Shown here piece after piece: positions 1 to 64,000 of a stretch of DNA of 64,000 bases. The stretch's first letter is position 1; every line of letters begins with the position of its first letter. The position numbers were made by a program, and so were the translations under genes. The notes under the pieces are model-generated. The model did no database searches. It was not told the DNA's origin and saw only the letters and a program-made list of their open reading frames with translations. The DNA is taken from positions 21,020-85,019 of the forward strand of contig CACGEC010000001.1 in assembly GCA_902572005.1 (NCBI GenBank). Direction: 5' to 3'. The DNA comes from an uncultured Pelagibacteraceae bacterium. GTDB taxonomy: Bacteria; Pseudomonadota; Alphaproteobacteria; Pelagibacterales; Pelagibacteraceae.

Positions 1-482
1 ATAGAATAAACTTATATAATGAGCTTGATAAAATTAGCAGTTTTTCTCAAAATAAAAAAGTAATAGATACAAATGATATATTGAAATTAACAAATTTAAG
101 TGAAAATTTTAGTGTCTATGAGTTAGTTGATAATTCACTTGCTAAAAAACAAAAAAAAATTTTAAACATTTTAAATGAAAATAATTTTTCTTCTGAAGAC
201 TGTATTTTAATTTTGAGAATTTTTTTAATCAAATTAAAAAGACTTTTAAAAATTCAGCAAGAAGTAGAAAAAGAAAAAAATGTTGAGAAAGTTATTTCGT
301 CCCATAAACCACCAATTTTCTGGAAAGAAAAAGATGTGATTAAAGAGCAAATAAAATTACTAAATTTAGAAAAAATTCACGATTTAATTGTGAGAGTTAA
401 TGAAATTGAACTTATAATTAAAAAGCATCCTTCAACTGCTTTAAATGTAACAACAGATTTTATCTTAGACCAAGCTCAATAA
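1..482 (+). CDS. holA: DNA polymerase III delta subunit, C-terminal part (5' truncated by window)
   Basis: Frame is open from position 3 (RINLYNELDKI...); contains PPIFWKEK; convergent with parB as in alphaproteobacteria. Confidence 0.85.
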   Translation, partial: RINLYNELDKISSFSQNKKVIDTNDILKLTNLSENFSVYELVDNSLAKKQKKILNILNENNFSSEDCILILRIFLIKLKRLLKIQQEVEKEKNVEKVISSHKPPIFWKEKDVIKEQIKLLNLEKIHDLIVRVNEIELIIKKHPSTALNVTTDFILDQAQ

Positions 483-1321
483 TTATTTTTAATAACATCT
501 ATGATTCTATTTAACTGATCAATGTCTTTATAGGAAAAACTAATTGTGCCTTTGTTTCTTTTGTTATTTTTAATGGAGACACTTAGGCCTATCTTGTCGC
601 TAATACTATTTTCTAAATCTATTAAGTTTGGATCTTTTTGATTTAATAAAGAACTTTTTTTCTTTTTAAAAATTTTTACGAAATTTTCAGCTTGACGAAC
701 AGAAAGTTTTTTTTCGATAATTTTATTAGCGATAGAAAGGGCATTTTCATGACCAACTAATATTTTTGCGTGCCCTGGGCTTATTTTTTTTTCTTCAATA
801 TATTTAAGCACCTCTGGTGGTAAATTAAGAAGTCTTAATGAATTTGTAATATAGCTTCTACTTTTTCCAATAAATTTAGATACTTTTTCTTGATCGTATG
901 CAAATTCGTCTATTAATCTTTTGTATCCCTGAGCTTCTTCAAGTGGGTTCAAGTCATGTCTTTGAACATTTTCTACAATTGCGAATTCTAAAGATTTTAG
1001 ATCATCCGCTTCTGTTACAACAACTGGTATTTCATGAAGTCCAGCTTTTCTGGCTGCAAGCCATCTTCGTTCACCTGCAATAATTTCATATTTTAAATTA
1101 TCAGAGTTAGATTTTCTTACTATTATAGGCTGGATTACACCTCTTTCTTTTACCGAATTCGTTAAATCAATTAAATTTTCCTCGTCAAAATTTTTTCTTG
1201 GTTGATACTTATTTGGAACAATATCACTAAGTGATAATTTATTAGTTTTTGTTTCAATTTTAGTTTCACCAATTAAAGATGACAATCCTCTACCAAGCCC
1301 TTTTTTAATTTTAGAATTCAT
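476..1321 (-). CDS. parB: ParB/Spo0J chromosome partitioning protein
   Basis: KKGLGRGLSSL N-terminus, QPRKNF, GERRWLAA, ENVQRHDLNPLEEA. Confidence 0.97.
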   Translation of the reverse strand: MNSKIKKGLGRGLSSLIGETKIETKTNKLSLSDIVPNKYQPRKNFDEENLIDLTNSVKERGVIQPIIVRKSNSDNLKYEIIAGERRWLAARKAGLHEIPVVVTEADDLKSLEFAIVENVQRHDLNPLEEAQGYKRLIDEFAYDQEKVSKFIGKSRSYITNSLRLLNLPPEVLKYIEEKKISPGHAKILVGHENALSIANKIIEKKLSVRQAENFVKIFKKKKSSLLNQKDPNLIDLENSISDKIGLSVSIKNNKRNKGTISFSYKDIDQLNRIIDVIKNNY

Positions 1322-2115
1322 TATGCTGCGCTCCCGATTTTGTTTTCTTGGGTCATAAATTCATCTGTAAAATTATAATAGGATTTACTACCAGGACAGC
1401 TTTTGTCATAAATCAAAACTGGAACTCCGTGAGAAGGCGCCTCTGATAATCTGACATTTCTAGGAATAACCGTTTGGTAAACTTTATCCTTGAAGTAAGT
1501 ACGCGCTTCTGATTCTACCTGTGATGATAGTTTGTTTCTCCTATCATACATTGTTAAAAGTATGCCTTGGATCTCTAATTCAGGATTTAAATTTACTTTT
1601 ATTCTTTCAATTGTCTTCATAAGTTGAGTTAAACCCTCTAAAGCGAAAAATTCCGTCTGAAGTGGTACCAAAAGTGAATTTGAAGACACTAAAGCCATTA
1701 CAGTCAATAAACTCAATGATGGAGGGCAGTCTATGAGTATATAATCATAAAAGGCTCCAGAATTGTTTAAATATGCAGTTAATTTTGCCTTTAAAATGAA
1801 TGCCCTATCACTGTCTCCAGCAGTTTCAACCTCTAAACCAGATAAATCTACATTTGATGTAACTAAATCTAAATTTTCAAACTTAGTTTTTTTTATTACA
1901 TGCGCTACGGCCTTAGTACCATTCAAAATTCCATAGATTGTATCTTCCGAAGGTCCTGTATTTGATAAACCAAGACCCGTCGTAGCATTACCTTGAGGAT
2001 CCAAATCTATTACTAAAATTTTTTTTCCTTGCTGTGACAATGCAGAAGCAAGATTTATTACTGTGGTCGTTTTCCCTACTCCACCCTTTTGATTTATTAT
2101 TGAGATTATCTTCAT
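1321..2115 (-). CDS. parA: ParA/Soj partitioning ATPase
   Basis: NQKGGVGKTTT deviant Walker A, DLDPQGNAT, DCPPSL. Confidence 0.97.
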   Translation of the reverse strand: MKIISIINQKGGVGKTTTVINLASALSQQGKKILVIDLDPQGNATTGLGLSNTGPSEDTIYGILNGTKAVAHVIKKTKFENLDLVTSNVDLSGLEVETAGDSDRAFILKAKLTAYLNNSGAFYDYILIDCPPSLSLLTVMALVSSNSLLVPLQTEFFALEGLTQLMKTIERIKVNLNPELEIQGILLTMYDRRNKLSSQVESEARTYFKDKVYQTVIPRNVRLSEAPSHGVPVLIYDKSCPGSKSYYNFTDEFMTQENKIGSAA

Positions 2116-2759
2116 GATAATTTTTTTTTAATTTTTTTTATATTTAGTATGAATGATACATTGCTTGTTAAACTTTTTTTTTCCTCATAATCTAAGTCCC
2201 AATGCTCTAGCGTATCATTTAAAATTTTTCTTCCTGAACTTCCCATAAATAAAATTATATTTTTATATTTAATAAAATTTTTATTTATTAAATCTAAAAT
2301 AACTGGCATAGGTTTAAAAGCTCTGGACATAATTGTTCCCGTTTCTATATTTTTAATCTTAAATACATCTTTTTGAATTATCTCTGTGTTCAAATTCATT
2401 TTTTTTGAAACTTCTCTAAGAAAAACGCACTTATGATAACTTTTTTCATAAAGTAAAATTTTCATATTATTTTTTAGTTTTTTCATCATAATAGCTACTA
2501 TAAGTCCTGGCATTCCTCCACCGGTTCCTAAATCACAGGTTGTATTACTATTTAAATCAATAAAATCAATGATTTGTGCTGAATCGAATATATGCCGCTC
2601 TCTTATATGATTTTTTTGAGACATTTTTTTGCTTATTATGTTAATTTTTTGATTTTTTTCTTGTATCATCGCTATTAAGCTTTCAAGCTCATTACAAGTT
2701 TCACGTGAAACATTTAAGTTGGGAATTTTTGAGTAAGTATTAAAAATTAAGTTATCCAT
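2112..2759 (-). CDS. rsmG: 16S rRNA m7G527 methyltransferase (GidB)
   Basis: RHIFDS, DLGTGGGMPG SAM motif; between gidA and parA. Confidence 0.93.
   Translation of the reverse strand: MDNLIFNTYSKIPNLNVSRETCNELESLIAMIQEKNQKINIISKKMSQKNHIRERHIFDSAQIIDFIDLNSNTTCDLGTGGGMPGLIVAIMMKKLKNNMKILLYEKSYHKCVFLREVSKKMNLNTEIIQKDVFKIKNIETGTIMSRAFKPMPVILDLINKNFIKYKNIILFMGSSGRKILNDTLEHWDLDYEEKKSLTSNVSFILNIKKIKKKLS
2697..2712. promoter_or_regulatory. parS: parS centromere-like site inside rsmG
   Basis: AGTTTCACGTGAAACA, 15/16 match to TGTTTCACGTGAAACA with a perfect 14-bp palindromic core; about 600 bp from parA. Confidence 0.9.
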
Positions 2760-4630
2760 TAAGCTATATGCTTAATAGACTTTCTTTTGACGTGTGACAA
2801 CAAAATATATACGGCCGCTGGCGTAATTCCATCAATTCTTAGAGCTTGACCCATAGTTTTAGGCTTTATTTGCTTAAATTTAGCTTTTACCTCATTGGAT
2901 AAACCTGAAAATTGATCATAATCTATATTATCAGGAATAATTAAATTCTCATCGCGCTTAAAAGCCAGAATATCTGCTTTTTGCTTTTTTAAATAACCTC
3001 TATAATGTGAATTAATTTCAATCTGCTCATCAATATCCTTACCAAAATCATTAATTTCTGGCCAAATATACCTAATTTTACCCATATTGACGTCTTTCTG
3101 AGCAAGTATCTCCTCAGCAGTCCTGAATACACCGTCCTTTGCAATTTTAATACCGTATTTCTCTGCTTTTGAAGGTGAAATATTCAAATTAGTCATTTGA
3201 AGAGATATTTTACCAAGTTTTTCAAATTTACTTTCAAAAACCTTTTTTCTAGAATCCCCTACTAATCCTACTTTAATACCTTTATTAGTAAGTCTTAAAT
3301 CAGCATTATCAGATCGCAGGCTTAATCTATACTCAGCGCGAGAGGTAAACATCCTATATGGTTCAGCAACTCCCTTTGTTACTAAATCATCTATCATTAC
3401 TCCTATATACGCATCTGATCTGTCTAAAATAAAAGGTTCCATATTTTTTAGAGAAAGAGCTGCATTAACACCAGCTATAAGGCCTTGAGCGGCAGCTTCC
3501 TCATAACCTGTGGTTCCATTAATTTGACCTGCCAAATACAAATTCTTTATTTTTTTGGTTTCAAGTGTCAAAAAAAGCTCTCTTGGGTCAATATAATCAT
3601 ATTCTATAGCATAACCGGGCCGTATTATCTTAACATTCTCTAAACCATTGATATTGTTGAGTATTTCATGCTGCACAACCTCAGGTAGGGATGTAGATAT
3701 CCCATTTGGGTAAATTGTATGATCATTTAAGCCTTCTGGCTCTAAAAATATTTGATGCCTAGTCTTATCTGCAAATTTAACTATTTTATCCTCAATAGAA
3801 GGACAATATCTAGGCCCAACACCCTGGATGCTACCAGAGTACATTGCACTCTTCGTTAAATTCTTTTCAATTATCTTATGAACTTTTTCATTAGTATAAG
3901 TCATTGAGCATGACACTTGTTTGTTTAAATTTTTTTTACTTAAAAAAGAAAAAAAATATGGCTCATCGTCGGCAAACTGTTTTTCTAAATTTTCAAAATT
4001 AATTGTTCGTGAGTCCAATCTTGGAGGCGTTCCAGTCTTTAATCTTCCAATTTTAAATTTATACTTTTCTAATTGCTCCGACAGACCAGTGCTTGGTTTT
4101 TCATTATATCGACCCGCGGGTGTTCTTTCATCACCTATATGTATTAAACCATTTAAAAAAGTGCCGGTTGTAAGGATTAACTTGTTACAAGTAACTTTAT
4201 TGCCTTTTAAAGTTAAAAAACCCTTTATTTCATTATTAATGAAAATAAATTTAATAACTGGATCTGAAAAAATGCTTAAATTACAATAGTTTACAAGTTT
4301 TTCTTGCATAAATTTACGATATAATGATCTATCAGATTGAGTTCGAGGACCTCTTACTGCTGGACCTCTACTTCTATTTAGTAATCTGAATTGGATACCT
4401 GATTGGTCAGCCACAACACCCATTACGCCATCTAATGCATCGATTTCCCTCACTAAGTGACCTTTTCCAAGACCACCGATAGCTGGATTGCAAGACATTT
4501 CTCCAATCGTGTTTTTGTTATGAGTAAATAGAGCAGTGTTTACACCTAGCCTTGCCGACGCTGCAGCAGCTTCACACCCAGCATGACCCCCACCAATTAC
4601 AACCACATCAAATGATAAATCTTTTTTCAT
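2759..4630 (-). CDS. mnmG: tRNA uridine 5-carboxymethylaminomethyl modification enzyme (GidA)
   Basis: [46 protein letters not shown]. Confidence 0.98.
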
Positions 4631-4746
4631 GATGTAAATTTATATTTGATTATGATATTTACAAGATATGAGTTTTTTTTCTTAAATAAGCTTCATTTAT
4701 CAACGAAAATCACTTAAAAATGGCTAAAAATCCAGGAAAATAGCAA

Positions 4747-6078
4747 TTATTTTCCAATGCAAAAATCGTTGAAAATACTACCTAATATCTCCTCTACATC
4801 CACTTTTCCAACAATCATACCCAAATGACGAGTTGCTAACCTTAAATCCTCTGCTGCTTTATCAAAATCTTTTTTATCATTCTTATTTGAAAAATTTTTT
4901 AAGTGTTCAGTGCATTGCAGCAAGTGTTGTCTATGTCTCTCTCTAGTAATTAAAATATCTTCTGCTGATATAAATTTGTTTTTTAAGTTATCTTTTATTT
5001 TGTTAATTAATTTATCAATATTTAAATTATCTTTTATTGAGATTAAAACATGATTGAATTTGGAAATTTCTGTATCTAACTTCTCTTTTAAAAGATCTGA
5101 TTTATTAATTACTAATATCGCATCATTTTTTAACAGATCTGTCAAAAAACTGCCTATTTCAATGCTTTTAGCATCAACTACAACTAGTTTTAAATCAGCA
5201 TTTTCTGCTTTATTAAGAGATAATTTAATCCCTTTTTTTTCAATTTCATCTTTCGAATCTCTTATACCCGCGGTATCCGAAATAATTACTGGATAACCAT
5301 CTATGTTTAAATGTGTTTCAACAACATCTCTTGTGGTACCAGCAATCTCAGAGACTATTGCAACTTCTCTGTTTGATAAGTTATTTAGTAAACTTGATTT
5401 ACCTGCATTTGTTGGTCCTACAATTGCAATTTTAAAACCTTCTCTGATCATTTCACCAACTTTTTGATCATTTAAAATTTTATTAATCTCTTTTAAAACA
5501 TCTGAAATGTCCTGATTTATTTTTTTTAAATTTTCTTCTGGTAAATCCTCCTCTGGAAAATCTATTTTTGCCTCAACAAATGATAAAATTTTTAATAATT
5601 TATCTCTTAATTGATTAAATTTTTCTGATGATTTCCCTTTCATTAATTTCACAGCTTGTAATCTCTGAATTTCAGTTTCTGCTGAAATTAAATCAGCAAT
5701 ACTTTCGGCTTTTAATAAATTTATTTTGCCATTTTGAAATGCGAGCTTTGTAAACTCTCCAGGTTCCGCTAATCTGCAATTATTTATTTTTGATATCTCC
5801 TTTTGAACAGCCAAAACAACCGCTTTGCCTCCATGGACATGAATTTCAGCCATATCCTCTCCTGTATAGCTCTCAGGGCCAGGAAACCATAATATTATCC
5901 CTTCATCAATGAGCTCAGAAGTGTTGATATTGTTTATTTTCCGAAGGGTTGCGATTCGTGGTGTTGGAATTTTTTTGCCAGTGAGAGATTTTATAACATT
6001 TGAAGCTTCATTTCCTGAAATTCTTATAATGGCAACGCCTGAAACACCAGGACCAGTTGATAAAGCATAAATAGTCAT
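4747..6078 (-). CDS. mnmE: tRNA modification GTPase (TrmE)
   Basis: GPTNAGKSS, GTTRD, DTAG, NKSD, C-terminal FCIGK. Confidence 0.98.
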   Translation of the reverse strand: MTIYALSTGPGVSGVAIIRISGNEASNVIKSLTGKKIPTPRIATLRKINNINTSELIDEGIILWFPGPESYTGEDMAEIHVHGGKAVVLAVQKEISKINNCRLAEPGEFTKLAFQNGKINLLKAESIADLISAETEIQRLQAVKLMKGKSSEKFNQLRDKLLKILSFVEAKIDFPEEDLPEENLKKINQDISDVLKEINKILNDQKVGEMIREGFKIAIVGPTNAGKSSLLNNLSNREVAIVSEIAGTTRDVVETHLNIDGYPVIISDTAGIRDSKDEIEKKGIKLSLNKAENADLKLVVVDAKSIEIGSFLTDLLKNDAILVINKSDLLKEKLDTEISKFNHVLISIKDNLNIDKLINKIKDNLKNKFISAEDILITRERHRQHLLQCTEHLKNFSNKNDKKDFDKAAEDLRLATRHLGMIVGKVDVEEILGSIFNDFCIGK

Positions 6079-6119
6079 AAAATATTATAACTTTTATTCT
6101 GTAATATTGGAAAACTTAA

Positions 6120-7388
6120 TTAGGCTGGTTTGTTCATTGAATTAAAGAACTCCGCGTTACTTTTTGTGTCCTTTAACTTAGAGTTAATGAATTCTATCGC
6201 ATCCATTGTGCCCATAGGTGCAATAATCCTTCTTAAAACATTCATTTTTTGTAAATCATTTTTATCAAACAATAATTCTTCTCTCCTTGTGCCTGATTTT
6301 GTAATATCGATTGCAGGATAAATTCTTTTATCAGCGATTTTTCTATCAAGTACAGTCTCGCTATTTCCTGTTCCCTTAAACTCTTCGAATATTACCTCAT
6401 CCATTCTACTTCCAGTATCGATCAAGGCTGTTGAGATAATTGTCAAGGATCCACCTTCTTCAATATTTCTAGCGGCTCCAAAGAATCTCTTGGGTCTTTG
6501 TAGGGCATTCGCATCAACACCACCTGTTAAAACTTTACCAGAGCTAGGTATCACAGCGTTATACGCTCGTCCTAATCTCGTTATTGAATCTAAAAGAATG
6601 ACCACATCTTTTTTATGTTCAGTTAATCGTTTAGCTTTTTCAATCACCATTTCAGCAACAGCAACATGGCGCTGAGCAGGTTCATCAAATGTAGAGCTGA
6701 TAACTTCTCCTTTTACTGTTCTTTGCATATCCGTTACTTCTTCAGGTCGCTCGTCTATTAAAAGCACAATCAAATAACATTCAGGATAATTTTTAGCTAT
6801 TGAGTTAGCTATACTTTGCAAAATCATTGTTTTTCCAGCTTTTGGCGGTGAAATTATAATTGATCTTTGTCCTTTACCTATAGGGCTTACTAAGTCAATC
6901 AATCTTGGCGTAAGATCTGGTTTTTTTTCAGTTTTAGTTGTCTCAACTTCCATTACAAGCTGCTTATCAGGATACAGGGGTGTTAAGTTATCAAAGGCTA
7001 TTTTGTGTCTTGATTTTTCTGGTTCTTCAAAATTAATTTTACTTACTTGTAGTAGTGCAAAATATCTCTCACCTTCCTTGGGAGCTCTAACTGGACCTTC
7101 GACTGTATCACCTGTTCTTAGACCAAATTTTCTTATTTGACTTGGGCTAACATAAATATCATCTGGTCCTGGTAAATAGTTGGATTCCATCGCTCTAAGA
7201 AAGCCAAAACCGTCTTGTAAAAGTTGTAATACTCCTGCACCGGTAATTTCCTCTTTTTCAGCTACTTTTTTTAATATTGCAAAAAGGATCTCTTGTTTTC
7301 TAAGGGTACTAGCGTTTTCGATCCCAAGCTCCTCAGCCTGAGTAATAAGTTGTTCAGATGATTTTAGTTTTAATTCTTGAATGTTCAT
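6120..7388 (-). CDS. rho: Transcription termination factor Rho
   Basis: [34 protein letters not shown]. Confidence 0.99.
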
Positions 7389-7453
7389 GATTTAAAATTA
7401 TTAAGGACTTAGTGGATGGATTTAATATATATACTATTTAAAATTATTCAACC

Positions 7454-7888
7454 CTAGATAGGCTTAAAAATTACGACAAATATGATGAAAATAAGTAATA
7501 ATGTGGGTATTTCGTTTATAAAACGGTAATACTTGTGAGAATGTTTATTCAAATCTTGCTTAAATTTCCCAAGAATTCTTCCAAGATAAAAATGGTAAAT
7601 AGTTAGAATAATCACCAAAAATAATTTCAATATCATCCATTTTTGCCCCAATTGTTCAAATCCTATTTCATGTATAAGTAACAAACCAAACAACCAAGAT
7701 AAAATCATTGCCGGAGTCATTATGTAAAAGAACAATTTTTTTTCCATAACCTTGAATACCTCTGTAATAATTGGTTTTGAGCTATTTTGAGAGTGATAAA
7801 CAAAAATTCTTGGAAGATACAATAAACCAGCCATCCAAGAAATTACAGATATAAGATGTAATGATTTGAAAAGTAAATAAGTATTCAT
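7454..7888 (-). CDS. hemJ: Protoporphyrinogen oxidase HemJ
   Basis: SWMAGLLYLPRIFVYH, NEIPT..KP; between hemH and rho. Confidence 0.95.
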   Translation of the reverse strand: MNTYLLFKSLHLISVISWMAGLLYLPRIFVYHSQNSSKPIITEVFKVMEKKLFFYIMTPAMILSWLFGLLLIHEIGFEQLGQKWMILKLFLVIILTIYHFYLGRILGKFKQDLNKHSHKYYRFINEIPTLLLIFIIFVVIFKPI

Positions 7889-8886
7889 TAAATACTTTTT
7901 TGAATTAGAGATTTTAATAAAAGTATATGATCATCGTTATCATTTAAGCATGGCACCATATCAAAATTTTCACCACCAGAATTTAAAAAGCTATCTTTGC
8001 CCTCAATAAGTATTTCCTCTAAAGTTTCAACACAGTCTGAAGAAAAGCCTGGACATATTGTAAGGACATTTTTTTTCCCTTCGCTAGGCAGACTTTCTAA
8101 GGTTTTGTCTGTGTATGGCTCAAGCCACTTTTGGGGGCCAAATCTTGACTGAAAAGTCGTTTTGAGTTCTATCGAACTAAATTTTTCTGAAATTAGTCTA
8201 GTGGTCTTGTGACAATAGCAATGGTAAGGGTCTCCTTTATCAAAATATTTCTTAGGTATACCATGATAAGATGCCAATATTAAGTCGGGCTTCCAATCAA
8301 TCTCTTTTATTTTTTTATTCAGCGAATTTACTAATGCATCTATATAAAGCGGGTCAGATTCATAATGTGGAATTATTTTTAATGATGGTTGCCACCTTAT
8401 TTTCATTAGAGTTCTGTAAACTTCATCACATACCGTTGCTGTAGTCGCGGCAGCATACTGAGGATATAAAGGTAAAATTACTAAATTTTCACAGCCTTGG
8501 TTATGCAATTTCATGATTTTACTTTTAATGCTTGGGTTGCCATATCTCATTGCAAAATCTACAATTATATTATCTTGAGTAAAAAAGCTGGAAATTTTTC
8601 TAGCTTGTTCTCTGGTATAATAAAGAAGTGGTGAAATATTTTCATCTTTCATCCAAATTTTTTTATAAGCTTTAGCTGTTTTAGATGGTCTAAAGTTTAA
8701 AATAAAGACATTAAGTATTATTTGCCAAAGAATAGGAGGAACTTCTATTACCCTTCTATCCGACAAGAATTCTTTTAGGTATTTTCTTATGTCAAACCAA
8801 CTTGTTGAATCTGGCGTTCCTAAATTAATAACCAAAACTCCAGTTTTACCAAATTTAACCGGTGGATGTTCGTTGATGTTTTTCAT
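7888..8886 (-). CDS. hemH: Ferrochelatase
   Basis: NLGTPD, AMRYGNP, LPLYPQY, SYHGIP, DCVETLEEI. Confidence 0.97.
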   Translation of the reverse strand: MKNINEHPPVKFGKTGVLVINLGTPDSTSWFDIRKYLKEFLSDRRVIEVPPILWQIILNVFILNFRPSKTAKAYKKIWMKDENISPLLYYTREQARKISSFFTQDNIIVDFAMRYGNPSIKSKIMKLHNQGCENLVILPLYPQYAAATTATVCDEVYRTLMKIRWQPSLKIIPHYESDPLYIDALVNSLNKKIKEIDWKPDLILASYHGIPKKYFDKGDPYHCYCHKTTRLISEKFSSIELKTTFQSRFGPQKWLEPYTDKTLESLPSEGKKNVLTICPGFSSDCVETLEEILIEGKDSFLNSGGENFDMVPCLNDNDDHILLLKSLIQKSI

Positions 8887-9888
8887 TTAATAATCTTTTA
8901 CCATTTTTACAAGATAGTCCATCATATTAGGGTCTGTTTCTGGCAAGACTCCGTGTCCCAAATTAAAAATGTAAGGATGATCTTTAAATATATCCAGATA
9001 TTTTTTTGCTTCCTTTTTTAAGTTTTCTTTATCCGTTAAAAGAATCTTTGGATCCATACCACCTTGGATAGGAATTTTAATTTCTTTTTTTATCTGAACT
9101 GGATCAACCTCATAATCGATACAAATCGCATCTGGCTTTACATACTCTGAATATTTTTTATAATCTTTAATTCCTCTTGGAAAACATATAACTGGAACAT
9201 TTAAAGATTTTGTAAATTCTACTAAAGATAAAGTTGGATCATAAACATATTTATCAAGTTTATCTTTATTAAGCAGTCCTGCCCAACTATCAAAAATTTG
9301 AATAATTTTAGCTCCACTGTCAATTTGGTTTTTAATATGAATTTTTATAAATTTATCTAATATCTTTAATATTTCATTAATTAAAAGTTCATCACTAAAG
9401 AAATTATTTGCTAGTTTTAACTTTGGGGAGTGCTTATTAATCATGTAAACTAATAATGTCCAAGGGGCTCCGACAAATCCTATGGTATCTTTGTTTTTTA
9501 CTAATTGATTACTACTAACTAATTTAATTGCTTCATAAACTTGATTAATTTTTTTTACAAAGTCTTCTTCAGTTAATTCAGAAATCTTACTTAAATTTAA
9601 ATCCCCTAAAGAAGGGCCAAAATTCTTTTTAAATTCAACTTTTTGATTTAAACCATATGGTACCATTAAGATATCAGAGAAAATAATAGCTGCATCTAAT
9701 TCAAATCTTTTTAAAGGTTGAAGTGTAATTTCTGTAGATAAATTTTGATTTAAACATAATTTTATAAAATCAGGATTATTTTTTCTTATTTCTCTGAATT
9801 CTGGTAAATATCTACCAGCTTGTCTCATTATCCAAATAGGATTATTTTTAGTTTGTTTATTTACAATAACTTCGCTGATTGGTGACAT
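8887..9888 (-). CDS. hemE: Uroporphyrinogen decarboxylase
   Basis: WIMRQAGRYLPE, FSDIL, FDSWAG, FNLGHG. Confidence 0.97.
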   Translation of the reverse strand: MSPISEVIVNKQTKNNPIWIMRQAGRYLPEFREIRKNNPDFIKLCLNQNLSTEITLQPLKRFELDAAIIFSDILMVPYGLNQKVEFKKNFGPSLGDLNLSKISELTEEDFVKKINQVYEAIKLVSSNQLVKNKDTIGFVGAPWTLLVYMINKHSPKLKLANNFFSDELLINEILKILDKFIKIHIKNQIDSGAKIIQIFDSWAGLLNKDKLDKYVYDPTLSLVEFTKSLNVPVICFPRGIKDYKKYSEYVKPDAICIDYEVDPVQIKKEIKIPIQGGMDPKILLTDKENLKKEAKKYLDIFKDHPYIFNLGHGVLPETDPNMMDYLVKMVKDY

Positions 9889-10170
9889 ATTAATAATTAA
9901 ATATATTAGATTGTATTATTAGTATAACCTGTGAATAATGATGATTAAATTTAATGAACATTTTATAAACAATTTATTAACATTTAAGCCTTTAAATTTA
10001 TTAAATATATATGAAAAATTGAAGCTTATTAACAAAACATGTAAATTTCTAAATAACTTTATTAAGGTGTTTAATAATGTGAATAAAAGCTTGGTTTTAC
10101 AGCATAAATTTTAAAATGTTAAAATCATTTAATATGATTTAAATAATAAAAACTTATTAACATTTAATAC
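9889..10170. other. oriC: Probable chromosomal replication origin (oriC)
   Basis: 282-bp very AT-rich gap between hemE and the PDRP gene, the canonical alphaproteobacterial oriC position; DnaA boxes TGTGAATAA at 9930-9938 and 10078-10086; degenerate TTATTAACA at 9974, 10026 and 10154; gene orientation diverges here; parABS nearby. Confidence 0.85.
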
Positions 10171-10995
10171 ATGAGTAATACATACGAAATTTATCTAATA
10201 TCAGACTCCACAGGGGAGATGCTTGAGAGAATTTTCATTGCTATTAAAGCTCAATTTAAAAACAATAATTATAAAATACACACTTATTCGTTCACAAGAA
10301 CGGAAAACCAGATTTTTAAGATTTTAACTGAAGCTGAAAAAAACAATAATTCAATAATTTTATATTCAATAGTGGATACTAACTTGGCAAAATATTTAGC
10401 AAATACTAGTGAAGATAAAAAAATTCCATGCTTTGGAGTTTTGGGTGATTTAATTCTTAGTTTTTCAAAACTTTTAAATCAAAAAGCATCACATCAACCC
10501 AGCGGCCAATATGCATTAAATGATGAATATTATAAAAGAATAGCGGCAATTCAATTTACAATGAATCATGATGATGGAAATTTAGTTAAAGAGCTAAACA
10601 AATCAGATATTATATTATTAGGAGTGAGCAGAACGAGCAAAACACCAACATCGATATATTTAGCGAACAAAGGATTTAAAACATCAAACATTCCTTTAGT
10701 GAATGAAAACTCAATTCCTAAAGCTCTAAAAGAAAATCCAAAAATGAGCTGCGTGATTGGTCTTAACACTGAGCCCGAAAGACTTGTTGATATAAGAAAA
10801 AATAGGATGAATTCTCTTAAAGAAACAGAAAGTAAATCTTATACAGATCTCGAAAAAATTAGAAAAGAAGTTGACGAGGCAAAAAATACTTTTAAAAAAT
10901 ACAAGTGGCCAACAATTGATGTAACAAGAAAATCAGTCGAGGAAACAGCGGCATCTATAATAAAAATATACGAAATATACAAACAGAATGGTTGA
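10171..10995 (+). CDS. Pyruvate phosphate dikinase/PEP synthase regulatory protein (PDRP, DUF299)
   Basis: SDSTGE, HDDG, GVSRTSKTPTSIYLA, DVTRKSVEETAA. Confidence 0.93.
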   Translation: MSNTYEIYLISDSTGEMLERIFIAIKAQFKNNNYKIHTYSFTRTENQIFKILTEAEKNNNSIILYSIVDTNLAKYLANTSEDKKIPCFGVLGDLILSFSKLLNQKASHQPSGQYALNDEYYKRIAAIQFTMNHDDGNLVKELNKSDIILLGVSRTSKTPTSIYLANKGFKTSNIPLVNENSIPKALKENPKMSCVIGLNTEPERLVDIRKNRMNSLKETESKSYTDLEKIRKEVDEAKNTFKKYKWPTIDVTRKSVEETAASIIKIYEIYKQNG

Positions 10996-11572
10996 AATAA
11001 TACTTGCTTCAAAAAGTAAAGTTAGAAAAGAAATTCTTGATAAGAACAACATTTTTTCACAGGTCGAACAATCAAATGTTGATGAGGATGTTATCAAAGA
11101 GAGTTTATTAAGAAATAAAGCTTCTCCTGAAATAATATCAAAGAATTTAGCAGAATTTAAAGCCAATAAAGTAAGTCAAAAAAACGCCGAAAGACTGGTT
11201 CTTGGTGCAGATAGCGTAATCGATTTAAATGGCGAACTAATATCCAAACCCACAAACAGAGAAGAGGCATTAGAGATATTAAAAAAATTAAATGGAAAGG
11301 CTCATAATTTAATTAGTTCGGTTTGCATTTCTAAAAATGGATTTATGATTTGGAATTATACTGACAAAGCAACATTAAAAATGAAAAGTTTTACAGACGA
11401 AGAGCTTAATGTATATTTATCAAAGATATCAGATGAAAACCTTTATGCATACAATGTTTATCAAATAGAAGGAGAGGGCAGAAATTTGTTTTCGAACATA
11501 GATGGGGATGAAAACACAATAATGGGACTGCCAATAAAAAAATTAAAAGAATATTTAAATAATTACAAGTGA
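10988..11572 (+). CDS. maf: Maf-like nucleoside triphosphate pyrophosphatase
   Basis: ILASKSKVRKEIL, GADSV, SKP, IMGLP. Confidence 0.9.
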   Translation: MVEIILASKSKVRKEILDKNNIFSQVEQSNVDEDVIKESLLRNKASPEIISKNLAEFKANKVSQKNAERLVLGADSVIDLNGELISKPTNREEALEILKKLNGKAHNLISSVCISKNGFMIWNYTDKATLKMKSFTDEELNVYLSKISDENLYAYNVYQIEGEGRNLFSNIDGDENTIMGLPIKKLKEYLNNYK

Positions 11573-11588
11573 TATAGAGAAAGTTTAT

Positions 11589-12380
11589 ATGAAAAAATAT
11601 TTAGTAATAGGTAACCCAATTGAGCATTCTTTGTCTCCCGAACTACATAATTATTGGATAAAAAATAATGTGATAAAGGCTACTTATGAAAAAATGAAGA
11701 TAACAAATGTTCAAATTAAAAACCTGATATCAGAAATAAAAAATGGAAAAATCAACGGATTAAATATTACCGTTCCTTTCAAGCAAGAAGTGATTCCACA
11801 CCTAGATCATTTAAGTGATGAAGCAAACAAAACCCAATCTGTAAATACCATCCTGTTGAAAGATGATAAAACAGTTGGTCATAACACAGACATTGAAGGT
11901 TTTGAATATAGTGTAAAATTTAACAATATTGATTTAAAAAACAAAAATATTTTTATAATGGGTGCAGGGGGTGTCGTTCCCTCTATTATTTATGCACTTA
12001 ATAAAATGCAAGTTTCCAATATAACGATAAGTAATCGAACTAAAAGCAAAGCAGAAAATTTAAAAAATTTATTTAAAAAAGTAAAAGTAATAGACTGGGG
12101 AGAAATACCAGAATTTGACATGATTATAAACGCAACAAGCATAGGTCTTAATAACCAAGAAAAGATTAATCTAAATTTACCCAAAGTAAAAAACAAATTA
12201 TTTTATGATGTCATTTATAACCCCAAAGAAACCAACTTTCTAAAATTTGGAAAGGAGCATGGGAATAAAGTTTTAAACGGTAAAATGATGTTTATTTACC
12301 AAGCTTTTTTTGCATTTAAGTTATGGCACAACAAAGAACCAGAAATTAATAATGACGTATTAAAATTATTAGACCAATGA
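11589..12380 (+). CDS. aroE: Shikimate dehydrogenase
   Basis: GNPIEHSLSP, NITVPFK, NTD, GAGG, NATSIG. Confidence 0.95.
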   Translation: MKKYLVIGNPIEHSLSPELHNYWIKNNVIKATYEKMKITNVQIKNLISEIKNGKINGLNITVPFKQEVIPHLDHLSDEANKTQSVNTILLKDDKTVGHNTDIEGFEYSVKFNNIDLKNKNIFIMGAGGVVPSIIYALNKMQVSNITISNRTKSKAENLKNLFKKVKVIDWGEIPEFDMIINATSIGLNNQEKINLNLPKVKNKLFYDVIYNPKETNFLKFGKEHGNKVLNGKMMFIYQAFFAFKLWHNKEPEINNDVLKLLDQ

Positions 12381-12946
12381 TAAGAATAGGATTAGTAGGT
12401 GATATTGGGTCGGGTAAGAGCTTTTTAGCAAAAAAATTTGGTTATCCAGTATTTAATGCAGATCAAGAGGTTGCCAAATTATACAAAAAAGAAAAAAAAG
12501 TTTTCTTAAAATTAAAAAGAGTTTTGCCAAAATACATATTTTCGTTTCCTATAAATAAGGAAGAAATTTCTGGAGCTATATTAGCAAATGAAAAAAATTT
12601 AAGAAAAATTGTTAAAATAGTTCATAACGAAATAAGAAAAAAAATGTTTTTATTTTTAAGAAGAAATAAATCAAAGAAATTAGTAATATTAGACATTCCT
12701 CTTTTATTAGAGAATAAATTGAATAGTCAAAAAGATATTATAATATTTGTTAAATCCAAAAAATCACAAATCAATAAAAGATTAAAAAAGAGAAAAAATT
12801 TTAATCAGAAATTATTTAATAAATTTAAAAAACTTCAACTTCCACTAGATTATAAAAGCAGAAAATCTAATTTTATAATAAAAAATGATTTTACAGGCAA
12901 ATCTGTTAAAAGAGATATCAAAGTAATATTAAAAAAAATTCTATAG
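12377..12946 (+). CDS. coaE: Dephospho-CoA kinase
   Basis: GDIGSGKS P-loop, DIPLLLE; aroE-coaE-dnaQ synteny. Confidence 0.9.
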   Translation: MIRIGLVGDIGSGKSFLAKKFGYPVFNADQEVAKLYKKEKKVFLKLKRVLPKYIFSFPINKEEISGAILANEKNLRKIVKIVHNEIRKKMFLFLRRNKSKKLVILDIPLLLENKLNSQKDIIIFVKSKKSQINKRLKKRKNFNQKLFNKFKKLQLPLDYKSRKSNFIIKNDFTGKSVKRDIKVILKKIL

Positions 12947-13609
12947 ATGAATGAAGTAGTTTTAGATACAGAGACCACAGGACTTTCTGTAAAAGATGGT
13001 CACAGAATTGTTGAAATTGGCTGCATTGAATTGAACGATCTTGTACCTACGGCAAAAAAATTTCATTGCTATTTAAATCCTGAGAGAAAAGTTTCGGAAA
13101 AAGCTTTAGAGGTTCATGGTTATACTGATGATTTTTTGTCAAATAAGAAGAAGTTTAAAGAAATAGCTGATGACTTTTTAGATTTTATAAAAGATAAAAG
13201 ATTGATTATTCATAATGCAGAGTTTGATTTATCACATTTGAATAATGAATTGAAGATTTTGGGAAAAGATGAAATTAAAAATGACATTGTAGATACATTA
13301 GTTTTAGCAAGAGATAAATTTCCAGGCTCTTCTATAAGTCTAGATGCATTGTGCAAAAGGTATAGAATAGATAATACTAAAAGAACTCTTCATACAGCGC
13401 TAATAGATTGTGATTTGCTTGCTAAAGTTTACATAAATTTAATTGGTCAAAAAGAGCCTACTCTTAACTTTAAAAATCAAGATCCACAAATCACAAAAAA
13501 TTTGAGTAAGGAAATTTCATATTATAAAAAAGTTGTTGTTCCTTCCAAGCAAGAGCTGGATGATCACTCAATTTATTTGAAAAATAATCTTAAAAAGAAT
13601 TTTTTTTAA
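12947..13609 (+). CDS. dnaQ: DNA polymerase III epsilon subunit
   Basis: LDTETTG, HNAEFD, HTALID (DEDDh exonuclease). Confidence 0.96.
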   Translation: MNEVVLDTETTGLSVKDGHRIVEIGCIELNDLVPTAKKFHCYLNPERKVSEKALEVHGYTDDFLSNKKKFKEIADDFLDFIKDKRLIIHNAEFDLSHLNNELKILGKDEIKNDIVDTLVLARDKFPGSSISLDALCKRYRIDNTKRTLHTALIDCDLLAKVYINLIGQKEPTLNFKNQDPQITKNLSKEISYYKKVVVPSKQELDDHSIYLKNNLKKNFF

Positions 13610-14031
13610 TTAAGCCTGTCATTATATAATTTAACAAAATCAATTTTTTTATCCAATTTGACTTCTGGATGACCAGAGTTGTGCATTAAGTTTAAAAATG
13701 CTTTTTCTAGATCTGGATAAATTTTTGATGGAACATCACACAATATAATTTTTTCTAAATCTTTCTTTTCTTTAATATCCTCATTTAATTGTATGACTGT
13801 TGTATAAACAATTTCGTAATAGGATTTTTTTTCATTTGGCTCTTTGTCCTCAAATTTTAAAGTAGTATTAATTTCAATTAATTTATTTTTGAGTGCTTTT
13901 GAATTAATATCTATATTTAATTGATATTTTGAAATATTTTCTTTAACAAACAAATAAGTTTCAATATCAGATGTTTCGCTCGACGCGTCTTTTATAAATT
14001 TAGCTAGAATTTTAAATTTTTCTGTCATCAT
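13606..14031 (-). CDS. secB: Protein-export chaperone SecB
   Basis: FIKDASSE, vPskIYP, IDFVKLY; dnaQ-secB-fxsA synteny. Confidence 0.8.
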   Translation of the reverse strand: MMTEKFKILAKFIKDASSETSDIETYLFVKENISKYQLNIDINSKALKNKLIEINTTLKFEDKEPNEKKSYYEIVYTTVIQLNEDIKEKKDLEKIILCDVPSKIYPDLEKAFLNLMHNSGHPEVKLDKKIDFVKLYNDRLN

Positions 14032-14437
14032 CCTCTTCTATATCCTCAAATTCCCCTTCAATATAATTATTTTTTTCTTTTTCCTCTTTCTTAAATTTAT
14101 TTGATAATTGGCCAAAAAATAATTTTCTCGTTAAAGGAAATATGATTAAAAAACCCAAAAGATCAGTTGCAAATCCTGGAATTATTAAAAGTAAAGCACC
14201 AAACGCTATGGCTGCACCAGAAATCATTTCATATGCTGGTGTTTTATTTTTTATCATCTGAGAAAACCCAGACTTGAGAGTATTTAATCCTTCATATCTT
14301 GCGTAAAGAATTCCAGTCGCAGCAGTAAAGAAAATTAATAGAATTGTATTCAAAGCGCCTATTTGTGACCCAATTTTTATAAAAAGATAAATTTCTATTA
14401 TTGGAACTAAAATAATAGATAAAATAAGTGTGTTCAT
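14012..14437 (-). CDS. fxsA: FxsA family membrane protein
   Basis: PIIEIYLFIKIG, LLIIPGFATDLLG, IEGEF. Confidence 0.9.
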   Translation of the reverse strand: MNTLILSIILVPIIEIYLFIKIGSQIGALNTILLIFFTAATGILYARYEGLNTLKSGFSQMIKNKTPAYEMISGAAIAFGALLLIIPGFATDLLGFLIIFPLTRKLFFGQLSNKFKKEEKEKNNYIEGEFEDIEEDDDRKI

Positions 14438-14459
14438 TTGTCTTTAATGTAATTGTTGG

Positions 14460-14488
14460 TTGAAATTAATCAACAGAGTAATTATTAT
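14460..14488 (+). promoter_or_regulatory. Sigma70-like promoter for the Tim44 gene
   Basis: TTGAAA-N17-TATTAT ending 6 nt before the ATG. Confidence 0.55.
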
Positions 14489-14494
14489 CTTATT

Positions 14495-15091
14495 ATGAAC
14501 TATAGCTTTGAATACATAGATATAATCTTGTTAGCAATGATTGCTGGCTTCATATTCCTTAGACTTAGAGGAATTTTGGGAAAAAGAACCGGATATGAAG
14601 GAAAAACTCCACCACAATTTCAAGAGGTTATAAAAAACATCAATATTGAAAAACAAGTTAAACAAAATGATAAATTTGATGATGCATCAAAAGAAGAGTT
14701 TTTAAAAGGTGCAAAAATTGCTTATGAAACAATTATTACCGACTTTAGTGATAATGATAATAAATTAACAACAAGCAAGCCACTTTTAAGCAAAAAAATT
14801 TATGACCAATTTAATGAAGCACTTAAAGAAAGAAATTCCAAAGGTCATTATGCGGAGATCACATTTATAGGTATAAATTCGGCTCTTATAAAAGAGCATA
14901 AAAAAACAAACAATATCTTGCAAGTAACAGTAGACTTTGTTGGTGAAGTAATTACTTGTATTAAAGATAGAGAAAAAAAAATAATCTCAGGAGATCCAGA
15001 AAAAATTAAAAAAATTTATGATACATGGACTTTTTCAAGAGATACAAAATCAAACAACCCAAACTGGCAACTAGTAGATATACTTACATAA
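14495..15091 (+). CDS. Tim44/TimA family protein
   Basis: N-terminal TM followed by RLRGILGKRTG, FLKGAKIAYE, WTFSRD..NPNWQL; ATG 14495 preferred over the track's TTG 14453. Confidence 0.88.
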   Translation: MNYSFEYIDIILLAMIAGFIFLRLRGILGKRTGYEGKTPPQFQEVIKNINIEKQVKQNDKFDDASKEEFLKGAKIAYETIITDFSDNDNKLTTSKPLLSKKIYDQFNEALKERNSKGHYAEITFIGINSALIKEHKKTNNILQVTVDFVGEVITCIKDREKKIISGDPEKIKKIYDTWTFSRDTKSNNPNWQLVDILT

Positions 15092-15511
15092 TTGAATAGT
15101 AAGATTTCAAATAAAGACAAAAAAGACTGGGAAGAGTTTTTAACTAGTGATGATACTTTGCCTAACAAAGACGTGGATTCTTCAAAAAAAAAAATTTTAA
15201 AAATAAGAACGTGTGACTTACATGGATATTCATTAGATGAAGCAAATAATAAGGTTAGGAAGTTGATAAATGATTCTTTTGAAAATGGAGTTAATAAATT
15301 GATTATTGTAACAGGAAAAGGATTACACTCTGAGAATGATAAAGATCCATATATTTCGAAAGAATTTGGTATTTTAAAATACTCAGTTCCAGAATTTATA
15401 AAAAATAACGTAGAACTTATGAAAAAAATTAATGATATAAAAGAGGCGAGCATCCAAGATGGAGGAAGTGGTGCTTTTTATATATATTTGAAAAAAAATT
15501 TTACAAAATAA
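15092..15511 (+). CDS. Smr/MutS2 C-terminal domain protein
   Basis: [22 protein letters not shown]. Confidence 0.9.
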
Positions 15512-16874
15512 ATTTCGATAAGTCAGTATCTTTAACTAAATTATCAAGATTTTTATTGATATAATCTTTGTTAATAATAATTTTTTCACCAGCACGATCT
15601 GTTGCGGTAAAACTAATTTCATCTAAAATCTTTTCAATAATTGTATGTAATCTTCTTGCACCAATATTTTCTACTGTAGTATTTACTTCCGAAGCTATAC
15701 TTGCTATTGCATCAATTCCATCTTCAGAAAACTCAAGATCAACTTTCTCAGTTTTTAACAACGCCACATACTGTTTTATTAAACTGAAATCTGGCTCTCT
15801 CAAAATTCTTTTGAAATCTTCACTAGTCAAAGCTTCTAGTTCAACTCTAATTGGTAGTCTTCCTTGTAATTCGGGAAGTAAATCTGAAGGTTTTGCTAAT
15901 TGAAAAGCACCTGAAGCAATAAATAAAATATGATCAGTTTTTATTGGTCCGTATTTCGTATTAACAGTCGTTCCTTCGATTAAAGGTAATAAATCTCTTT
16001 GCACACCTTCTCTTGATACATCACCACCAACTCTATCTGTTCTTCCTGAGATTTTGTCAATTTCATCTAAGAAAACTATACCATTGTTTTCAGTAGATAT
16101 TTTTGCAGCTTTAATAATCTTATCTTGTTCGATTAATTTATCTGACTCGTCATTTATTAATATTTCGTGAGACTCTTTTACTGTCATTTTTTTCTTTTTC
16201 TCTTTGTTGCCCATTGATTTTCCAAGCATTTCTCCAATATTAATCATTCCTACATTGGCACCTGGCATCCCTGGTATCTCAAAAGATGTATTGCTTCCTC
16301 CAGCATTACTTACAGCGATTTCAATTTCATTATTGTCTAGATCACCATCTCTAAGTCTTTTTCTAAAACTTTCTCTTGTCGCAAGACTTGCTTTTTTTCC
16401 GACCAAAGCATCTAAAACTTTTTCCTCAGCTAACTTTTGTGCTTGAGCATAAACTTCTTTTCTTTTTTTCACTTTTTCCATTGAAATAGCAATCTCAATC
16501 AAATCTCTTACAATTTGTTCTACATCTCTTCCAACGTATCCCACCTCTGTAAATCTTGTAGCCTCTACTTTTACAAATGGTGCTTCAGCTAATTTTGATA
16601 GTCTTCTTGATATTTCTGTTTTACCAACACCTGTTGGTCCAATCATTAGAATGTTTTTTGGTAAAACTTCATTCTTCATTTCACCTGTTAAAGCTTGTCT
16701 TCTCCATCGGTTTCTAAGTGCAACCGCAACAGCTTTTTTTGCTTTATTTTGACCAACTACAAATCGATCTAGCTCAGAAACAATTTCTCTTGGCGATAGT
16801 GAACTTACAAGGTTTTCATCTTCCTTATTATTCTTATCTTTTGGTACTAAAGGTGTAACGTTTGATTTTTCCAT
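15501..16874 (-). CDS. hslU: ATP-dependent protease ATPase subunit HslU
   Basis: [31 protein letters not shown]-terminal LSKFIL. Confidence 0.98.
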
Positions 16875-17389
16875 TATATTTTTTCAATTTTAATATTGTT
16901 ATTTGTAAAAACACAAATTTCTGATGCAACTTCAATTGATTTTTTTGCAACTTGTTCTGCACTCATATCCGTGCCCATTAAAACTTTTCCTGCCGCTAAA
17001 GCATAATTTCCACCAGAACCAATACCTATAACGTCACCTTCTGGCTCCAAAACATCGCCTGTACCAGAAATGATATAACTATTTTCTTTATCACCAATTG
17101 CCATTAAAGCTTCGAGTCTTCTTAAATATTTATCTGTTCGCCAATCTTTTGCTAATTCAACTGCTGCTCTTGATAAGTTACCAGCATGTTTTTCTATTTT
17201 AGCTTCTAATCTTTCAAATAAAGTTAATGCGTCAGCAGTTGATCCAGCAAAACCTGCAACTACGTCTCTTTTTTCAATTTTTCTTACTTTTGATGCTGTG
17301 CTTTTCACAACAGTATTACCCATGCTTACCTGCCCATCGCCAGCAACAACTACTTCATTATTTTTTCTAACTAATACAATCGTTGTCAT
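16874..17389 (-). CDS. hslV: ATP-dependent protease peptidase subunit HslV
   Basis: N-terminal Thr nucleophile [19 protein letters not shown]. Confidence 0.98.
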
Positions 17390-17396
17390 AGCTTAT

Positions 17397-17424
17397 AAAT
17401 GGATATTAAATCTAATAGTTCAAG
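17397..17424 (-). promoter_or_regulatory. RpoH (sigma32)-type heat-shock promoter of hslVU
   Basis: Minus strand CTTGAA-N15-TCCATTT just upstream of hslV. Confidence 0.7.
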
Positions 17425-17440
17425 GCCAGGTTTAGTATTA

Positions 17441-17469
17441 TTGCCATATTTGGATAATATATGTATACC
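17441..17469 (+). promoter_or_regulatory. Sigma70-like promoter of the his operon
   Basis: TTGCCA-N17-TATACC; overlaps the track's ATG 17461, supporting a start at 17482. Confidence 0.55.
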
Positions 17470-17481
17470 TCTTTTTTAAAT

Positions 17482-18072
17482 ATGACGCGTAAAGGAAAAA
17501 TTAGTAGAAAAACAAAAGAGACTAGTATCAGTGTTGATCTAAACATTGATGGTAAAGGTAAATACAAAATTGACACAGGAATAGGTTTTCTAAATCATAT
17601 GCTTGAACAATTATCGAAACATTCCTCAATAGACATGAGCATCAAAGCTAAGGGAGACACACATATTGATCTGCATCACACAACAGAAGATACAGGGATC
17701 GCAATAGGTGAAGCATTAAAAAAAGCATTAAAAAAATCTATTGGTATAAGGAGATATGCTCATGCTATGATTCCTATGGATGAAACTTTATCGCGTGTTG
17801 CAATTGATATTTCAAACAGGCCATATTTAATTTGGAAAGTTAATCTTAAAGTTGAAAAACTTGGAGAGATGGATACAGAACTTTTTAAAGAATGGTTTCA
17901 AGCTTTTTCACAAGCAGCTGGAATTACTTTACACGTTGAAAATATATATGGCGATAATAGTCACCACATTATCGAATCTTGCTTTAAAGGATTAGCAAGA
18001 TCATTAAGAACCGCATTAGAGATAGACCCTAGGAATAAAAAATCAATTCCGTCTACAAAAGGTTCTTTATAA
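17482..18072 (+). CDS. hisB: Imidazoleglycerol-phosphate dehydratase
   Basis: RKTKET, HHTTED, PMDE, NSHHIIE, PSTKGSL. Confidence 0.97.
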
Positions 18073-18078
18073 AATTAA

Positions 18079-18705
18079 ATGAACGTCACAATTGTTGATT
18101 ATAATTCGGGCAATATAAGTTCGGTAATAAACTCTTTTAAAGAAGTTGCTAAAGACAAAGTAAATATAGAGGTAACTTCAGATTTAGAAAAAATTAGATC
18201 AAGTGATAAATTAGTTTTACCAGGGCAGGGCTCATTTAAAAGCTGCATAGATGCTTTAAAGAAGATAAATGGTCTCACAGATACTTTAAGTGAATTTGCA
18301 ATAAATAACAAAAAACCCCTATTAGGAATTTGTGTTGGATTACAAATGTTTGCCGATATCGGTTATGAGGAAATTGAAACAAAAGGTTTGGGCTGGATCT
18401 CGGGTAAAGTATCAAAAATTAATAATCAAAATGGAAAATATAAACTTCCTCACATTGGCTGGAATGAAATTAGTATTGTAAAAGATAGTAAGATTTTTAA
18501 TAATATCAAAAATAAATCTCATATGTATTTTGTTCACAGTTATGAATTTATTCCAAAAGATAAAAATGTAATTTCAGCTACAACAGATTATTCATCAAAT
18601 ATTGTTTGTTCTGTAGAAAAAGAAAATATATTTGGCACTCAATTTCATCCAGAGAAGAGTGATAAGATAGGTCTTAAAATAATTGATAACTTTATAAATT
18701 TATAA
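18079..18705 (+). CDS. hisH: IGP synthase glutaminase subunit
   Basis: LPGQG, GICVGLQ, YFVHSY, QFHPEKS. Confidence 0.97.
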   Translation: MNVTIVDYNSGNISSVINSFKEVAKDKVNIEVTSDLEKIRSSDKLVLPGQGSFKSCIDALKKINGLTDTLSEFAINNKKPLLGICVGLQMFADIGYEEIETKGLGWISGKVSKINNQNGKYKLPHIGWNEISIVKDSKIFNNIKNKSHMYFVHSYEFIPKDKNVISATTDYSSNIVCSVEKENIFGTQFHPEKSDKIGLKIIDNFINL

Positions 18706-19422
18706 ATGAAAATATTTCCTGCAATAGATATTATAGATAAGAAGTGTGTTAGATTAATTAAAGGAGACTTTGATAAGAAAACTGAATATGAAATTTCTCC
18801 AGTAGAACAAGCAAAAAAATATAAAGACCATGGATTTAAAAATTTACATATTGTTGATCTTGATGGAGCCCTAACTGGTGAAACAGTTAATTTGGATATT
18901 ATTCAGGATATTGTTGATAAATTTGACTTAGAAATTGAGATAGGTGGTGGAATTAGAAATCTTGATAGTATTCAAAAATATATTGATGCTGGTGTCGAGA
19001 AAGTAATTTTAGGAAGTGCTGCTATTAAAGATAAAAATTTTTTAAAAGATTCGTGTGAAAAATTTCCAAATAAAATTGCTCTTGGTTTAGATGCTAAAGA
19101 TGGGTATTTGTCAGTATCTGGATGGAAAGAAAGTTCTAATCAATTGACTTTAGATTATTTAAAAGAGGTAAACGACTATGGTATTAGTAGATTGATTTTT
19201 ACTGATATTAATAGGGATGGTATGAAACAAAGTCCGAATTTTGATGAAACATTAAAAGTTGCTGAGTTTTCAAATTTTCCTGTGGTTATATCTGGCGGGG
19301 TCTCATCAATAGGCGACATTAAAAAAGCAAAGAGTTTAAAAAATATTGAGGGTATAATAGTAGGTAAAGCTATTTACGATGGCGATATTAAGTTAGAAGA
19401 ATTAGTAAAAGAAGATGCTTAA
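18706..19422 (+). CDS. hisA: ProFAR isomerase
   Basis: [25 protein letters not shown]. Confidence 0.97.
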
Positions 19423-20170
19423 AAATAGAATAATTCCTTGTTTAGACGTAAAGAATGGTCGTGTTGTTAAAGGTATTAATTTTGTTGATCTAAAAGATGC
19501 AGGGGATCCTGTTGAACAAGCAAAAATTTATAATGATGGTGGTGCTGATGAAATTTGTTTTCTAGATATTACTGCATCTAATGAAAATAGAGATACTATT
19601 TATAATGTTGTAAAGAAAACTTCAAAAAAATGCTTTGTACCTTTGACTGTAGGAGGTGGTATTAAAAGTGTTGAAGATATAAACAAATTACTTAGTTGTG
19701 GTGCTGATAAGGTATCAATAAATACTGCAGCTGTAGAAAATTCAAAAGTTGTTGTTGATAGCTCAAGAAAGTTTGGATCCCAGTGTATTGTTGTTGCAAT
19801 TGATGCAAAAAAGAATGGAGATAAATGGGAAATATTTACTCATGGAGGAAGAAACAACAGTGGTATTGATGTTTTAGAATACTCAAAACAAATGGAAGAA
19901 AATGGTGCAGGTGAGTTGCTAGTAACCTCGATGGACAGAGACGGAACACAGGTCGGTTATGATATTGATTTAATGTCAAAAATTTCATCTCAAGTAAATA
20001 TTCCAGTAATTGCATCAGGTGGCGTAGGGACTTTAGATCATCTAGTTGAAGGAATTAAATTAGGCAAGGCGAGCGCAGTTCTGGCCGCATCTATATTTCA
20101 TTATGGAAAACATTCAGTAAAAGAAGCCAAGGAATATTTGGACTCAAAAGGAATACCTGTTAGAATTTGA
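19415..20170 (+). CDS. hisF: IGP synthase cyclase subunit
   Basis: [29 protein letters not shown]. Confidence 0.98.
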
Positions 20171-20171
20171 T

Positions 20172-20444
20172 ATGCTTAATACTTTAGAGAGTTTAATTAA
20201 CCTAGCTAGAGAGAGAAAAAAATCACCGGTAGAGGGCTCTTATACAAATAAATTACTCAGTGATAAATCTCTCAGTAAAGCAAAAGTTTTAGAGGAAATT
20301 AAAGAATTAATTGAAGCAGTAGAGAAAGATACAAATAAAATTCATGAAGCAGCAGATGTTTTTTACCATTTGATTATGTATCTTGAGGCTAATAATATTA
20401 AAATTGAGGATGTAGTTACTGAGCTTGATAAAAGAAAGAAATGA
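20172..20444 (+). CDS. hisE: Phosphoribosyl-ATP pyrophosphatase
   Basis: GSYT, KVLEE, HEAADVFYH. Confidence 0.93.
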   Translation: MLNTLESLINLARERKKSPVEGSYTNKLLSDKSLSKAKVLEEIKELIEAVEKDTNKIHEAADVFYHLIMYLEANNIKIEDVVTELDKRKK

Positions 20445-20806
20445 AATACGACGACAACAATATTTTTGCAAAAATTTTAAAGGGCGAAATACCTTGTAAA
20501 AAGATTTATGAAGATGAATTTGTATTATCATTTCATGATATTAACCCTCAAAAAAAGATTCATGCATTAGTTATTCCCAAAGGAAAATTTGTAGATCTTG
20601 ATGATTTTAGTGAAAAAGCATCACCTGATGAAATGGTTGGATTATTAAAAGGTATCAATATTGTTGCAAAAAAATTGGGTATATCAGTTGATACAGGCAA
20701 AGGTTACAGAGCATTAGCAAACATCAGTGAACATGGAGGCCAAGAAGTACCTCATTTACACTTTCATTTATTTGGAGGTGAAAGAGTTGGCAAAATGGTT
20801 GAGTGA
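20441..20806 (+). CDS. HIT family nucleotide-binding protein
   Basis: NIFAKILKGEIP, QEVPHLHFH. Confidence 0.95.
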   Translation: MKYDDNNIFAKILKGEIPCKKIYEDEFVLSFHDINPQKKIHALVIPKGKFVDLDDFSEKASPDEMVGLLKGINIVAKKLGISVDTGKGYRALANISEHGGQEVPHLHFHLFGGERVGKMVE

Positions 20807-21306
20807 AAAAAGAAATTGAAAGAAATTATTTAGAAATTAGCTCTATAGCAGATTTGAAAGACTCAAATACTTCTTCAAATGGCAATTTGGTAGAAATTAT
20901 AGATCCAGCTGATTTTCAGATAAATAAATTCTTTTATAAAAATGTTGGCAAGAAACATAATTGGGTTGATCGTTTAGCGTGGACCGAAGAACAGTGGATA
21001 AAATATGCATCAGATGCAAAAGTTAAAACCTATGTTTTAAAAATAAACGAGGACTTAGCTGGTTATTTTGAATTAATCTTGCATTTAGAAAAAAAAGAGG
21101 TCGAAATTGCATATCTTGGATTACTTGAGGAATACCAAAACAAAAAGTTAGGCTCTTATCTTTTATCTTCAGCAATAAAAAATTCATTTCGAGAGAAAGC
21201 AAATAGGGTATGGGTACATACCTGTTCTCTTGATCATAAAAATGCTCTTCGTAATTATATTGCTCGTGGTATGAAGATTTTTAAAAAAGAGACTATATCA
21301 ATTTGA
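20803..21306 (+). CDS. GNAT family acetyltransferase
   Basis: EIAYLGL, QNKKLG, WVHTCSLDH..AL.NY..RG. Confidence 0.88.
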   Translation: MKKEIERNYLEISSIADLKDSNTSSNGNLVEIIDPADFQINKFFYKNVGKKHNWVDRLAWTEEQWIKYASDAKVKTYVLKINEDLAGYFELILHLEKKEVEIAYLGLLEEYQNKKLGSYLLSSAIKNSFREKANRVWVHTCSLDHKNALRNYIARGMKIFKKETISI

Positions 21307-21855
21307 TCAATTTCTTTCTGGAAGAACAAATAAATTTTTATTTAATTTTTGGTTTTTAATGATCGTAGAGAGATAAGTTATACTGAGGTTTTGATAAATA
21401 TCGACCGTTTGCCAACCAATTAAGTTGAATGTTTTTCTATCGAAAAAAAGATTTATTTCATTTTCATTCTCGAAAAAATTGTAATTGATAAATTTTCCAT
21501 CAATAATTCTCTCTTCCAAATTAGTTATTTTCGAAATTAAAAAATTTTTGTTTAATATGGTATCTAACGGAGTATTTTTTAGAGGATAAAGATAGTAGCT
21601 ACTTAATGTTTTGATTACTAACGATTTTCCATTTGAGACTAGAATCTTTTTATTTCCTAAATTATACTTACAATAGATCTTTTTAGGGTATTTAATCGAA
21701 CAATTACCAGTCTCAATTTTTCCATTTATATTTTGCTCAAATTCGAAGCTTATATTTTCTACATTTTGCAGTTTTTCAATTATATTTTTTTTGATTGATG
21801 ATTGAGCTTCATAAGCAAAAAAAACAAAAATTAAAATTAAAAAAAAATTTTTCAT
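21307..21855 (-). CDS. lolA: Outer-membrane lipoprotein carrier LolA-like protein
   Basis: Signal peptide, FEQ, VSNGK, YPLKNTPL; downstream of ftsK. Confidence 0.8.
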   Translation of the reverse strand: MKNFFLILIFVFFAYEAQSSIKKNIIEKLQNVENISFEFEQNINGKIETGNCSIKYPKKIYCKYNLGNKKILVSNGKSLVIKTLSSYYLYPLKNTPLDTILNKNFLISKITNLEERIIDGKFINYNFFENENEINLFFDRKTFNLIGWQTVDIYQNLSITYLSTIIKNQKLNKNLFVLPERN

Positions 21856-23945
21856 TAAAGGACATCACGTTTGCCTACATGATTTGCTTTGCTTACAATT
21901 CCTTCCGCTTCCATCATGTCTATTATTCTTGCAGCACGGTTATATCCAATTTGAAGCTTTCTTTGTAAGAAAGATGTTGATGCTTTGCCCTCAGATTTAA
22001 TCATATCAACCGCAACTTGATAAAGTTCATCTTTATCACCTTGGTTTTTTGAATTCTCGCTTATCTCTTTTTCATCTGCAAAATTTAAAATTTCATCTAC
22101 GTAATCAGGTTCTTGCTGTGATCTTAAAAAACTATTAATTTTTTCTATTTCATTATCTGATACAAAAGGTGCATGAATTCTAATAATCTTATTAGCAGAA
22201 GACATGTAGAGCATGTCACCTTTTCCAAGTAATTGTTCAGCTCCTTGTTCTCCCAAGATTGTTCTACTGTCAATTTTAGACGTAACTTGAAATGAAATTC
22301 GTGTTGGAAAATTTGCTTTAATTGTACCAGTTATTACGTCTACACTTGGTCTTTGAGTCGCCATAATAATATGAATTCCCGCTGCTCTAGCCATTTGAGA
22401 TAATTTTTGAATATAGTTTTCAATTTCCTTTCCAGCAACCAACATTAAGTCTGACATTTCGTCAACTACAACAACAATGTAAGGCATTGGTAATTTATGT
22501 TTCATATTGTATCCATCGATATTCCTCACACCTTCCTTTGTCATTAACCTGTATCGGCTTTCCATTTCTTTAACTACCCAACCCAAAACAGAAGCAGCTT
22601 TTTTCGCCTCAGTTATCACAGGACATAGCAAATGTGGAACTCCTTCATAAGTTGAGAGTTCTAACATTTTTGGGTCTATTAAAATAAATTTACATTTTTC
22701 TGGACTATGTCTGAAGAGCAAAGATAATATAATTGTGTTTATACAAACCGATTTTCCAGATCCAGTCGTTCCCGCAATAAGAAGATGAGGCATTGATGAT
22801 AAATCACCAACAATTGGTATACCAGAAATATTTTTCCCCAAAGCTATTGGTAATTTGATCTCTCTCTTTTTGAAATCTGGATTATTGATTATTTCACTTA
22901 AGTAAACGTTCTCTCTTGATAAATTTGGCAATTCAATACCGACAGTATTACTCCCAGGGATAGTTGAAATCCGAGCTGACTCAGAGCTTGTATTTCTAGC
23001 TATATCGTCTGATAGATTGACTATCTTAGAAACTTTTACTCCAGCCGCTGGTTCAAACTCATTTAAAGTTACAACAGGACCATGACTTACTTTTTTGATA
23101 TTTCCACTGACACCAAAATCTAAAAGTATTTTTTCTAAAAATTTAGGGTCGTTGTTTTCATTTATATTGGAACTGCTCCTCTCTTTTTTTGATGGTGTTT
23201 TTAGTAAATCAATAGATGGAATTATAAACTTAGTTTTATTTACCGTTTGATTTGAATCAGTTTTAATAAATGGTAAATCTTCTTGGATAAGGTTTTTAAT
23301 TTCGTCTTGAGGAATATATTCACTAATCACCTCATTTTTATTGGTATAATTTTTATTTTCTTTTTTAAAAAAAATCTCAAATATCTTTTTCAAAGATGAA
23401 AAGAAGTTTCTGATATTAAAATTAATACTTATTAGAAATATGATTATGATTAATACAATAAAAGCATAGAAGAAAATATTTTCATAAAGAGAAATAAATT
23501 GATTAAGAAAGGTTTCATTAAGAAAATTACCAACAAAACCTCCATTACCGTTAATGTACAAAGAAAATGCGTCTTGATAAAAAAAGCTTAAAAATAAAGA
23601 ACTAATTAAAGTATAAATTACTATTAAAAAAGTATTTTCGACCAGTAAAAATATTTCTTTCTTCCTGAAAATATTGATCCCTGTAAAAAAAAACGTAAAA
23701 GATATTAAAAAAGAAACTAAGCCTATAGACTGAAAAAAGAGATCAGATATATAGCTTCCCTGAAATCCCAGAAAATTTTTTATTTCTGTGTTGTCAGGAA
23801 AAATAAAATTTGGATCTGAAGAAGAGTAAGAAATTAGAGCCACAAAAAGTAAAACTCCAAAACAAGAAACCAAAATACCAATTATTTCAATTAATCGATT
23901 AATGACAAAAATTAATACTGAATTTGCTAGTTTTTTTATATCCAT
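21855..23945 (-). CDS. ftsK: DNA translocase FtsK
   Basis: N-terminal TM helices, PHLLIAGTTGSGKS, DSRTIL, IGYNRAAR gamma domain; start 23945 avoids overlap with the divergent gene. Confidence 0.96.
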   Translation of the reverse strand: MDIKKLANSVLIFVINRLIEIIGILVSCFGVLLFVALISYSSSDPNFIFPDNTEIKNFLGFQGSYISDLFFQSIGLVSFLISFTFFFTGINIFRKKEIFLLVENTFLIVIYTLISSLFLSFFYQDAFSLYINGNGGFVGNFLNETFLNQFISLYENIFFYAFIVLIIIIFLISINFNIRNFFSSLKKIFEIFFKKENKNYTNKNEVISEYIPQDEIKNLIQEDLPFIKTDSNQTVNKTKFIIPSIDLLKTPSKKERSSSNINENNDPKFLEKILLDFGVSGNIKKVSHGPVVTLNEFEPAAGVKVSKIVNLSDDIARNTSSESARISTIPGSNTVGIELPNLSRENVYLSEIINNPDFKKREIKLPIALGKNISGIPIVGDLSSMPHLLIAGTTGSGKSVCINTIILSLLFRHSPEKCKFILIDPKMLELSTYEGVPHLLCPVITEAKKAASVLGWVVKEMESRYRLMTKEGVRNIDGYNMKHKLPMPYIVVVVDEMSDLMLVAGKEIENYIQKLSQMARAAGIHIIMATQRPSVDVITGTIKANFPTRISFQVTSKIDSRTILGEQGAEQLLGKGDMLYMSSANKIIRIHAPFVSDNEIEKINSFLRSQQEPDYVDEILNFADEKEISENSKNQGDKDELYQVAVDMIKSEGKASTSFLQRKLQIGYNRAARIIDMMEAEGIVSKANHVGKRDVL

Positions 23946-24008
23946 ATTTGATGAATCAAATTTACCACTTTGTATCATCTAATTTTTGTTGTTAAAATTA
24001 AAATTATT

Positions 24009-25082
24009 ATGAAAGTTTCTATACTTGGCAATGGCTTGACCAGTTTAACTTTAGCTAAAGCATTGGTTAATCTTGATATTAATGTTGATATTTTTTCTGA
24101 GAAAAAAATCACAAAATATAGTAAAATTCAGACTCTTGGTATTTCAAAAACGAATATCGATTTCTTCAATGAATGTATCCTAGATATAAAAAGTTTATTA
24201 TGGGATATTGAAAAGATTGAGATTTTTAGCGAAAAATTAAATGATGAAAAAATATTAAATTTTCAAAAAAAAAATAAATATCTTTTCTCTATAGTAAGAA
24301 ATTCTGATTTATATAATCGTTTATTTATTAATTTAAAAAAAAATAAACTAGTTAAATTCAAAAAAAATGTTAGCCATCAAAAATTATTAGAATCTAATTA
24401 CAAATTAATTTTTAATTGTGAGCCCAATAATTTTATTACGAAAAGATTTTTTTATAAGAAACTTAAAAAAAATTATAACAGTTTTGCTCACATTACTACT
24501 TTTAATCATAAGCCATTAAATAACAATCATGTAGCTTCTCAAGTATTTACCAAAAAAGGTCCACTCGCTTTTTTACCTATATCAAAAAAAGAGACTTCAA
24601 TTGTTTATTCGATAAAAGGAAAAAACAATGAAAATTTAATTCACTTAATTAATAAACATAATACAAAATATAAGATTTTAAAAATAAATGATTTTTCATG
24701 TTTTAAATTGGAATCTTCAAATTTAAGAACTTATTATTATAAAAATATAATAGCTTTCGGTGACCTTTTGCATAAAATCCATCCTCTTGCTGGACAAGGC
24801 TTTAACATGACAATCAGGGATATTAAAGAAGTATGTAAGTTAATTCAATCAAGAAAGGAATGTGGACTTGACTTAGATATTTCTATTTGTTCAGATTTTG
24901 AAAAAAATACTAAAGATAAAAATTACCTTTTTTCAAATGGAATAGATTTAATTTATGAATTTTTTAATTTTGAGAGTAAAATTAATAATAATATTTTAAG
25001 CAAGTCTTTAAAATTTTTAGGAAAAAACAAAGTTGTAAATAAATTTTTTATCAAATTTGCTGATACAGGAATAAAAGCTTAA
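24009..25082 (+). CDS. UbiH/UbiF/Coq6 family FAD-dependent hydroxylase
   Basis: ILGNGLTSL, GPLAFLP, GDLLHKIHPLAGQGFN. Confidence 0.88.
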   Translation: MKVSILGNGLTSLTLAKALVNLDINVDIFSEKKITKYSKIQTLGISKTNIDFFNECILDIKSLLWDIEKIEIFSEKLNDEKILNFQKKNKYLFSIVRNSDLYNRLFINLKKNKLVKFKKNVSHQKLLESNYKLIFNCEPNNFITKRFFYKKLKKNYNSFAHITTFNHKPLNNNHVASQVFTKKGPLAFLPISKKETSIVYSIKGKNNENLIHLINKHNTKYKILKINDFSCFKLESSNLRTYYYKNIIAFGDLLHKIHPLAGQGFNMTIRDIKEVCKLIQSRKECGLDLDISICSDFEKNTKDKNYLFSNGIDLIYEFFNFESKINNNILSKSLKFLGKNKVVNKFFIKFADTGIKA

Positions 25083-25091
25083 AACTTAAAA

Positions 25092-25739
25092 CTATTGTAT
25101 TGTTGTATTATTGTATTGATCAAATGAGTATGTAGTTAATATTTCTGAAATTTTTGTCTTTCGTGCATTTAAATTTTTTGCTTCTAACAAAACTTGTTTT
25201 TCCTCAATAGTAAAAGGTGAAGCCATGGCAAGTGCATTAATAGTTTCATCTAAGCTTTGTTTTTCTAAAGCTTTCCAATTAATTATAAAACCTCTTTTTT
25301 CAAATAGAGATTTAAGATCTTTAAAAATTAATTCTAAATCAGAAAATTTGATGTCCTCTTTTTTACTTTCAAGATCATCATAAAAATTTTCAAATTTTAT
25401 CTCGCACTCTCTATATTTTTTATCTGATTTAATCTCATTAACTATTTTAAATCTTATTATTCCCTTTAACTCAATAAGATATCTTGCATCTTCTGTTTCC
25501 TTGAAGCTTGTTATTTTTCCCATACATCCAATTTCATGCAGCTGCGGTGTACTTTCACCACTTTCTTGAGAGGCTCTTGGCTGTATCATTCCTACTAATT
25601 TGTTGGATTTCATACTATCATTAATCATATCAATGTATCTTGGCTCAAAAATATTTAATGGAACCGTAGTCTTTGGAAAAATTATAAAGTTACTTAGTGG
25701 AAATACTGCAAGCTTTTTTGGTAAATTATCTTTTTTCAT
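25092..25739 (-). CDS. Lon peptidase substrate-binding (N-terminal) domain protein
   Basis: VFPL, PLNIFEPRY, IGCMGKI, EEKQVLLE. Confidence 0.9.
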   Translation of the reverse strand: MKKDNLPKKLAVFPLSNFIIFPKTTVPLNIFEPRYIDMINDSMKSNKLVGMIQPRASQESGESTPQLHEIGCMGKITSFKETEDARYLIELKGIIRFKIVNEIKSDKKYRECEIKFENFYDDLESKKEDIKFSDLELIFKDLKSLFEKRGFIINWKALEKQSLDETINALAMASPFTIEEKQVLLEAKNLNARKTKISEILTTYSFDQYNNTTIQ

Positions 25740-25770
25740 AATATCAAAAATATATCATATTTAATATTGC

Positions 25771-25799
25771 TTGAATTAAAAAAAATGTCTAATTATACT
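25771..25799 (+). promoter_or_regulatory. Sigma70 promoter of tRNA-Gly
   Basis: TTGAAT-N17-TATACT, 10 nt before the tRNA. Confidence 0.7.
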
Positions 25800-25809
25800 G
25801 TTTTTATAA

Positions 25810-25884
25810 GCGGGCATAGCTCAGTGGTAGAGCGTCTCGTTGCCAACGAGAAGGTCGAGGGTTCGACCCCCTTTGCCCGCTCCA
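25810..25884 (+). tRNA. tRNA-Gly(GCC)
   Basis: Full cloverleaf: acceptor GCGGGCA/TGCCCGC, D arm GCTC/GAGC, anticodon arm TCTCG-TTGCCAA-CGAGA, T loop TTCGA, encoded CCA. Confidence 0.98.
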
Positions 25885-25888
25885 AATT

Positions 25889-26233
25889 ATGAGTGATTTA
25901 CTTAATAAAAAATGTGCTCCATGTGAAGGCGGTGTTTTGCCTTTTGATATAACTGAAATTCACAAGTATCAAAAAAAAGTTGATGGCTGGGATATTATCA
26001 AAAACAAAGAAAATATTTATTGTTTAGAAAAAAAATTTATTTTTAAAAATTTCGTAGAAAGTCAAAACTTTGTAAATGAAGTTGGCAAATTGTCTGAAGA
26101 GGAGGGGCATCATCCAGATATTTTATTTGGCTGGGGGTACGCAAAAATAAATATCACAACCCACTCTATAGAAGGTTTATCTGAGAATGATTTTATTTTA
26201 GCTGCAAAGATTGATAAAAAAATTAATGTCTAA
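25889..26233 (+). CDS. phhB: Pterin-4-alpha-carbinolamine dehydratase
   Basis: CAPCEGG, EGHHPDI, THSIEGLSENDFILAAKID. Confidence 0.92.
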   Translation: MSDLLNKKCAPCEGGVLPFDITEIHKYQKKVDGWDIIKNKENIYCLEKKFIFKNFVESQNFVNEVGKLSEEEGHHPDILFGWGYAKINITTHSIEGLSENDFILAAKIDKKINV

Positions 26234-27761
26234 AATGTCTTGTTTTGGAAAAAATTAAAACAGTTTCTGTGTCATTTGCAAATTTAATAATTTCTTTATC
26301 TCTAATTGATCCTGCTGGCTGAACGACGGTAGTTATTCCTGATTGAACAAGCTGTTCAATACCATCTACAAAGGGGAAAAAAGCATCTGATGCTGCTACA
26401 ATATCATTTTTTGTTTTTGAAAATTTTTTCATCTTACTGATTGCTATTTTGCAACTATCAAGTCTACTTGGTTGTCCAGACCCAATACCTACTGTAGATT
26501 TTTCACTTGCAAGAACAATAGCATTTGATTTTACATAACGACTTAAATTAAAGGCAAAAATACTATTTTCAAATTGTGACTTATTTGGCTTTTTCTTTGA
26601 TACAACCTTAAAATCTTTTTTTGTAAAAATTTGTCTATCTTCAGTCTGGACTAAAATTGAATTATTGACAGAATTAAATTTGAAAATTTCATTTAATGTA
26701 AAATTTGAAGCATCAATAATTCTTAAATTTTTTTTTAATCTTAATATTTTTAAAGCACTTTCTTCAAATCCATTTGCAATTATAACTTCAAAAAAAATTT
26801 TATTTAATTCTATAGCCAAGTTTTTTTTTATTTTAAAATTACATGAAACAATACCGCCAAATGCACTTACGGGATCACAAGCCAAAGCATTTTTATAGCA
26901 ATCTACATCGTTTTTAATGATAGATGCCCCACATGGATTTGCATGTTTTACAATTACAACACCTTGATTTTTGGGAAGAGATTTAGAAATTGTTAATGCA
27001 GAAAAAATATCGTTATAATTGTTGTAGCTTAATTTTTTTCCATGAATTTGTTGAATATTGATATCTAAACCTTTTGAATAGATTGCACTTTCTTGATGTG
27101 GATTTTCTCCATATCTTAATTTTTCAATCAAATTTCCATAAATAATTTTTTTCTGAGGAAAAGAAATATCTAAGATCCTGTTAAAATAGTCTGAGATTAC
27201 AGAGTCGTAATATGCTGTTTCAGAAAACGCTATTTGAGACATTTTTTTTCTAAAATCTAATGAGGTAGAACCTTTATATTTTATGAGCTGATGAATTAAA
27301 TTTTTGTATTGTTCAGCAGATGTAATTACAGCTACATCATTATAATTTTTTGCAGCCGCTCTAACCATAGTTGGACCTCCTATATCTATATTTTCGATAA
27401 TTTTCTCATGGTTTTTTGTTTGGTTTAAAGTTTGCTGAAAAGGATAAAAGTTGACAATAATTAGATCGATGTTTTCAAAATTGTTTGCTTTTAATTCTTT
27501 AAGATGTTTTTTGTTTTTTCTTTTACTAAGTATGCCAGCATAAATTTTGGGATGTAAAGTTTTTAGTCTTCCATCCAAAATTTCACTAAAGCCAGTAAAA
27601 TCTGATACTTCGGTACATTTAAAACCTAATTTTTTAATTTTTTTATATGTTCCTCCTGAGCTGATTATTTTAACCTTATTCTTTTTTAATATTCGTAATA
27701 TTGATGATAAATTATTTTTGTCAGATACAGAAATAAGAGCTGATTTAATTTTTTTTATCAT
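26223..27761 (-). CDS. purH: Bifunctional AICAR transformylase/IMP cyclohydrolase
   Basis: ALISVSDK, KTLHP, IDIGGP, RYGENPHQ, SDAFFPF, RHFRH; start 27761 gives an ATGA overlap with the upstream gene. Confidence 0.97.
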   Translation of the reverse strand: MIKKIKSALISVSDKNNLSSILRILKKNKVKIISSGGTYKKIKKLGFKCTEVSDFTGFSEILDGRLKTLHPKIYAGILSKRKNKKHLKELKANNFENIDLIIVNFYPFQQTLNQTKNHEKIIENIDIGGPTMVRAAAKNYNDVAVITSAEQYKNLIHQLIKYKGSTSLDFRKKMSQIAFSETAYYDSVISDYFNRILDISFPQKKIIYGNLIEKLRYGENPHQESAIYSKGLDINIQQIHGKKLSYNNYNDIFSALTISKSLPKNQGVVIVKHANPCGASIIKNDVDCYKNALACDPVSAFGGIVSCNFKIKKNLAIELNKIFFEVIIANGFEESALKILRLKKNLRIIDASNFTLNEIFKFNSVNNSILVQTEDRQIFTKKDFKVVSKKKPNKSQFENSIFAFNLSRYVKSNAIVLASEKSTVGIGSGQPSRLDSCKIAISKMKKFSKTKNDIVAASDAFFPFVDGIEQLVQSGITTVVQPAGSIRDKEIIKFANDTETVLIFSKTRHFRH

Positions 27762-29368
27762 ATTTTTTTTATTTCCCATTTAATATTTTCTATCTGGTTA
27801 TTAGAAATACCAGTGATGAAAATATTTTGGTTAGCAGTATATAAATTTTTATTACCGAAATATAAACCATTATCAATATTTATATCGTAATTTTCACATG
27901 TAAATTTCCATCCTTCATCTTCTAGCTGGATTAAAACTGTTTTTCCATCCTGAGTTTTCATTAATTTAACATCTGGCTCTACGTGAAATCTAATATCAAA
28001 CTTATAATTGTGGTTTATTTTCTTTTTAATTATTTTATCTAAACCTATGAAAGTCATTAGTTCTGGGTAAAATTCTATTTCTCTTTCATGAATCGAGTTA
28101 TATTTTTTGATATAACCATCATGTGACGCATTAATTTTCCAGTAATTTTTTTCAAAAATATAATTCTTTTTTATTATTTTTAATCCAGTTTTAATTAAAA
28201 AGTTGTCGTGAACTTTAGTAAATTTACATGATGAATTGTCATCGATAATAAGAGTATTTTGTGCTGCGGATGATTTTGATAATTGGTTTAACTCATTATC
28301 TTTTTTTTTGTAATAACCGCAATTACTTAGTAATTTTTTTCCATTAGTTATAATCTCAAAAGATAGTGTTCCAGACTGATAATCTTTTGTGTACCTCGGG
28401 TTTGGTGTTGATCCTACATCCATCGATAGACAAATTTTTTTATCTTTAAGAATTATGTAACCCCCAAATTCTTGATTTTCATTCTTAAATTTATAACCCA
28501 ATCTTTTTAAATAATTATCAAAGTCAGAATTATTAGAAATATTATTTCCATTAAATAGAAAATTTGAAGGAGTATTGTTTTTAAAAAAAGCGTATCCTTG
28601 ACCAAGATAGTAAATAGTTTCATCTATATGTTCTGGAATATTAACCCTTGACTCCTTGAACCATTCTCTAATTAGAATAAAATATTTTAGATAAAAAATT
28701 AATTGCTTTAAATTTCTTGATTTTGGGAACCCATAATTATCCAATGCAAGCTTTGATATTTTTTTTAGAAGAGTTGCTCCAAATGATAAATAATTTTTTT
28801 CATTTTGATAGCAAAGACCAACCAAAATAATTGACGCACAACCAATTAATTTATCATCAATCAAATCTGATTTATTAATTTCATTAATTAAATGGTTTGT
28901 TTGTTTTTGTATAATTTTATTAAAATCATCCCTATAGTTTTGATTACTTTCTTCGTAAGTGAGATTATGACAAGATAGCCAGGCGATGATTCTTTTTGCT
29001 GTTAAATCAAAATCCCAGCTTTTAAAACTATATTTTTCATTTTGATTAATCCAATTTGTAATTACCGATTGAGTTGTTTGTTTTGATGATTTTAAGTCTA
29101 AACTAAAAAACCAATAAAAACAGTTAAGGTTTTTAAATTCTTTTTCACTTAAATTGTTGTTTTTCCAAATTTCGTCTAAAGAAAAATCTTCAATTCTAAT
29201 TTTTTTTTTTTGATACTTAATTAACGACGCGAGTAAGTGTGGACTAGGCTTATAAATAAATTCTTTATAATCAACATTTGATATTTTTTTGTCATAAAAT
29301 TTTGAATTAAGATAAAATTTTTTTACTTGGGTAGAAATACTTAAAAAAAATCGATTTATATAAATCAT
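27758..29368 (-). CDS. Heparinase II/III family protein
   Basis: SW....AKRIIAW, LSFE, NCG, ASHDGY, IHER, RFH; conserved rpe-X-purH position. Confidence 0.75.
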   Translation of the reverse strand: MIYINRFFLSISTQVKKFYLNSKFYDKKISNVDYKEFIYKPSPHLLASLIKYQKKKIRIEDFSLDEIWKNNNLSEKEFKNLNCFYWFFSLDLKSSKQTTQSVITNWINQNEKYSFKSWDFDLTAKRIIAWLSCHNLTYEESNQNYRDDFNKIIQKQTNHLINEINKSDLIDDKLIGCASIILVGLCYQNEKNYLSFGATLLKKISKLALDNYGFPKSRNLKQLIFYLKYFILIREWFKESRVNIPEHIDETIYYLGQGYAFFKNNTPSNFLFNGNNISNNSDFDNYLKRLGYKFKNENQEFGGYIILKDKKICLSMDVGSTPNPRYTKDYQSGTLSFEIITNGKKLLSNCGYYKKKDNELNQLSKSSAAQNTLIIDDNSSCKFTKVHDNFLIKTGLKIIKKNYIFEKNYWKINASHDGYIKKYNSIHEREIEFYPELMTFIGLDKIIKKKINHNYKFDIRFHVEPDVKLMKTQDGKTVLIQLEDEGWKFTCENYDINIDNGLYFGNKNLYTANQNIFITGISNNQIENIKWEIKKI

Positions 29369-29372
29369 GAAA

Positions 29373-30032
29373 TTATTTTGATTTTAATAATTCAATATTT
29401 TTTTTAACATCTCCATTATTACTTTTAAAAATAGTAGTCCCAGAGACAAGGATATTGGCTCCCGCCTCTATTACTGTTTTAGCGTTATCAAAATTTATTC
29501 CACCATCTATTTCAATATCAAAGTTTAATCCTTTTTCCTTTTGAATTTTTTTTAATTCTTTGACTTTAGTGAGAACTTCTGGCATGAATTTTTGCCCGCC
29601 AAATCCAGGATTAACACTCATTATAAGTACCAAATCAATTTGTTCTAAAAAATCAATAATAGTGTCAATTTGAGTTCCAGGATTTAAAGACACTCCAACT
29701 TTCTTTTTTAATTCTTTTATTTTCAAAATTGATGATTTTAAATTATTTGTTGCCTCAGGATGAATTGTAATAATATCTGCCCCAGCATCAGAATAAGCCT
29801 CTATATAATCATGAACTGGTGAAATCATCAAATGCACATCAAACAATACAGAAGAGTGTTTTTTTAAAGCTTTGATAACTGGAGGCCCAATAGTTAAATT
29901 TGGAACAAAATGACCATCCATGACATCTACATGTATCATGTCAGCACCGCCCTCCTCTAATTTTCTTATTTCATTCCCTAATTGACTAAAATCAGCAGAT
30001 AAAATTGAGGGTGAAATTTTTATTTTTTTCAT
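29373..30032 (-). CDS. rpe: Ribulose-phosphate 3-epimerase
   Basis: SPSILSADF, HVDVMDGHFVPN, MSVNPGFGGQ, DGG. Confidence 0.98.
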   Translation of the reverse strand: MKKIKISPSILSADFSQLGNEIRKLEEGGADMIHVDVMDGHFVPNLTIGPPVIKALKKHSSVLFDVHLMISPVHDYIEAYSDAGADIITIHPEATNNLKSSILKIKELKKKVGVSLNPGTQIDTIIDFLEQIDLVLIMSVNPGFGGQKFMPEVLTKVKELKKIQKEKGLNFDIEIDGGINFDNAKTVIEAGANILVSGTTIFKSNNGDVKKNIELLKSK

Positions 30033-30060
30033 TGATTACTAGATTTACTAGTATCAATTT

Positions 30061-30417
30061 TTAAAATTTAATTGAATTAAAAAATTGGTAAATTTGTCTC
30101 GAAATTTCACTTTCCAAAGGAAAAGATAGCATTCCCATTACAGAATAACCTAAAACCCATGGCATTAAGTAAAATCTTATCATAAAGAAAAACCACGCAA
30201 CATACAAAGGTACTAGTGGTTGAATTATAAAAGTAGGGGTTAGTGGTTTGAATATTTTAAGTAAAGGGTTTGTGAATTTTACAAATACTCTCATAAAAAA
30301 AAATTGAGAATCTTCTTTTTGAAAGATGTTCATTGCTACTCTGCCAATCAGAGTCCACATAATTACACCAAAAATATAATCAATTATATAAACTAGAGGA
30401 TGAAAATTGGCTGACAT
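30061..30417 (-). CDS. Hypothetical membrane protein, distantly YggT-like
   Basis: Hydrophobic; F.KFTNPLL..F resembles YggT T.P.L; downstream of the symporter. Confidence 0.55.
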   Translation of the reverse strand: MSANFHPLVYIIDYIFGVIMWTLIGRVAMNIFQKEDSQFFFMRVFVKFTNPLLKIFKPLTPTFIIQPLVPLYVAWFFFMIRFYLMPWVLGYSVMGMLSFPLESEISRQIYQFFNSIKF

Positions 30418-30444
30418 TTAAAATATATATTGGAAAAATTAAGA

Positions 30445-30478
30445 AATTAAAAGGGGCGAAATTAATCGCCCCTATTAA
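30445..30478 (-). terminator. Rho-independent terminator after the symporter gene
   Basis: 8-bp stem AGGGGCGA/TCGCCCCT (30452-30473) with 6-nt loop and T-rich tail on the minus strand. Confidence 0.85.
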
Positions 30479-30486
30479 AAAGATTA

Positions 30487-32298
30487 TTATTGTTTGCCAA
30501 GGATCGATCTACCAGATGGTACACGAACCTCATCAACCATTTTTTGCGTAGCAGCATTTGGTGCTGAAGTCATTAAACTTACAACAATCATAGCAACTAA
30601 GCTAACTGCTGAACCGAAGATACCAAACGTTAACTGTGTAATACCTAAGAATCCACTTCCGCCATTTCGTACCCAAATTAGGTAACCCATACCAGAAAGT
30701 AGACCTAAAGCCATACCAGCTATAGCACCTTCTCTGTTAGCTCTCTTCCACCATACACCAAGTACAAGTGGGAAGAACAATCCTGACATCGCAAAGTCAA
30801 AAGCCCAGATAACTGAACCTAAGATACCTTGGATTTCCATTGCCGCAATAGTTGCTCCAGCAAAACCAATTACTACAAGTAATACCCTTGCAACAACTAG
30901 TCTTTTTGCAGTCTCTGCTTTTGGATCAATGATCTTATAGTAAACATCATGTGAGATCGCATTAGCTATTGCTAGAATCAAACCATCAGCTGTTGACATG
31001 GCAGCAGCCATACCTCCAGCAGCAACTAGACCTGAGATTACGTATGGTAATCCAGCTATTTCTGGAGTTGCTAACACAACGGCTTTACCACCCATGAAAA
31101 ACTCATTTAACTCAAGAGTTCCATTTCCGTTAAAGTCGCTTACAAACATTAAGTTTGCTTGGTTCCAGTTTTGATACCAATCTATCGCTTGAACTTCTGC
31201 AATTGATTTACCGATAATACCAGTTGGTAATGACGGATCAATCAATGACAATTTAGATAATGTCGCTAACATTGGAGCAGAAGAATAAAGTAGGAAGATA
31301 AAGAATAATGACCAACCTACTGATTTTCTAGCTGCTTTTACACTTGGAGTAGTGAAATATCTCATCATAACGTGAGGCAATGAAGCTGTTCCCATCATCA
31401 TCGCTAGCGCTAATGAAATAAATGCCCACGGTGTAGCGTTAACCGCTGAGTGAGCTTTAGTTATTCCAGCTAATCCTTTTGGTACATTCGCAAGATCAGC
31501 AGCAGAGTTTTTCACAAAACCAAACTGTTGCTCTAATTCACCAATTCTAGCTACCTCATCAGCTAACATAAAGTGTGGGAAGAAACCCGCACCCATTTTG
31601 TTACTGATCCAGAATACTGGTAATAAGTAAGCTATGATTAGTACGATATATTGAGCTACCTGTGTCCAAGTTACTCCTCTCATACCACCTAACATTGAAC
31701 ATAATAAGATACTTACTAATCCAACGTATACAGCGTATTGAAATGGAATATCAAGTGCAACAGATGCAATTGTACCTGTAGCGTTAATTTGTGCAGTCAC
31801 ATAGGTAAATGAAGCAACAGTTAAAACTACTACTGCAAGAAACCTTGTTAAATTACCACCGTATCTTGTACCAATAAAATCTGGAACTGTGTAACAGCCA
31901 AATTTTCTTAAGTATGGTGCTAATAAAGATGCAACTAATACATATCCACCAGTCCAACCTACAAGTAGTGCCATATATCCGTAACCTTTGAAGTAAATAC
32001 CACCTGCCATTGCAACGAATGATGCTCCTGACATCCAGTCAGCAGCAGTGGCCATTCCGTTGAATACGGTTGGTACTTGCCTTCCAGCTACGTAATACGC
32101 ATCAGCTTGAGCTGTACGTGATAGATAACCAATTATAGCATAGATGGCTACTGTGAAGGCAACGAAACAAATACCAATTGTTTTCGCTGTCATACCCATC
32201 TGCTCTCCAATTGACATAATGATTATGAAACCTAAAAATCCACCTGTGTAGATTCCATAAACTTTAGGCAAATTGTCTATAAAATTACCTTTCATCAT
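30487..32298 (-). CDS. Sodium:solute symporter (ActP-like, probable acetate/monocarboxylate permease)
   Basis: NGMATAADWMSGASF, GWTGGY, GTASLPH, AAMSTADG; multiple TMs; near acs. Confidence 0.9.
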   Translation of the reverse strand: MMKGNFIDNLPKVYGIYTGGFLGFIIIMSIGEQMGMTAKTIGICFVAFTVAIYAIIGYLSRTAQADAYYVAGRQVPTVFNGMATAADWMSGASFVAMAGGIYFKGYGYMALLVGWTGGYVLVASLLAPYLRKFGCYTVPDFIGTRYGGNLTRFLAVVVLTVASFTYVTAQINATGTIASVALDIPFQYAVYVGLVSILLCSMLGGMRGVTWTQVAQYIVLIIAYLLPVFWISNKMGAGFFPHFMLADEVARIGELEQQFGFVKNSAADLANVPKGLAGITKAHSAVNATPWAFISLALAMMMGTASLPHVMMRYFTTPSVKAARKSVGWSLFFIFLLYSSAPMLATLSKLSLIDPSLPTGIIGKSIAEVQAIDWYQNWNQANLMFVSDFNGNGTLELNEFFMGGKAVVLATPEIAGLPYVISGLVAAGGMAAAMSTADGLILAIANAISHDVYYKIIDPKAETAKRLVVARVLLVVIGFAGATIAAMEIQGILGSVIWAFDFAMSGLFFPLVLGVWWKRANREGAIAGMALGLLSGMGYLIWVRNGGSGFLGITQLTFGIFGSAVSLVAMIVVSLMTSAPNAATQKMVDEVRVPSGRSILGKQ

Positions 32299-32558
32299 TA
32301 GTCATCCCCTCTTTCTGAAAAGCCGAACTCTTCATCAATTTTCTCTTGTCTATTCGCAAACCAGAAAATTAGGATTACGAAAATTCCAAGAGAACCCTGA
32401 CAAGTGAACCAATAAGTTAAAGGATAACCAAATGGTCCTCCAACTTCGTTCATTTCAGCTCCAAATAAGAAGATGCCAATTGAGAATACAAACCAAATTG
32501 CTAAAGTCATCATCAGCAATCCCCTGGTTTTTTCCCAGTGTTGTTCTTGTTTTGACAT
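32298..32558 (-). CDS. DUF4212 family small symporter subunit
   Basis: Two TMs, GYPLTYWF..QGS, IDEEFG; strong SD AGAGAGAGG; overlaps the symporter start. Confidence 0.88.
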   Translation of the reverse strand: MSKQEQHWEKTRGLLMMTLAIWFVFSIGIFLFGAEMNEVGGPFGYPLTYWFTCQGSLGIFVILIFWFANRQEKIDEEFGFSERGDD

Positions 32559-32683
32559 TTATACCTCTCTCTTTTTAGTTATAACTGGCGAAAACCATAA
32601 CCATTATGGAGGAGATTTAAAGTGTTAAAATTGTACAAAAAAGTTGGTTTTTTGAGGTATAAATAAGTGAATCTTAAGCTTTT

Positions 32684-33307
32684 ATGGCAAAATACAAATT
32701 AACATGGAGGGATCTATCCTTAAAGGATTTTAAGATTTATCTTTTTTCACTTTTCAAAGCTTTTGTTCCTAAAAGTAAAATTAGCAATTTAGATGATCTC
32801 GAGAGCTTCATTCAAACAAAATCTGCATGGGTAAGTCAAGTAACTCTTTATGGATATTTAAAAACCAGAATGGGAACTAGATATGTTTTACATTTTGAAA
32901 ATGATGAATTTATGAAATCCGTTAATTTAGCAAAATGGAATATCTACGCGGTTGCTTTGCAAGACCTAACATTTTTTACTTTCTCATATTTAAAAGTTAA
33001 TTTTAATTATCTAGATTTAGATAAAGCGAAGGAAATTTTTTTAAAAATTCTTGATGATGAAATAACAAATAAAATGCCTCTTGATATAGTTGAAGTTTCA
33101 AAAAAAGATTTTCTTAATAGACTTGAAAATATTAATTGGGAAACTTATTATAAAGATTTACCCTTCAACTCAAGCGCCCTATCATTATATAAGTGGGCTC
33201 CGATTGCCGATGAATTGAAAACCTTAGATCGTAAAATCGTATTGAACTCTGTTATTTTAAAATGGGATGTTGTAAAAAAAGAATTTGGCGAAAGATTAAA
33301 ATTTTAA
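32684..33307 (+). CDS. Conserved hypothetical protein
   Basis: 207-aa ORF filling the gap between the transporter and acs; no catalytic motif recognised. Confidence 0.7.
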
Positions 33308-35409
33308 ATATTTTTTCTATTTTCAACTAAACTTTTCACAACACCTGGATCAGCTAAAGTGGTTGTATCTCCAAGTTGATCATGTTCATTAGCTGCAATT
33401 TTTCTCAAAATTCTTCTCATAATTTTTCCCGATCTTGTTTTTGGAAGACCAGGTGAAAAATGAATAAGGTCAGGAGTAGCCAAAGGGCCAATTTGTTTTC
33501 TTACCCAAAGTTTTAAATCTCTCTCTAGCTCACCGGATTCAGCTTCACCAGCATTTAAAGTTACATAACAATACAAACCATTACCTTTGATATCGTGTGG
33601 ATAACCAACTACAGCTGCTTCAGCAACTTTCGGATGAGCTACAAATGCACTTTCAATTTCAGCTGTTCCAAGGTTATGCCCAGAAACAATAATTACATCA
33701 TCGACTCTTCCTGTAATCCAATAATATCCGTCTTTATCTCTTTTGCATCCATCACCAGTAAAATATTTTCCATCAAATTGAGAAAAGTAAGTATCAATAA
33801 ATCTTTGGTGATCTCCGTACACAGTTCTCATTTGTCCTGGCCAAGATTGTGAAATACAAAGTCTGCCTTCACCTGCACCTTTAATCTCTTTACCATCTTT
33901 ATCTACTAAAACTGGTTTAATTCCGTAAAAAGGTTTTGTAGCTGATCCAGGTTTCAATGGAATAGCTCCAGTTTGAGGAGCAATTAAAATTCCACCAGTT
34001 TCAGTTTGCCACCAAGTATCAACTATTGGACATTTTGAATTACCTACCGTTTTGTAATACCACATCCATGCCTCAGGATTAATTGGTTCCCCGACTGTTC
34101 CTAATAATTTTAAAGTTTTTCTAGAAGTTTTATTTACAGGATCATCACCTTCCCTCATTAGTGCTCTAATAGCAGTAGGTGCGGTATAGAAAGTATTAAC
34201 TTTAAATTTATCTACAATTTCCCACCATCTAGAGCTGTCAGGATAATTTGGCACTCCCTCAAACATAATTGTAGTTGCCCCATTTGATAGTGGTCCATAA
34301 ATTATATAACTATGGCCAGTTACCCATCCAATATCAGCTGTGCACCAATAAATATCTTTCGGTTTATAATTAAAAATATATTGATGAGTCATTGAGGCAT
34401 AAACCATGTAGCCACCAGTGGTATGCAAAACACCTTTGGGTTTCCCAGTAGAGCCAGAAGTATAAAGTATGAAAAGCGGGTCCTCAGCATTCATCTCCTC
34501 TGGTTCACAATAACTAGATACATCTTTTATAAGTTCATGATACCAAACATCTCTTTCATTGTTCCAATAGACATAATTCCCAGTTCGTTTTACAACAATG
34601 CATTTTTTAACATTAGGACAATTTGTTAAAGCTTCATCTGTAGTTGCTTTTAATGGAATTGTTTTTCCTCCTCTAACCCCCTCATCGGCTGTAATAATGT
34701 ACTCTGATTTGCAATCATTGACTCTCCCCGAAATAGATTCTGCTGAGAAACCTCCAAAAATTATTGAATGAATTGCCCCTATTCTAGCACAAGCTAACAT
34801 TAATATTGCTAACTCAGGAATCATTGTTAAATAAATAGTAACTCTATCACCTTTTTTTATTCCAATTTTTTTTAATCCGTTTGCTGCTTTAGAAACTTTC
34901 TGGTGAAGTTGTTTATAAGATATTTTTTGACTATCTTTTGGATCATCTCCAACCCAAATTATTGCAGTTTTATCTTTTTTATCTTTGAGATGTCTGTCAA
35001 TACAATTAGCCGACGCATTAAGTGTTCCGTCTTCATACCATTTGATTCTAACCTCACTATTACTATATTTAACATCCTTAATTTTTTTATAAGGTTTTAT
35101 CCAGGTAATTCTTTTTCCCTCCTTTTTCCAAAAGGCATTATTATTCTTTATCGACTCGTTATATTTTTTTTGATATTGAGCCTTATTAGCAAGACTATTC
35201 TTAATCCATTCCTGCCTAGTTTTAAAAATTAATTCTGTTGATGATGATTTATTTGTTTTTTTATTTGATAAAGTTTTACTAAGATTTTTTCTTTTTTTGG
35301 GTGATTTTTTTTTAATTTTTTTTCTTTTTTTTATATGCTTCTTTTTAATTTTACTTCTTCTCTTTTTCGAAGATTTTCTTACTTTAGATTTTCTCTTTTT
35401 TTTTGGCAT
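33304..35409 (-). CDS. acs: Acetyl-CoA synthetase with Lys/Arg-rich N-terminal extension
   Basis: [40 protein letters not shown]. Confidence 0.97.
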
Positions 35410-35413
35410 ATTT

Positions 35414-35830
35414 TTAAATCTTACCCATTCTATTTAAAATTTTCCAGCTTTTAGAGTCTATGGGCATAACAGACAATCTACTTTGTTTTATTAAAGATAA
35501 GTGTTTTAATTGCTTGTTTTTCTTTATTTCTATAAGAGTTACAGGTTTTTCTAATTTTTTAAGAAACCTCATAGTTACTGCAACAAACCGACCAGATTGG
35601 TCTGTTTTATCTAAATAATACTCTTTAATGACTTCGACTATACCTACAATTTCTTTTCCAATGTTAGAATGGTAAAAAAAACATTGATCACCCTTTTTCA
35701 TCGATTTCAAATTTTTTGCAGCTTGATAGTTTCTTACACCATCCCAAGGTGCACCTTTATTCCCAGATTTTTTTTGTTGATCAATTGACCAAACATCAGG
35801 CTCTGATTTCACTAACCAGTATTGCATCAT
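35414..35830 (-). CDS. EVE domain protein
   Basis: [28 protein letters not shown]. Confidence 0.93.
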
Positions 35831-36900
35831 AATTTCACCCCCGCTCCTTTCAAAAATGCAGCATTTTCATCTAGAGGCCATCTTGGTTTTGCAGGATAAT
35901 CTAAATTATCAAATTTATTTAATTTAAATTTTTCTAATCCAACCATTGCAATCATTGCAGCATTATCTCCACAAAGATCCATTGGAGGAAATATACTCTG
36001 ATAACTTTCCTCTAAACATAAATTTTTTAACATCGTTCTTATATTTTGGTTTGCAGCAACCCCACCAGCTACCACAAATATTTTTTTTTGAGGATTATTT
36101 TGTTTCTCAAATTCTTGAAATGCAATTTTAGTTTTTTTATAAAGTATTTCTTCAATTGTTTTTTGAAAAGATGCTGCAAGATCAAATTTTTCTTGATCAG
36201 TTTTAATGTTTTTCGTTATTCTTAAAATTGCAGTCTTAAGTCCTGCGAATGATAAATTACACCCCCCTTTGTTGAATATTGGTTTTGGTAAATCATATTT
36301 TTTGGGGTCTCCTTTCTTCGCCAGAATTTCGATTTGTGGTCCTCCTGGAAATTTTATTCCTAACAGTTTAGCAGTTTTATCAAAGGCTTCACCTAAAGCG
36401 TCATCAATAGTTGTGCCTAATCTTTTATATTTCCCTAAATCTTGCACATTTAAGAATTGTGAATGTCCTCCAGAAATTAATAAAAGTAAATAAGGATAAT
36501 CAATTTTTGAATTAAGCTTAGGGCTTAATGCATGACCTTCTAAATGATTGATTGCAATGAAAGGTTTTTTTAAAGATGCAGCTAAAGCTTTTCCAAAACT
36601 TAATCCAACAGACAAACATACCACTAAACCTGGTCCTGCTGTTGCTGCTATTGCATCAATATCATCAACTTTACATCCACTATTGTCAATTGCTTTTTGA
36701 ACTATCCAATCAATTTTTTCCATATGAGATCTGGCAGCTAGTTCAGGCACTACACCACCAAATTCTTTATGAATATCTACCTGGCTTGAAATAATATTAG
36801 ACAAAATAACGGGTGATCCTTTTTCATTTTCAGTTATAAGGGATGCCGCAGTTTCATCACAACTAGATTCTATTCCGAGAATTAAGGGTTTTTTACTCAT
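35827..36900 (-). CDS. tsaD: tRNA N6-threonylcarbamoyltransferase
   Basis: GIESSCDET, GGVVPELAARSH, NHLEGH, SGGH, GEAFDK, DNAAMI. Confidence 0.97.
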   Translation of the reverse strand: MSKKPLILGIESSCDETAASLITENEKGSPVILSNIISSQVDIHKEFGGVVPELAARSHMEKIDWIVQKAIDNSGCKVDDIDAIAATAGPGLVVCLSVGLSFGKALAASLKKPFIAINHLEGHALSPKLNSKIDYPYLLLLISGGHSQFLNVQDLGKYKRLGTTIDDALGEAFDKTAKLLGIKFPGGPQIEILAKKGDPKKYDLPKPIFNKGGCNLSFAGLKTAILRITKNIKTDQEKFDLAASFQKTIEEILYKKTKIAFQEFEKQNNPQKKIFVVAGGVAANQNIRTMLKNLCLEESYQSIFPPMDLCGDNAAMIAMVGLEKFKLNKFDNLDYPAKPRWPLDENAAFLKGAGVKL

Positions 36901-36955
36901 TCAAATAGTTTCTATAAATTGTACAATCTCAATACAAGTAAAAATAAATAAAAAC

Positions 36956-37873
36956 ATGAATAAGAAGATTATTATTGGATCGAGAGGTAGCAAGTTAGCT
37001 TTGATATATGCTCAAATCGCAAAAGATAAGATTGTCCAAAGTGCTGGTTTTAATGAGGATGATATCGTAATTAAAAAAATTGTTACTGAGGGAGATCTAG
37101 AAAAAAATAAAAGATTATCAGAAATTGGTGGGAAAGGTTTATTCTCTTCAAATATTGAAAAAGAGCTCCAGGAAAAAAAAATTGATTTAGGAGTGCATGC
37201 TCTGAAAGATTTACCCGCAATAGAAACTAAAGGTTTGATTGTTAATACATATTTAGAAAGAAATGATCCAAGAGAAATTCTAATAGCAAAAAATAATCAA
37301 AATTTGAAAGAATTAAAATCAAATTCAGTTATTGGCACTTCTTCGTTTCGTCGAGAATTTCAAATTAGAAAAATTAGAAAAGATCTTAATTGTAAAATCA
37401 TTAGAGGAAACGTAGATACAAGAATAAAGAAATTAAATGATGGATTATATGATGGAATAATTTTATCTTATGCAGGAATAAAATCTTTAAATATAAAAGA
37501 TCAGATTTCCGAAATATTTTCAGTGAAAGATATTATCCCAAGTGCTGGCCAAGGAATTATTTCACTTCAGTGTCGAGAAAATGATAGTAGTGTGATTTCT
37601 GTTCTAAATAAAATAAATCACGATGAAACTCATAAAAGGGCTACTGCTGAAAGAAATGTTTTAAAAGTTTTGGAGGGAGATTGTGAGACCGCTGTTGGTG
37701 CTCATGCCACAATAGAAGGTAATAAAATTACTTTAGAGGCAGAACTTTTTTCTTTGGATGGTATGCAAAGATTTTATGAAAAAGGATCTTCCGAGATTGA
37801 AAATTCAAGAGAACTAGGTAAAGAGATAGGACAAATTTTAAAAGAAAAATCTAATAATTCTTATAAAAAATAA
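36956..37873 (+). CDS. hemC: Hydroxymethylbilane synthase
   Basis: GSRGSKLA, GGKGLF, GTSS.RR, RGNVDTR, EGDC. Confidence 0.96.
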   Translation: MNKKIIIGSRGSKLALIYAQIAKDKIVQSAGFNEDDIVIKKIVTEGDLEKNKRLSEIGGKGLFSSNIEKELQEKKIDLGVHALKDLPAIETKGLIVNTYLERNDPREILIAKNNQNLKELKSNSVIGTSSFRREFQIRKIRKDLNCKIIRGNVDTRIKKLNDGLYDGIILSYAGIKSLNIKDQISEIFSVKDIIPSAGQGIISLQCRENDSSVISVLNKINHDETHKRATAERNVLKVLEGDCETAVGAHATIEGNKITLEAELFSLDGMQRFYEKGSSEIENSRELGKEIGQILKEKSNNSYKK

Positions 37874-37874
37874 T

Positions 37875-38573
37875 ATGCATATTTTACTCACTAGACCATT
37901 AGAAGATTGTTCTGAAATGATTTTAAAATTTCAATCTTTAGGACATCAGGTTTCACATCTACCACTATTAAAGATAAATAAAATTAATCACGATGAAATT
38001 AACTTCTCAAATTTTAAAGGTATAGTTTTTACAAGTGCCAATGCTGTAAAATTTATTGATTTAAAAAAAATTAATAAAAAACTTTCATGCTTTTGTGTTG
38101 GTGAGGCTACTGAAAAAAAAGCGAGAAGTTTTGGTTTTCAAAATGTTATTTCAGCTGGGGGAAATGTTGAAAATTTAAAAGAACTTATTTTGCAAAATTT
38201 TCATAAAAAAGAAGGTAAATTAATATATGTGAGTGGTGAAAATGTTTCTGTGGAGCTTGATCAGCTTTTATTAAAAGAAGGATATGATGTTGAAAGAATT
38301 ATAAATTATCAAACAAACCATAATGAAAAATTTGATGAAAATTTTGTTAATTCACTTAAGTCCAAAATACCTGATATTGTCTATGTATATTCACAGAATA
38401 GTGCGCTGAGTTTTTTAAAATTTATTAAAATTTATCAAACTGAAAACCTCTGGATGAACACAAATTTAATGTGTATTGGGGAAAAAACATCAGCAATATT
38501 GAATGAAATTAAGTGGAAAAAAATTTTTCTTTTTAATCCTGGAGAAGAAGAGTTTTTGTTATATAAAATTTAA
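37875..38573 (+). CDS. hemD: Uroporphyrinogen-III synthase
   Basis: LLTRP, FTSANAV, VGEAT; follows hemC. Confidence 0.92.
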   Translation: MHILLTRPLEDCSEMILKFQSLGHQVSHLPLLKINKINHDEINFSNFKGIVFTSANAVKFIDLKKINKKLSCFCVGEATEKKARSFGFQNVISAGGNVENLKELILQNFHKKEGKLIYVSGENVSVELDQLLLKEGYDVERIINYQTNHNEKFDENFVNSLKSKIPDIVYVYSQNSALSFLKFIKIYQTENLWMNTNLMCIGEKTSAILNEIKWKKIFLFNPGEEEFLLYKI

Positions 38574-38575
38574 TT

Positions 38576-39661
38576 ATGGAATTAATAAATAATTTTTCAG
38601 AAGTCTTTTTATCAGTTTGGAATAAAGGAATCTTAGGTGTAGATATTTTTCAAATATTGATTGGAATTGGTATTTTCTTAATATTTTTAATTTTTAGAGG
38701 ACTAATCAGCAAACTTATTATTAAAAAATTAGAAGTAATTTCTAAAAGAACTACAAATAAATTAGACGACACATTTGTTACTTCATTAATTGGACCAGCG
38801 AGATTTTTGCCAATTGTTTTAGGTTTTTTTATTGCAAGTTATTATATGACCTTTTCAACTGAAGGAAGAGAAGTTGTAGATACAATCAATAGAACTCTTA
38901 TAACAATATTAATTTTTTGGGTAATTCATCAAATCATTGAACCAGTTTCATATATTTTGAGTGGGCTTGATAAATTGTTAACAAGAGAACTTATAGGATG
39001 GATAATTAAATCACTCAAAATTTTAATCTTTATCCTTGGACTAGCGGCTGTTTTAGAACTTTGGGGAATAAAAATTGGGCCGATAATAGCTGGATTAGGA
39101 TTATTTGGTGTTGCAGTAGCATTAGGAGCCCAAGATTTATTTAAGAATTTAATTTCAGGAATTTTGGTTCTTGTAGAAAAAAGATTTAAAATAGGTGATT
39201 GGATTTTAGTTGATGGAATTATAGAGGGTATAGTTGAAAAAATTGGTTTTCGTTCAACAACCATAAGAAAATTTGATAAATCATTAGCTATTATTCCAAA
39301 CTTTCAGTTTGCTGAAAATGCAGTTGTCAATGTTAGTGAAACTTCAAACTGGTTGATCAGTTGGATTATTACCCTTCAATATGAGACAACTGTTGATCAA
39401 TTAAAAACTATCAGGGATCAAATAGAAAATCATATTAATAAAAGTGATGATTTCAACACGAATATTGGAGTTGCAGTAAGAGTAGATAAGTTTTCAGATA
39501 GTTCAATTGATATGTATGTACGTTGTTTTACAAATTCAAACAGCTGGAACGAGTGGCTCTCTGTTAAAGAAAAACTTGCTATTGAGATAAAACAAATTGT
39601 AGAAAATAATAAAGCATCATTTGCGTTTCCTAGTTCTTCAATTTACATAGAAAAAAAATGA
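38576..39661 (+). CDS. MscS family mechanosensitive channel
   Basis: GVAVALGAQD..KN..SG, FKIGDWI, G.VE.IGFRST, IPN. Confidence 0.93.
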   Translation: MELINNFSEVFLSVWNKGILGVDIFQILIGIGIFLIFLIFRGLISKLIIKKLEVISKRTTNKLDDTFVTSLIGPARFLPIVLGFFIASYYMTFSTEGREVVDTINRTLITILIFWVIHQIIEPVSYILSGLDKLLTRELIGWIIKSLKILIFILGLAAVLELWGIKIGPIIAGLGLFGVAVALGAQDLFKNLISGILVLVEKRFKIGDWILVDGIIEGIVEKIGFRSTTIRKFDKSLAIIPNFQFAENAVVNVSETSNWLISWIITLQYETTVDQLKTIRDQIENHINKSDDFNTNIGVAVRVDKFSDSSIDMYVRCFTNSNSWNEWLSVKEKLAIEIKQIVENNKASFAFPSSSIYIEKK

Positions 39662-39948
39662 TAGCAATTTTTTATTTGGTTTTGCAAATTCTTAAACTTT
39701 ATTCTTACGTAGTAATAGCCAATGTAATTGTAAGTTGGTTAATAGCTTTTAATATCTTGAACACACAAAATAGGTTTGTTTTCTCAATTTTAGAATTAAG
39801 CTATCGTCTTACTGATCCAATATTAAATAAAATTAGACGTTTTCTCCCTAATTTAGGCTCTTTAGATATTTCTCCAATAATTTTACTTCTATTGATTTGG
39901 TTTATAGAAATGTGTATGAAGCTCTACATTGCACCAATGATATTTTAA
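39658..39948 (+). CDS. yggT: YggT family membrane protein
   Basis: SWLIAFN, LTDPIL..IRRFLP, LDISP. Confidence 0.92.
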   Translation: MIAIFYLVLQILKLYSYVVIANVIVSWLIAFNILNTQNRFVFSILELSYRLTDPILNKIRRFLPNLGSLDISPIILLLLIWFIEMCMKLYIAPMIF

Positions 39949-39950
39949 TT

Positions 39951-40799
39951 ATGATTTTAATAGACGGAAAAAAAGCAGCCGCAGAATTAAGAGAAGAACT
40001 TAAAAAAGAAGTTTCTGATTTAAAAAGTAAGTATAACAAAGTACCTGGGCTTACTGTAATTCTGATTGGTGATTTTACTCCTAGTCAAATTTATGTTCGA
40101 AATAAAGAAAAATCAGCAAACGAAGTAGGTTTGAAATCTGATGTGATTAAATATCCTAGTTCTGTGGTAGAAAAAGTGGTTTTAGATAAAATAGATGAAC
40201 TTAATAAAGATGAAACAGTATCTGGGATCTTGGTACAATTACCGCTTCCAAAACATATTGATAAACAAAAAATTATCGAAGCTATTCATCCTTCAAAAGA
40301 TGTTGATGGATTTCATCCAATGAATGTTGGAAATCTTTCATCTGGTTATGAGAGTTCAGTGCCATGTACGCCCTTAGGATGTTATCTGTTAATTAAAAAA
40401 ATTGAACCAAATTTGAGTGGAAAAAAAGCAGTTGTAGTAGGAAGGTCAAATCTAAATGGAAAACCAATGACACAACTTCTTTTAAAAGAAAATTGCACAG
40501 TCACAATTACACATTCTAAAACTAAAGATTTAAAAGCGGAGTGTTTAGAGGCAGATATAATTGTTGCTGCAGTGGGAATTCCAGAACTTGTAAAGGGTGA
40601 TTGGGTAAAGAAAGACACTATTGTTATTGATGTGGGTATAAATAAAACAGATAAAGGAATTGTAGGTGATGTAGCATTTGATGAGGTTTCAAAAAATGCA
40701 AAAGCTTTAACTCCAGTTCCAGGGGGAGTGGGTCCCATGACAATTGCTTGTTTGCTCAAAAATACAATTGACTGTTTCAAAAGATCGCAAAATTTATAA
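39951..40799 (+). CDS. folD: Bifunctional methylene-THF dehydrogenase/cyclohydrolase
   Basis: IDGK, YVRNK, KDVDGFH, PCTP, TPVPGGVGPMT; start at ATG 39951. Confidence 0.97.
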   Translation: MILIDGKKAAAELREELKKEVSDLKSKYNKVPGLTVILIGDFTPSQIYVRNKEKSANEVGLKSDVIKYPSSVVEKVVLDKIDELNKDETVSGILVQLPLPKHIDKQKIIEAIHPSKDVDGFHPMNVGNLSSGYESSVPCTPLGCYLLIKKIEPNLSGKKAVVVGRSNLNGKPMTQLLLKENCTVTITHSKTKDLKAECLEADIIVAAVGIPELVKGDWVKKDTIVIDVGINKTDKGIVGDVAFDEVSKNAKALTPVPGGVGPMTIACLLKNTIDCFKRSQNL

Positions 40800-40833
40800 T
40801 TAAATCTATCAATTTTTTTTGTTACTTTGGGTT

Positions 40834-41037
40834 ATGAAGAAACCAAAATACCCGTATAGAATTGCTATTCTTATGGCCATACTTACAATACCTCCGATAG
40901 GAGCGACACAACTAGGCTGGTACCTTTATGATCAACAAACAGGATTTGATTATGGTATGATTATTGGAACATTTTCAGTTATACTAGCTGCTTGGTTGAT
41001 GTATGAAAAAAACTGGAGAGAAGAGGATGAAGACTAA
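40834..41037 (+). CDS. Small hypothetical membrane protein (2 TM)
   Basis: About 67 aa, two hydrophobic segments and an acidic tail; fills the gap. Confidence 0.6.
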   Translation: MKKPKYPYRIAILMAILTIPPIGATQLGWYLYDQQTGFDYGMIIGTFSVILAAWLMYEKNWREEDED

Positions 41038-41040
41038 TTT

Positions 41041-41304
41041 ATGGAAAAAATAATTTTTTTTAGTTTGGTTATCCCAATATTTGCTTTTGTGCTCTATTTG
41101 GGCGGCAATGCCATTATGAAAGGTATGAGTGCTAAAAACGCCAACAAAGAAAACGAAAATTCAGAAAATAATGAAATTGAAAATTCTTCAGATGTTAAGA
41201 AAAATTTGAGTGATGAATTAGATAAGTTAAATGATCTTTTAAAAGATGGTGTTTTAACTCAAGAAGAATTTGAAAAAGCAAAAAAAAAATTATTAGATAA
41301 CTAA
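41041..41304 (+). CDS. SHOCT domain membrane protein
   Basis: N-terminal TM; C-terminal ELDKLNDLLKDGVLTQEEFEKAKKKLL. Confidence 0.85.
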   Translation: MEKIIFFSLVIPIFAFVLYLGGNAIMKGMSAKNANKENENSENNEIENSSDVKKNLSDELDKLNDLLKDGVLTQEEFEKAKKKLLDN

Positions 41305-42368
41305 TTGTAATTAAGTAGTTTCTTTAATGATCCAAACTCACCTATCTTATAAATAATAGCATCCTCTTTTTTAAACCCGTATTTTTCTGCGTTATCTTTA
41401 AATCTGATTGGTGGTTCCATGATTGGTTCCAAAGATAAAACAAAAGTTCCCCAATGAGTTCCTAAAACTTTTTTGCTTTTTAAATCTTGTGCAATATTTA
41501 GAGCTTCTTCAGGTGTGGTGTGATAAATTGATTTCTCAAACATCGGTCTAAAATCGTACGCACCAATATTAATCATTGATAAATCAATAGGACCATATTT
41601 TTCTCCAAGCTCTTTATAAATGTTTCCATATCCAGTATCGCATGCAAAAAATATTTTTTTATCTTTGTATTCAATTAAGAAATTTCCCCATAATGTTTTA
41701 TTGGTATCTGTAAGGCTTCTTTTTGACCAATGAACAGCAGGCAATAACGTAATCTTAAGGTCATCATTTATTTTTATTTCATCATACCAATCCATTTCAT
41801 TAACATCTTTGTATCTTTTAAAATATTTTCCAAGTTTAAGTGGAAGTAAAACTTTTGTATCTTTAAACGGAAATCCTCTAATTGTTGACATATCTTGATG
41901 GTCGTAATGATTGTGAGTTAATAAAAATACATCTGTTTTTGGAATCTCATTAAGTTGAAGTGCAGGCTCCACATACCTTTTTGGTCCAAAAATCAAAGGC
42001 CCTGCATTTTTTGAAAAAACTGGATCTGTAATAATTGTTGTTTCACCTAATTTAATTAAGAATGTAGCATGCCCTATCCAAGCAATATAATCATCGTCTT
42101 TAAATTTCTCTAAATTTTCTTTAACAATTTTTTTATCGATTACATGATCTTTTGGAACAGTAATATCAATTTCCTTTTTTTCTTTGATAAATGTTCTGTA
42201 GGAAAATTTTACATCATTTGATCTAACTGGAGATCCTTCAGGATTTCTAAAAGTTCCATCTGGTAAATGGTGATAAGGTTTTTCTGCCATTGCTAAACTA
42301 ATACAATTATAAAAAATAATTCCAATTAAAAAATATAGAATTTTAGTTAATTTTTTTGCATTAGCCAA
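41301..42368 (-). CDS. MBL-fold metallohydrolase (RomA/NAPE-PLD-like), exported
   Basis: WIGHATF, TDPVFS, THNHYDH, HWSKR, DTGY, HWGTF. Confidence 0.9.
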   Translation of the reverse strand: MANAKKLTKILYFLIGIIFYNCISLAMAEKPYHHLPDGTFRNPEGSPVRSNDVKFSYRTFIKEKKEIDITVPKDHVIDKKIVKENLEKFKDDDYIAWIGHATFLIKLGETTIITDPVFSKNAGPLIFGPKRYVEPALQLNEIPKTDVFLLTHNHYDHQDMSTIRGFPFKDTKVLLPLKLGKYFKRYKDVNEMDWYDEIKINDDLKITLLPAVHWSKRSLTDTNKTLWGNFLIEYKDKKIFFACDTGYGNIYKELGEKYGPIDLSMINIGAYDFRPMFEKSIYHTTPEEALNIAQDLKSKKVLGTHWGTFVLSLEPIMEPPIRFKDNAEKYGFKKEDAIIYKIGEFGSLKKLLNYN

Positions 42369-43411
42369 AAACTATCTCCACCTAAAAAATAGATTTTTCC
42401 GTTAATCGGATGTATCTGTATATCTCTTATTCTACCAATTTTATTTTTAAAAATAATATCTTCTTTAATATTTGATAAATCATTAAATATCAATTTTCTA
42501 AGTGATTGATCTTTAAGAGAAGTTATTAAAGCATGTCCATTCCATTCACTGAATTCTTTACCCTTATAAATGGTTATGGCACTTGTTGCGATAGAAGGCA
42601 CCCAATAATGTATTGCTTTTGTGAAGCCAGGTTTCCATTTTGGACCAATTGGAATACCAGAATAATTTGTTCCTCCCCATCCTAGAATTTTCCATCCGTA
42701 ATTTTCACCTTTTTTTGCTTCACCAAACCAATCACCACCTCTTGCACCATGGTTGCTCATATAAATTTTTTTATCAAATGGAGATAAAGTTAAACCCTGA
42801 GGATTTCTAATTCCTATTTGATAAATTTCTGGTAGCCAATCAGATTTTCCTTCAAATTTTGGGTTATCTTTAGGAATGCTTCCATCAATATTAATTCTAA
42901 TAATACTTCCAGGATGTTTTGTTGGATCTTGTGCAATCATTCCTTCTCCTCTTTCACCAGCTGAAGCAAATAAGAAATTATCTTTAATCGCTAACCTTGA
43001 TCCAAAGTGATATCCTGAGTTAATGGGAGGGTTTGATTGAAAAATATTTTTAAAATTTAATTTTTTTTTATCAAATTTCGCTTTAGCTATTGAAGTACTG
43101 GTTTTTCCATTTCCTCTATTTTCTGAATAAGAAATATAAACAAAACTATCTTTAAATAGAATATCTAACAAACCTCCCTGACCATGTTCTAGATAATTAA
43201 GATTATGATTAACTTCAGAGATTTTTTTTGAATTAAGATTAATCAACTTAATTTTCCCACTTTTTTCTGTAATCAATAGTTCATTATTATTGATGAATGC
43301 AGATCCCCATGGTTCATTTAAATCTACAATTTTTTTGAAAATAAGATTTTCTGCAAATGAAACATTTATAGAAACTAAAAATAAAAATATGGAAATAAAA
43401 AATTTACTCAC
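42347..43411 (-). CDS. PQQ-dependent sugar dehydrogenase (glucose/sorbosone, YliI-like)
   Basis: PWG, GQGGLLD, HFGSRL, GIRNPQG, HGARGGD, NYGW; GTG 43411 gives a signal peptide and removes the overlap with the SDR gene. Confidence 0.88.
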   Translation of the reverse strand: MSKFFISIFLFLVSINVSFAENLIFKKIVDLNEPWGSAFINNNELLITEKSGKIKLINLNSKKISEVNHNLNYLEHGQGGLLDILFKDSFVYISYSENRGNGKTSTSIAKAKFDKKKLNFKNIFQSNPPINSGYHFGSRLAIKDNFLFASAGERGEGMIAQDPTKHPGSIIRINIDGSIPKDNPKFEGKSDWLPEIYQIGIRNPQGLTLSPFDKKIYMSNHGARGGDWFGEAKKGENYGWKILGWGGTNYSGIPIGPKWKPGFTKAIHYWVPSIATSAITIYKGKEFSEWNGHALITSLKDQSLRKLIFNDLSNIKEDIIFKNKIGRIRDIQIHPINGKIYFLGGDSFWLMQKN

Positions 43412-43412
43412 T

Positions 43413-44123
43413 TTAAGAAAGTTTTGATCTACCACCATCAACAGCAATAATCTGACCAGTAACCCATGAACTATCATCAGTAATGAGAAATTTTGCAAGT
43501 GAAGCCGAGTCTTTTCCTTCACCTAATCTTTTTAAAGGATGAGCTTTTGCTATTCCATCTGCTAATGCTTTATTTTTCAACATTGGTTCCGCAATTTTTG
43601 AATTAGTTAAACTTGGTGCAATACAATTAACTCTAATATTTGGAGCAAATTCAGCTGCTAATGAAACAGTTAATCCCTCAACTGCGGCTTTAGCCGAAGC
43701 AATTATTGCATGATTAGTAAATCCTCTTTGTGCTGCTACTGTAGAAAATAAAACTACTGAACCTTTATTTTTTTTTAAACTTTCTTGATAACCCTTAATA
43801 ACTTCAACTGCTGAATAGAGATTTAATTTCATACATTTATTAAAATCATTTTCATTAACCATTCTCAAAGGTTTTAAATCTATTGAACCAACACAATAAG
43901 CAACACCTTTTATATCTGCAATGTCATTTTTAACCTTTTCAATAAATCCATCTTCTAAAACATCGGCAATAGTAAAAGTACAACCAAGTTTTTCCGAAAT
44001 ACTTTTTGTTTCATTTTCATTTCTTCCAACTAAATGAACAGAATTTTCTGAGTTTACCAACTGTTCAGCTAAGCTAGATCCGATTGAACCTGTCGCACCA
44101 AAAATAAGATATTTTTCTGACAT
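43413..44123 (-). CDS. SDR family oxidoreductase
   Basis: GATGSIG, FSTVA, ASAK, RVNCIAP, VDGG; the YxxxK tyrosine is absent (IASAK). Confidence 0.9.
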   Translation of the reverse strand: MSEKYLIFGATGSIGSSLAEQLVNSENSVHLVGRNENETKSISEKLGCTFTIADVLEDGFIEKVKNDIADIKGVAYCVGSIDLKPLRMVNENDFNKCMKLNLYSAVEVIKGYQESLKKNKGSVVLFSTVAAQRGFTNHAIIASAKAAVEGLTVSLAAEFAPNIRVNCIAPSLTNSKIAEPMLKNKALADGIAKAHPLKRLGEGKDSASLAKFLITDDSSWVTGQIIAVDGGRSKLS

Positions 44124-44145
44124 AAAAAATTTTATTCGTTATATT
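44117..44145 (+). promoter_or_regulatory. Sigma70-like promoter of the photolyase gene, overlapping the SDR start
   Basis: CTGACA-N17-TATATT ending 5 nt before ATG 44151. Confidence 0.5.
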
Positions 44146-44150
44146 TAATT

Positions 44151-45641
44151 ATGAAGTTATTTTTTATACTGGGTAATCAATTATTTCCATCAAAATACTT
44201 GGACCGCTTCAAAAAGGATCACCTATTTTTTATGGCTGAAGATTACCAATTATGCACTTATGAAAAACACCATAAACAAAAAATACTTCTTTTCTTATCA
44301 TCGATGCGTTCACATGCAGATGGTCTAAAAAGAGATAAATTTAAATTAGAGTATATTAAAATTGAGGATAAAGAATTTAAAGACGATTATTTAAAAAAAT
44401 TAAAAAAAATAATTAGTTCAAAAAAAATAAAAGAAATTTCAAGCTTTGAAGTTGAAGATAAATTTTTTGAAAAAAAAATAAATCAATTTCTTAAAAAAGA
44501 AAAAATAAAATGGAACGTTGTACAAACTCCAATGTTTTTAAATTCAAGAGAAGAATTTAAATTATATTTATCTAAATCAAAAAAACCGTTCATGGCAACT
44601 TTTTATAAGGATGTCAGAAAAAAATCAGGGATATTAATGGGTTCAGATGGAAACCCAATTGGAGGTAAATGGAGCTTTGATGAAGATAATAGAAATAAAT
44701 TACCAAAAAATATTTCAATTCCAAAATTTCCAAAAATAAATGAAACTAATCATACTAAAAAGTTAAAACCAATTATTGAAAGATTATTCAAAGATCATCC
44801 GGGTAAAACTGATAATTTTTGGTTTGCTACTGAATATAATGATGTCATCGAGCTTTTAAATTTTTTTATCAAAGAGAAATCAAATTTATTTGGAGATTAT
44901 GAAGATGCTGTTGATCAAAAAGATAATGTTTTATTTCATAGTGCATTAAGTCCATACATTAACTTAGGTTTGATCACTCCAGAATTTATTATTAAAAAAG
45001 TATTAGAATTTCACAAAAGTAAAAAGATAAAATTAAATTCACTAGAGGGTTACATACGTCAGGTAATTGGTTGGAGAGAGTTTATGAGAGGAATTTATCA
45101 AAGTTATTCAAACGAAATGGAAACTGGAAACTTCTTCAAACAAAATAGAAAAATGAAAAAATCTTGGTATGAAGGCACAACCGGTTTACCTCCACTTGAT
45201 TATGCAATTAAGAATGCTTTAAACCATGGATGGTCTCATCACATTGAAAGGTTAATGATTTTATCCAACATAATGAATCTTTGTGAAATTAAACCAACCA
45301 TTGTTTACAAATGGTTTATGGAGATGTTTGTAGATTCTTCGGATTGGGTAATGGTACCAAATGTTTATGGTATGGGACTATTTAGTGATGGAGGAATTTT
45401 TGCAACCAAGCCTTATATTTGTGGATCAAGTTATTTTATGAAAATGATGGATTTTAAAAAAGGTGAGTGGTGTAACACCATGGATGGTCTTTATTGGAGA
45501 TTTATAGATCGAAACAGAAAATTCTTTCTAAAAAATCCTCGTCTATCAATGATGGTAAGAATTTTTGATAAAATGAAAACTGATAGAAAAAAATTAATTT
45601 TGTCAGCTGCAGATAAATTTATTAAACAAAATACAAACTAG
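44151..45641 (+). CDS. Prokaryotic (6-4) photolyase / CryB-PhrB family cryptochrome-photolyase
   Basis: LGNQLF, HHKQK, GGKWSFD..NR, FGDYEDA, LEGYIRQVIGWREF, HHIERLM, WVMVPNVYGM, KPY. Confidence 0.92.
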   Translation: MKLFFILGNQLFPSKYLDRFKKDHLFFMAEDYQLCTYEKHHKQKILLFLSSMRSHADGLKRDKFKLEYIKIEDKEFKDDYLKKLKKIISSKKIKEISSFEVEDKFFEKKINQFLKKEKIKWNVVQTPMFLNSREEFKLYLSKSKKPFMATFYKDVRKKSGILMGSDGNPIGGKWSFDEDNRNKLPKNISIPKFPKINETNHTKKLKPIIERLFKDHPGKTDNFWFATEYNDVIELLNFFIKEKSNLFGDYEDAVDQKDNVLFHSALSPYINLGLITPEFIIKKVLEFHKSKKIKLNSLEGYIRQVIGWREFMRGIYQSYSNEMETGNFFKQNRKMKKSWYEGTTGLPPLDYAIKNALNHGWSHHIERLMILSNIMNLCEIKPTIVYKWFMEMFVDSSDWVMVPNVYGMGLFSDGGIFATKPYICGSSYFMKMMDFKKGEWCNTMDGLYWRFIDRNRKFFLKNPRLSMMVRIFDKMKTDRKKLILSAADKFIKQNTN

Positions 45642-45769
45642 TGAAAAAAGAAAATCTTCCTTCAAAAATTTGCCCTGTTTGTAAAAGATCTTTTGTTTGG
45701 CGTAAGAAATGGAGATTAAATTGGGAAAGAGTAAAATATTGTTCTAAGAAGTGTTCTAAGCTAAGTTAA
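45641..45769 (+). CDS. DUF2256 family small Cys-rich protein (42 aa; missing from ORF track)
   Basis: GTG start; MKKENLPSKICPVCKRSFVWRKKWRLNWERVKYCSKKCSKLS. Confidence 0.9.
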   Translation: MKKENLPSKICPVCKRSFVWRKKWRLNWERVKYCSKKCSKLS

Positions 45770-45774
45770 GATTA

Positions 45775-46494
45775 TTGAACATAATAATTTTACAACATAT
45801 TAAAATTGAAGATCCTGGTTACATAAAAGATCTTATGTTAACTGATGGATTAAATCTTACTACAATTGAGTTAGATGAAGGTGAAAAAATTCCAAATGAT
45901 TTAAGTAAATTTGATGGAATGTTTTGTATGGGTGGTCCAATGGATACTTATATGGAAAAAGAATATCCTTGGTTAATTGAAGAAAAAAAAAGAATTAAAG
46001 AGTTTGTTGTTGATTTAAAAAAACCTTATTTAGGTTTTTGTTTGGGTTGTCAGTTATTAGGTGAGGTTGTTGGTGGCAAGGTTGTAAAATCAAGTCCAGC
46101 AGAGATTGGTATAATGGATATCAATTTTGCTATAGAAAAAAATCAAGATAATTTATTTTCTAAATTTCCAGATAAAATTAAAAGTTTGCAATGGCATTCA
46201 TATGAGGTTCAAGGAATAGAGGATAATAAAGATGTTACTTTGTTAGCTTCATCACCAGTCACTAAATATCAAATTTTTAAATATCAAAATCATGCTTATG
46301 GAATTCAATTTCATATTGAAATAAAAGACACAACGGTCAACGAGTGGGGATGTGTGCCAGAATATAAAAAAGCTTTAGAAGATCAATTAGGTGATGGAGC
46401 ATTAGAAAAATTTGATCAATCTGCAAAAGATAATATGACAGATATGAATAATTATTCTAAGATTCTTTATAATAATTTTAAAAAACTTTTATGA
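45775..46494 (+). CDS. Type 1 glutamine amidotransferase
   Basis: MGGPM, GFCLGCQ, QWH, QFHIE (Cys-His-Glu triad). Confidence 0.88.
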   Translation: MNIIILQHIKIEDPGYIKDLMLTDGLNLTTIELDEGEKIPNDLSKFDGMFCMGGPMDTYMEKEYPWLIEEKKRIKEFVVDLKKPYLGFCLGCQLLGEVVGGKVVKSSPAEIGIMDINFAIEKNQDNLFSKFPDKIKSLQWHSYEVQGIEDNKDVTLLASSPVTKYQIFKYQNHAYGIQFHIEIKDTTVNEWGCVPEYKKALEDQLGDGALEKFDQSAKDNMTDMNNYSKILYNNFKKLL

Positions 46495-46712
46495 ATAATA
46501 AAATTTTTGAATGGGCAGGAGTTATCACAGCAATATTGTACTCTTTATTTGTAGCTATGAATATTGGGATAGAGTTTTTTGGTTTTTGTTTATTACTTAT
46601 ATCTGCAGTCTTAATTGGAATTTGGGCTTATAGGGGTGGTCATAGAGGAATATTATTCTTACAATTTTTTTATGCAACAGCTGGCATTATTGGAATGTTT
46701 AGGTGGTTTTAA
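46491..46712 (+). CDS. Small hypothetical membrane protein
   Basis: 73 aa, about 3 hydrophobic segments; 4-nt overlap with the GATase gene. Confidence 0.65.
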   Translation: MNNKIFEWAGVITAILYSLFVAMNIGIEFFGFCLLLISAVLIGIWAYRGGHRGILFLQFFYATAGIIGMFRWF

Positions 46713-47851
46713 TTAAAAGTTGTAATTATTTTTGGAATATAATTTTTAAAATTAAAAAAACCTTTATTACAATATTGCCAAGAAAATTGATCTAATTTTC
46801 TATACAGAAATTCTATCTTTAAATTATTTGTATTTATAAAATCTAGGTTTTCACCAACTGTAGGATATAAACCATAAGAAGTTTCATTTAAGTTTTGTAT
46901 TTCACTCAAATCTATAATTTCACAATTAATTTTTTTTTCCTCTAATCTTTTTTTTTGATCTTCAATTAATTGAGATTTAAAATTTACCAACTTTTCACTG
47001 AGCTCTATGGTTCGGTTATCATTTTTGTTGGAAATTAAAAAAATATTTTTAAATTTTTGATCTTTAAAATCACTGATTTCAAATGACAAATTATTCTCAA
47101 AAATAAGAAGATTTTTTTCTTCAAGATTTTGAGGATTGTTAAAATCCAATTTTGATGCAGCATATGTTTTATCACTTGTTTTTGGAGGAGCATTTTCATT
47201 AAGTTTGATATTACTAAATCTATTGTTTGTGAATTTTTTAATGTTCCATTCAGAAGCTAAATAATTTTTACCTTGTGTTTGAATTCCAGCAACCCATCTC
47301 CACCCTAAAGTATTGGCCGCGGCATCTCCATCGTACAAATGTTTCATAAAAAATTCTGCTCCTAACTGCCAGGGAAGATCTAAAGTAAAAACCCAAATAC
47401 TTGCAAACCACATTCTTGCGTGATTATGCAAATAGTTATTTTCCTTCAACTCATTTACCCATTCATTAAAGCACTCTATATTTGTATTTCCTTCAATAGC
47501 TTTTTTATAATCAGCATTATCTTTAAATTCTTCACGAATTTTTTTTAATTCGTTTAAATAATCTGTCCAAACAGCTGGTCTTAATTCCAACCAACCTTTC
47601 CAATAAGTTCTCCACAGAACCTCTTGAATGAATTTTTCATTTTTAGAAAATGAAAATTTATTTAATGATTTTTTAATAACTTCTAACTCAGAAATAACCC
47701 CATGAGTAATGTAAGGTGAAAGGCATGAAATATTTGATCTATTGTTTGGACCGTAATCAAAATTTCTTAATCTTGAATATTCAAATAAATTTTGCTCAAT
47801 AAAATTATTTAGTTTTTCAATGGCCGAAGCCCTTGATGTCACAAAGCTCAT
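46709..47851 (-). CDS. Short, domain-inverted photolyase (NewPHL/SPL type; FAD domain N-terminal)
   Basis: RNFD, SCLSPY, KFIQEVLWRTYWKGWLE, YLHNHARMWFASIW, DGDAAANTLGWRWVAG in the N-terminal half; no N-terminal antenna domain. Confidence 0.85.
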   Translation of the reverse strand: MSFVTSRASAIEKLNNFIEQNLFEYSRLRNFDYGPNNRSNISCLSPYITHGVISELEVIKKSLNKFSFSKNEKFIQEVLWRTYWKGWLELRPAVWTDYLNELKKIREEFKDNADYKKAIEGNTNIECFNEWVNELKENNYLHNHARMWFASIWVFTLDLPWQLGAEFFMKHLYDGDAAANTLGWRWVAGIQTQGKNYLASEWNIKKFTNNRFSNIKLNENAPPKTSDKTYAASKLDFNNPQNLEEKNLLIFENNLSFEISDFKDQKFKNIFLISNKNDNRTIELSEKLVNFKSQLIEDQKKRLEEKKINCEIIDLSEIQNLNETSYGLYPTVGENLDFINTNNLKIEFLYRKLDQFSWQYCNKGFFNFKNYIPKIITTFN

Positions 47852-47856
47852 TAAAT

Positions 47857-48237
47857 TTACTTATTTTTTTTCTTCTTAAGACCTAATTTATCACTATGTC
47901 TTAATCTTAAGATGACAATCGCAGCTGCAATAAGAACTATTGCAACAGCTTCGTAAACCAGCGCTGTAGGATCCATTTCTTTTCCCTGCAATATAATAAA
48001 TCGTGCAAGTGCAGTAATGGCTATAAGAAGTGGAAGAGTTATGCTAATTGATTGTTGATCCCAAAAAACTCTAACCATTGCTAAAACTTCTAGATATAGA
48101 AACATTAATAACAAATCAGCTAAAGTTACCGATTGATTAAGAAACATATTCTTAATTTCAATTCCAACTGCAATTACTGTGCTTATTAAAATGATGCACA
48201 TTAATATTAACTGTAAGTTTTTAGCGATTTTTTCCAT
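47857..48237 (-). CDS. PsiE family membrane protein
   Basis: TLADLLLMFLYLEVLAM, PLLIAITALAR. Confidence 0.85.
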   Translation of the reverse strand: MEKIAKNLQLILMCIILISTVIAVGIEIKNMFLNQSVTLADLLLMFLYLEVLAMVRVFWDQQSISITLPLLIAITALARFIILQGKEMDPTALVYEAVAIVLIAAAIVILRLRHSDKLGLKKKKNK

Positions 48238-48695
48238 TACTTATCCTTACTAAATGGCAGCCACTTTTCAAATACTGATTTTGAGGAACCTTCGTATGGA
48301 ATTGAATAAGAATATGGGTTTGGACTAGTTAAAACCTCAATTCCTTTAGAAAAAACAAATATAAATACGATTACAAAAACAAGAACCATTATTTTAAAGG
48401 GGTCAAAATTTTTAGTTTTAAAAACACTAGATGAATTTTCTTCAGCTCTGTGAAAATGTTTAAAAGTCATGTACACAGCAAATATTAAACCAATGTGAGC
48501 TAAAAAAAGTCCAGCCCAACCAAAAGCGAAAGTTGTATATGAAAATACATACAAACTAAAAACAGTTGTCCATATAAAACTTAATACCAGCAAAATTTGC
48601 AGCCTAACTGCTTTTGGCAAAGATCTTAAATCATTTTTACTGTCATCAAATAAAATATTCGCAGCATCTCTCATCCAATTTTTTAGTGATTCCAT
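48237..48695 (-). CDS. Hypothetical membrane protein
   Basis: 152 aa, 3 hydrophobic segments; 1-nt overlap with psiE. Confidence 0.7.
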   Translation of the reverse strand: MESLKNWMRDAANILFDDSKNDLRSLPKAVRLQILLVLSFIWTTVFSLYVFSYTTFAFGWAGLFLAHIGLIFAVYMTFKHFHRAEENSSSVFKTKNFDPFKIMVLVFVIVFIFVFSKGIEVLTSPNPYSYSIPYEGSSKSVFEKWLPFSKDK

Positions 48696-48756
48696 AGAAT
48701 TTAAATTATGTTTTTTTTAGAAATAAACAATCCCCAAATTGTCTCTAAATAAATAG

Positions 48757-49944
48757 CTAGTTTCTTAACTTTTTTTTATGAAAATTGATAAATTTCTCGA
48801 CATTTGATTTATTAAAAGATCTATTTTCTTCAAAAGAAACTTTTTTTATTGAATAAGCTTCGCTATTAGTAACTCTAGATTGAATACTTATATTTCCCTT
48901 GTAAAGTTTTAGTTTAACAGTGCCGTTAACTTTATTTCTTTTGTGGTCTACAATTTTTTGTAATTTAAATCTTTCTTTTGAATACCAATAACCATTATAG
49001 ATAAGTTCTGCATATTCAGGCATTATTCTATCTTTTTGATGCATAGTTTCTTTATCTAATGTCACAGACTCAATTGCTCTATGAGCATGAATTAACATTG
49101 TTCCTCCCGGAGTTTCATAAACTCCCCTTGATTTAATTCCTAAAAATCTATTTTCTACAAGATCAACTCTTCCAATCCCATTTTTTCCAGCTAAATGATT
49201 TAACTTTTCAAGTAATTTTGCTGGAGTAAATTTTTTTCCATTAATACCAATTGGATCACTATTCTTGAAATTAATTGAAACAAAGGTTGGTTTGTTAGGA
49301 GCCTTCTCTGGAGAAATCGTTCTTTGATAAATAAATTCTGGAGCAGAATTTTTGGGATTTTCTAAAACTTTACCTTCAGTTGAAGTATGAAATAAATTAT
49401 CATCAATGGAAAAAGGTGGAGCACCTTTCTTATCTTTTGGAATTGTTATCCCATTTTTTTTTGCGTAATTAATTAAATCTGTTCTAGATTTTAATTTCCA
49501 TATTCTCCATGGTGCAATTACTTTAATTTTTGGTCCAAAATAATGATAACCAAGTTCAAATCTAACTTGATCATTACCTTTTCCTGTAGCCCCGTGCGAT
49601 ACTGCATAAGCTTTATATTTTTTTGCAATTCTGATTTGATCTTTTGCTATTAATGGTCTTGCAATAGATGTTCCCAGTAAATAAACACCTTCATATATTG
49701 CATGTCCACGGATCATTGGAAAAACATAATCTCTTACAAAAATATCTTTTAAATTTTTTATAATTATATTTTTAACTCCGAATTTTTTAGCATTAGTAAT
49801 AATTTTTTTTTTATTAATCTCTTGACCAATATCTGCGGTGTAACAAATTACTTCAGCATTATAATTTTCTTGAAGCCATTTAAGAATTATTGATGTATCA
49901 AGCCCGCCTGAATAAGCTAAGACAATTCTTTTTTTTGATTTCAT
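48757..49944 (-). CDS. argG: Argininosuccinate synthase
   Basis: LAYSGGLDTS, GTSIARP, HGATGKGNDQVRFE, KSRGVYETPG. Confidence 0.97.
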   Translation of the reverse strand: MKSKKRIVLAYSGGLDTSIILKWLQENYNAEVICYTADIGQEINKKKIITNAKKFGVKNIIIKNLKDIFVRDYVFPMIRGHAIYEGVYLLGTSIARPLIAKDQIRIAKKYKAYAVSHGATGKGNDQVRFELGYHYFGPKIKVIAPWRIWKLKSRTDLINYAKKNGITIPKDKKGAPPFSIDDNLFHTSTEGKVLENPKNSAPEFIYQRTISPEKAPNKPTFVSINFKNSDPIGINGKKFTPAKLLEKLNHLAGKNGIGRVDLVENRFLGIKSRGVYETPGGTMLIHAHRAIESVTLDKETMHQKDRIMPEYAELIYNGYWYSKERFKLQKIVDHKRNKVNGTVKLKLYKGNISIQSRVTNSEAYSIKKVSFEENRSFNKSNVEKFINFHKKKLRN

Positions 49945-49947
49945 TAA

Positions 49948-50460
49948 TTAACTGCAGGCTTTTTTTGCAGTATTGTATGCTTTTGTAAAACCCAATAGTG
50001 AATAATGATCTATAGTTTGAGATCCTTTTTCATTGTAGCCAGTAAGCATAATTCTTGATCCTTTTTTCATCACTTTGACCATAATGTTTTCTTTTTTGTT
50101 ACTTGTCATCCAAGCAAAACCTTGCTGTTTAATATCAAACTTAAACTTGTTATTTCCAGAGGTTGCTAGAACAGTATTATTTTTATTGAATTCATATCCT
50201 GCTGTTGCACTTATTTCATTTGAAATTTTTTCATCAGGTCTAAAGGTTATAAATAATCTTGCGTCTCTCTTGTTTTTTTTTGGTGCCTGTAAAACAGGAG
50301 TTGACTGTGCGAAACATACTTTGCCAGATGCTTCAGATATTACCATTACCTCCCAATCTTTAAATTTACCAACTTTTTTTAAATCTTCTGCAAAAGAATT
50401 TGCTACAGAAATAATTGGAATGAAAATTGATAAAAATATAATTTTTTTAATTATGGACAT
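49948..50460 (-). CDS. Invasion-associated locus B (IalB) family exported protein
   Basis: Signal peptide, FKDW..C, MKKG, DHYSLLGFTKAY...C. Confidence 0.8.
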   Translation of the reverse strand: MSIIKKIIFLSIFIPIISVANSFAEDLKKVGKFKDWEVMVISEASGKVCFAQSTPVLQAPKKNKRDARLFITFRPDEKISNEISATAGYEFNKNNTVLATSGNNKFKFDIKQQGFAWMTSNKKENIMVKVMKKGSRIMLTGYNEKGSQTIDHYSLLGFTKAYNTAKKACS

Positions 50461-51488
50461 GGGTTAGGATAAATTTTTTGTACATCGTTAATTTCATTTA
50501 TAATTTCTTCTGTTAAATTTATATTTACACTTTCTATATTAGTTTTCAACTGCTCCATTGTAGTTGCACCGATTATGACAGAAGTTACAAAAGGCTGAAT
50601 TTCTAAAAATTTTAATGACATTTGTGCCAAGTCCAATTTATATTTTTTAGCCACCTTATAGTAAGCTTCGATTGCTTTTTCAGCATTAGGCTTGCTATAT
50701 CTAGTCCAAAAATCTTTGTGGAGTGCAATTCTTGATCCTTTTGGTAATTGATTATTTCTATATTTGCCTGAAAGATAGCCGCAAGCAAGTGGAGAGTAAG
50801 CTAAAAGTCCTGATTGTTCTCTAATAGACATTTCTGCAAGACCTACTTCATAAGATCTGTTTAATAAATTGTATGGATTTTGTACTGAAAGCATTCTTGG
50901 AAGATTTTTATTTTTGGATATTTCTAAAAATTTTGACAATCCCCAAGGAGTTTCATTGGATAGACCAACGTGCCTAATTTTTCCTTGATCTATAAATTTT
51001 TTTAGATTTTCTAAAATATCTTCAAATTTAGTCCATTCATCATCGTCTGAATGTTCGTATCCTAATTTACCAAAAAAATTAGTATTTCTCTCTGGCCAGT
51101 GTAATTGATATAAATCAATATAATCAGTTTTTAATCTTTTTAAGCTTCCTTCTAAAGCTTCAGTAATATTTTTTTTCCCAAATTGATTACCACCACCCCT
51201 TACATATTCTCTCATTGGCCCACAAACTTTCGAGGCAAGAATTACTTTATTTCTCTTCTTGGTTTTTTCAAACCAATTACCTATAATTTTCTCTGTGCTT
51301 CCAAAAGTTTCTTCTCTTGGGGGAATAGAATAAATTTCTGCAGTATCCCAAAAGTTTACTCCATGATCTAAAGCGTAATTCATTTGCTTGAAACCTTCAC
51401 CTTCTGTGTTTTGTTCGCCCCAAGTCATTGTTCCGAGACAAATTGTACTTACATTAAGATCTGTATTTCCTAATTTTTTGTAATTCAT
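50451..51488 (-). CDS. Aldo/keto reductase (Tas-like)
   Basis: LGTMTWGEQN, DTAEIY, DLYQLHWP, SNETPWG, YSPL. Confidence 0.93.
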   Translation of the reverse strand: MNYKKLGNTDLNVSTICLGTMTWGEQNTEGEGFKQMNYALDHGVNFWDTAEIYSIPPREETFGSTEKIIGNWFEKTKKRNKVILASKVCGPMREYVRGGGNQFGKKNITEALEGSLKRLKTDYIDLYQLHWPERNTNFFGKLGYEHSDDDEWTKFEDILENLKKFIDQGKIRHVGLSNETPWGLSKFLEISKNKNLPRMLSVQNPYNLLNRSYEVGLAEMSIREQSGLLAYSPLACGYLSGKYRNNQLPKGSRIALHKDFWTRYSKPNAEKAIEAYYKVAKKYKLDLAQMSLKFLEIQPFVTSVIIGATTMEQLKTNIESVNINLTEEIINEINDVQKIYPNPCP

Positions 51489-51527
51489 TTAGTTGTTTTA
51501 GCAAAATTTTTTATCTTTTAAGACATC

Positions 51528-51555
51528 TTGAATAATTAGTAAAAGATTATATATT
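51528..51555 (+). promoter_or_regulatory. Promoter of the YccA/BI-1 gene
   Basis: (C)TTGAAT-N16-TATATT, 9 nt before the ATG. Confidence 0.5.
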
Positions 51556-51564
51556 ATCCATACT

Positions 51565-52326
51565 ATGGAATTCGATAAAAAAGGGATATTAGCAAGAGCA
51601 AAAGCCGCAGCACAAGATACAGCTGTAATGGATGAAGGCTTAAGAGCCTACATGTTAAAAGTTTATAATTATATGGCAACAGGAGTTTTGCTAACAGGAA
51701 TAATTGCGCTTCTTACATTTAAAATGTCAGTTGTTACTGATGCTTCTGGATCTATAGTGGGTTTAACTCAGATGGGTAATGCAATTTATATGTCTGGTTT
51801 AAAATGGCTTGTGATGCTAGCTCCACTCGGGATAGTTTTTTACATGAGTTTTGGAATTAATAAGATGAGCGCATCAAAAGCACAAACAACTTTTTGGATC
51901 TTTGCCGCGTTAATGGGTTTATCATTATCTTCAATTTTATTAATTTACACTGGGATGAGTGTAACCAGAGTTTTCTTTATAACCTCTGCAACTTTTGGAG
52001 CGATGAGTATTTACGGCTATACGACTAAAAGGGATCTAACTAAATTGGGGTCTTTTTTAATGATGGGCCTAATTGGAATTATAATAGCCTCAATAGTAAA
52101 TATTTTTATGAAATCTCCTATGATGTATTTCGTAATCTCAATTCTAGGTGTTTTAATATTTGTTGGGTTAACAGCTTATGATACACAAAAAATTAAAAAT
52201 ATGTACACAGCAAGTGACTCAGGGGAAATAATTGGCAAAAAAGCTGTAATGGGTGCGTTAACTCTTTATTTGGATTTCATAAATTTATTTATAATGCTTC
52301 TTAGACTTTTTGGTCAAAGAAGATAA
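51565..52326 (+). CDS. Bax inhibitor-1/YccA family membrane protein
   Basis: DEGLRAYMLKVYNYM, GYTTKRDL, AYDTQKIK, LYLDFINLF. Confidence 0.94.
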   Translation: MEFDKKGILARAKAAAQDTAVMDEGLRAYMLKVYNYMATGVLLTGIIALLTFKMSVVTDASGSIVGLTQMGNAIYMSGLKWLVMLAPLGIVFYMSFGINKMSASKAQTTFWIFAALMGLSLSSILLIYTGMSVTRVFFITSATFGAMSIYGYTTKRDLTKLGSFLMMGLIGIIIASIVNIFMKSPMMYFVISILGVLIFVGLTAYDTQKIKNMYTASDSGEIIGKKAVMGALTLYLDFINLFIMLLRLFGQRR

Positions 52327-52330
52327 ATTT

Positions 52331-52672
52331 TTAAAGTTTTTTCCAATTAGTATTTTTCAACAACAGACTTAGATTAAAAGAATTCTTTAAAATTTTTCCA
52401 TTTGTATCAGTTATTAAATATTTAAGGTTTTTATTTTTAGGCCTAAAATTTTTACATATTTTATATAAAGCATTTTCTGTAGCATTTTTAAAAACACTAA
52501 AACCTACTTGTTTGCTTGAGATGCTAAGTCCATAATCTTTCCATGAGCCCTCGGAAACCATTTTTGCATAGAGATCTAAAATGATTTTTAATTCATCTTT
52601 TTCAAAAAAATTTTTACCATTTATTTTTTTATCATCTATGTTATTTACTACTAATCTTAAATTGTTATTCAT
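52331..52672 (-). CDS. DUF2794 family protein
   Basis: F...EL..IL.LY..MV..G.WKDY, FSVF. Confidence 0.8.
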   Translation of the reverse strand: MNNNLRLVVNNIDDKKINGKNFFEKDELKIILDLYAKMVSEGSWKDYGLSISSKQVGFSVFKNATENALYKICKNFRPKNKNLKYLITDTNGKILKNSFNLSLLLKNTNWKKL

Positions 52673-53216
52673 TAGATTTGTATTTATTAATTAATCCTAT
52701 TTGGAAGCCAGTAAATATAAATGTTATTGGCAATAAACCCCAAACTTTAAAATTCACCCAAAATTCCTCTGATTGTGTTCTCCACACAAGTTCATTCAAT
52801 ATTGCGAGGCCAAAAAAGAAATATATCCACCTTTTATTAAGAATTTCCCAACCTTCATTAGTTAAAGAAACTGATTTTCCCATTAATTTTTTAAGAACTG
52901 GTTCATTAGTAAAATATTTTCCAAGTATAAGAGCCATTCCAAATAAAATATTTATAATGGTGGGCTTAATATAAATAAAAATTGGATTATCAAAATAAAT
53001 AGTTAATCCCCCGAAAAGAGTAATTAACACACCACTTAATAATGGAACCTTAGGTATTTTTTTTTCTAAGTACCACATTATACCCAATGCTATTATTGTC
53101 GCAATTATGAAAGGGGGAATTGCAATTTTTAAATCTTTTCCACTATCGTAGTAGTAGTAAAAAAAAATTACTAATGGTCCAAAATCGGTAATAAACTTTA
53201 TAAAAGATTTGTTCAC
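52665..53216 (-). CDS. yciB: Inner-membrane septation protein YciB/IspZ
   Basis: DFGPL, FGGLT, KPTI, LNELVW, WVNFKVWG. Confidence 0.92.
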   Translation of the reverse strand: MNKSFIKFITDFGPLVIFFYYYYDSGKDLKIAIPPFIIATIIALGIMWYLEKKIPKVPLLSGVLITLFGGLTIYFDNPIFIYIKPTIINILFGMALILGKYFTNEPVLKKLMGKSVSLTNEGWEILNKRWIYFFFGLAILNELVWRTQSEEFWVNFKVWGLLPITFIFTGFQIGLINKYKSNE

Positions 53217-53269
53217 TACAGAGATATTAACACAAATAATATTTATTCAAAAATTTTAAATTTTTCTTA

Positions 53270-53297
53270 TTGATTTTTATTTTTAAATACCCATACT
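53270..53297 (+). promoter_or_regulatory. RpoH-type promoter of hspQ
   Basis: TTGA...CCCATACT, 7 nt before the ATG. Confidence 0.6.
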
Positions 53298-53304
53298 AAT
53301 AATA

Positions 53305-53625
53305 ATGCCAGTACAAAAAGCAAAATTTTCAATAGGTGACATTGTAAAGCATAAACACTTTGAATTTAGAGGCGTTATATATGATGTTGATTTTGAATTT
53401 AATAATTCAGAAGAGTGGTATCAATCAATACCAAAAAACGTAAGGCCGAGAAAAGACCAGCCTTTTTATCATCTTCTTGCAGAAAATGACGAAATTACTT
53501 ATGAGGCATACGTCTCAGAGCAAAACTTGTTAATGGATGACTCTGACGAACCTATTAAGCATCCATTAATTGAAGAAATTTTTTCAGGAAAAAAAGGATC
53601 TAGTTATTTCAAGCTTTCTAACTAA
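53305..53625 (+). CDS. hspQ: Heat shock protein HspQ (YccV)
   Basis: KFSIG, FRGVIYDVD, RPRKDQPFYHL, YVSEQNL. Confidence 0.94.
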   Translation: MPVQKAKFSIGDIVKHKHFEFRGVIYDVDFEFNNSEEWYQSIPKNVRPRKDQPFYHLLAENDEITYEAYVSEQNLLMDDSDEPIKHPLIEEIFSGKKGSSYFKLSN

Positions 53626-53652
53626 AAATCACTTTTTAAACACAATTAGTTC

Positions 53653-53757
53653 AAATCTTTGACACAGCAATCTGTTAATTTTGGTAATTCTGGTCAAGAG
53701 TGTTAATTATTTGCCCTTCGTTATTATCTCCCTCTACATTCTTGATCAGAAAGATTT
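53653..53757 (+). ncRNA. Candidate structured RNA (unassigned)
   Basis: 16-bp stem 53688-53703/53736-53751 with two G-U pairs on the + strand only; 32-nt pyrimidine-rich loop; extra helices possible. Confidence 0.45.
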
Positions 53758-53799
53758 TTCATAATAAAAATTCATAAATAAATTAAGATAATAATTAAA

Positions 53800-54513
53800 A
53801 TGTTTAAATATTTTGAGCCAAATAAAATTTTTTCTATCACATCAAAAGCACCTAAGTACGTTTTGTTTTTATTTATAGTTATATTTTCCATTGGCTTGAC
53901 TGAAGCACTTATCTTATCTCCAGAAGACTATAAACAAAGTCACTCAGTTAGAATAATGTATGTACACGTTCCTGCAGCATGGATTTCTCTGGGTATTTTT
54001 TCCTCTATAACTTTTTTATCCGTGGTTGGATATATTTTTAAAATCAGAAATTTTTTTTTAATTTCAAAAAGCTTAGCACCTTCTGGTTTGGTTTTTAACA
54101 TCGTTGCTTTAGTAACTGGTTCAATTTGGGGAAAACCAACCTGGGGAACTTGGTGGGCTTGGGATGCTAGAATAACATCTATGTTAATACTCGCTTTATT
54201 TTTTGTAATGTATTTAGTTGCATGGAGAATTTATGAGAATAACGATAATGATAAAGTATATAAAATTACCTCCATTATTACACTTGTAGGAATTATAAAT
54301 ATTCCAATTATTAAGTATTCGGTAGAATGGTGGAATACTCTTCATCAACCAGCCTCAATAAATATTTTGTCAAAATCAGCAATTCACACCTCCATGTTGA
54401 TTCCATTATTGATCATGACTGCGGCATTTGCTCTTTTTTCTCTATTAATTTTTTTAATGAAATATAATACAGAACTGATAAAAATTAAGAACAAAGGCTT
54501 AGATAGATTATGA
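53800..54513 (+). CDS. ccmC: Heme exporter CcmC
   Basis: MYVHVPAAW, WGKPTWGTWWAWDARITS, WWNTLHQ. Confidence 0.97.
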   Translation: MFKYFEPNKIFSITSKAPKYVLFLFIVIFSIGLTEALILSPEDYKQSHSVRIMYVHVPAAWISLGIFSSITFLSVVGYIFKIRNFFLISKSLAPSGLVFNIVALVTGSIWGKPTWGTWWAWDARITSMLILALFFVMYLVAWRIYENNDNDKVYKITSIITLVGIINIPIIKYSVEWWNTLHQPASINILSKSAIHTSMLIPLLIMTAAFALFSLLIFLMKYNTELIKIKNKGLDRL

Positions 54514-54737
54514 TTAACGATTTATTTTTTATGAATGGATACGGACTGTATGTATGGTCCGCTTTTGCATTTACTTTATTAAGTTTTATTTCATTATTTA
54601 TTGTAACAAAAATCCAATACACTAAAGAAAAAAATAAATTTATTGTTAAATTTGGAACTTTAAACTCCGAAAGAGCTTCATTTGCAAAGTCTCAAAGTAT
54701 TAATAAAGAAATTTTATCTAACACTTCAATTATTTAA
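54510..54737 (+). CDS. ccmD: Heme exporter CcmD
   Basis: M.GYGLYVWSAF single TM between ccmC and ccmE. Confidence 0.85.
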   Translation: MINDLFFMNGYGLYVWSAFAFTLLSFISLFIVTKIQYTKEKNKFIVKFGTLNSERASFAKSQSINKEILSNTSII

Positions 54738-54747
54738 CTTTTAAACC

Positions 54748-55167
54748 ATGTATGGTAAAAAAGTTAAATTAAGATTTTTTTTTGTATTATTAGTTTTAAT
54801 TACTTTAATTTTATCTATTTTTTTAATTTTAAAATCACTTGAAGAAAATGTAGTTTATTTTCAATCTCCCTCAGAGATTCAACTTTTGGAGGAAATTGAA
54901 AAAAAAAAGATAAGGGTTGGAGGCATGGTAAAAAATAAATCAATTTCAATCAAAGCCAAAGAGATCAGATTTATTATTACTGACTTCAAAAATGAAATTA
55001 ATGTAACTTACTCTGGAGTAGTTCCAAACCTTTTTAGTGAAGGAAAAGGTGTGGTCGCTGAAGGCTACTTAAAAGATAAAAGTTTTTTTATAGCTACTAA
55101 AATTTTAGCCAAGCATGATGAAAATTATATGCCACCCGAGGTAAAAGCGGCTTTAGAGGAGAAATAA
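54748..55167 (+). CDS. ccmE: Heme chaperone CcmE
   Basis: [28 protein letters not shown]. Confidence 0.96.
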
Positions 55168-55170
55168 ATT

Positions 55171-57051
55171 TTGTTTAGTTTAATTGGATTTTACGCATTA
55201 ATTTTTGGAATTTGTTCATCACTTTTAATTATTTTGTTTTCAATCAAAAATTTTAAGAATTCCATGATTTTCGATAACAAAATAGTAACATTTACTTTTT
55301 TACAATTTTTTTTCGTTATAATCAGTTTTTTGGGTTTAATTATGTCATTTGTAAATTCAGATTTTAGTAATGAAACTGTTTTTAACCATTCTCATACAAC
55401 AAAACCACTTTTTTATAAAATTTCAGGAACTTGGGGAAATCATGAGGGGAGTTTGTTACTTTGGTTATTAGTATTAACATTATTCATATTTTTATTTTTA
55501 ATAAAATCTAAAGACCAAACTAAGCAATACAGAATTTTGACTTTATTATTTCAACAAATAATTATTATTGGTTTCTTTACTTTTTTGATTAAAACCTCAA
55601 ATCCTTTTAATTATATTTTCCCAATTCCAAATGAAGGCTTAGGACTTAATCCAATACTGCAAGATCCAGCTTTAGCAATTCATCCTCCAATTTTATATTT
55701 AGGTTACGTTGGATCTTCAATAATCTTTTCATCAACGCTAGCAGCTACTACTTTAAACTATATCTCAAAAGAATGGGCAAAGCATATTAAGCAATGGGTT
55801 TTAGTCTCGTGGATTTTCTTAACAATAGGAATTTTATTGGGATCAATTTGGGCATATTATGAACTAGGTTGGGGTGGTTTTTGGTTTTGGGATCCAGTAG
55901 AGAATGTTTCTTTGATGCCTTGGTTAGCTTTAACGACACTTCTTCATTGTATTTTAGTTTTAGAAAAAAGATTAACTCTAACATCTTGGGTAGTTGTTTT
56001 ATCTATATCTACTTTTACATTAAGCATGTGTGGCACATTTTTAGTAAGGTCAGGTATCTTAAATTCTGTTCACACTTTTGCTAATGATCCTGAGAGAGGT
56101 TTGTTTATTTTAATTTTCTTATTTTGCTTAATATTCATGTCTCTTTTTATTTTTTTCTTTTTTCATAAAGTAAAAAATAAAGACTCCAACAGTTTTTTTT
56201 GGCTGAGCAAAGAAACGTCAATTTTAATTAATAATTGGTTTATGATGTATTTTCTAGCAGTAGTTTTAATTGGTACTATTTATCCAATTTTTTTAGAGGT
56301 AATTTCTTCTGAAAAAATTTCTGTTGGACCACCCTTTTATAATAAATTGATAATCCCTTTTTTAATTCCTTTTTTATTTGCTATGGCTATTGGGCCAAAA
56401 CTAAATTGGATAAAGTCAGAACTCGAGAATAAAACATATTTAGTTTTATTTTTAATTTTATCACTCTTGGTTTCAGTGTTCACAATTAAAAACTTAAATG
56501 TAAATTTTTTAATAAATACAGTTTTAGTTACCTCAGCATTTTATTTATTTTTTATTACATTAAGAGATTTTTTTACAAAAAAATTTAAAAACCTATCCCA
56601 AAATATTGCTCATTTTGGTTTTAGTTTATTAATTTTAAGTATTTTGTTTAATAATATATTTTCAACAGAGATTATAACAAACTTAAAAATTGGTGAAACT
56701 TATGAGGGAGCTGAATTCAAAATTAATTTCGAAAAGATAGAACAAAAAAATGAAAAAAATTTTAAAGCAATAATAGGAAAATTTAATATTGAAAATTCAA
56801 ATGGTACTATTGAAAATTTGAGACCAGAATTACGAATATATAATCAACCAAATATTGTAACGAGTGAGGCTGACATAAAAACTAATTTATTGAAGGATAG
56901 TTTCATAACTATGAATCTCGTGCAAAATCAAGATTATTTTAATATTAGATACCAAATCAAACCTTTTATGATTTGGATTTGGTTTTCAGTTTTATTGATA
57001 ACCTTGGGTGGTTTAAAAAGTTTAATTTTAAACAAAAGATATGAAAAGTAA
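55171..57051 (+). CDS. ccmF: Cytochrome c heme lyase CcmF
   Basis: WGNHEGSLL, HPP, WAYYELGWGGFWFWDPVEN, SVHTFA. Confidence 0.97.
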   Translation: MFSLIGFYALIFGICSSLLIILFSIKNFKNSMIFDNKIVTFTFLQFFFVIISFLGLIMSFVNSDFSNETVFNHSHTTKPLFYKISGTWGNHEGSLLLWLLVLTLFIFLFLIKSKDQTKQYRILTLLFQQIIIIGFFTFLIKTSNPFNYIFPIPNEGLGLNPILQDPALAIHPPILYLGYVGSSIIFSSTLAATTLNYISKEWAKHIKQWVLVSWIFLTIGILLGSIWAYYELGWGGFWFWDPVENVSLMPWLALTTLLHCILVLEKRLTLTSWVVVLSISTFTLSMCGTFLVRSGILNSVHTFANDPERGLFILIFLFCLIFMSLFIFFFFHKVKNKDSNSFFWLSKETSILINNWFMMYFLAVVLIGTIYPIFLEVISSEKISVGPPFYNKLIIPFLIPFLFAMAIGPKLNWIKSELENKTYLVLFLILSLLVSVFTIKNLNVNFLINTVLVTSAFYLFFITLRDFFTKKFKNLSQNIAHFGFSLLILSILFNNIFSTEIITNLKIGETYEGAEFKINFEKIEQKNEKNFKAIIGKFNIENSNGTIENLRPELRIYNQPNIVTSEADIKTNLLKDSFITMNLVQNQDYFNIRYQIKPFMIWIWFSVLLITLGGLKSLILNKRYEK

Positions 57052-57559
57052 AATTTTTCAAATTTTTTTAACAATTTTTTTTATTATGATATTTTTTATT
57101 TTTTATAAAGGATTAAAAAATCCAAATATTTATGTACCCAAGAATAGTCTCGAAAAAGATATCCCATCATTTAAGGCAAAAATATTTGATAATAATACCT
57201 TAGTTACTTCAGAAGAAATTTTTAAAAGAGATAAATTTTATTTAATGAATATTTGGGCTTCTTGGTGTTTACCTTGTAGAGAAGAACATCCCTTTTTAAT
57301 GGAACTACATAGTAACAAAAATTTAGAAATCATTGGACTCAATTATAAAGATAAAAAGAAAAATGCTTATAAATTTTTAAAAGAATTAAACAATCCATAC
57401 GAAATAATAATTTTAGATAAAGATGGAACTTTAGCAATTGAATGGGGAGCTTATGGTGTTCCAGAAAGTTTTTTAATTCAAAATCAAAAAATAATAAAAA
57501 AAATTATAGGGCCATTGAATAAAGATTTATTTACTGAAATTAAAAGATTAATAAAATGA
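57041..57559 (+). CDS. ccmG: Thiol:disulfide interchange protein CcmG/DsbE
   Basis: WASWCLPCREEH, NYKD, YGVPESF. Confidence 0.94.
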   Translation: MKSKIFQIFLTIFFIMIFFIFYKGLKNPNIYVPKNSLEKDIPSFKAKIFDNNTLVTSEEIFKRDKFYLMNIWASWCLPCREEHPFLMELHSNKNLEIIGLNYKDKKKNAYKFLKELNNPYEIIILDKDGTLAIEWGAYGVPESFLIQNQKIIKKIIGPLNKDLFTEIKRLIK

Positions 57560-57921
57560 AAAGTATAAAATATCTTATTATAATCGTATTTTTATTTTCT
57601 ACTAGTTTATCTAATGCTCAAGAGAAAGATTTACAAAATAAAATTACAAAAAATTTGCGTTGTTTAATTTGTCAAGGACAATCAGTTTATGATTCTGACT
57701 CAGATTTTGCAAATAGTGTAAAATTATTAATTGAGAAAAAATTAGACGAGGGTCAAAATGAAAAACAGATATACGAATATTTAAAAAATAAATATGGAGA
57801 TTGGATCTTGTATGATCCGAAATTTGATAAAAATACGTATTTTTTATGGTTAATGCCTATATTGCTATTTATAATTGGGGGTGCAATAATAGTGAGATTA
57901 TTTATTATTAAAAAAAATTAA
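57556..57921 (+). CDS. ccmH: Cytochrome c biogenesis protein CcmH (CycL)
   Basis: LRCLICQGQS, YGDWILYDP, LW.MP. Confidence 0.93.
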   Translation: MKSIKYLIIIVFLFSTSLSNAQEKDLQNKITKNLRCLICQGQSVYDSDSDFANSVKLLIEKKLDEGQNEKQIYEYLKNKYGDWILYDPKFDKNTYFLWLMPILLFIIGGAIIVRLFIIKKN

Positions 57922-57934
57922 GTATATTTTTATT

Positions 57935-58447
57935 ATGAATTTAAAACAGAATTATCTAGTTCTATTTTTTATGCTCTGTAGTTTTGGTGTGTTTGCCCAA
58001 GATTTAAAGGTAGAAAAAAAGAATACAGAATTTAATGTTTATACTGGAATGTTTGATTTCAGTGATGATGGCAAAAGGTCAACTTTAGTAGGCTTTCAAC
58101 ATCAAAATGAGGAATTAAACAGAGACACCTTCCTTGGTAATTTGTCTCCAATAACTGGCGCTATGATAACAGCTGATAACGCAACTTATTTTTATACAGG
58201 TGTTCAAGCAAACTATAAAGTTGGAGCTTTAAATATAACTCCAAGTTTTACTCCAGGATATTATAATGAAGGTAATGGTAAAGATTTAGGCCATGCACTT
58301 GAATTTAAGAGTGAAGTTCAGTTGTCAATGAACTTACCAAAAGATAGTCAATTTGGTTTTTCCTATAATCATTTGTCAAATGCGAGCTTAGGAGATAAAA
58401 ATCCTGGGGCAAATAGTTATATGTTCAATTTTCTTAAAAAATTCTAA
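57935..58447 (+). CDS. PagL-like outer-membrane acyloxyacyl hydrolase / lipid A deacylase
   Basis: Signal peptide, beta-barrel pattern, KDLG...EF, HLSNA, NPG, terminal Phe. Confidence 0.8.
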   Translation: MNLKQNYLVLFFMLCSFGVFAQDLKVEKKNTEFNVYTGMFDFSDDGKRSTLVGFQHQNEELNRDTFLGNLSPITGAMITADNATYFYTGVQANYKVGALNITPSFTPGYYNEGNGKDLGHALEFKSEVQLSMNLPKDSQFGFSYNHLSNASLGDKNPGANSYMFNFLKKF

Positions 58448-58456
58448 GTTTACTTT

Positions 58457-59608
58457 ATGAAACTAAATGACTGTCACAATTATAGTGACTTTAGAAAATT
58501 AGCAGAAAAAAAATTACCTTCACCAATATTTCACTATATTGATGGAGCTGCAGACGATGAGATTACATATGCGAGAAATACAAGTGCATTTGATGATGTT
58601 GATTTAGTTCCTAATGTTTTAAGAGGAGTTGAAAATGTTGATTTATCAACTACAATCTTTGGAAAAAAATTAGATTTACCTTTTTATCTTTCACCAACTG
58701 CGCTCCAAAGACTATTTCATTATGATGGTGAAAGAGCAGTCGGAAAAGCAGCAAAAAAATTCAATACAATGTTTGGTGTTTCTGCTTTGGCAACTGTAAG
58801 TGTGGAGGAAATTTCTTCTATGATTGATACTCCAAAAATGTTTCAGTTTTATTTTCATAAAGATAGAGGTTTAAATGATTCTTGTTTAGAAAGAGCTAAG
58901 GCAGCTAAATTTGATGTTATGGCTCTTACAGTTGATACAATTACTGGCGGAAACCGTGAAAGAGATTTGAGGACAGGTTTTACTTCTCCTCCAAAATTAA
59001 CATTATCAAGTTTATATAGTTTTGCTACAAGACCAATGTGGGGAATAAATTATTTAACTAAAGGGAAGTTTGAGTTACCTCATCTTCAAGACCATGTAAA
59101 AGAAGGTACTGACGTGAACACTTCAATTGGAAATTATTTTTCTACAATGCTAGATCAATCGATGAATTGGAAAGATGCTGAAAAACTTTGTGCTCAATGG
59201 GGTGGTCATTTTGCATTGAAAGGAGTTATGAGCGTTGAGGATGCAAAGAAAGCAGTTGATATAGGCTGTACCGGTATAATGGTTTCAAATCATGGTGGAA
59301 GACAGCTCGATGGATCAAGAGCACCCTTTGATCAATTAGCAGAAATTGTGGATGCTGTTGGAGACAAATTGGATGTAATATGCGAAGGTGGAATTCATAG
59401 AGGAACCCATATGCTTAAAGCACTGTCGCTAGGTGCTAAAGCATGCTCAGGTGGAAGACTTTATTTGTATGCTTTAGCCGCTGGAGGTCAAGCAGGTGTT
59501 GAGAGAGCCATTGAAAAATATCAGGCAGAATTAGTTCGAGATATGAAATTAATGGGATGCACTAAAATAAGTGACTTAAATAGAGACAACTTAAGATTTA
59601 GAAAATAG
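58457..59608 (+). CDS. FMN-dependent alpha-hydroxy acid oxidase/dehydrogenase, paralog 1
   Basis: HYIDG, TVDT, GNRE, LKG, SNHGGRQLDG. Confidence 0.94.
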   Translation: MKLNDCHNYSDFRKLAEKKLPSPIFHYIDGAADDEITYARNTSAFDDVDLVPNVLRGVENVDLSTTIFGKKLDLPFYLSPTALQRLFHYDGERAVGKAAKKFNTMFGVSALATVSVEEISSMIDTPKMFQFYFHKDRGLNDSCLERAKAAKFDVMALTVDTITGGNRERDLRTGFTSPPKLTLSSLYSFATRPMWGINYLTKGKFELPHLQDHVKEGTDVNTSIGNYFSTMLDQSMNWKDAEKLCAQWGGHFALKGVMSVEDAKKAVDIGCTGIMVSNHGGRQLDGSRAPFDQLAEIVDAVGDKLDVICEGGIHRGTHMLKALSLGAKACSGGRLYLYALAAGGQAGVERAIEKYQAELVRDMKLMGCTKISDLNRDNLRFRK

Positions 59609-60759
59609 TGAGTTTAAAAGATTGTTATAATTTCGAGGATTTTAGAAACTTAGCGAAGAAAAAATTACCCTCTCCTATCTTTCATTACATAGATGGTGGG
59701 TCAGATGATGAGTCGACACTAAGGAGAAATACAGATTCTTTTAATGATTGTGATTTGGTTCCTAATGTTCTTGCTTCTGTTGGTAAACCTGACTTATCAA
59801 CAACTTTGTTTGGAAGGAAGATTGATATGCCAATTTTTTTATCCCCTGCTGCAATGCAAAGACTTTATCATCCAGATGGAGATAGAGCATCAGCCAAAGC
59901 TGCAGAAAAATTTAATACTTTTTACAGTATGTCTTCTATGGGAAATAATACTATTGAAGAAGTTTCAAACATTTCAAGTGGTCCAAAATTATTTCAACTT
60001 TATGTTCATAAAGATAGGTCAATTTCAGATGATTTAATTGATAGATCTAGAAGGTCTGGTTTTGATGCTATGTGTTTAACAGTAGATACTTTAGTTGCAG
60101 GTAATAGAGAAAAAGATCATAGAACAGGATTTACTACACCACCAAAACTCACAATTCAAAGCTTGATGAGTTTTGCAATGCGTCCTAAATGGGTATTTAA
60201 TTATTTAACTGGTAAAAGATTTGAATTATCAAATGTAAAAAAAAAGACCGATAAAGGAACAAATATCACAAAATCAGTCATTGAGTATATTAATGAACAG
60301 TACGATCCAGCTATGAGTTGGAAAGATGCTGAGTACTGTGCAAAAAAATGGAATGGGCCTTTTGCATTAAAAGGCGTTATGTCAGTTGAAGATGCTAAAA
60401 GAGCTATTGATATTGGATGTACAGCAATCATGATATCAAATCATGGTGGTCGTCAATTAGATGGATCTAGATCGCCCTTCGATCAGGTTAAAGCAATTTC
60501 AGATGCAGTGGGTGACAAGCTTGAGATTATTTTAGATGGTGGTGTGAGAAGAGGGACTCATGTATTAAAAGCTATAGCAGCAGGCGCTAAAGCTTGTAGC
60601 TTTGGAAAAATGTTTTTGTTCTCATTAGCCGCTGGTGGTCAACAAGGTGTTGAACATTTATTACAAAACATGCATGATGAAATAAATCGAAATATGGTTT
60701 TAATGGGATGTAAAAATCTTAGTGAGTTGAATAGTTCAAAATTAATTTATAGAAAATAA
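59608..60759 (+). CDS. FMN-dependent alpha-hydroxy acid oxidase/dehydrogenase, paralog 2
   Basis: HYIDG, FQLY, TVDT, SNHGGRQLDG, DGGVRRG; GTG start overlaps the paralog 1 stop. Confidence 0.94.
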   Translation: MSLKDCYNFEDFRNLAKKKLPSPIFHYIDGGSDDESTLRRNTDSFNDCDLVPNVLASVGKPDLSTTLFGRKIDMPIFLSPAAMQRLYHPDGDRASAKAAEKFNTFYSMSSMGNNTIEEVSNISSGPKLFQLYVHKDRSISDDLIDRSRRSGFDAMCLTVDTLVAGNREKDHRTGFTTPPKLTIQSLMSFAMRPKWVFNYLTGKRFELSNVKKKTDKGTNITKSVIEYINEQYDPAMSWKDAEYCAKKWNGPFALKGVMSVEDAKRAIDIGCTAIMISNHGGRQLDGSRSPFDQVKAISDAVGDKLEIILDGGVRRGTHVLKAIAAGAKACSFGKMFLFSLAAGGQQGVEHLLQNMHDEINRNMVLMGCKNLSELNSSKLIYRK

Positions 60760-60831
60760 ATTCAATTACTTATAAAAACTAGATATAAAAAAAATAAATT
60801 TATCAATTGAATAAAAATACTAGGATGAATT

Positions 60832-61998
60832 ATGAAATTAGCAAAAAATTTAGAAAACCTTGGAACTGAATCAGCTTTTGCAGTTTTAGCAGAAGCGAAA
60901 AAGTTAGAGGCTAAAGGTAACCCTATGATACACATGGGTTTAGGACAGCCAGATTTTAAAACACCTAAACACGTTGTAGAGGCTGCAAAAAAAGCTTTGG
61001 ATGATGGCCATCATGGGTATGTGATGTCTAATGGTATTCCTGAATGCAGACAAGCAGTTACAAGATGGATTAAAAAAAGATATGACGTTGAAATTGATTT
61101 TGAAAGAATTTTGATTATGCCTGGTGGAAAGCCAACTATGAGTTATGCAATACAATGTTTTGGTGAACCAGGAGCAGAAATTATTCATCCAACACCAGCT
61201 TTTCCTATATATGAGTCTATGATTAATTATACGGGCTCAACCTCTGTACCATATGATTTAACTGAGGATAAAGATTTAAAATTTAAAGCAGATAAAATTC
61301 TTTCTTTAATAACAGACAAAACAAGATTGTTAATATTAATTAATCCAAATAATCCAACTGGAAGTTTTGTTGAAAAACCAGAAATAGATAAATTAGCTGA
61401 AGGTTTAAAGAAACATCCCCATGTAACAATTTTGAGTGATGAAATATACAGTAGGCAAATTTTTGATAATAAGGAAATGCCTACATTTTTTAATTATCCA
61501 GAATTAAGAGAAAGATTAATTGTGCTAGAAGGTTGGAGTAAAGCCTATTCCATGACGGGATGGAGATTAGGTTGGAGTTTTTGGCCTAAAGATTTAGTTC
61601 AGCATGTTAACAAACTTTTAATAAACAGTGTATCATGTGTTAACGCTGCTGCTCAGTTTGCAGGAATAGCTGCACTTGACGGCCCTGATGATTCAATACA
61701 TGAAATGATGAAGAAGTTCACTGAAAGAAGAAAATTAATTCATGAGGGATTAAATAGCTTACCAGGTGTTGAATGTAGCTTACCAGGTGGAGCTTTTTAT
61801 GCATTTCCAAAAGTTATTGGAACAGGAATGAATGGAGCTGAATTCTGTAAAAAGGCAATGCATGACGCAGGGGTTGCAATTGTTCCTGGAACGGCATTTG
61901 GTAAAACTTGTAGTGATTATGTTAGATTTAGCTTTGCGTGTTCACAACAAAATATTTCTGATGCATTGGAAAATTTGAAAAAAATGCTGTCTAAATAA
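60832..61998 (+). CDS. PLP-dependent class I/II aminotransferase (AspC-like)
   Basis: GQPDF, NPNNPTG, SDEIY, SKAYSMTGWRLG. Confidence 0.93.
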   Translation: MKLAKNLENLGTESAFAVLAEAKKLEAKGNPMIHMGLGQPDFKTPKHVVEAAKKALDDGHHGYVMSNGIPECRQAVTRWIKKRYDVEIDFERILIMPGGKPTMSYAIQCFGEPGAEIIHPTPAFPIYESMINYTGSTSVPYDLTEDKDLKFKADKILSLITDKTRLLILINPNNPTGSFVEKPEIDKLAEGLKKHPHVTILSDEIYSRQIFDNKEMPTFFNYPELRERLIVLEGWSKAYSMTGWRLGWSFWPKDLVQHVNKLLINSVSCVNAAAQFAGIAALDGPDDSIHEMMKKFTERRKLIHEGLNSLPGVECSLPGGAFYAFPKVIGTGMNGAEFCKKAMHDAGVAIVPGTAFGKTCSDYVRFSFACSQQNISDALENLKKMLSK

Positions 61999-62036
61999 GG
62001 TATATTTTTTTAAAAATTTTTACTAATATCTCTAGT

Positions 62037-63410
62037 ATGTACGAACAAGTTCAAGAAGAATTGAAAAAGATTTTTAATGGAAGATTTTCCACCTCTGAGT
62101 CCACGAGAGCCAACTACGCGAGAGGTGAAGACACTTACGATCCGATACTTTCACAAGCTGTAGTTTTTCCCGAAACAAATGATGAGGTTTCAAAAATATT
62201 GGCATTATGTAATCAACACAAAGTTCCAGTTGTTCCTTATGGGACAGGAACTTCATTAGAGGGCAATGTAGTTGGAAATGAAAAAGGGATAACAATCTCA
62301 CTTGAAAAGATGAATAATATTTTAGATGTAAATGTTGATGATTTTGATTGCAGAGTGCAAGCTTGTGTAACAAAAGAACAATTAAATGATTATTTAAGAG
62401 AAGATGGGGTTTTTTTTCCTATTGATCCGGGTGCAAATGCAGCTATTGGTGGTATGGCCTCAACATCAGCATCTGGTACAATGGCGGTTAAGTACGGGAC
62501 AATGAAAACTGTTATCACTGGGCTGACAGTCGTTTTAGCTAATGGGGACATCATCACTACAGGTGGTAGAACAAAAAAAACTTCTGCTGGATATAATTTG
62601 ACTAATTTATTTATTGGATCCGAGGGAACTTTAGGAATTATTACTGAAGTTCAACTAAGATTATCACCTATACCAGAAAGTATTATGAGTGCTGTATGTC
62701 ATTTTTCTACTTTAGAAAGTGCAGTACAAACTGCTCAACAAGTAATTCAATATGGAGTACCAATTGCAAGAATTGAAATGCTTAACAAAGATCAAATGGA
62801 AATTAGCATTAATTACTCACAATTAAATAATGTTAAAGCAGTCCCAACTTTATTTTTTGAATTTCATGGATCCGAGGCTTCGAATAATGAAAACATAAAG
62901 ATTGTTGAAGAAATTTCTAATGACAATAATGGAAGTTCCTTTAAATGGGCAAAAGATCTGGCAGAAAGAAATAAATTATGGCAGGCAAGATGGGACGTTT
63001 ACTATTCTGTTAAAGCTTTAATTAATAATGGAAGAGTTTACTCAACAGATGTTTGTCTTCCAATCTCAAAAATAACTGAATGTGTAAATTATGCTGAAGA
63101 ACAGACAAAAAAATTTGGATTAAGAGCACCAATGGTGGGACATCTCGGAGATGGAAATTTTCATGTTCTTCTTCCTTTTGATCCAGCAAAAAAAGAAACA
63201 TACAAAAAAATTAGGGAATTTAATGATTTATTAATAAAAAAAGCTCTTGAGTTAAACGGAACTATTACAGGAGAACACGGTGTTGGTCTTCACAAAAAAG
63301 AGTATTTGCTTGAACAACATCCTGATAATATTCCTGTTATGAAATCAATTAAAAGAACCATGGATCCAAATAATATAATGAACCCTGGTAAAATTTTTGA
63401 TTTAAATTAA
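62037..63410 (+). CDS. FAD-linked oxidase, D-lactate/glycolate dehydrogenase (Dld/GlcD-like)
   Basis: GTGTSLEG, FPIDPGA, GSEGTLGII, GHLGDGNFH, GEHGVG, MNPGK. Confidence 0.9.
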   Translation: MYEQVQEELKKIFNGRFSTSESTRANYARGEDTYDPILSQAVVFPETNDEVSKILALCNQHKVPVVPYGTGTSLEGNVVGNEKGITISLEKMNNILDVNVDDFDCRVQACVTKEQLNDYLREDGVFFPIDPGANAAIGGMASTSASGTMAVKYGTMKTVITGLTVVLANGDIITTGGRTKKTSAGYNLTNLFIGSEGTLGIITEVQLRLSPIPESIMSAVCHFSTLESAVQTAQQVIQYGVPIARIEMLNKDQMEISINYSQLNNVKAVPTLFFEFHGSEASNNENIKIVEEISNDNNGSSFKWAKDLAERNKLWQARWDVYYSVKALINNGRVYSTDVCLPISKITECVNYAEEQTKKFGLRAPMVGHLGDGNFHVLLPFDPAKKETYKKIREFNDLLIKKALELNGTITGEHGVGLHKKEYLLEQHPDNIPVMKSIKRTMDPNNIMNPGKIFDLN

Positions 63411-63418
63411 ACTTAATC

Positions 63419-64000
63419 ATGAAAAAAATTTTAATTACTAGAAAATTATTAAGAGAATGTGAAGATAAAGCAGCAAAAATTTTTGAAGCGAGCTTTAATA
63501 GTAATGATGAATTATATTCTCAATCAAAAGTAATTGAAATGAGCAAAGGTTATGATGGTATTCTTACTTCTCTAACTGACAAAATGGATGCTGAAACAAT
63601 TAATAAGCTACCCGACACAATAAAGATATTATCAAATTTTGCAGTGGGTTTTGGAAATATCGATTTAGAAGCTGCAAAAAAAAGAGGAATAGCCGTAACT
63701 AATACGCCAGATGTACTTACAGATGCCACAGCAGAAATCGGAATATTATTAATATTAGGGGCATGTAGAAGAGCTCATGAGGGTATTCTAGACGCGAAAG
63801 AGAGTAATTGGAAATGGTCAGCAGATTATTTAATTGGCAAGCAATTAACTGGCTCAAGATTAGGAATTTTAGGCATGGGTAGAATAGGTCAAAAAATTGC
63901 AAAAATTGCTAAATCTTTAGGAATGATAATTCATTATCATAATCGTTCAAAACTAAGTAATGAAAAAGAAGATGGTGCTATTTATCATGATAATTTGAAA
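63419..64000 (+). CDS. D-2-hydroxyacid dehydrogenase (glyoxylate/hydroxypyruvate reductase-like), 3' truncated; missing from ORF track
   Basis: MKKILITR, NFAVGFGNID, TNTPDVLTDATAE, GILGMGRIG. Confidence 0.9.
   Translation, partial: MKKILITRKLLRECEDKAAKIFEASFNSNDELYSQSKVIEMSKGYDGILTSLTDKMDAETINKLPDTIKILSNFAVGFGNIDLEAAKKRGIAVTNTPDVLTDATAEIGILLILGACRRAHEGILDAKESNWKWSADYLIGKQLTGSRLGILGMGRIGQKIAKIAKSLGMIIHYHNRSKLSNEKEDGAIYHDNLK

Follow-up and report, generated by a model that had tools for sequence, protein, structure and literature searches.

A copy of the PBC-3 hairpin in the hspQ-ccmC spacer of a Pelagibacteraceae genome and its possible partner RNA

The hspQ-ccmC spacer and its hairpin

The stretch of DNA analysed here, referred to as the window, comprises 64,000 nucleotides from the genome of an uncultured Pelagibacteraceae bacterium (assembly G000). 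It carries hspQ, the gene for a YccV-like protein, followed on the same strand by ccmC and the remainder of the cytochrome c maturation genes (Table 1), CcmD and CcmE being the next products after ccmC according to Pfam. A gene for a PagL-like secreted protein (lipid A 3-O-deacylase, PF09411; 57935-58447, + strand) starts 13 nt past ccmH. The gap between hspQ and ccmC measures 174 bp and contains no + strand open reading frame of at least 30 amino acids, in agreement with the initial annotation of this DNA, which had singled it out as a long spacer with no ORF exceeding about 15 codons. The 16-bp stem that had been proposed there is present and consists of 14 Watson-Crick and two G-U pairs when read on the + strand. 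Folded by itself, the + strand hairpin reaches -20.0 kcal/mol compared to -8.4 +/- 2.4 kcal/mol for shuffled sequences (z -4.86), a value that none of 200 shuffles equalled; the corresponding - strand fold yields a z of -1.14, and the whole spacer folded on the + strand gives a weaker signal than the hairpin alone (z -1.72). Two minor helices that had also been suggested, AAATCTTT/AAAGATTT and TTGACA/TGTTAA, can be drawn in this sequence but are absent from relatives, and we count them as chance pairings rather than as structure because the relatives do not keep them. The hairpin occurs once per genome.

Table 1. Positions of the genes and sequence elements around the hairpin, and of the sRNA-1 locus
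Feature	Position	Strand	Basis	Remarks
hspQ	53305-53625	+	ORF; Pfam PF08755, E 6e-30	YccV-like, hemimethylated-DNA-binding; usual upstream neighbour of the hairpin
Upstream block AACACAATTAGTTCAAATC	53639-53657	+		90-99% conserved in 78 unique same-genus spacers; accompanies the hairpin
-35-like hexamer TTGACA	53659-53664	+		G-N-C-A core kept in 28/28 representatives
Weak -10-like hexamer TGGTAA	53682-53687	+	inferred from sequence	17 nt past the -35-like box
PBC-3 hairpin, 5' arm TTCTGGTCAAGAGTGT	53688-53703	+	sequence, folding, covariation	
Loop	53704-53735	+		32 nt, G-poor pyrimidine; 5' half variable, 3' half TTATTATCTCCCTCT (53721-53735) conserved; CUCCCUC at 53728-53734
UCUCCCUCUAC	53727-53737	+		perfect 11-nt complement of the G000 sRNA-1 loop GUAGAGGGAGA
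PBC-3 hairpin, 3' arm ACATTCTTGATCAGAA	53736-53751	+	sequence, folding, covariation	
T5 run, then TTTTCATAATAAA	53755-53768	+		TTTTCATAATAAA (53756-53768) 90-99% conserved in 78 same-genus spacers
ccmC	53800-54513	+	ORF; Pfam PF01578 (cytochrome c assembly)	opens the ccmCDEFGH block, 53800-57921
sRNA-1	G000:C15:9375-9463	-		outside the window, between convergent ORFs; loci L043, L056; GAAUCG linker; hairpin GGGUGGU/ACCACCC with loop AGAGGGAGACUGAA

The loop enclosed by the stem varies from 17 to 36 nt among relatives and is distinctive in its composition: averaged over 28 representatives it contains 30.7% C, 3.6% G and 44.7% T, compared to 14.8% C and 14.6% G in the genome. Nearly all representatives of 17 genera carry CUCCCU(C) at the 3' side of the loop, and a few same-genus relatives have UCCCCUC, CCCCCUC or AUCCCUC in place of CUCCCUC. 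Two exposed motifs had been highlighted in the initial annotation; one of them, CTCCCTCT (53728-53735), is near-invariant, but the other, GCCCTTCG, falls within the variable 5' half of the loop.

These features identify the spacer hairpin as a copy of the PBC-3 motif, which has thus been known since 2019. The motif was described by Stav et al. (2019, BMC Microbiol 19:66, Additional files 1 and 3) in an analysis of the SAR11 strain HIMB5, with NC_018643.1/1311103-1311283 as type example and 1111 unique examples, exclusively from SAR11, as a single large covarying stem with a conserved CUCCCUC, flanked by YccV and a gene for cytochrome c biogenesis. The authors termed it cis-regulatory and suggested a polypyrimidine-binding protein or an sRNA as its ligand. 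The hairpin analysed here shares with the published motif the long covarying stem, the CUCCCUC loop, the position between co-directional YccV-like (hspQ) and cytochrome c (ccmC) genes, the orientation and the restriction to SAR11, and structurally there is no difference between the two. The earlier description of the spacer as unannotated is therefore correct inasmuch as Rfam holds no model for it, but not with respect to the literature. In a search of the window against Rfam 15 at the gathering threshold the only match was a tRNA elsewhere in the window, and when matches with E values up to 10 were considered, the best one to the hairpin region (E 0.36) was to an unrelated snoRNA model, far under the gathering cut-off. 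The SAR11 RNA motifs of Meyer et al. (2009; text and supplements) do not include one from the hspQ-ccmC spacer, and we found no follow-up on PBC-3 or on SAR11 sRNAs in the later literature that was searched.

Conservation of the hairpin, its flanks and its neighbourhood

In order to assess the stem across the family, we independently aligned 28 sequences, representing 17 Pelagibacteraceae genera, with MAFFT and applied RNAalifold to the result. Thirteen pairs were predicted, and compensatory changes were found at all 13 of these core pairs. Paired cells make up 96.6% of this alignment, as opposed to 80.8% in shuffles and 25-49% when the partners are slid against each other, and the non-Watson-Crick pairs comprise 39 G-U and no A-C on the + strand. 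A model-fitted alignment of 38 sequences gave 96.2% pairing when read on the + strand and 83.3% on the - strand, and the covariance model scores 95 bits in the sense and 28 bits in the antisense orientation. The stem comprises 11-19 bp among the relatives, and in other genera the arms have very different sequences yet keep their complementarity, for example GCCTAATTAAG/CTTAATTAGGC, GTCCAGTTTGAAG/CTTCAAACTGGAC and TGTCTGGTTTGGAG/CTCCAAACCAGACA. The helix is upheld by compensatory change in every sampled genus of the family, and only the + strand is able to form it. Covariation and the strand asymmetry of the G-U pairs strongly support the earlier proposal of a structured RNA read from the + strand with an exposed C-rich, anti-Shine-Dalgarno-like loop, and the PBC-3 hairpin ranks among the best-conserved non-coding elements of Pelagibacteraceae. 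The relatives carrying it are named Pelagibacteraceae or Candidatus Pelagibacter; distant genera were missed by the model built from this genus (R2) and were read directly downstream of hspQ instead.

Within the genus, the spacer can be aligned end to end in 20 of the 20 genomes searched. The blocks conserved among 78 unique same-genus spacers are the upstream block, the TTGACA hexamer, both stem arms, the 3' half of the loop and TTTTCATAATAAA, while the 5' half of the loop and the stretch from the -35-like box to the stem are variable. A match to the hspQ region was obtained in 131 of 151 genomes (a tally that includes G068, a genome used for no other result). One same-genus genome (G238:C1:1191897-1192215) shows the hspQ match as two overlapping pieces covering residues 1-80 and 79-106, which suggests a frameshift or an assembly error.

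The hairpin is accompanied by a promoter-like region on its 5' side. The upstream block may belong to the RNA, or it may be an activator site or an UP-like element; all genera have a related block, ..AAATT.AACA..TT...CAAA.., in its fuller form ..GCC.CAAATT.AACA..TT...CAAA...tnGACA, which remains with the hairpin where genes are inserted after hspQ. Among the 28 representatives, the end of the G-N-C-A core of the -35-like hexamer lies 22-30 nt (median 26) ahead of the helix core, and A/T-rich TA...T-like hexamers are found at the -10-like position in other genera. A consensus promoter scan did not call TTGACA at 53659-53664 because the -10 is weak. The initial annotation had considered this hexamer as a -35 box that might reduce the element to a promoter; the assignment as such is reasonable given the conservation of the hexamer, with the sigma-70 start expected at the stem base or a few nucleotides inside. 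With canonical sigma-70 spacing from the -35-like box, transcription would begin 0-8 nt within the 5' arm, and the outer pairs covary all the same.

On the 3' side, the T5 run and TTTTCATAATAAA could, judged by their sequence, represent a U tract trailing the hairpin, a ccmC -10 box (CATAAT, 53760-53765) or both; no evident -35 goes with this CATAAT. TTTTCAT is seen again in g16, g19 and g8, and only 6 of the 28 representatives have a T-run of at least four no more than 13 nt from the helix. The hairpin does not resemble an intrinsic (Rho-independent) terminator, having a loop of 32 nt (17-36 in relatives) rather than 3-8 and a T-run in only this minority of representatives, and a terminator scan produced no + strand call at the hairpin.

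The -35-like block and the hairpin behave as a unit that is always found 45-110 nt upstream of a co-directional gene, and in nearly all genomes the hairpin lies 10-70 nt past the hspQ stop codon. Rearrangements in some of the relatives separate the unit from its usual neighbours. A 244-aa ORF is inserted after hspQ in G125 (genus g5) and about 3.8 kb in G014 (g14), and in both cases the whole unit is still located ahead of ccmC. In g4 and g11, the ccm genes are found elsewhere, with ccmC following ccmE at a gap of 54-58 nt in which there is no motif, while the unit stays after hspQ and ahead of the homologue of the PagL-like gene of the window. The unit is hence bound to neither hspQ nor ccmC, and this independence argues against a 3' element of hspQ as well as against a strictly ccmC-specific leader; a leader specific to the ccmCDEFGH block is likewise weakened, since g4 and g11 retain the hairpin although ccmC has moved. 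The rearrangements fit both a leader of whichever operon follows and an independent small RNA. In the sister family f2, the motif was not found next to hspQ or next to ccmC. A yciB/ispZ-like membrane protein gene lies 5-30 nt after hspQ in f2 (L243-L253), a gene that in the window is located upstream of hspQ on the other strand, and ccmB directly precedes ccmC in f2.

sRNA-1 as a proposed partner

Stav et al. (2019) noted that the P2 loop of another SAR11 RNA, sRNA-1, carries GAGGGAG, the exact complement of the PBC-3 CUCCCUC, and that both occur in the same genomes, and they proposed the two as partners. Using a model built from sRNA-1 candidates (R1), we found a single copy of sRNA-1 in G000 and likewise in every one of the 20 further same-genus genomes searched, as well as copies in g4, g5, g8, g9, g13 and g19. 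The G000 copy resembles the published sRNA-1 in its GAAUC(A/G) linker and in the hairpin with a GAGGGAG loop, and no stretch of the G000 assembly is complementary to the PBC-3 loop over a greater length than this loop. Only one other site of the assembly (G000:C1:89903, + strand), about 4.9 kb past the end of the window, has 10 nt complementary to the loop (UAGAGGGAGA); it apparently lies within a coding region. No complementarity was found between the loop and the ribosome-binding region of either ccmC or the PagL-like gene, so that a simple self-sequestration is not expected.

Over 31 genomes, the loop-loop duplex of PBC-3 and sRNA-1 has a mean energy of -13.6 kcal/mol compared to -8.5 +/- 2.8 kcal/mol for shuffled loops, where the energies are approximate and the sRNA-1 hairpin is mis-set in several rows. 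Co-variation between the two loops was not detected in these 31 genomes, the equally approximate energies being -13.6 kcal/mol for cognate and -14.0 kcal/mol for non-cognate combinations (permutation p 0.94), and the sRNA-1 loop variants UAGGGAG, GCGGGAG and GGAGACCGAGAGG occur without compensation in PBC-3. Judging from the sequences, the complementarity is real and is based on two conserved cores rather than on co-variation. A search with R1 and two patterns, perhaps too narrow, gave no sRNA-1 in five genomes of at least 95% completeness that retain the PBC-3 hairpin, two from g12 and one each from g14, g17 and g2; the matches that this search returned in g12, g14, g17, g2 and g10 were coding sequence or ordinary ribosome-binding sites.

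In same-genus genomes, the sequence AACACAATTAGTT (53639-53651) ahead of PBC-3 is similar to AACTAATAAGTGTT, found ahead of sRNA-1, when the latter is read as its reverse complement. We regard this resemblance as probably due to chance, as it fades in other genera and involves A/T-rich DNA.

Possible functions of the hairpin

The stem apparently serves to keep open a G-poor pyrimidine loop ending in CUCCCU(C). The reading we favour, tentatively and with slightly less than even confidence, is that the unit comprises a promoter and the 5' leader hairpin of a transcript running into the downstream operon, here ccmCDEFGH together with the PagL-like gene, and that sRNA-1 or a pyrimidine-reading factor docks onto the loop. 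The yield of full-length or stable transcript would then depend on base pairing of the loop with a G-rich RNA or on its occupation by a factor such as Rho, with the contact at the loop tuning transcript stability or read-through. As RNA partner in this genome, sRNA-1 would be the best candidate, its GAGGGAG loop offering 11 perfect pairs. Searches of 5 complete genomes, in which the positive controls worked, found no Hfq, ProQ or CsrA, and an RNA-RNA contact is therefore probably direct and would be expected to take place from loop to loop. Loop-loop ('kissing') antisense pairs may serve as an analogy, since they share with PBC-3 and sRNA-1 a G/C-rich loop complementarity of 7-11 nt and Hfq was not found here. 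Rho is present in the same 5 genomes and could be affected by a C-rich, G-poor patch ahead of an operon; the small RNA control of Rho at mRNA leaders may offer a second analogy, with such a patch lying in the leader ahead of the operon. The lack of a T-run after the hairpin in most genera fits read-through into the gene.

The main alternative, which we consider possible but rather unlikely, is a stand-alone trans-acting small RNA whose transcription would be driven by the -35-like promoter, with its 5' end at the stem base and its 3' end a short distance past the hairpin, and which would use CUCCCUC as an anti-Shine-Dalgarno seed on G-rich ribosome-binding sites, with sRNA-1 acting as a sponge or co-regulator. 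Such an RNA would account for an anti-Shine-Dalgarno-like loop that is constant whichever gene follows, for the retention of the unit where the ccm block has moved, and for the spacing between the -35-like box and the stem base, which suits a promoter. In this genus, the T5 run and the conserved CATAAT that come after the hairpin argue against a leader and fit a short RNA of this kind followed by a separate promoter for ccmC. The hairpin is also kept in genera where sRNA-1 was not found, and small RNAs of bacteria without Hfq usually have C-rich loop seeds. On the other hand, a terminator-like end is missing in most genera, and the hairpin is always near, and co-directional with, a downstream gene, as a leader would be. 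GAGGGAG-like sites detected in a quick scan of G000 lie mostly inside genes and only few of them at a ribosome-binding position, and no conserved target was found. Two observations fit poorly to a leader and to a stand-alone small RNA alike, namely a start 0-8 nt inside the 5' arm despite the covarying outer pairs and the scarcity of terminators after the hairpin in most genera. AbcR1/2 and CcsR/'cuckoo' are alphaproteobacterial anti-Shine-Dalgarno small RNAs, and the likeness to AbcR put forward in the initial annotation holds as an analogy but does not extend to a match with an Rfam family. These RNAs and PBC-3 would have in common a C/U-rich single-stranded loop able to pair with purine-rich ribosome-binding sites; PBC-3, however, consists of one hairpin with a very large loop rather than of tandem short hairpins, and it occurs where Hfq was not found.

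Recognition of the pyrimidine loop by a protein instead of an RNA, be it a polypyrimidine-tract binder, Rho at a rut-like C-rich and G-poor patch or ribosomal protein S1, appears improbable to us. The loop composition, 75% pyrimidine and 3.6% G, would suit such a factor, as would the presence of Rho and the lack of detected co-variation with sRNA-1. A Rho loading site spans about 60-80 nt, for which a loop of 17-36 nt is short; there is so far no candidate protein, and the exact complement of 7-11 nt in sRNA-1 would have to be a coincidence. The name of the motif and the suggestion made by Stav et al. (2019) nevertheless point towards a protein of this kind. A terminator or stabilising stem-loop at the 3' end of the hspQ mRNA, which the proximity to the hspQ stop codon in nearly all genomes and the T-run of this genus might bring to mind, is very improbable, considering that G125 and G014 have genes between hspQ and the hairpin and still keep the whole unit, that the loop is conserved in sequence and much larger than a terminator loop, and that T-runs are as infrequent as described above and the terminator scan gave no call. 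We give the least credence, close to none, to an element acting on the DNA level only, that is, an inverted-repeat operator or promoter architecture for which RNA folding would be irrelevant. The inverted repeat does adjoin the -35-like box, but its arms are 17-36 bp apart at a variable distance, the half-sites change completely between genera and yet remain complementary, and all 39 of the 39 non-Watson-Crick pairs are G-U on the + strand with no A-C, a bias not expected from DNA or from a symmetric protein site.

One might speculate that SAR11 uses PBC-3 and sRNA-1 as a regulatory pair of RNAs acting through direct contact of the CUCCCUC and GAGGGAG loops, in which sRNA-1 would either gate the cytochrome c maturation operon at its leader or titrate PBC-3 as an anti-Shine-Dalgarno regulator; we hold this to be conceivable, though doubtful. 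If true, it would be the first riboregulator pair with a defined mechanism in the most abundant marine bacterium. SAR11 cells are very poor in transcription factors, a shortfall that RNA-based control is assumed to cover in part. In most members of the family the hairpin precedes the cytochrome c maturation genes, whose products handle haem and hence iron. Relative to the published motif, the present analysis adds that the unit is free of both ccmC and hspQ, locates the proposed partner RNA in the same genome and bases the idea of a partnership on conserved complementarity rather than on co-variation.

Further elements are seen downstream of the hairpin in other genera. A second short C-rich patch (CUUCCC or UUUCCC), which might be a second single-stranded pyrimidine site, lies 10-20 nt past the hairpin in g5, g14, g4 and g15 (for example L026, L111, L104 and L024). 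Genus g4 (L024-L030) additionally carries another, small hairpin, the loop of which resembles GTTTATTTTT, about 60-100 nt past the PBC-3 hairpin; it directly precedes the GAAGG ribosome-binding site of the PagL-like gene, and its short arms vary from genome to genome yet stay complementary.
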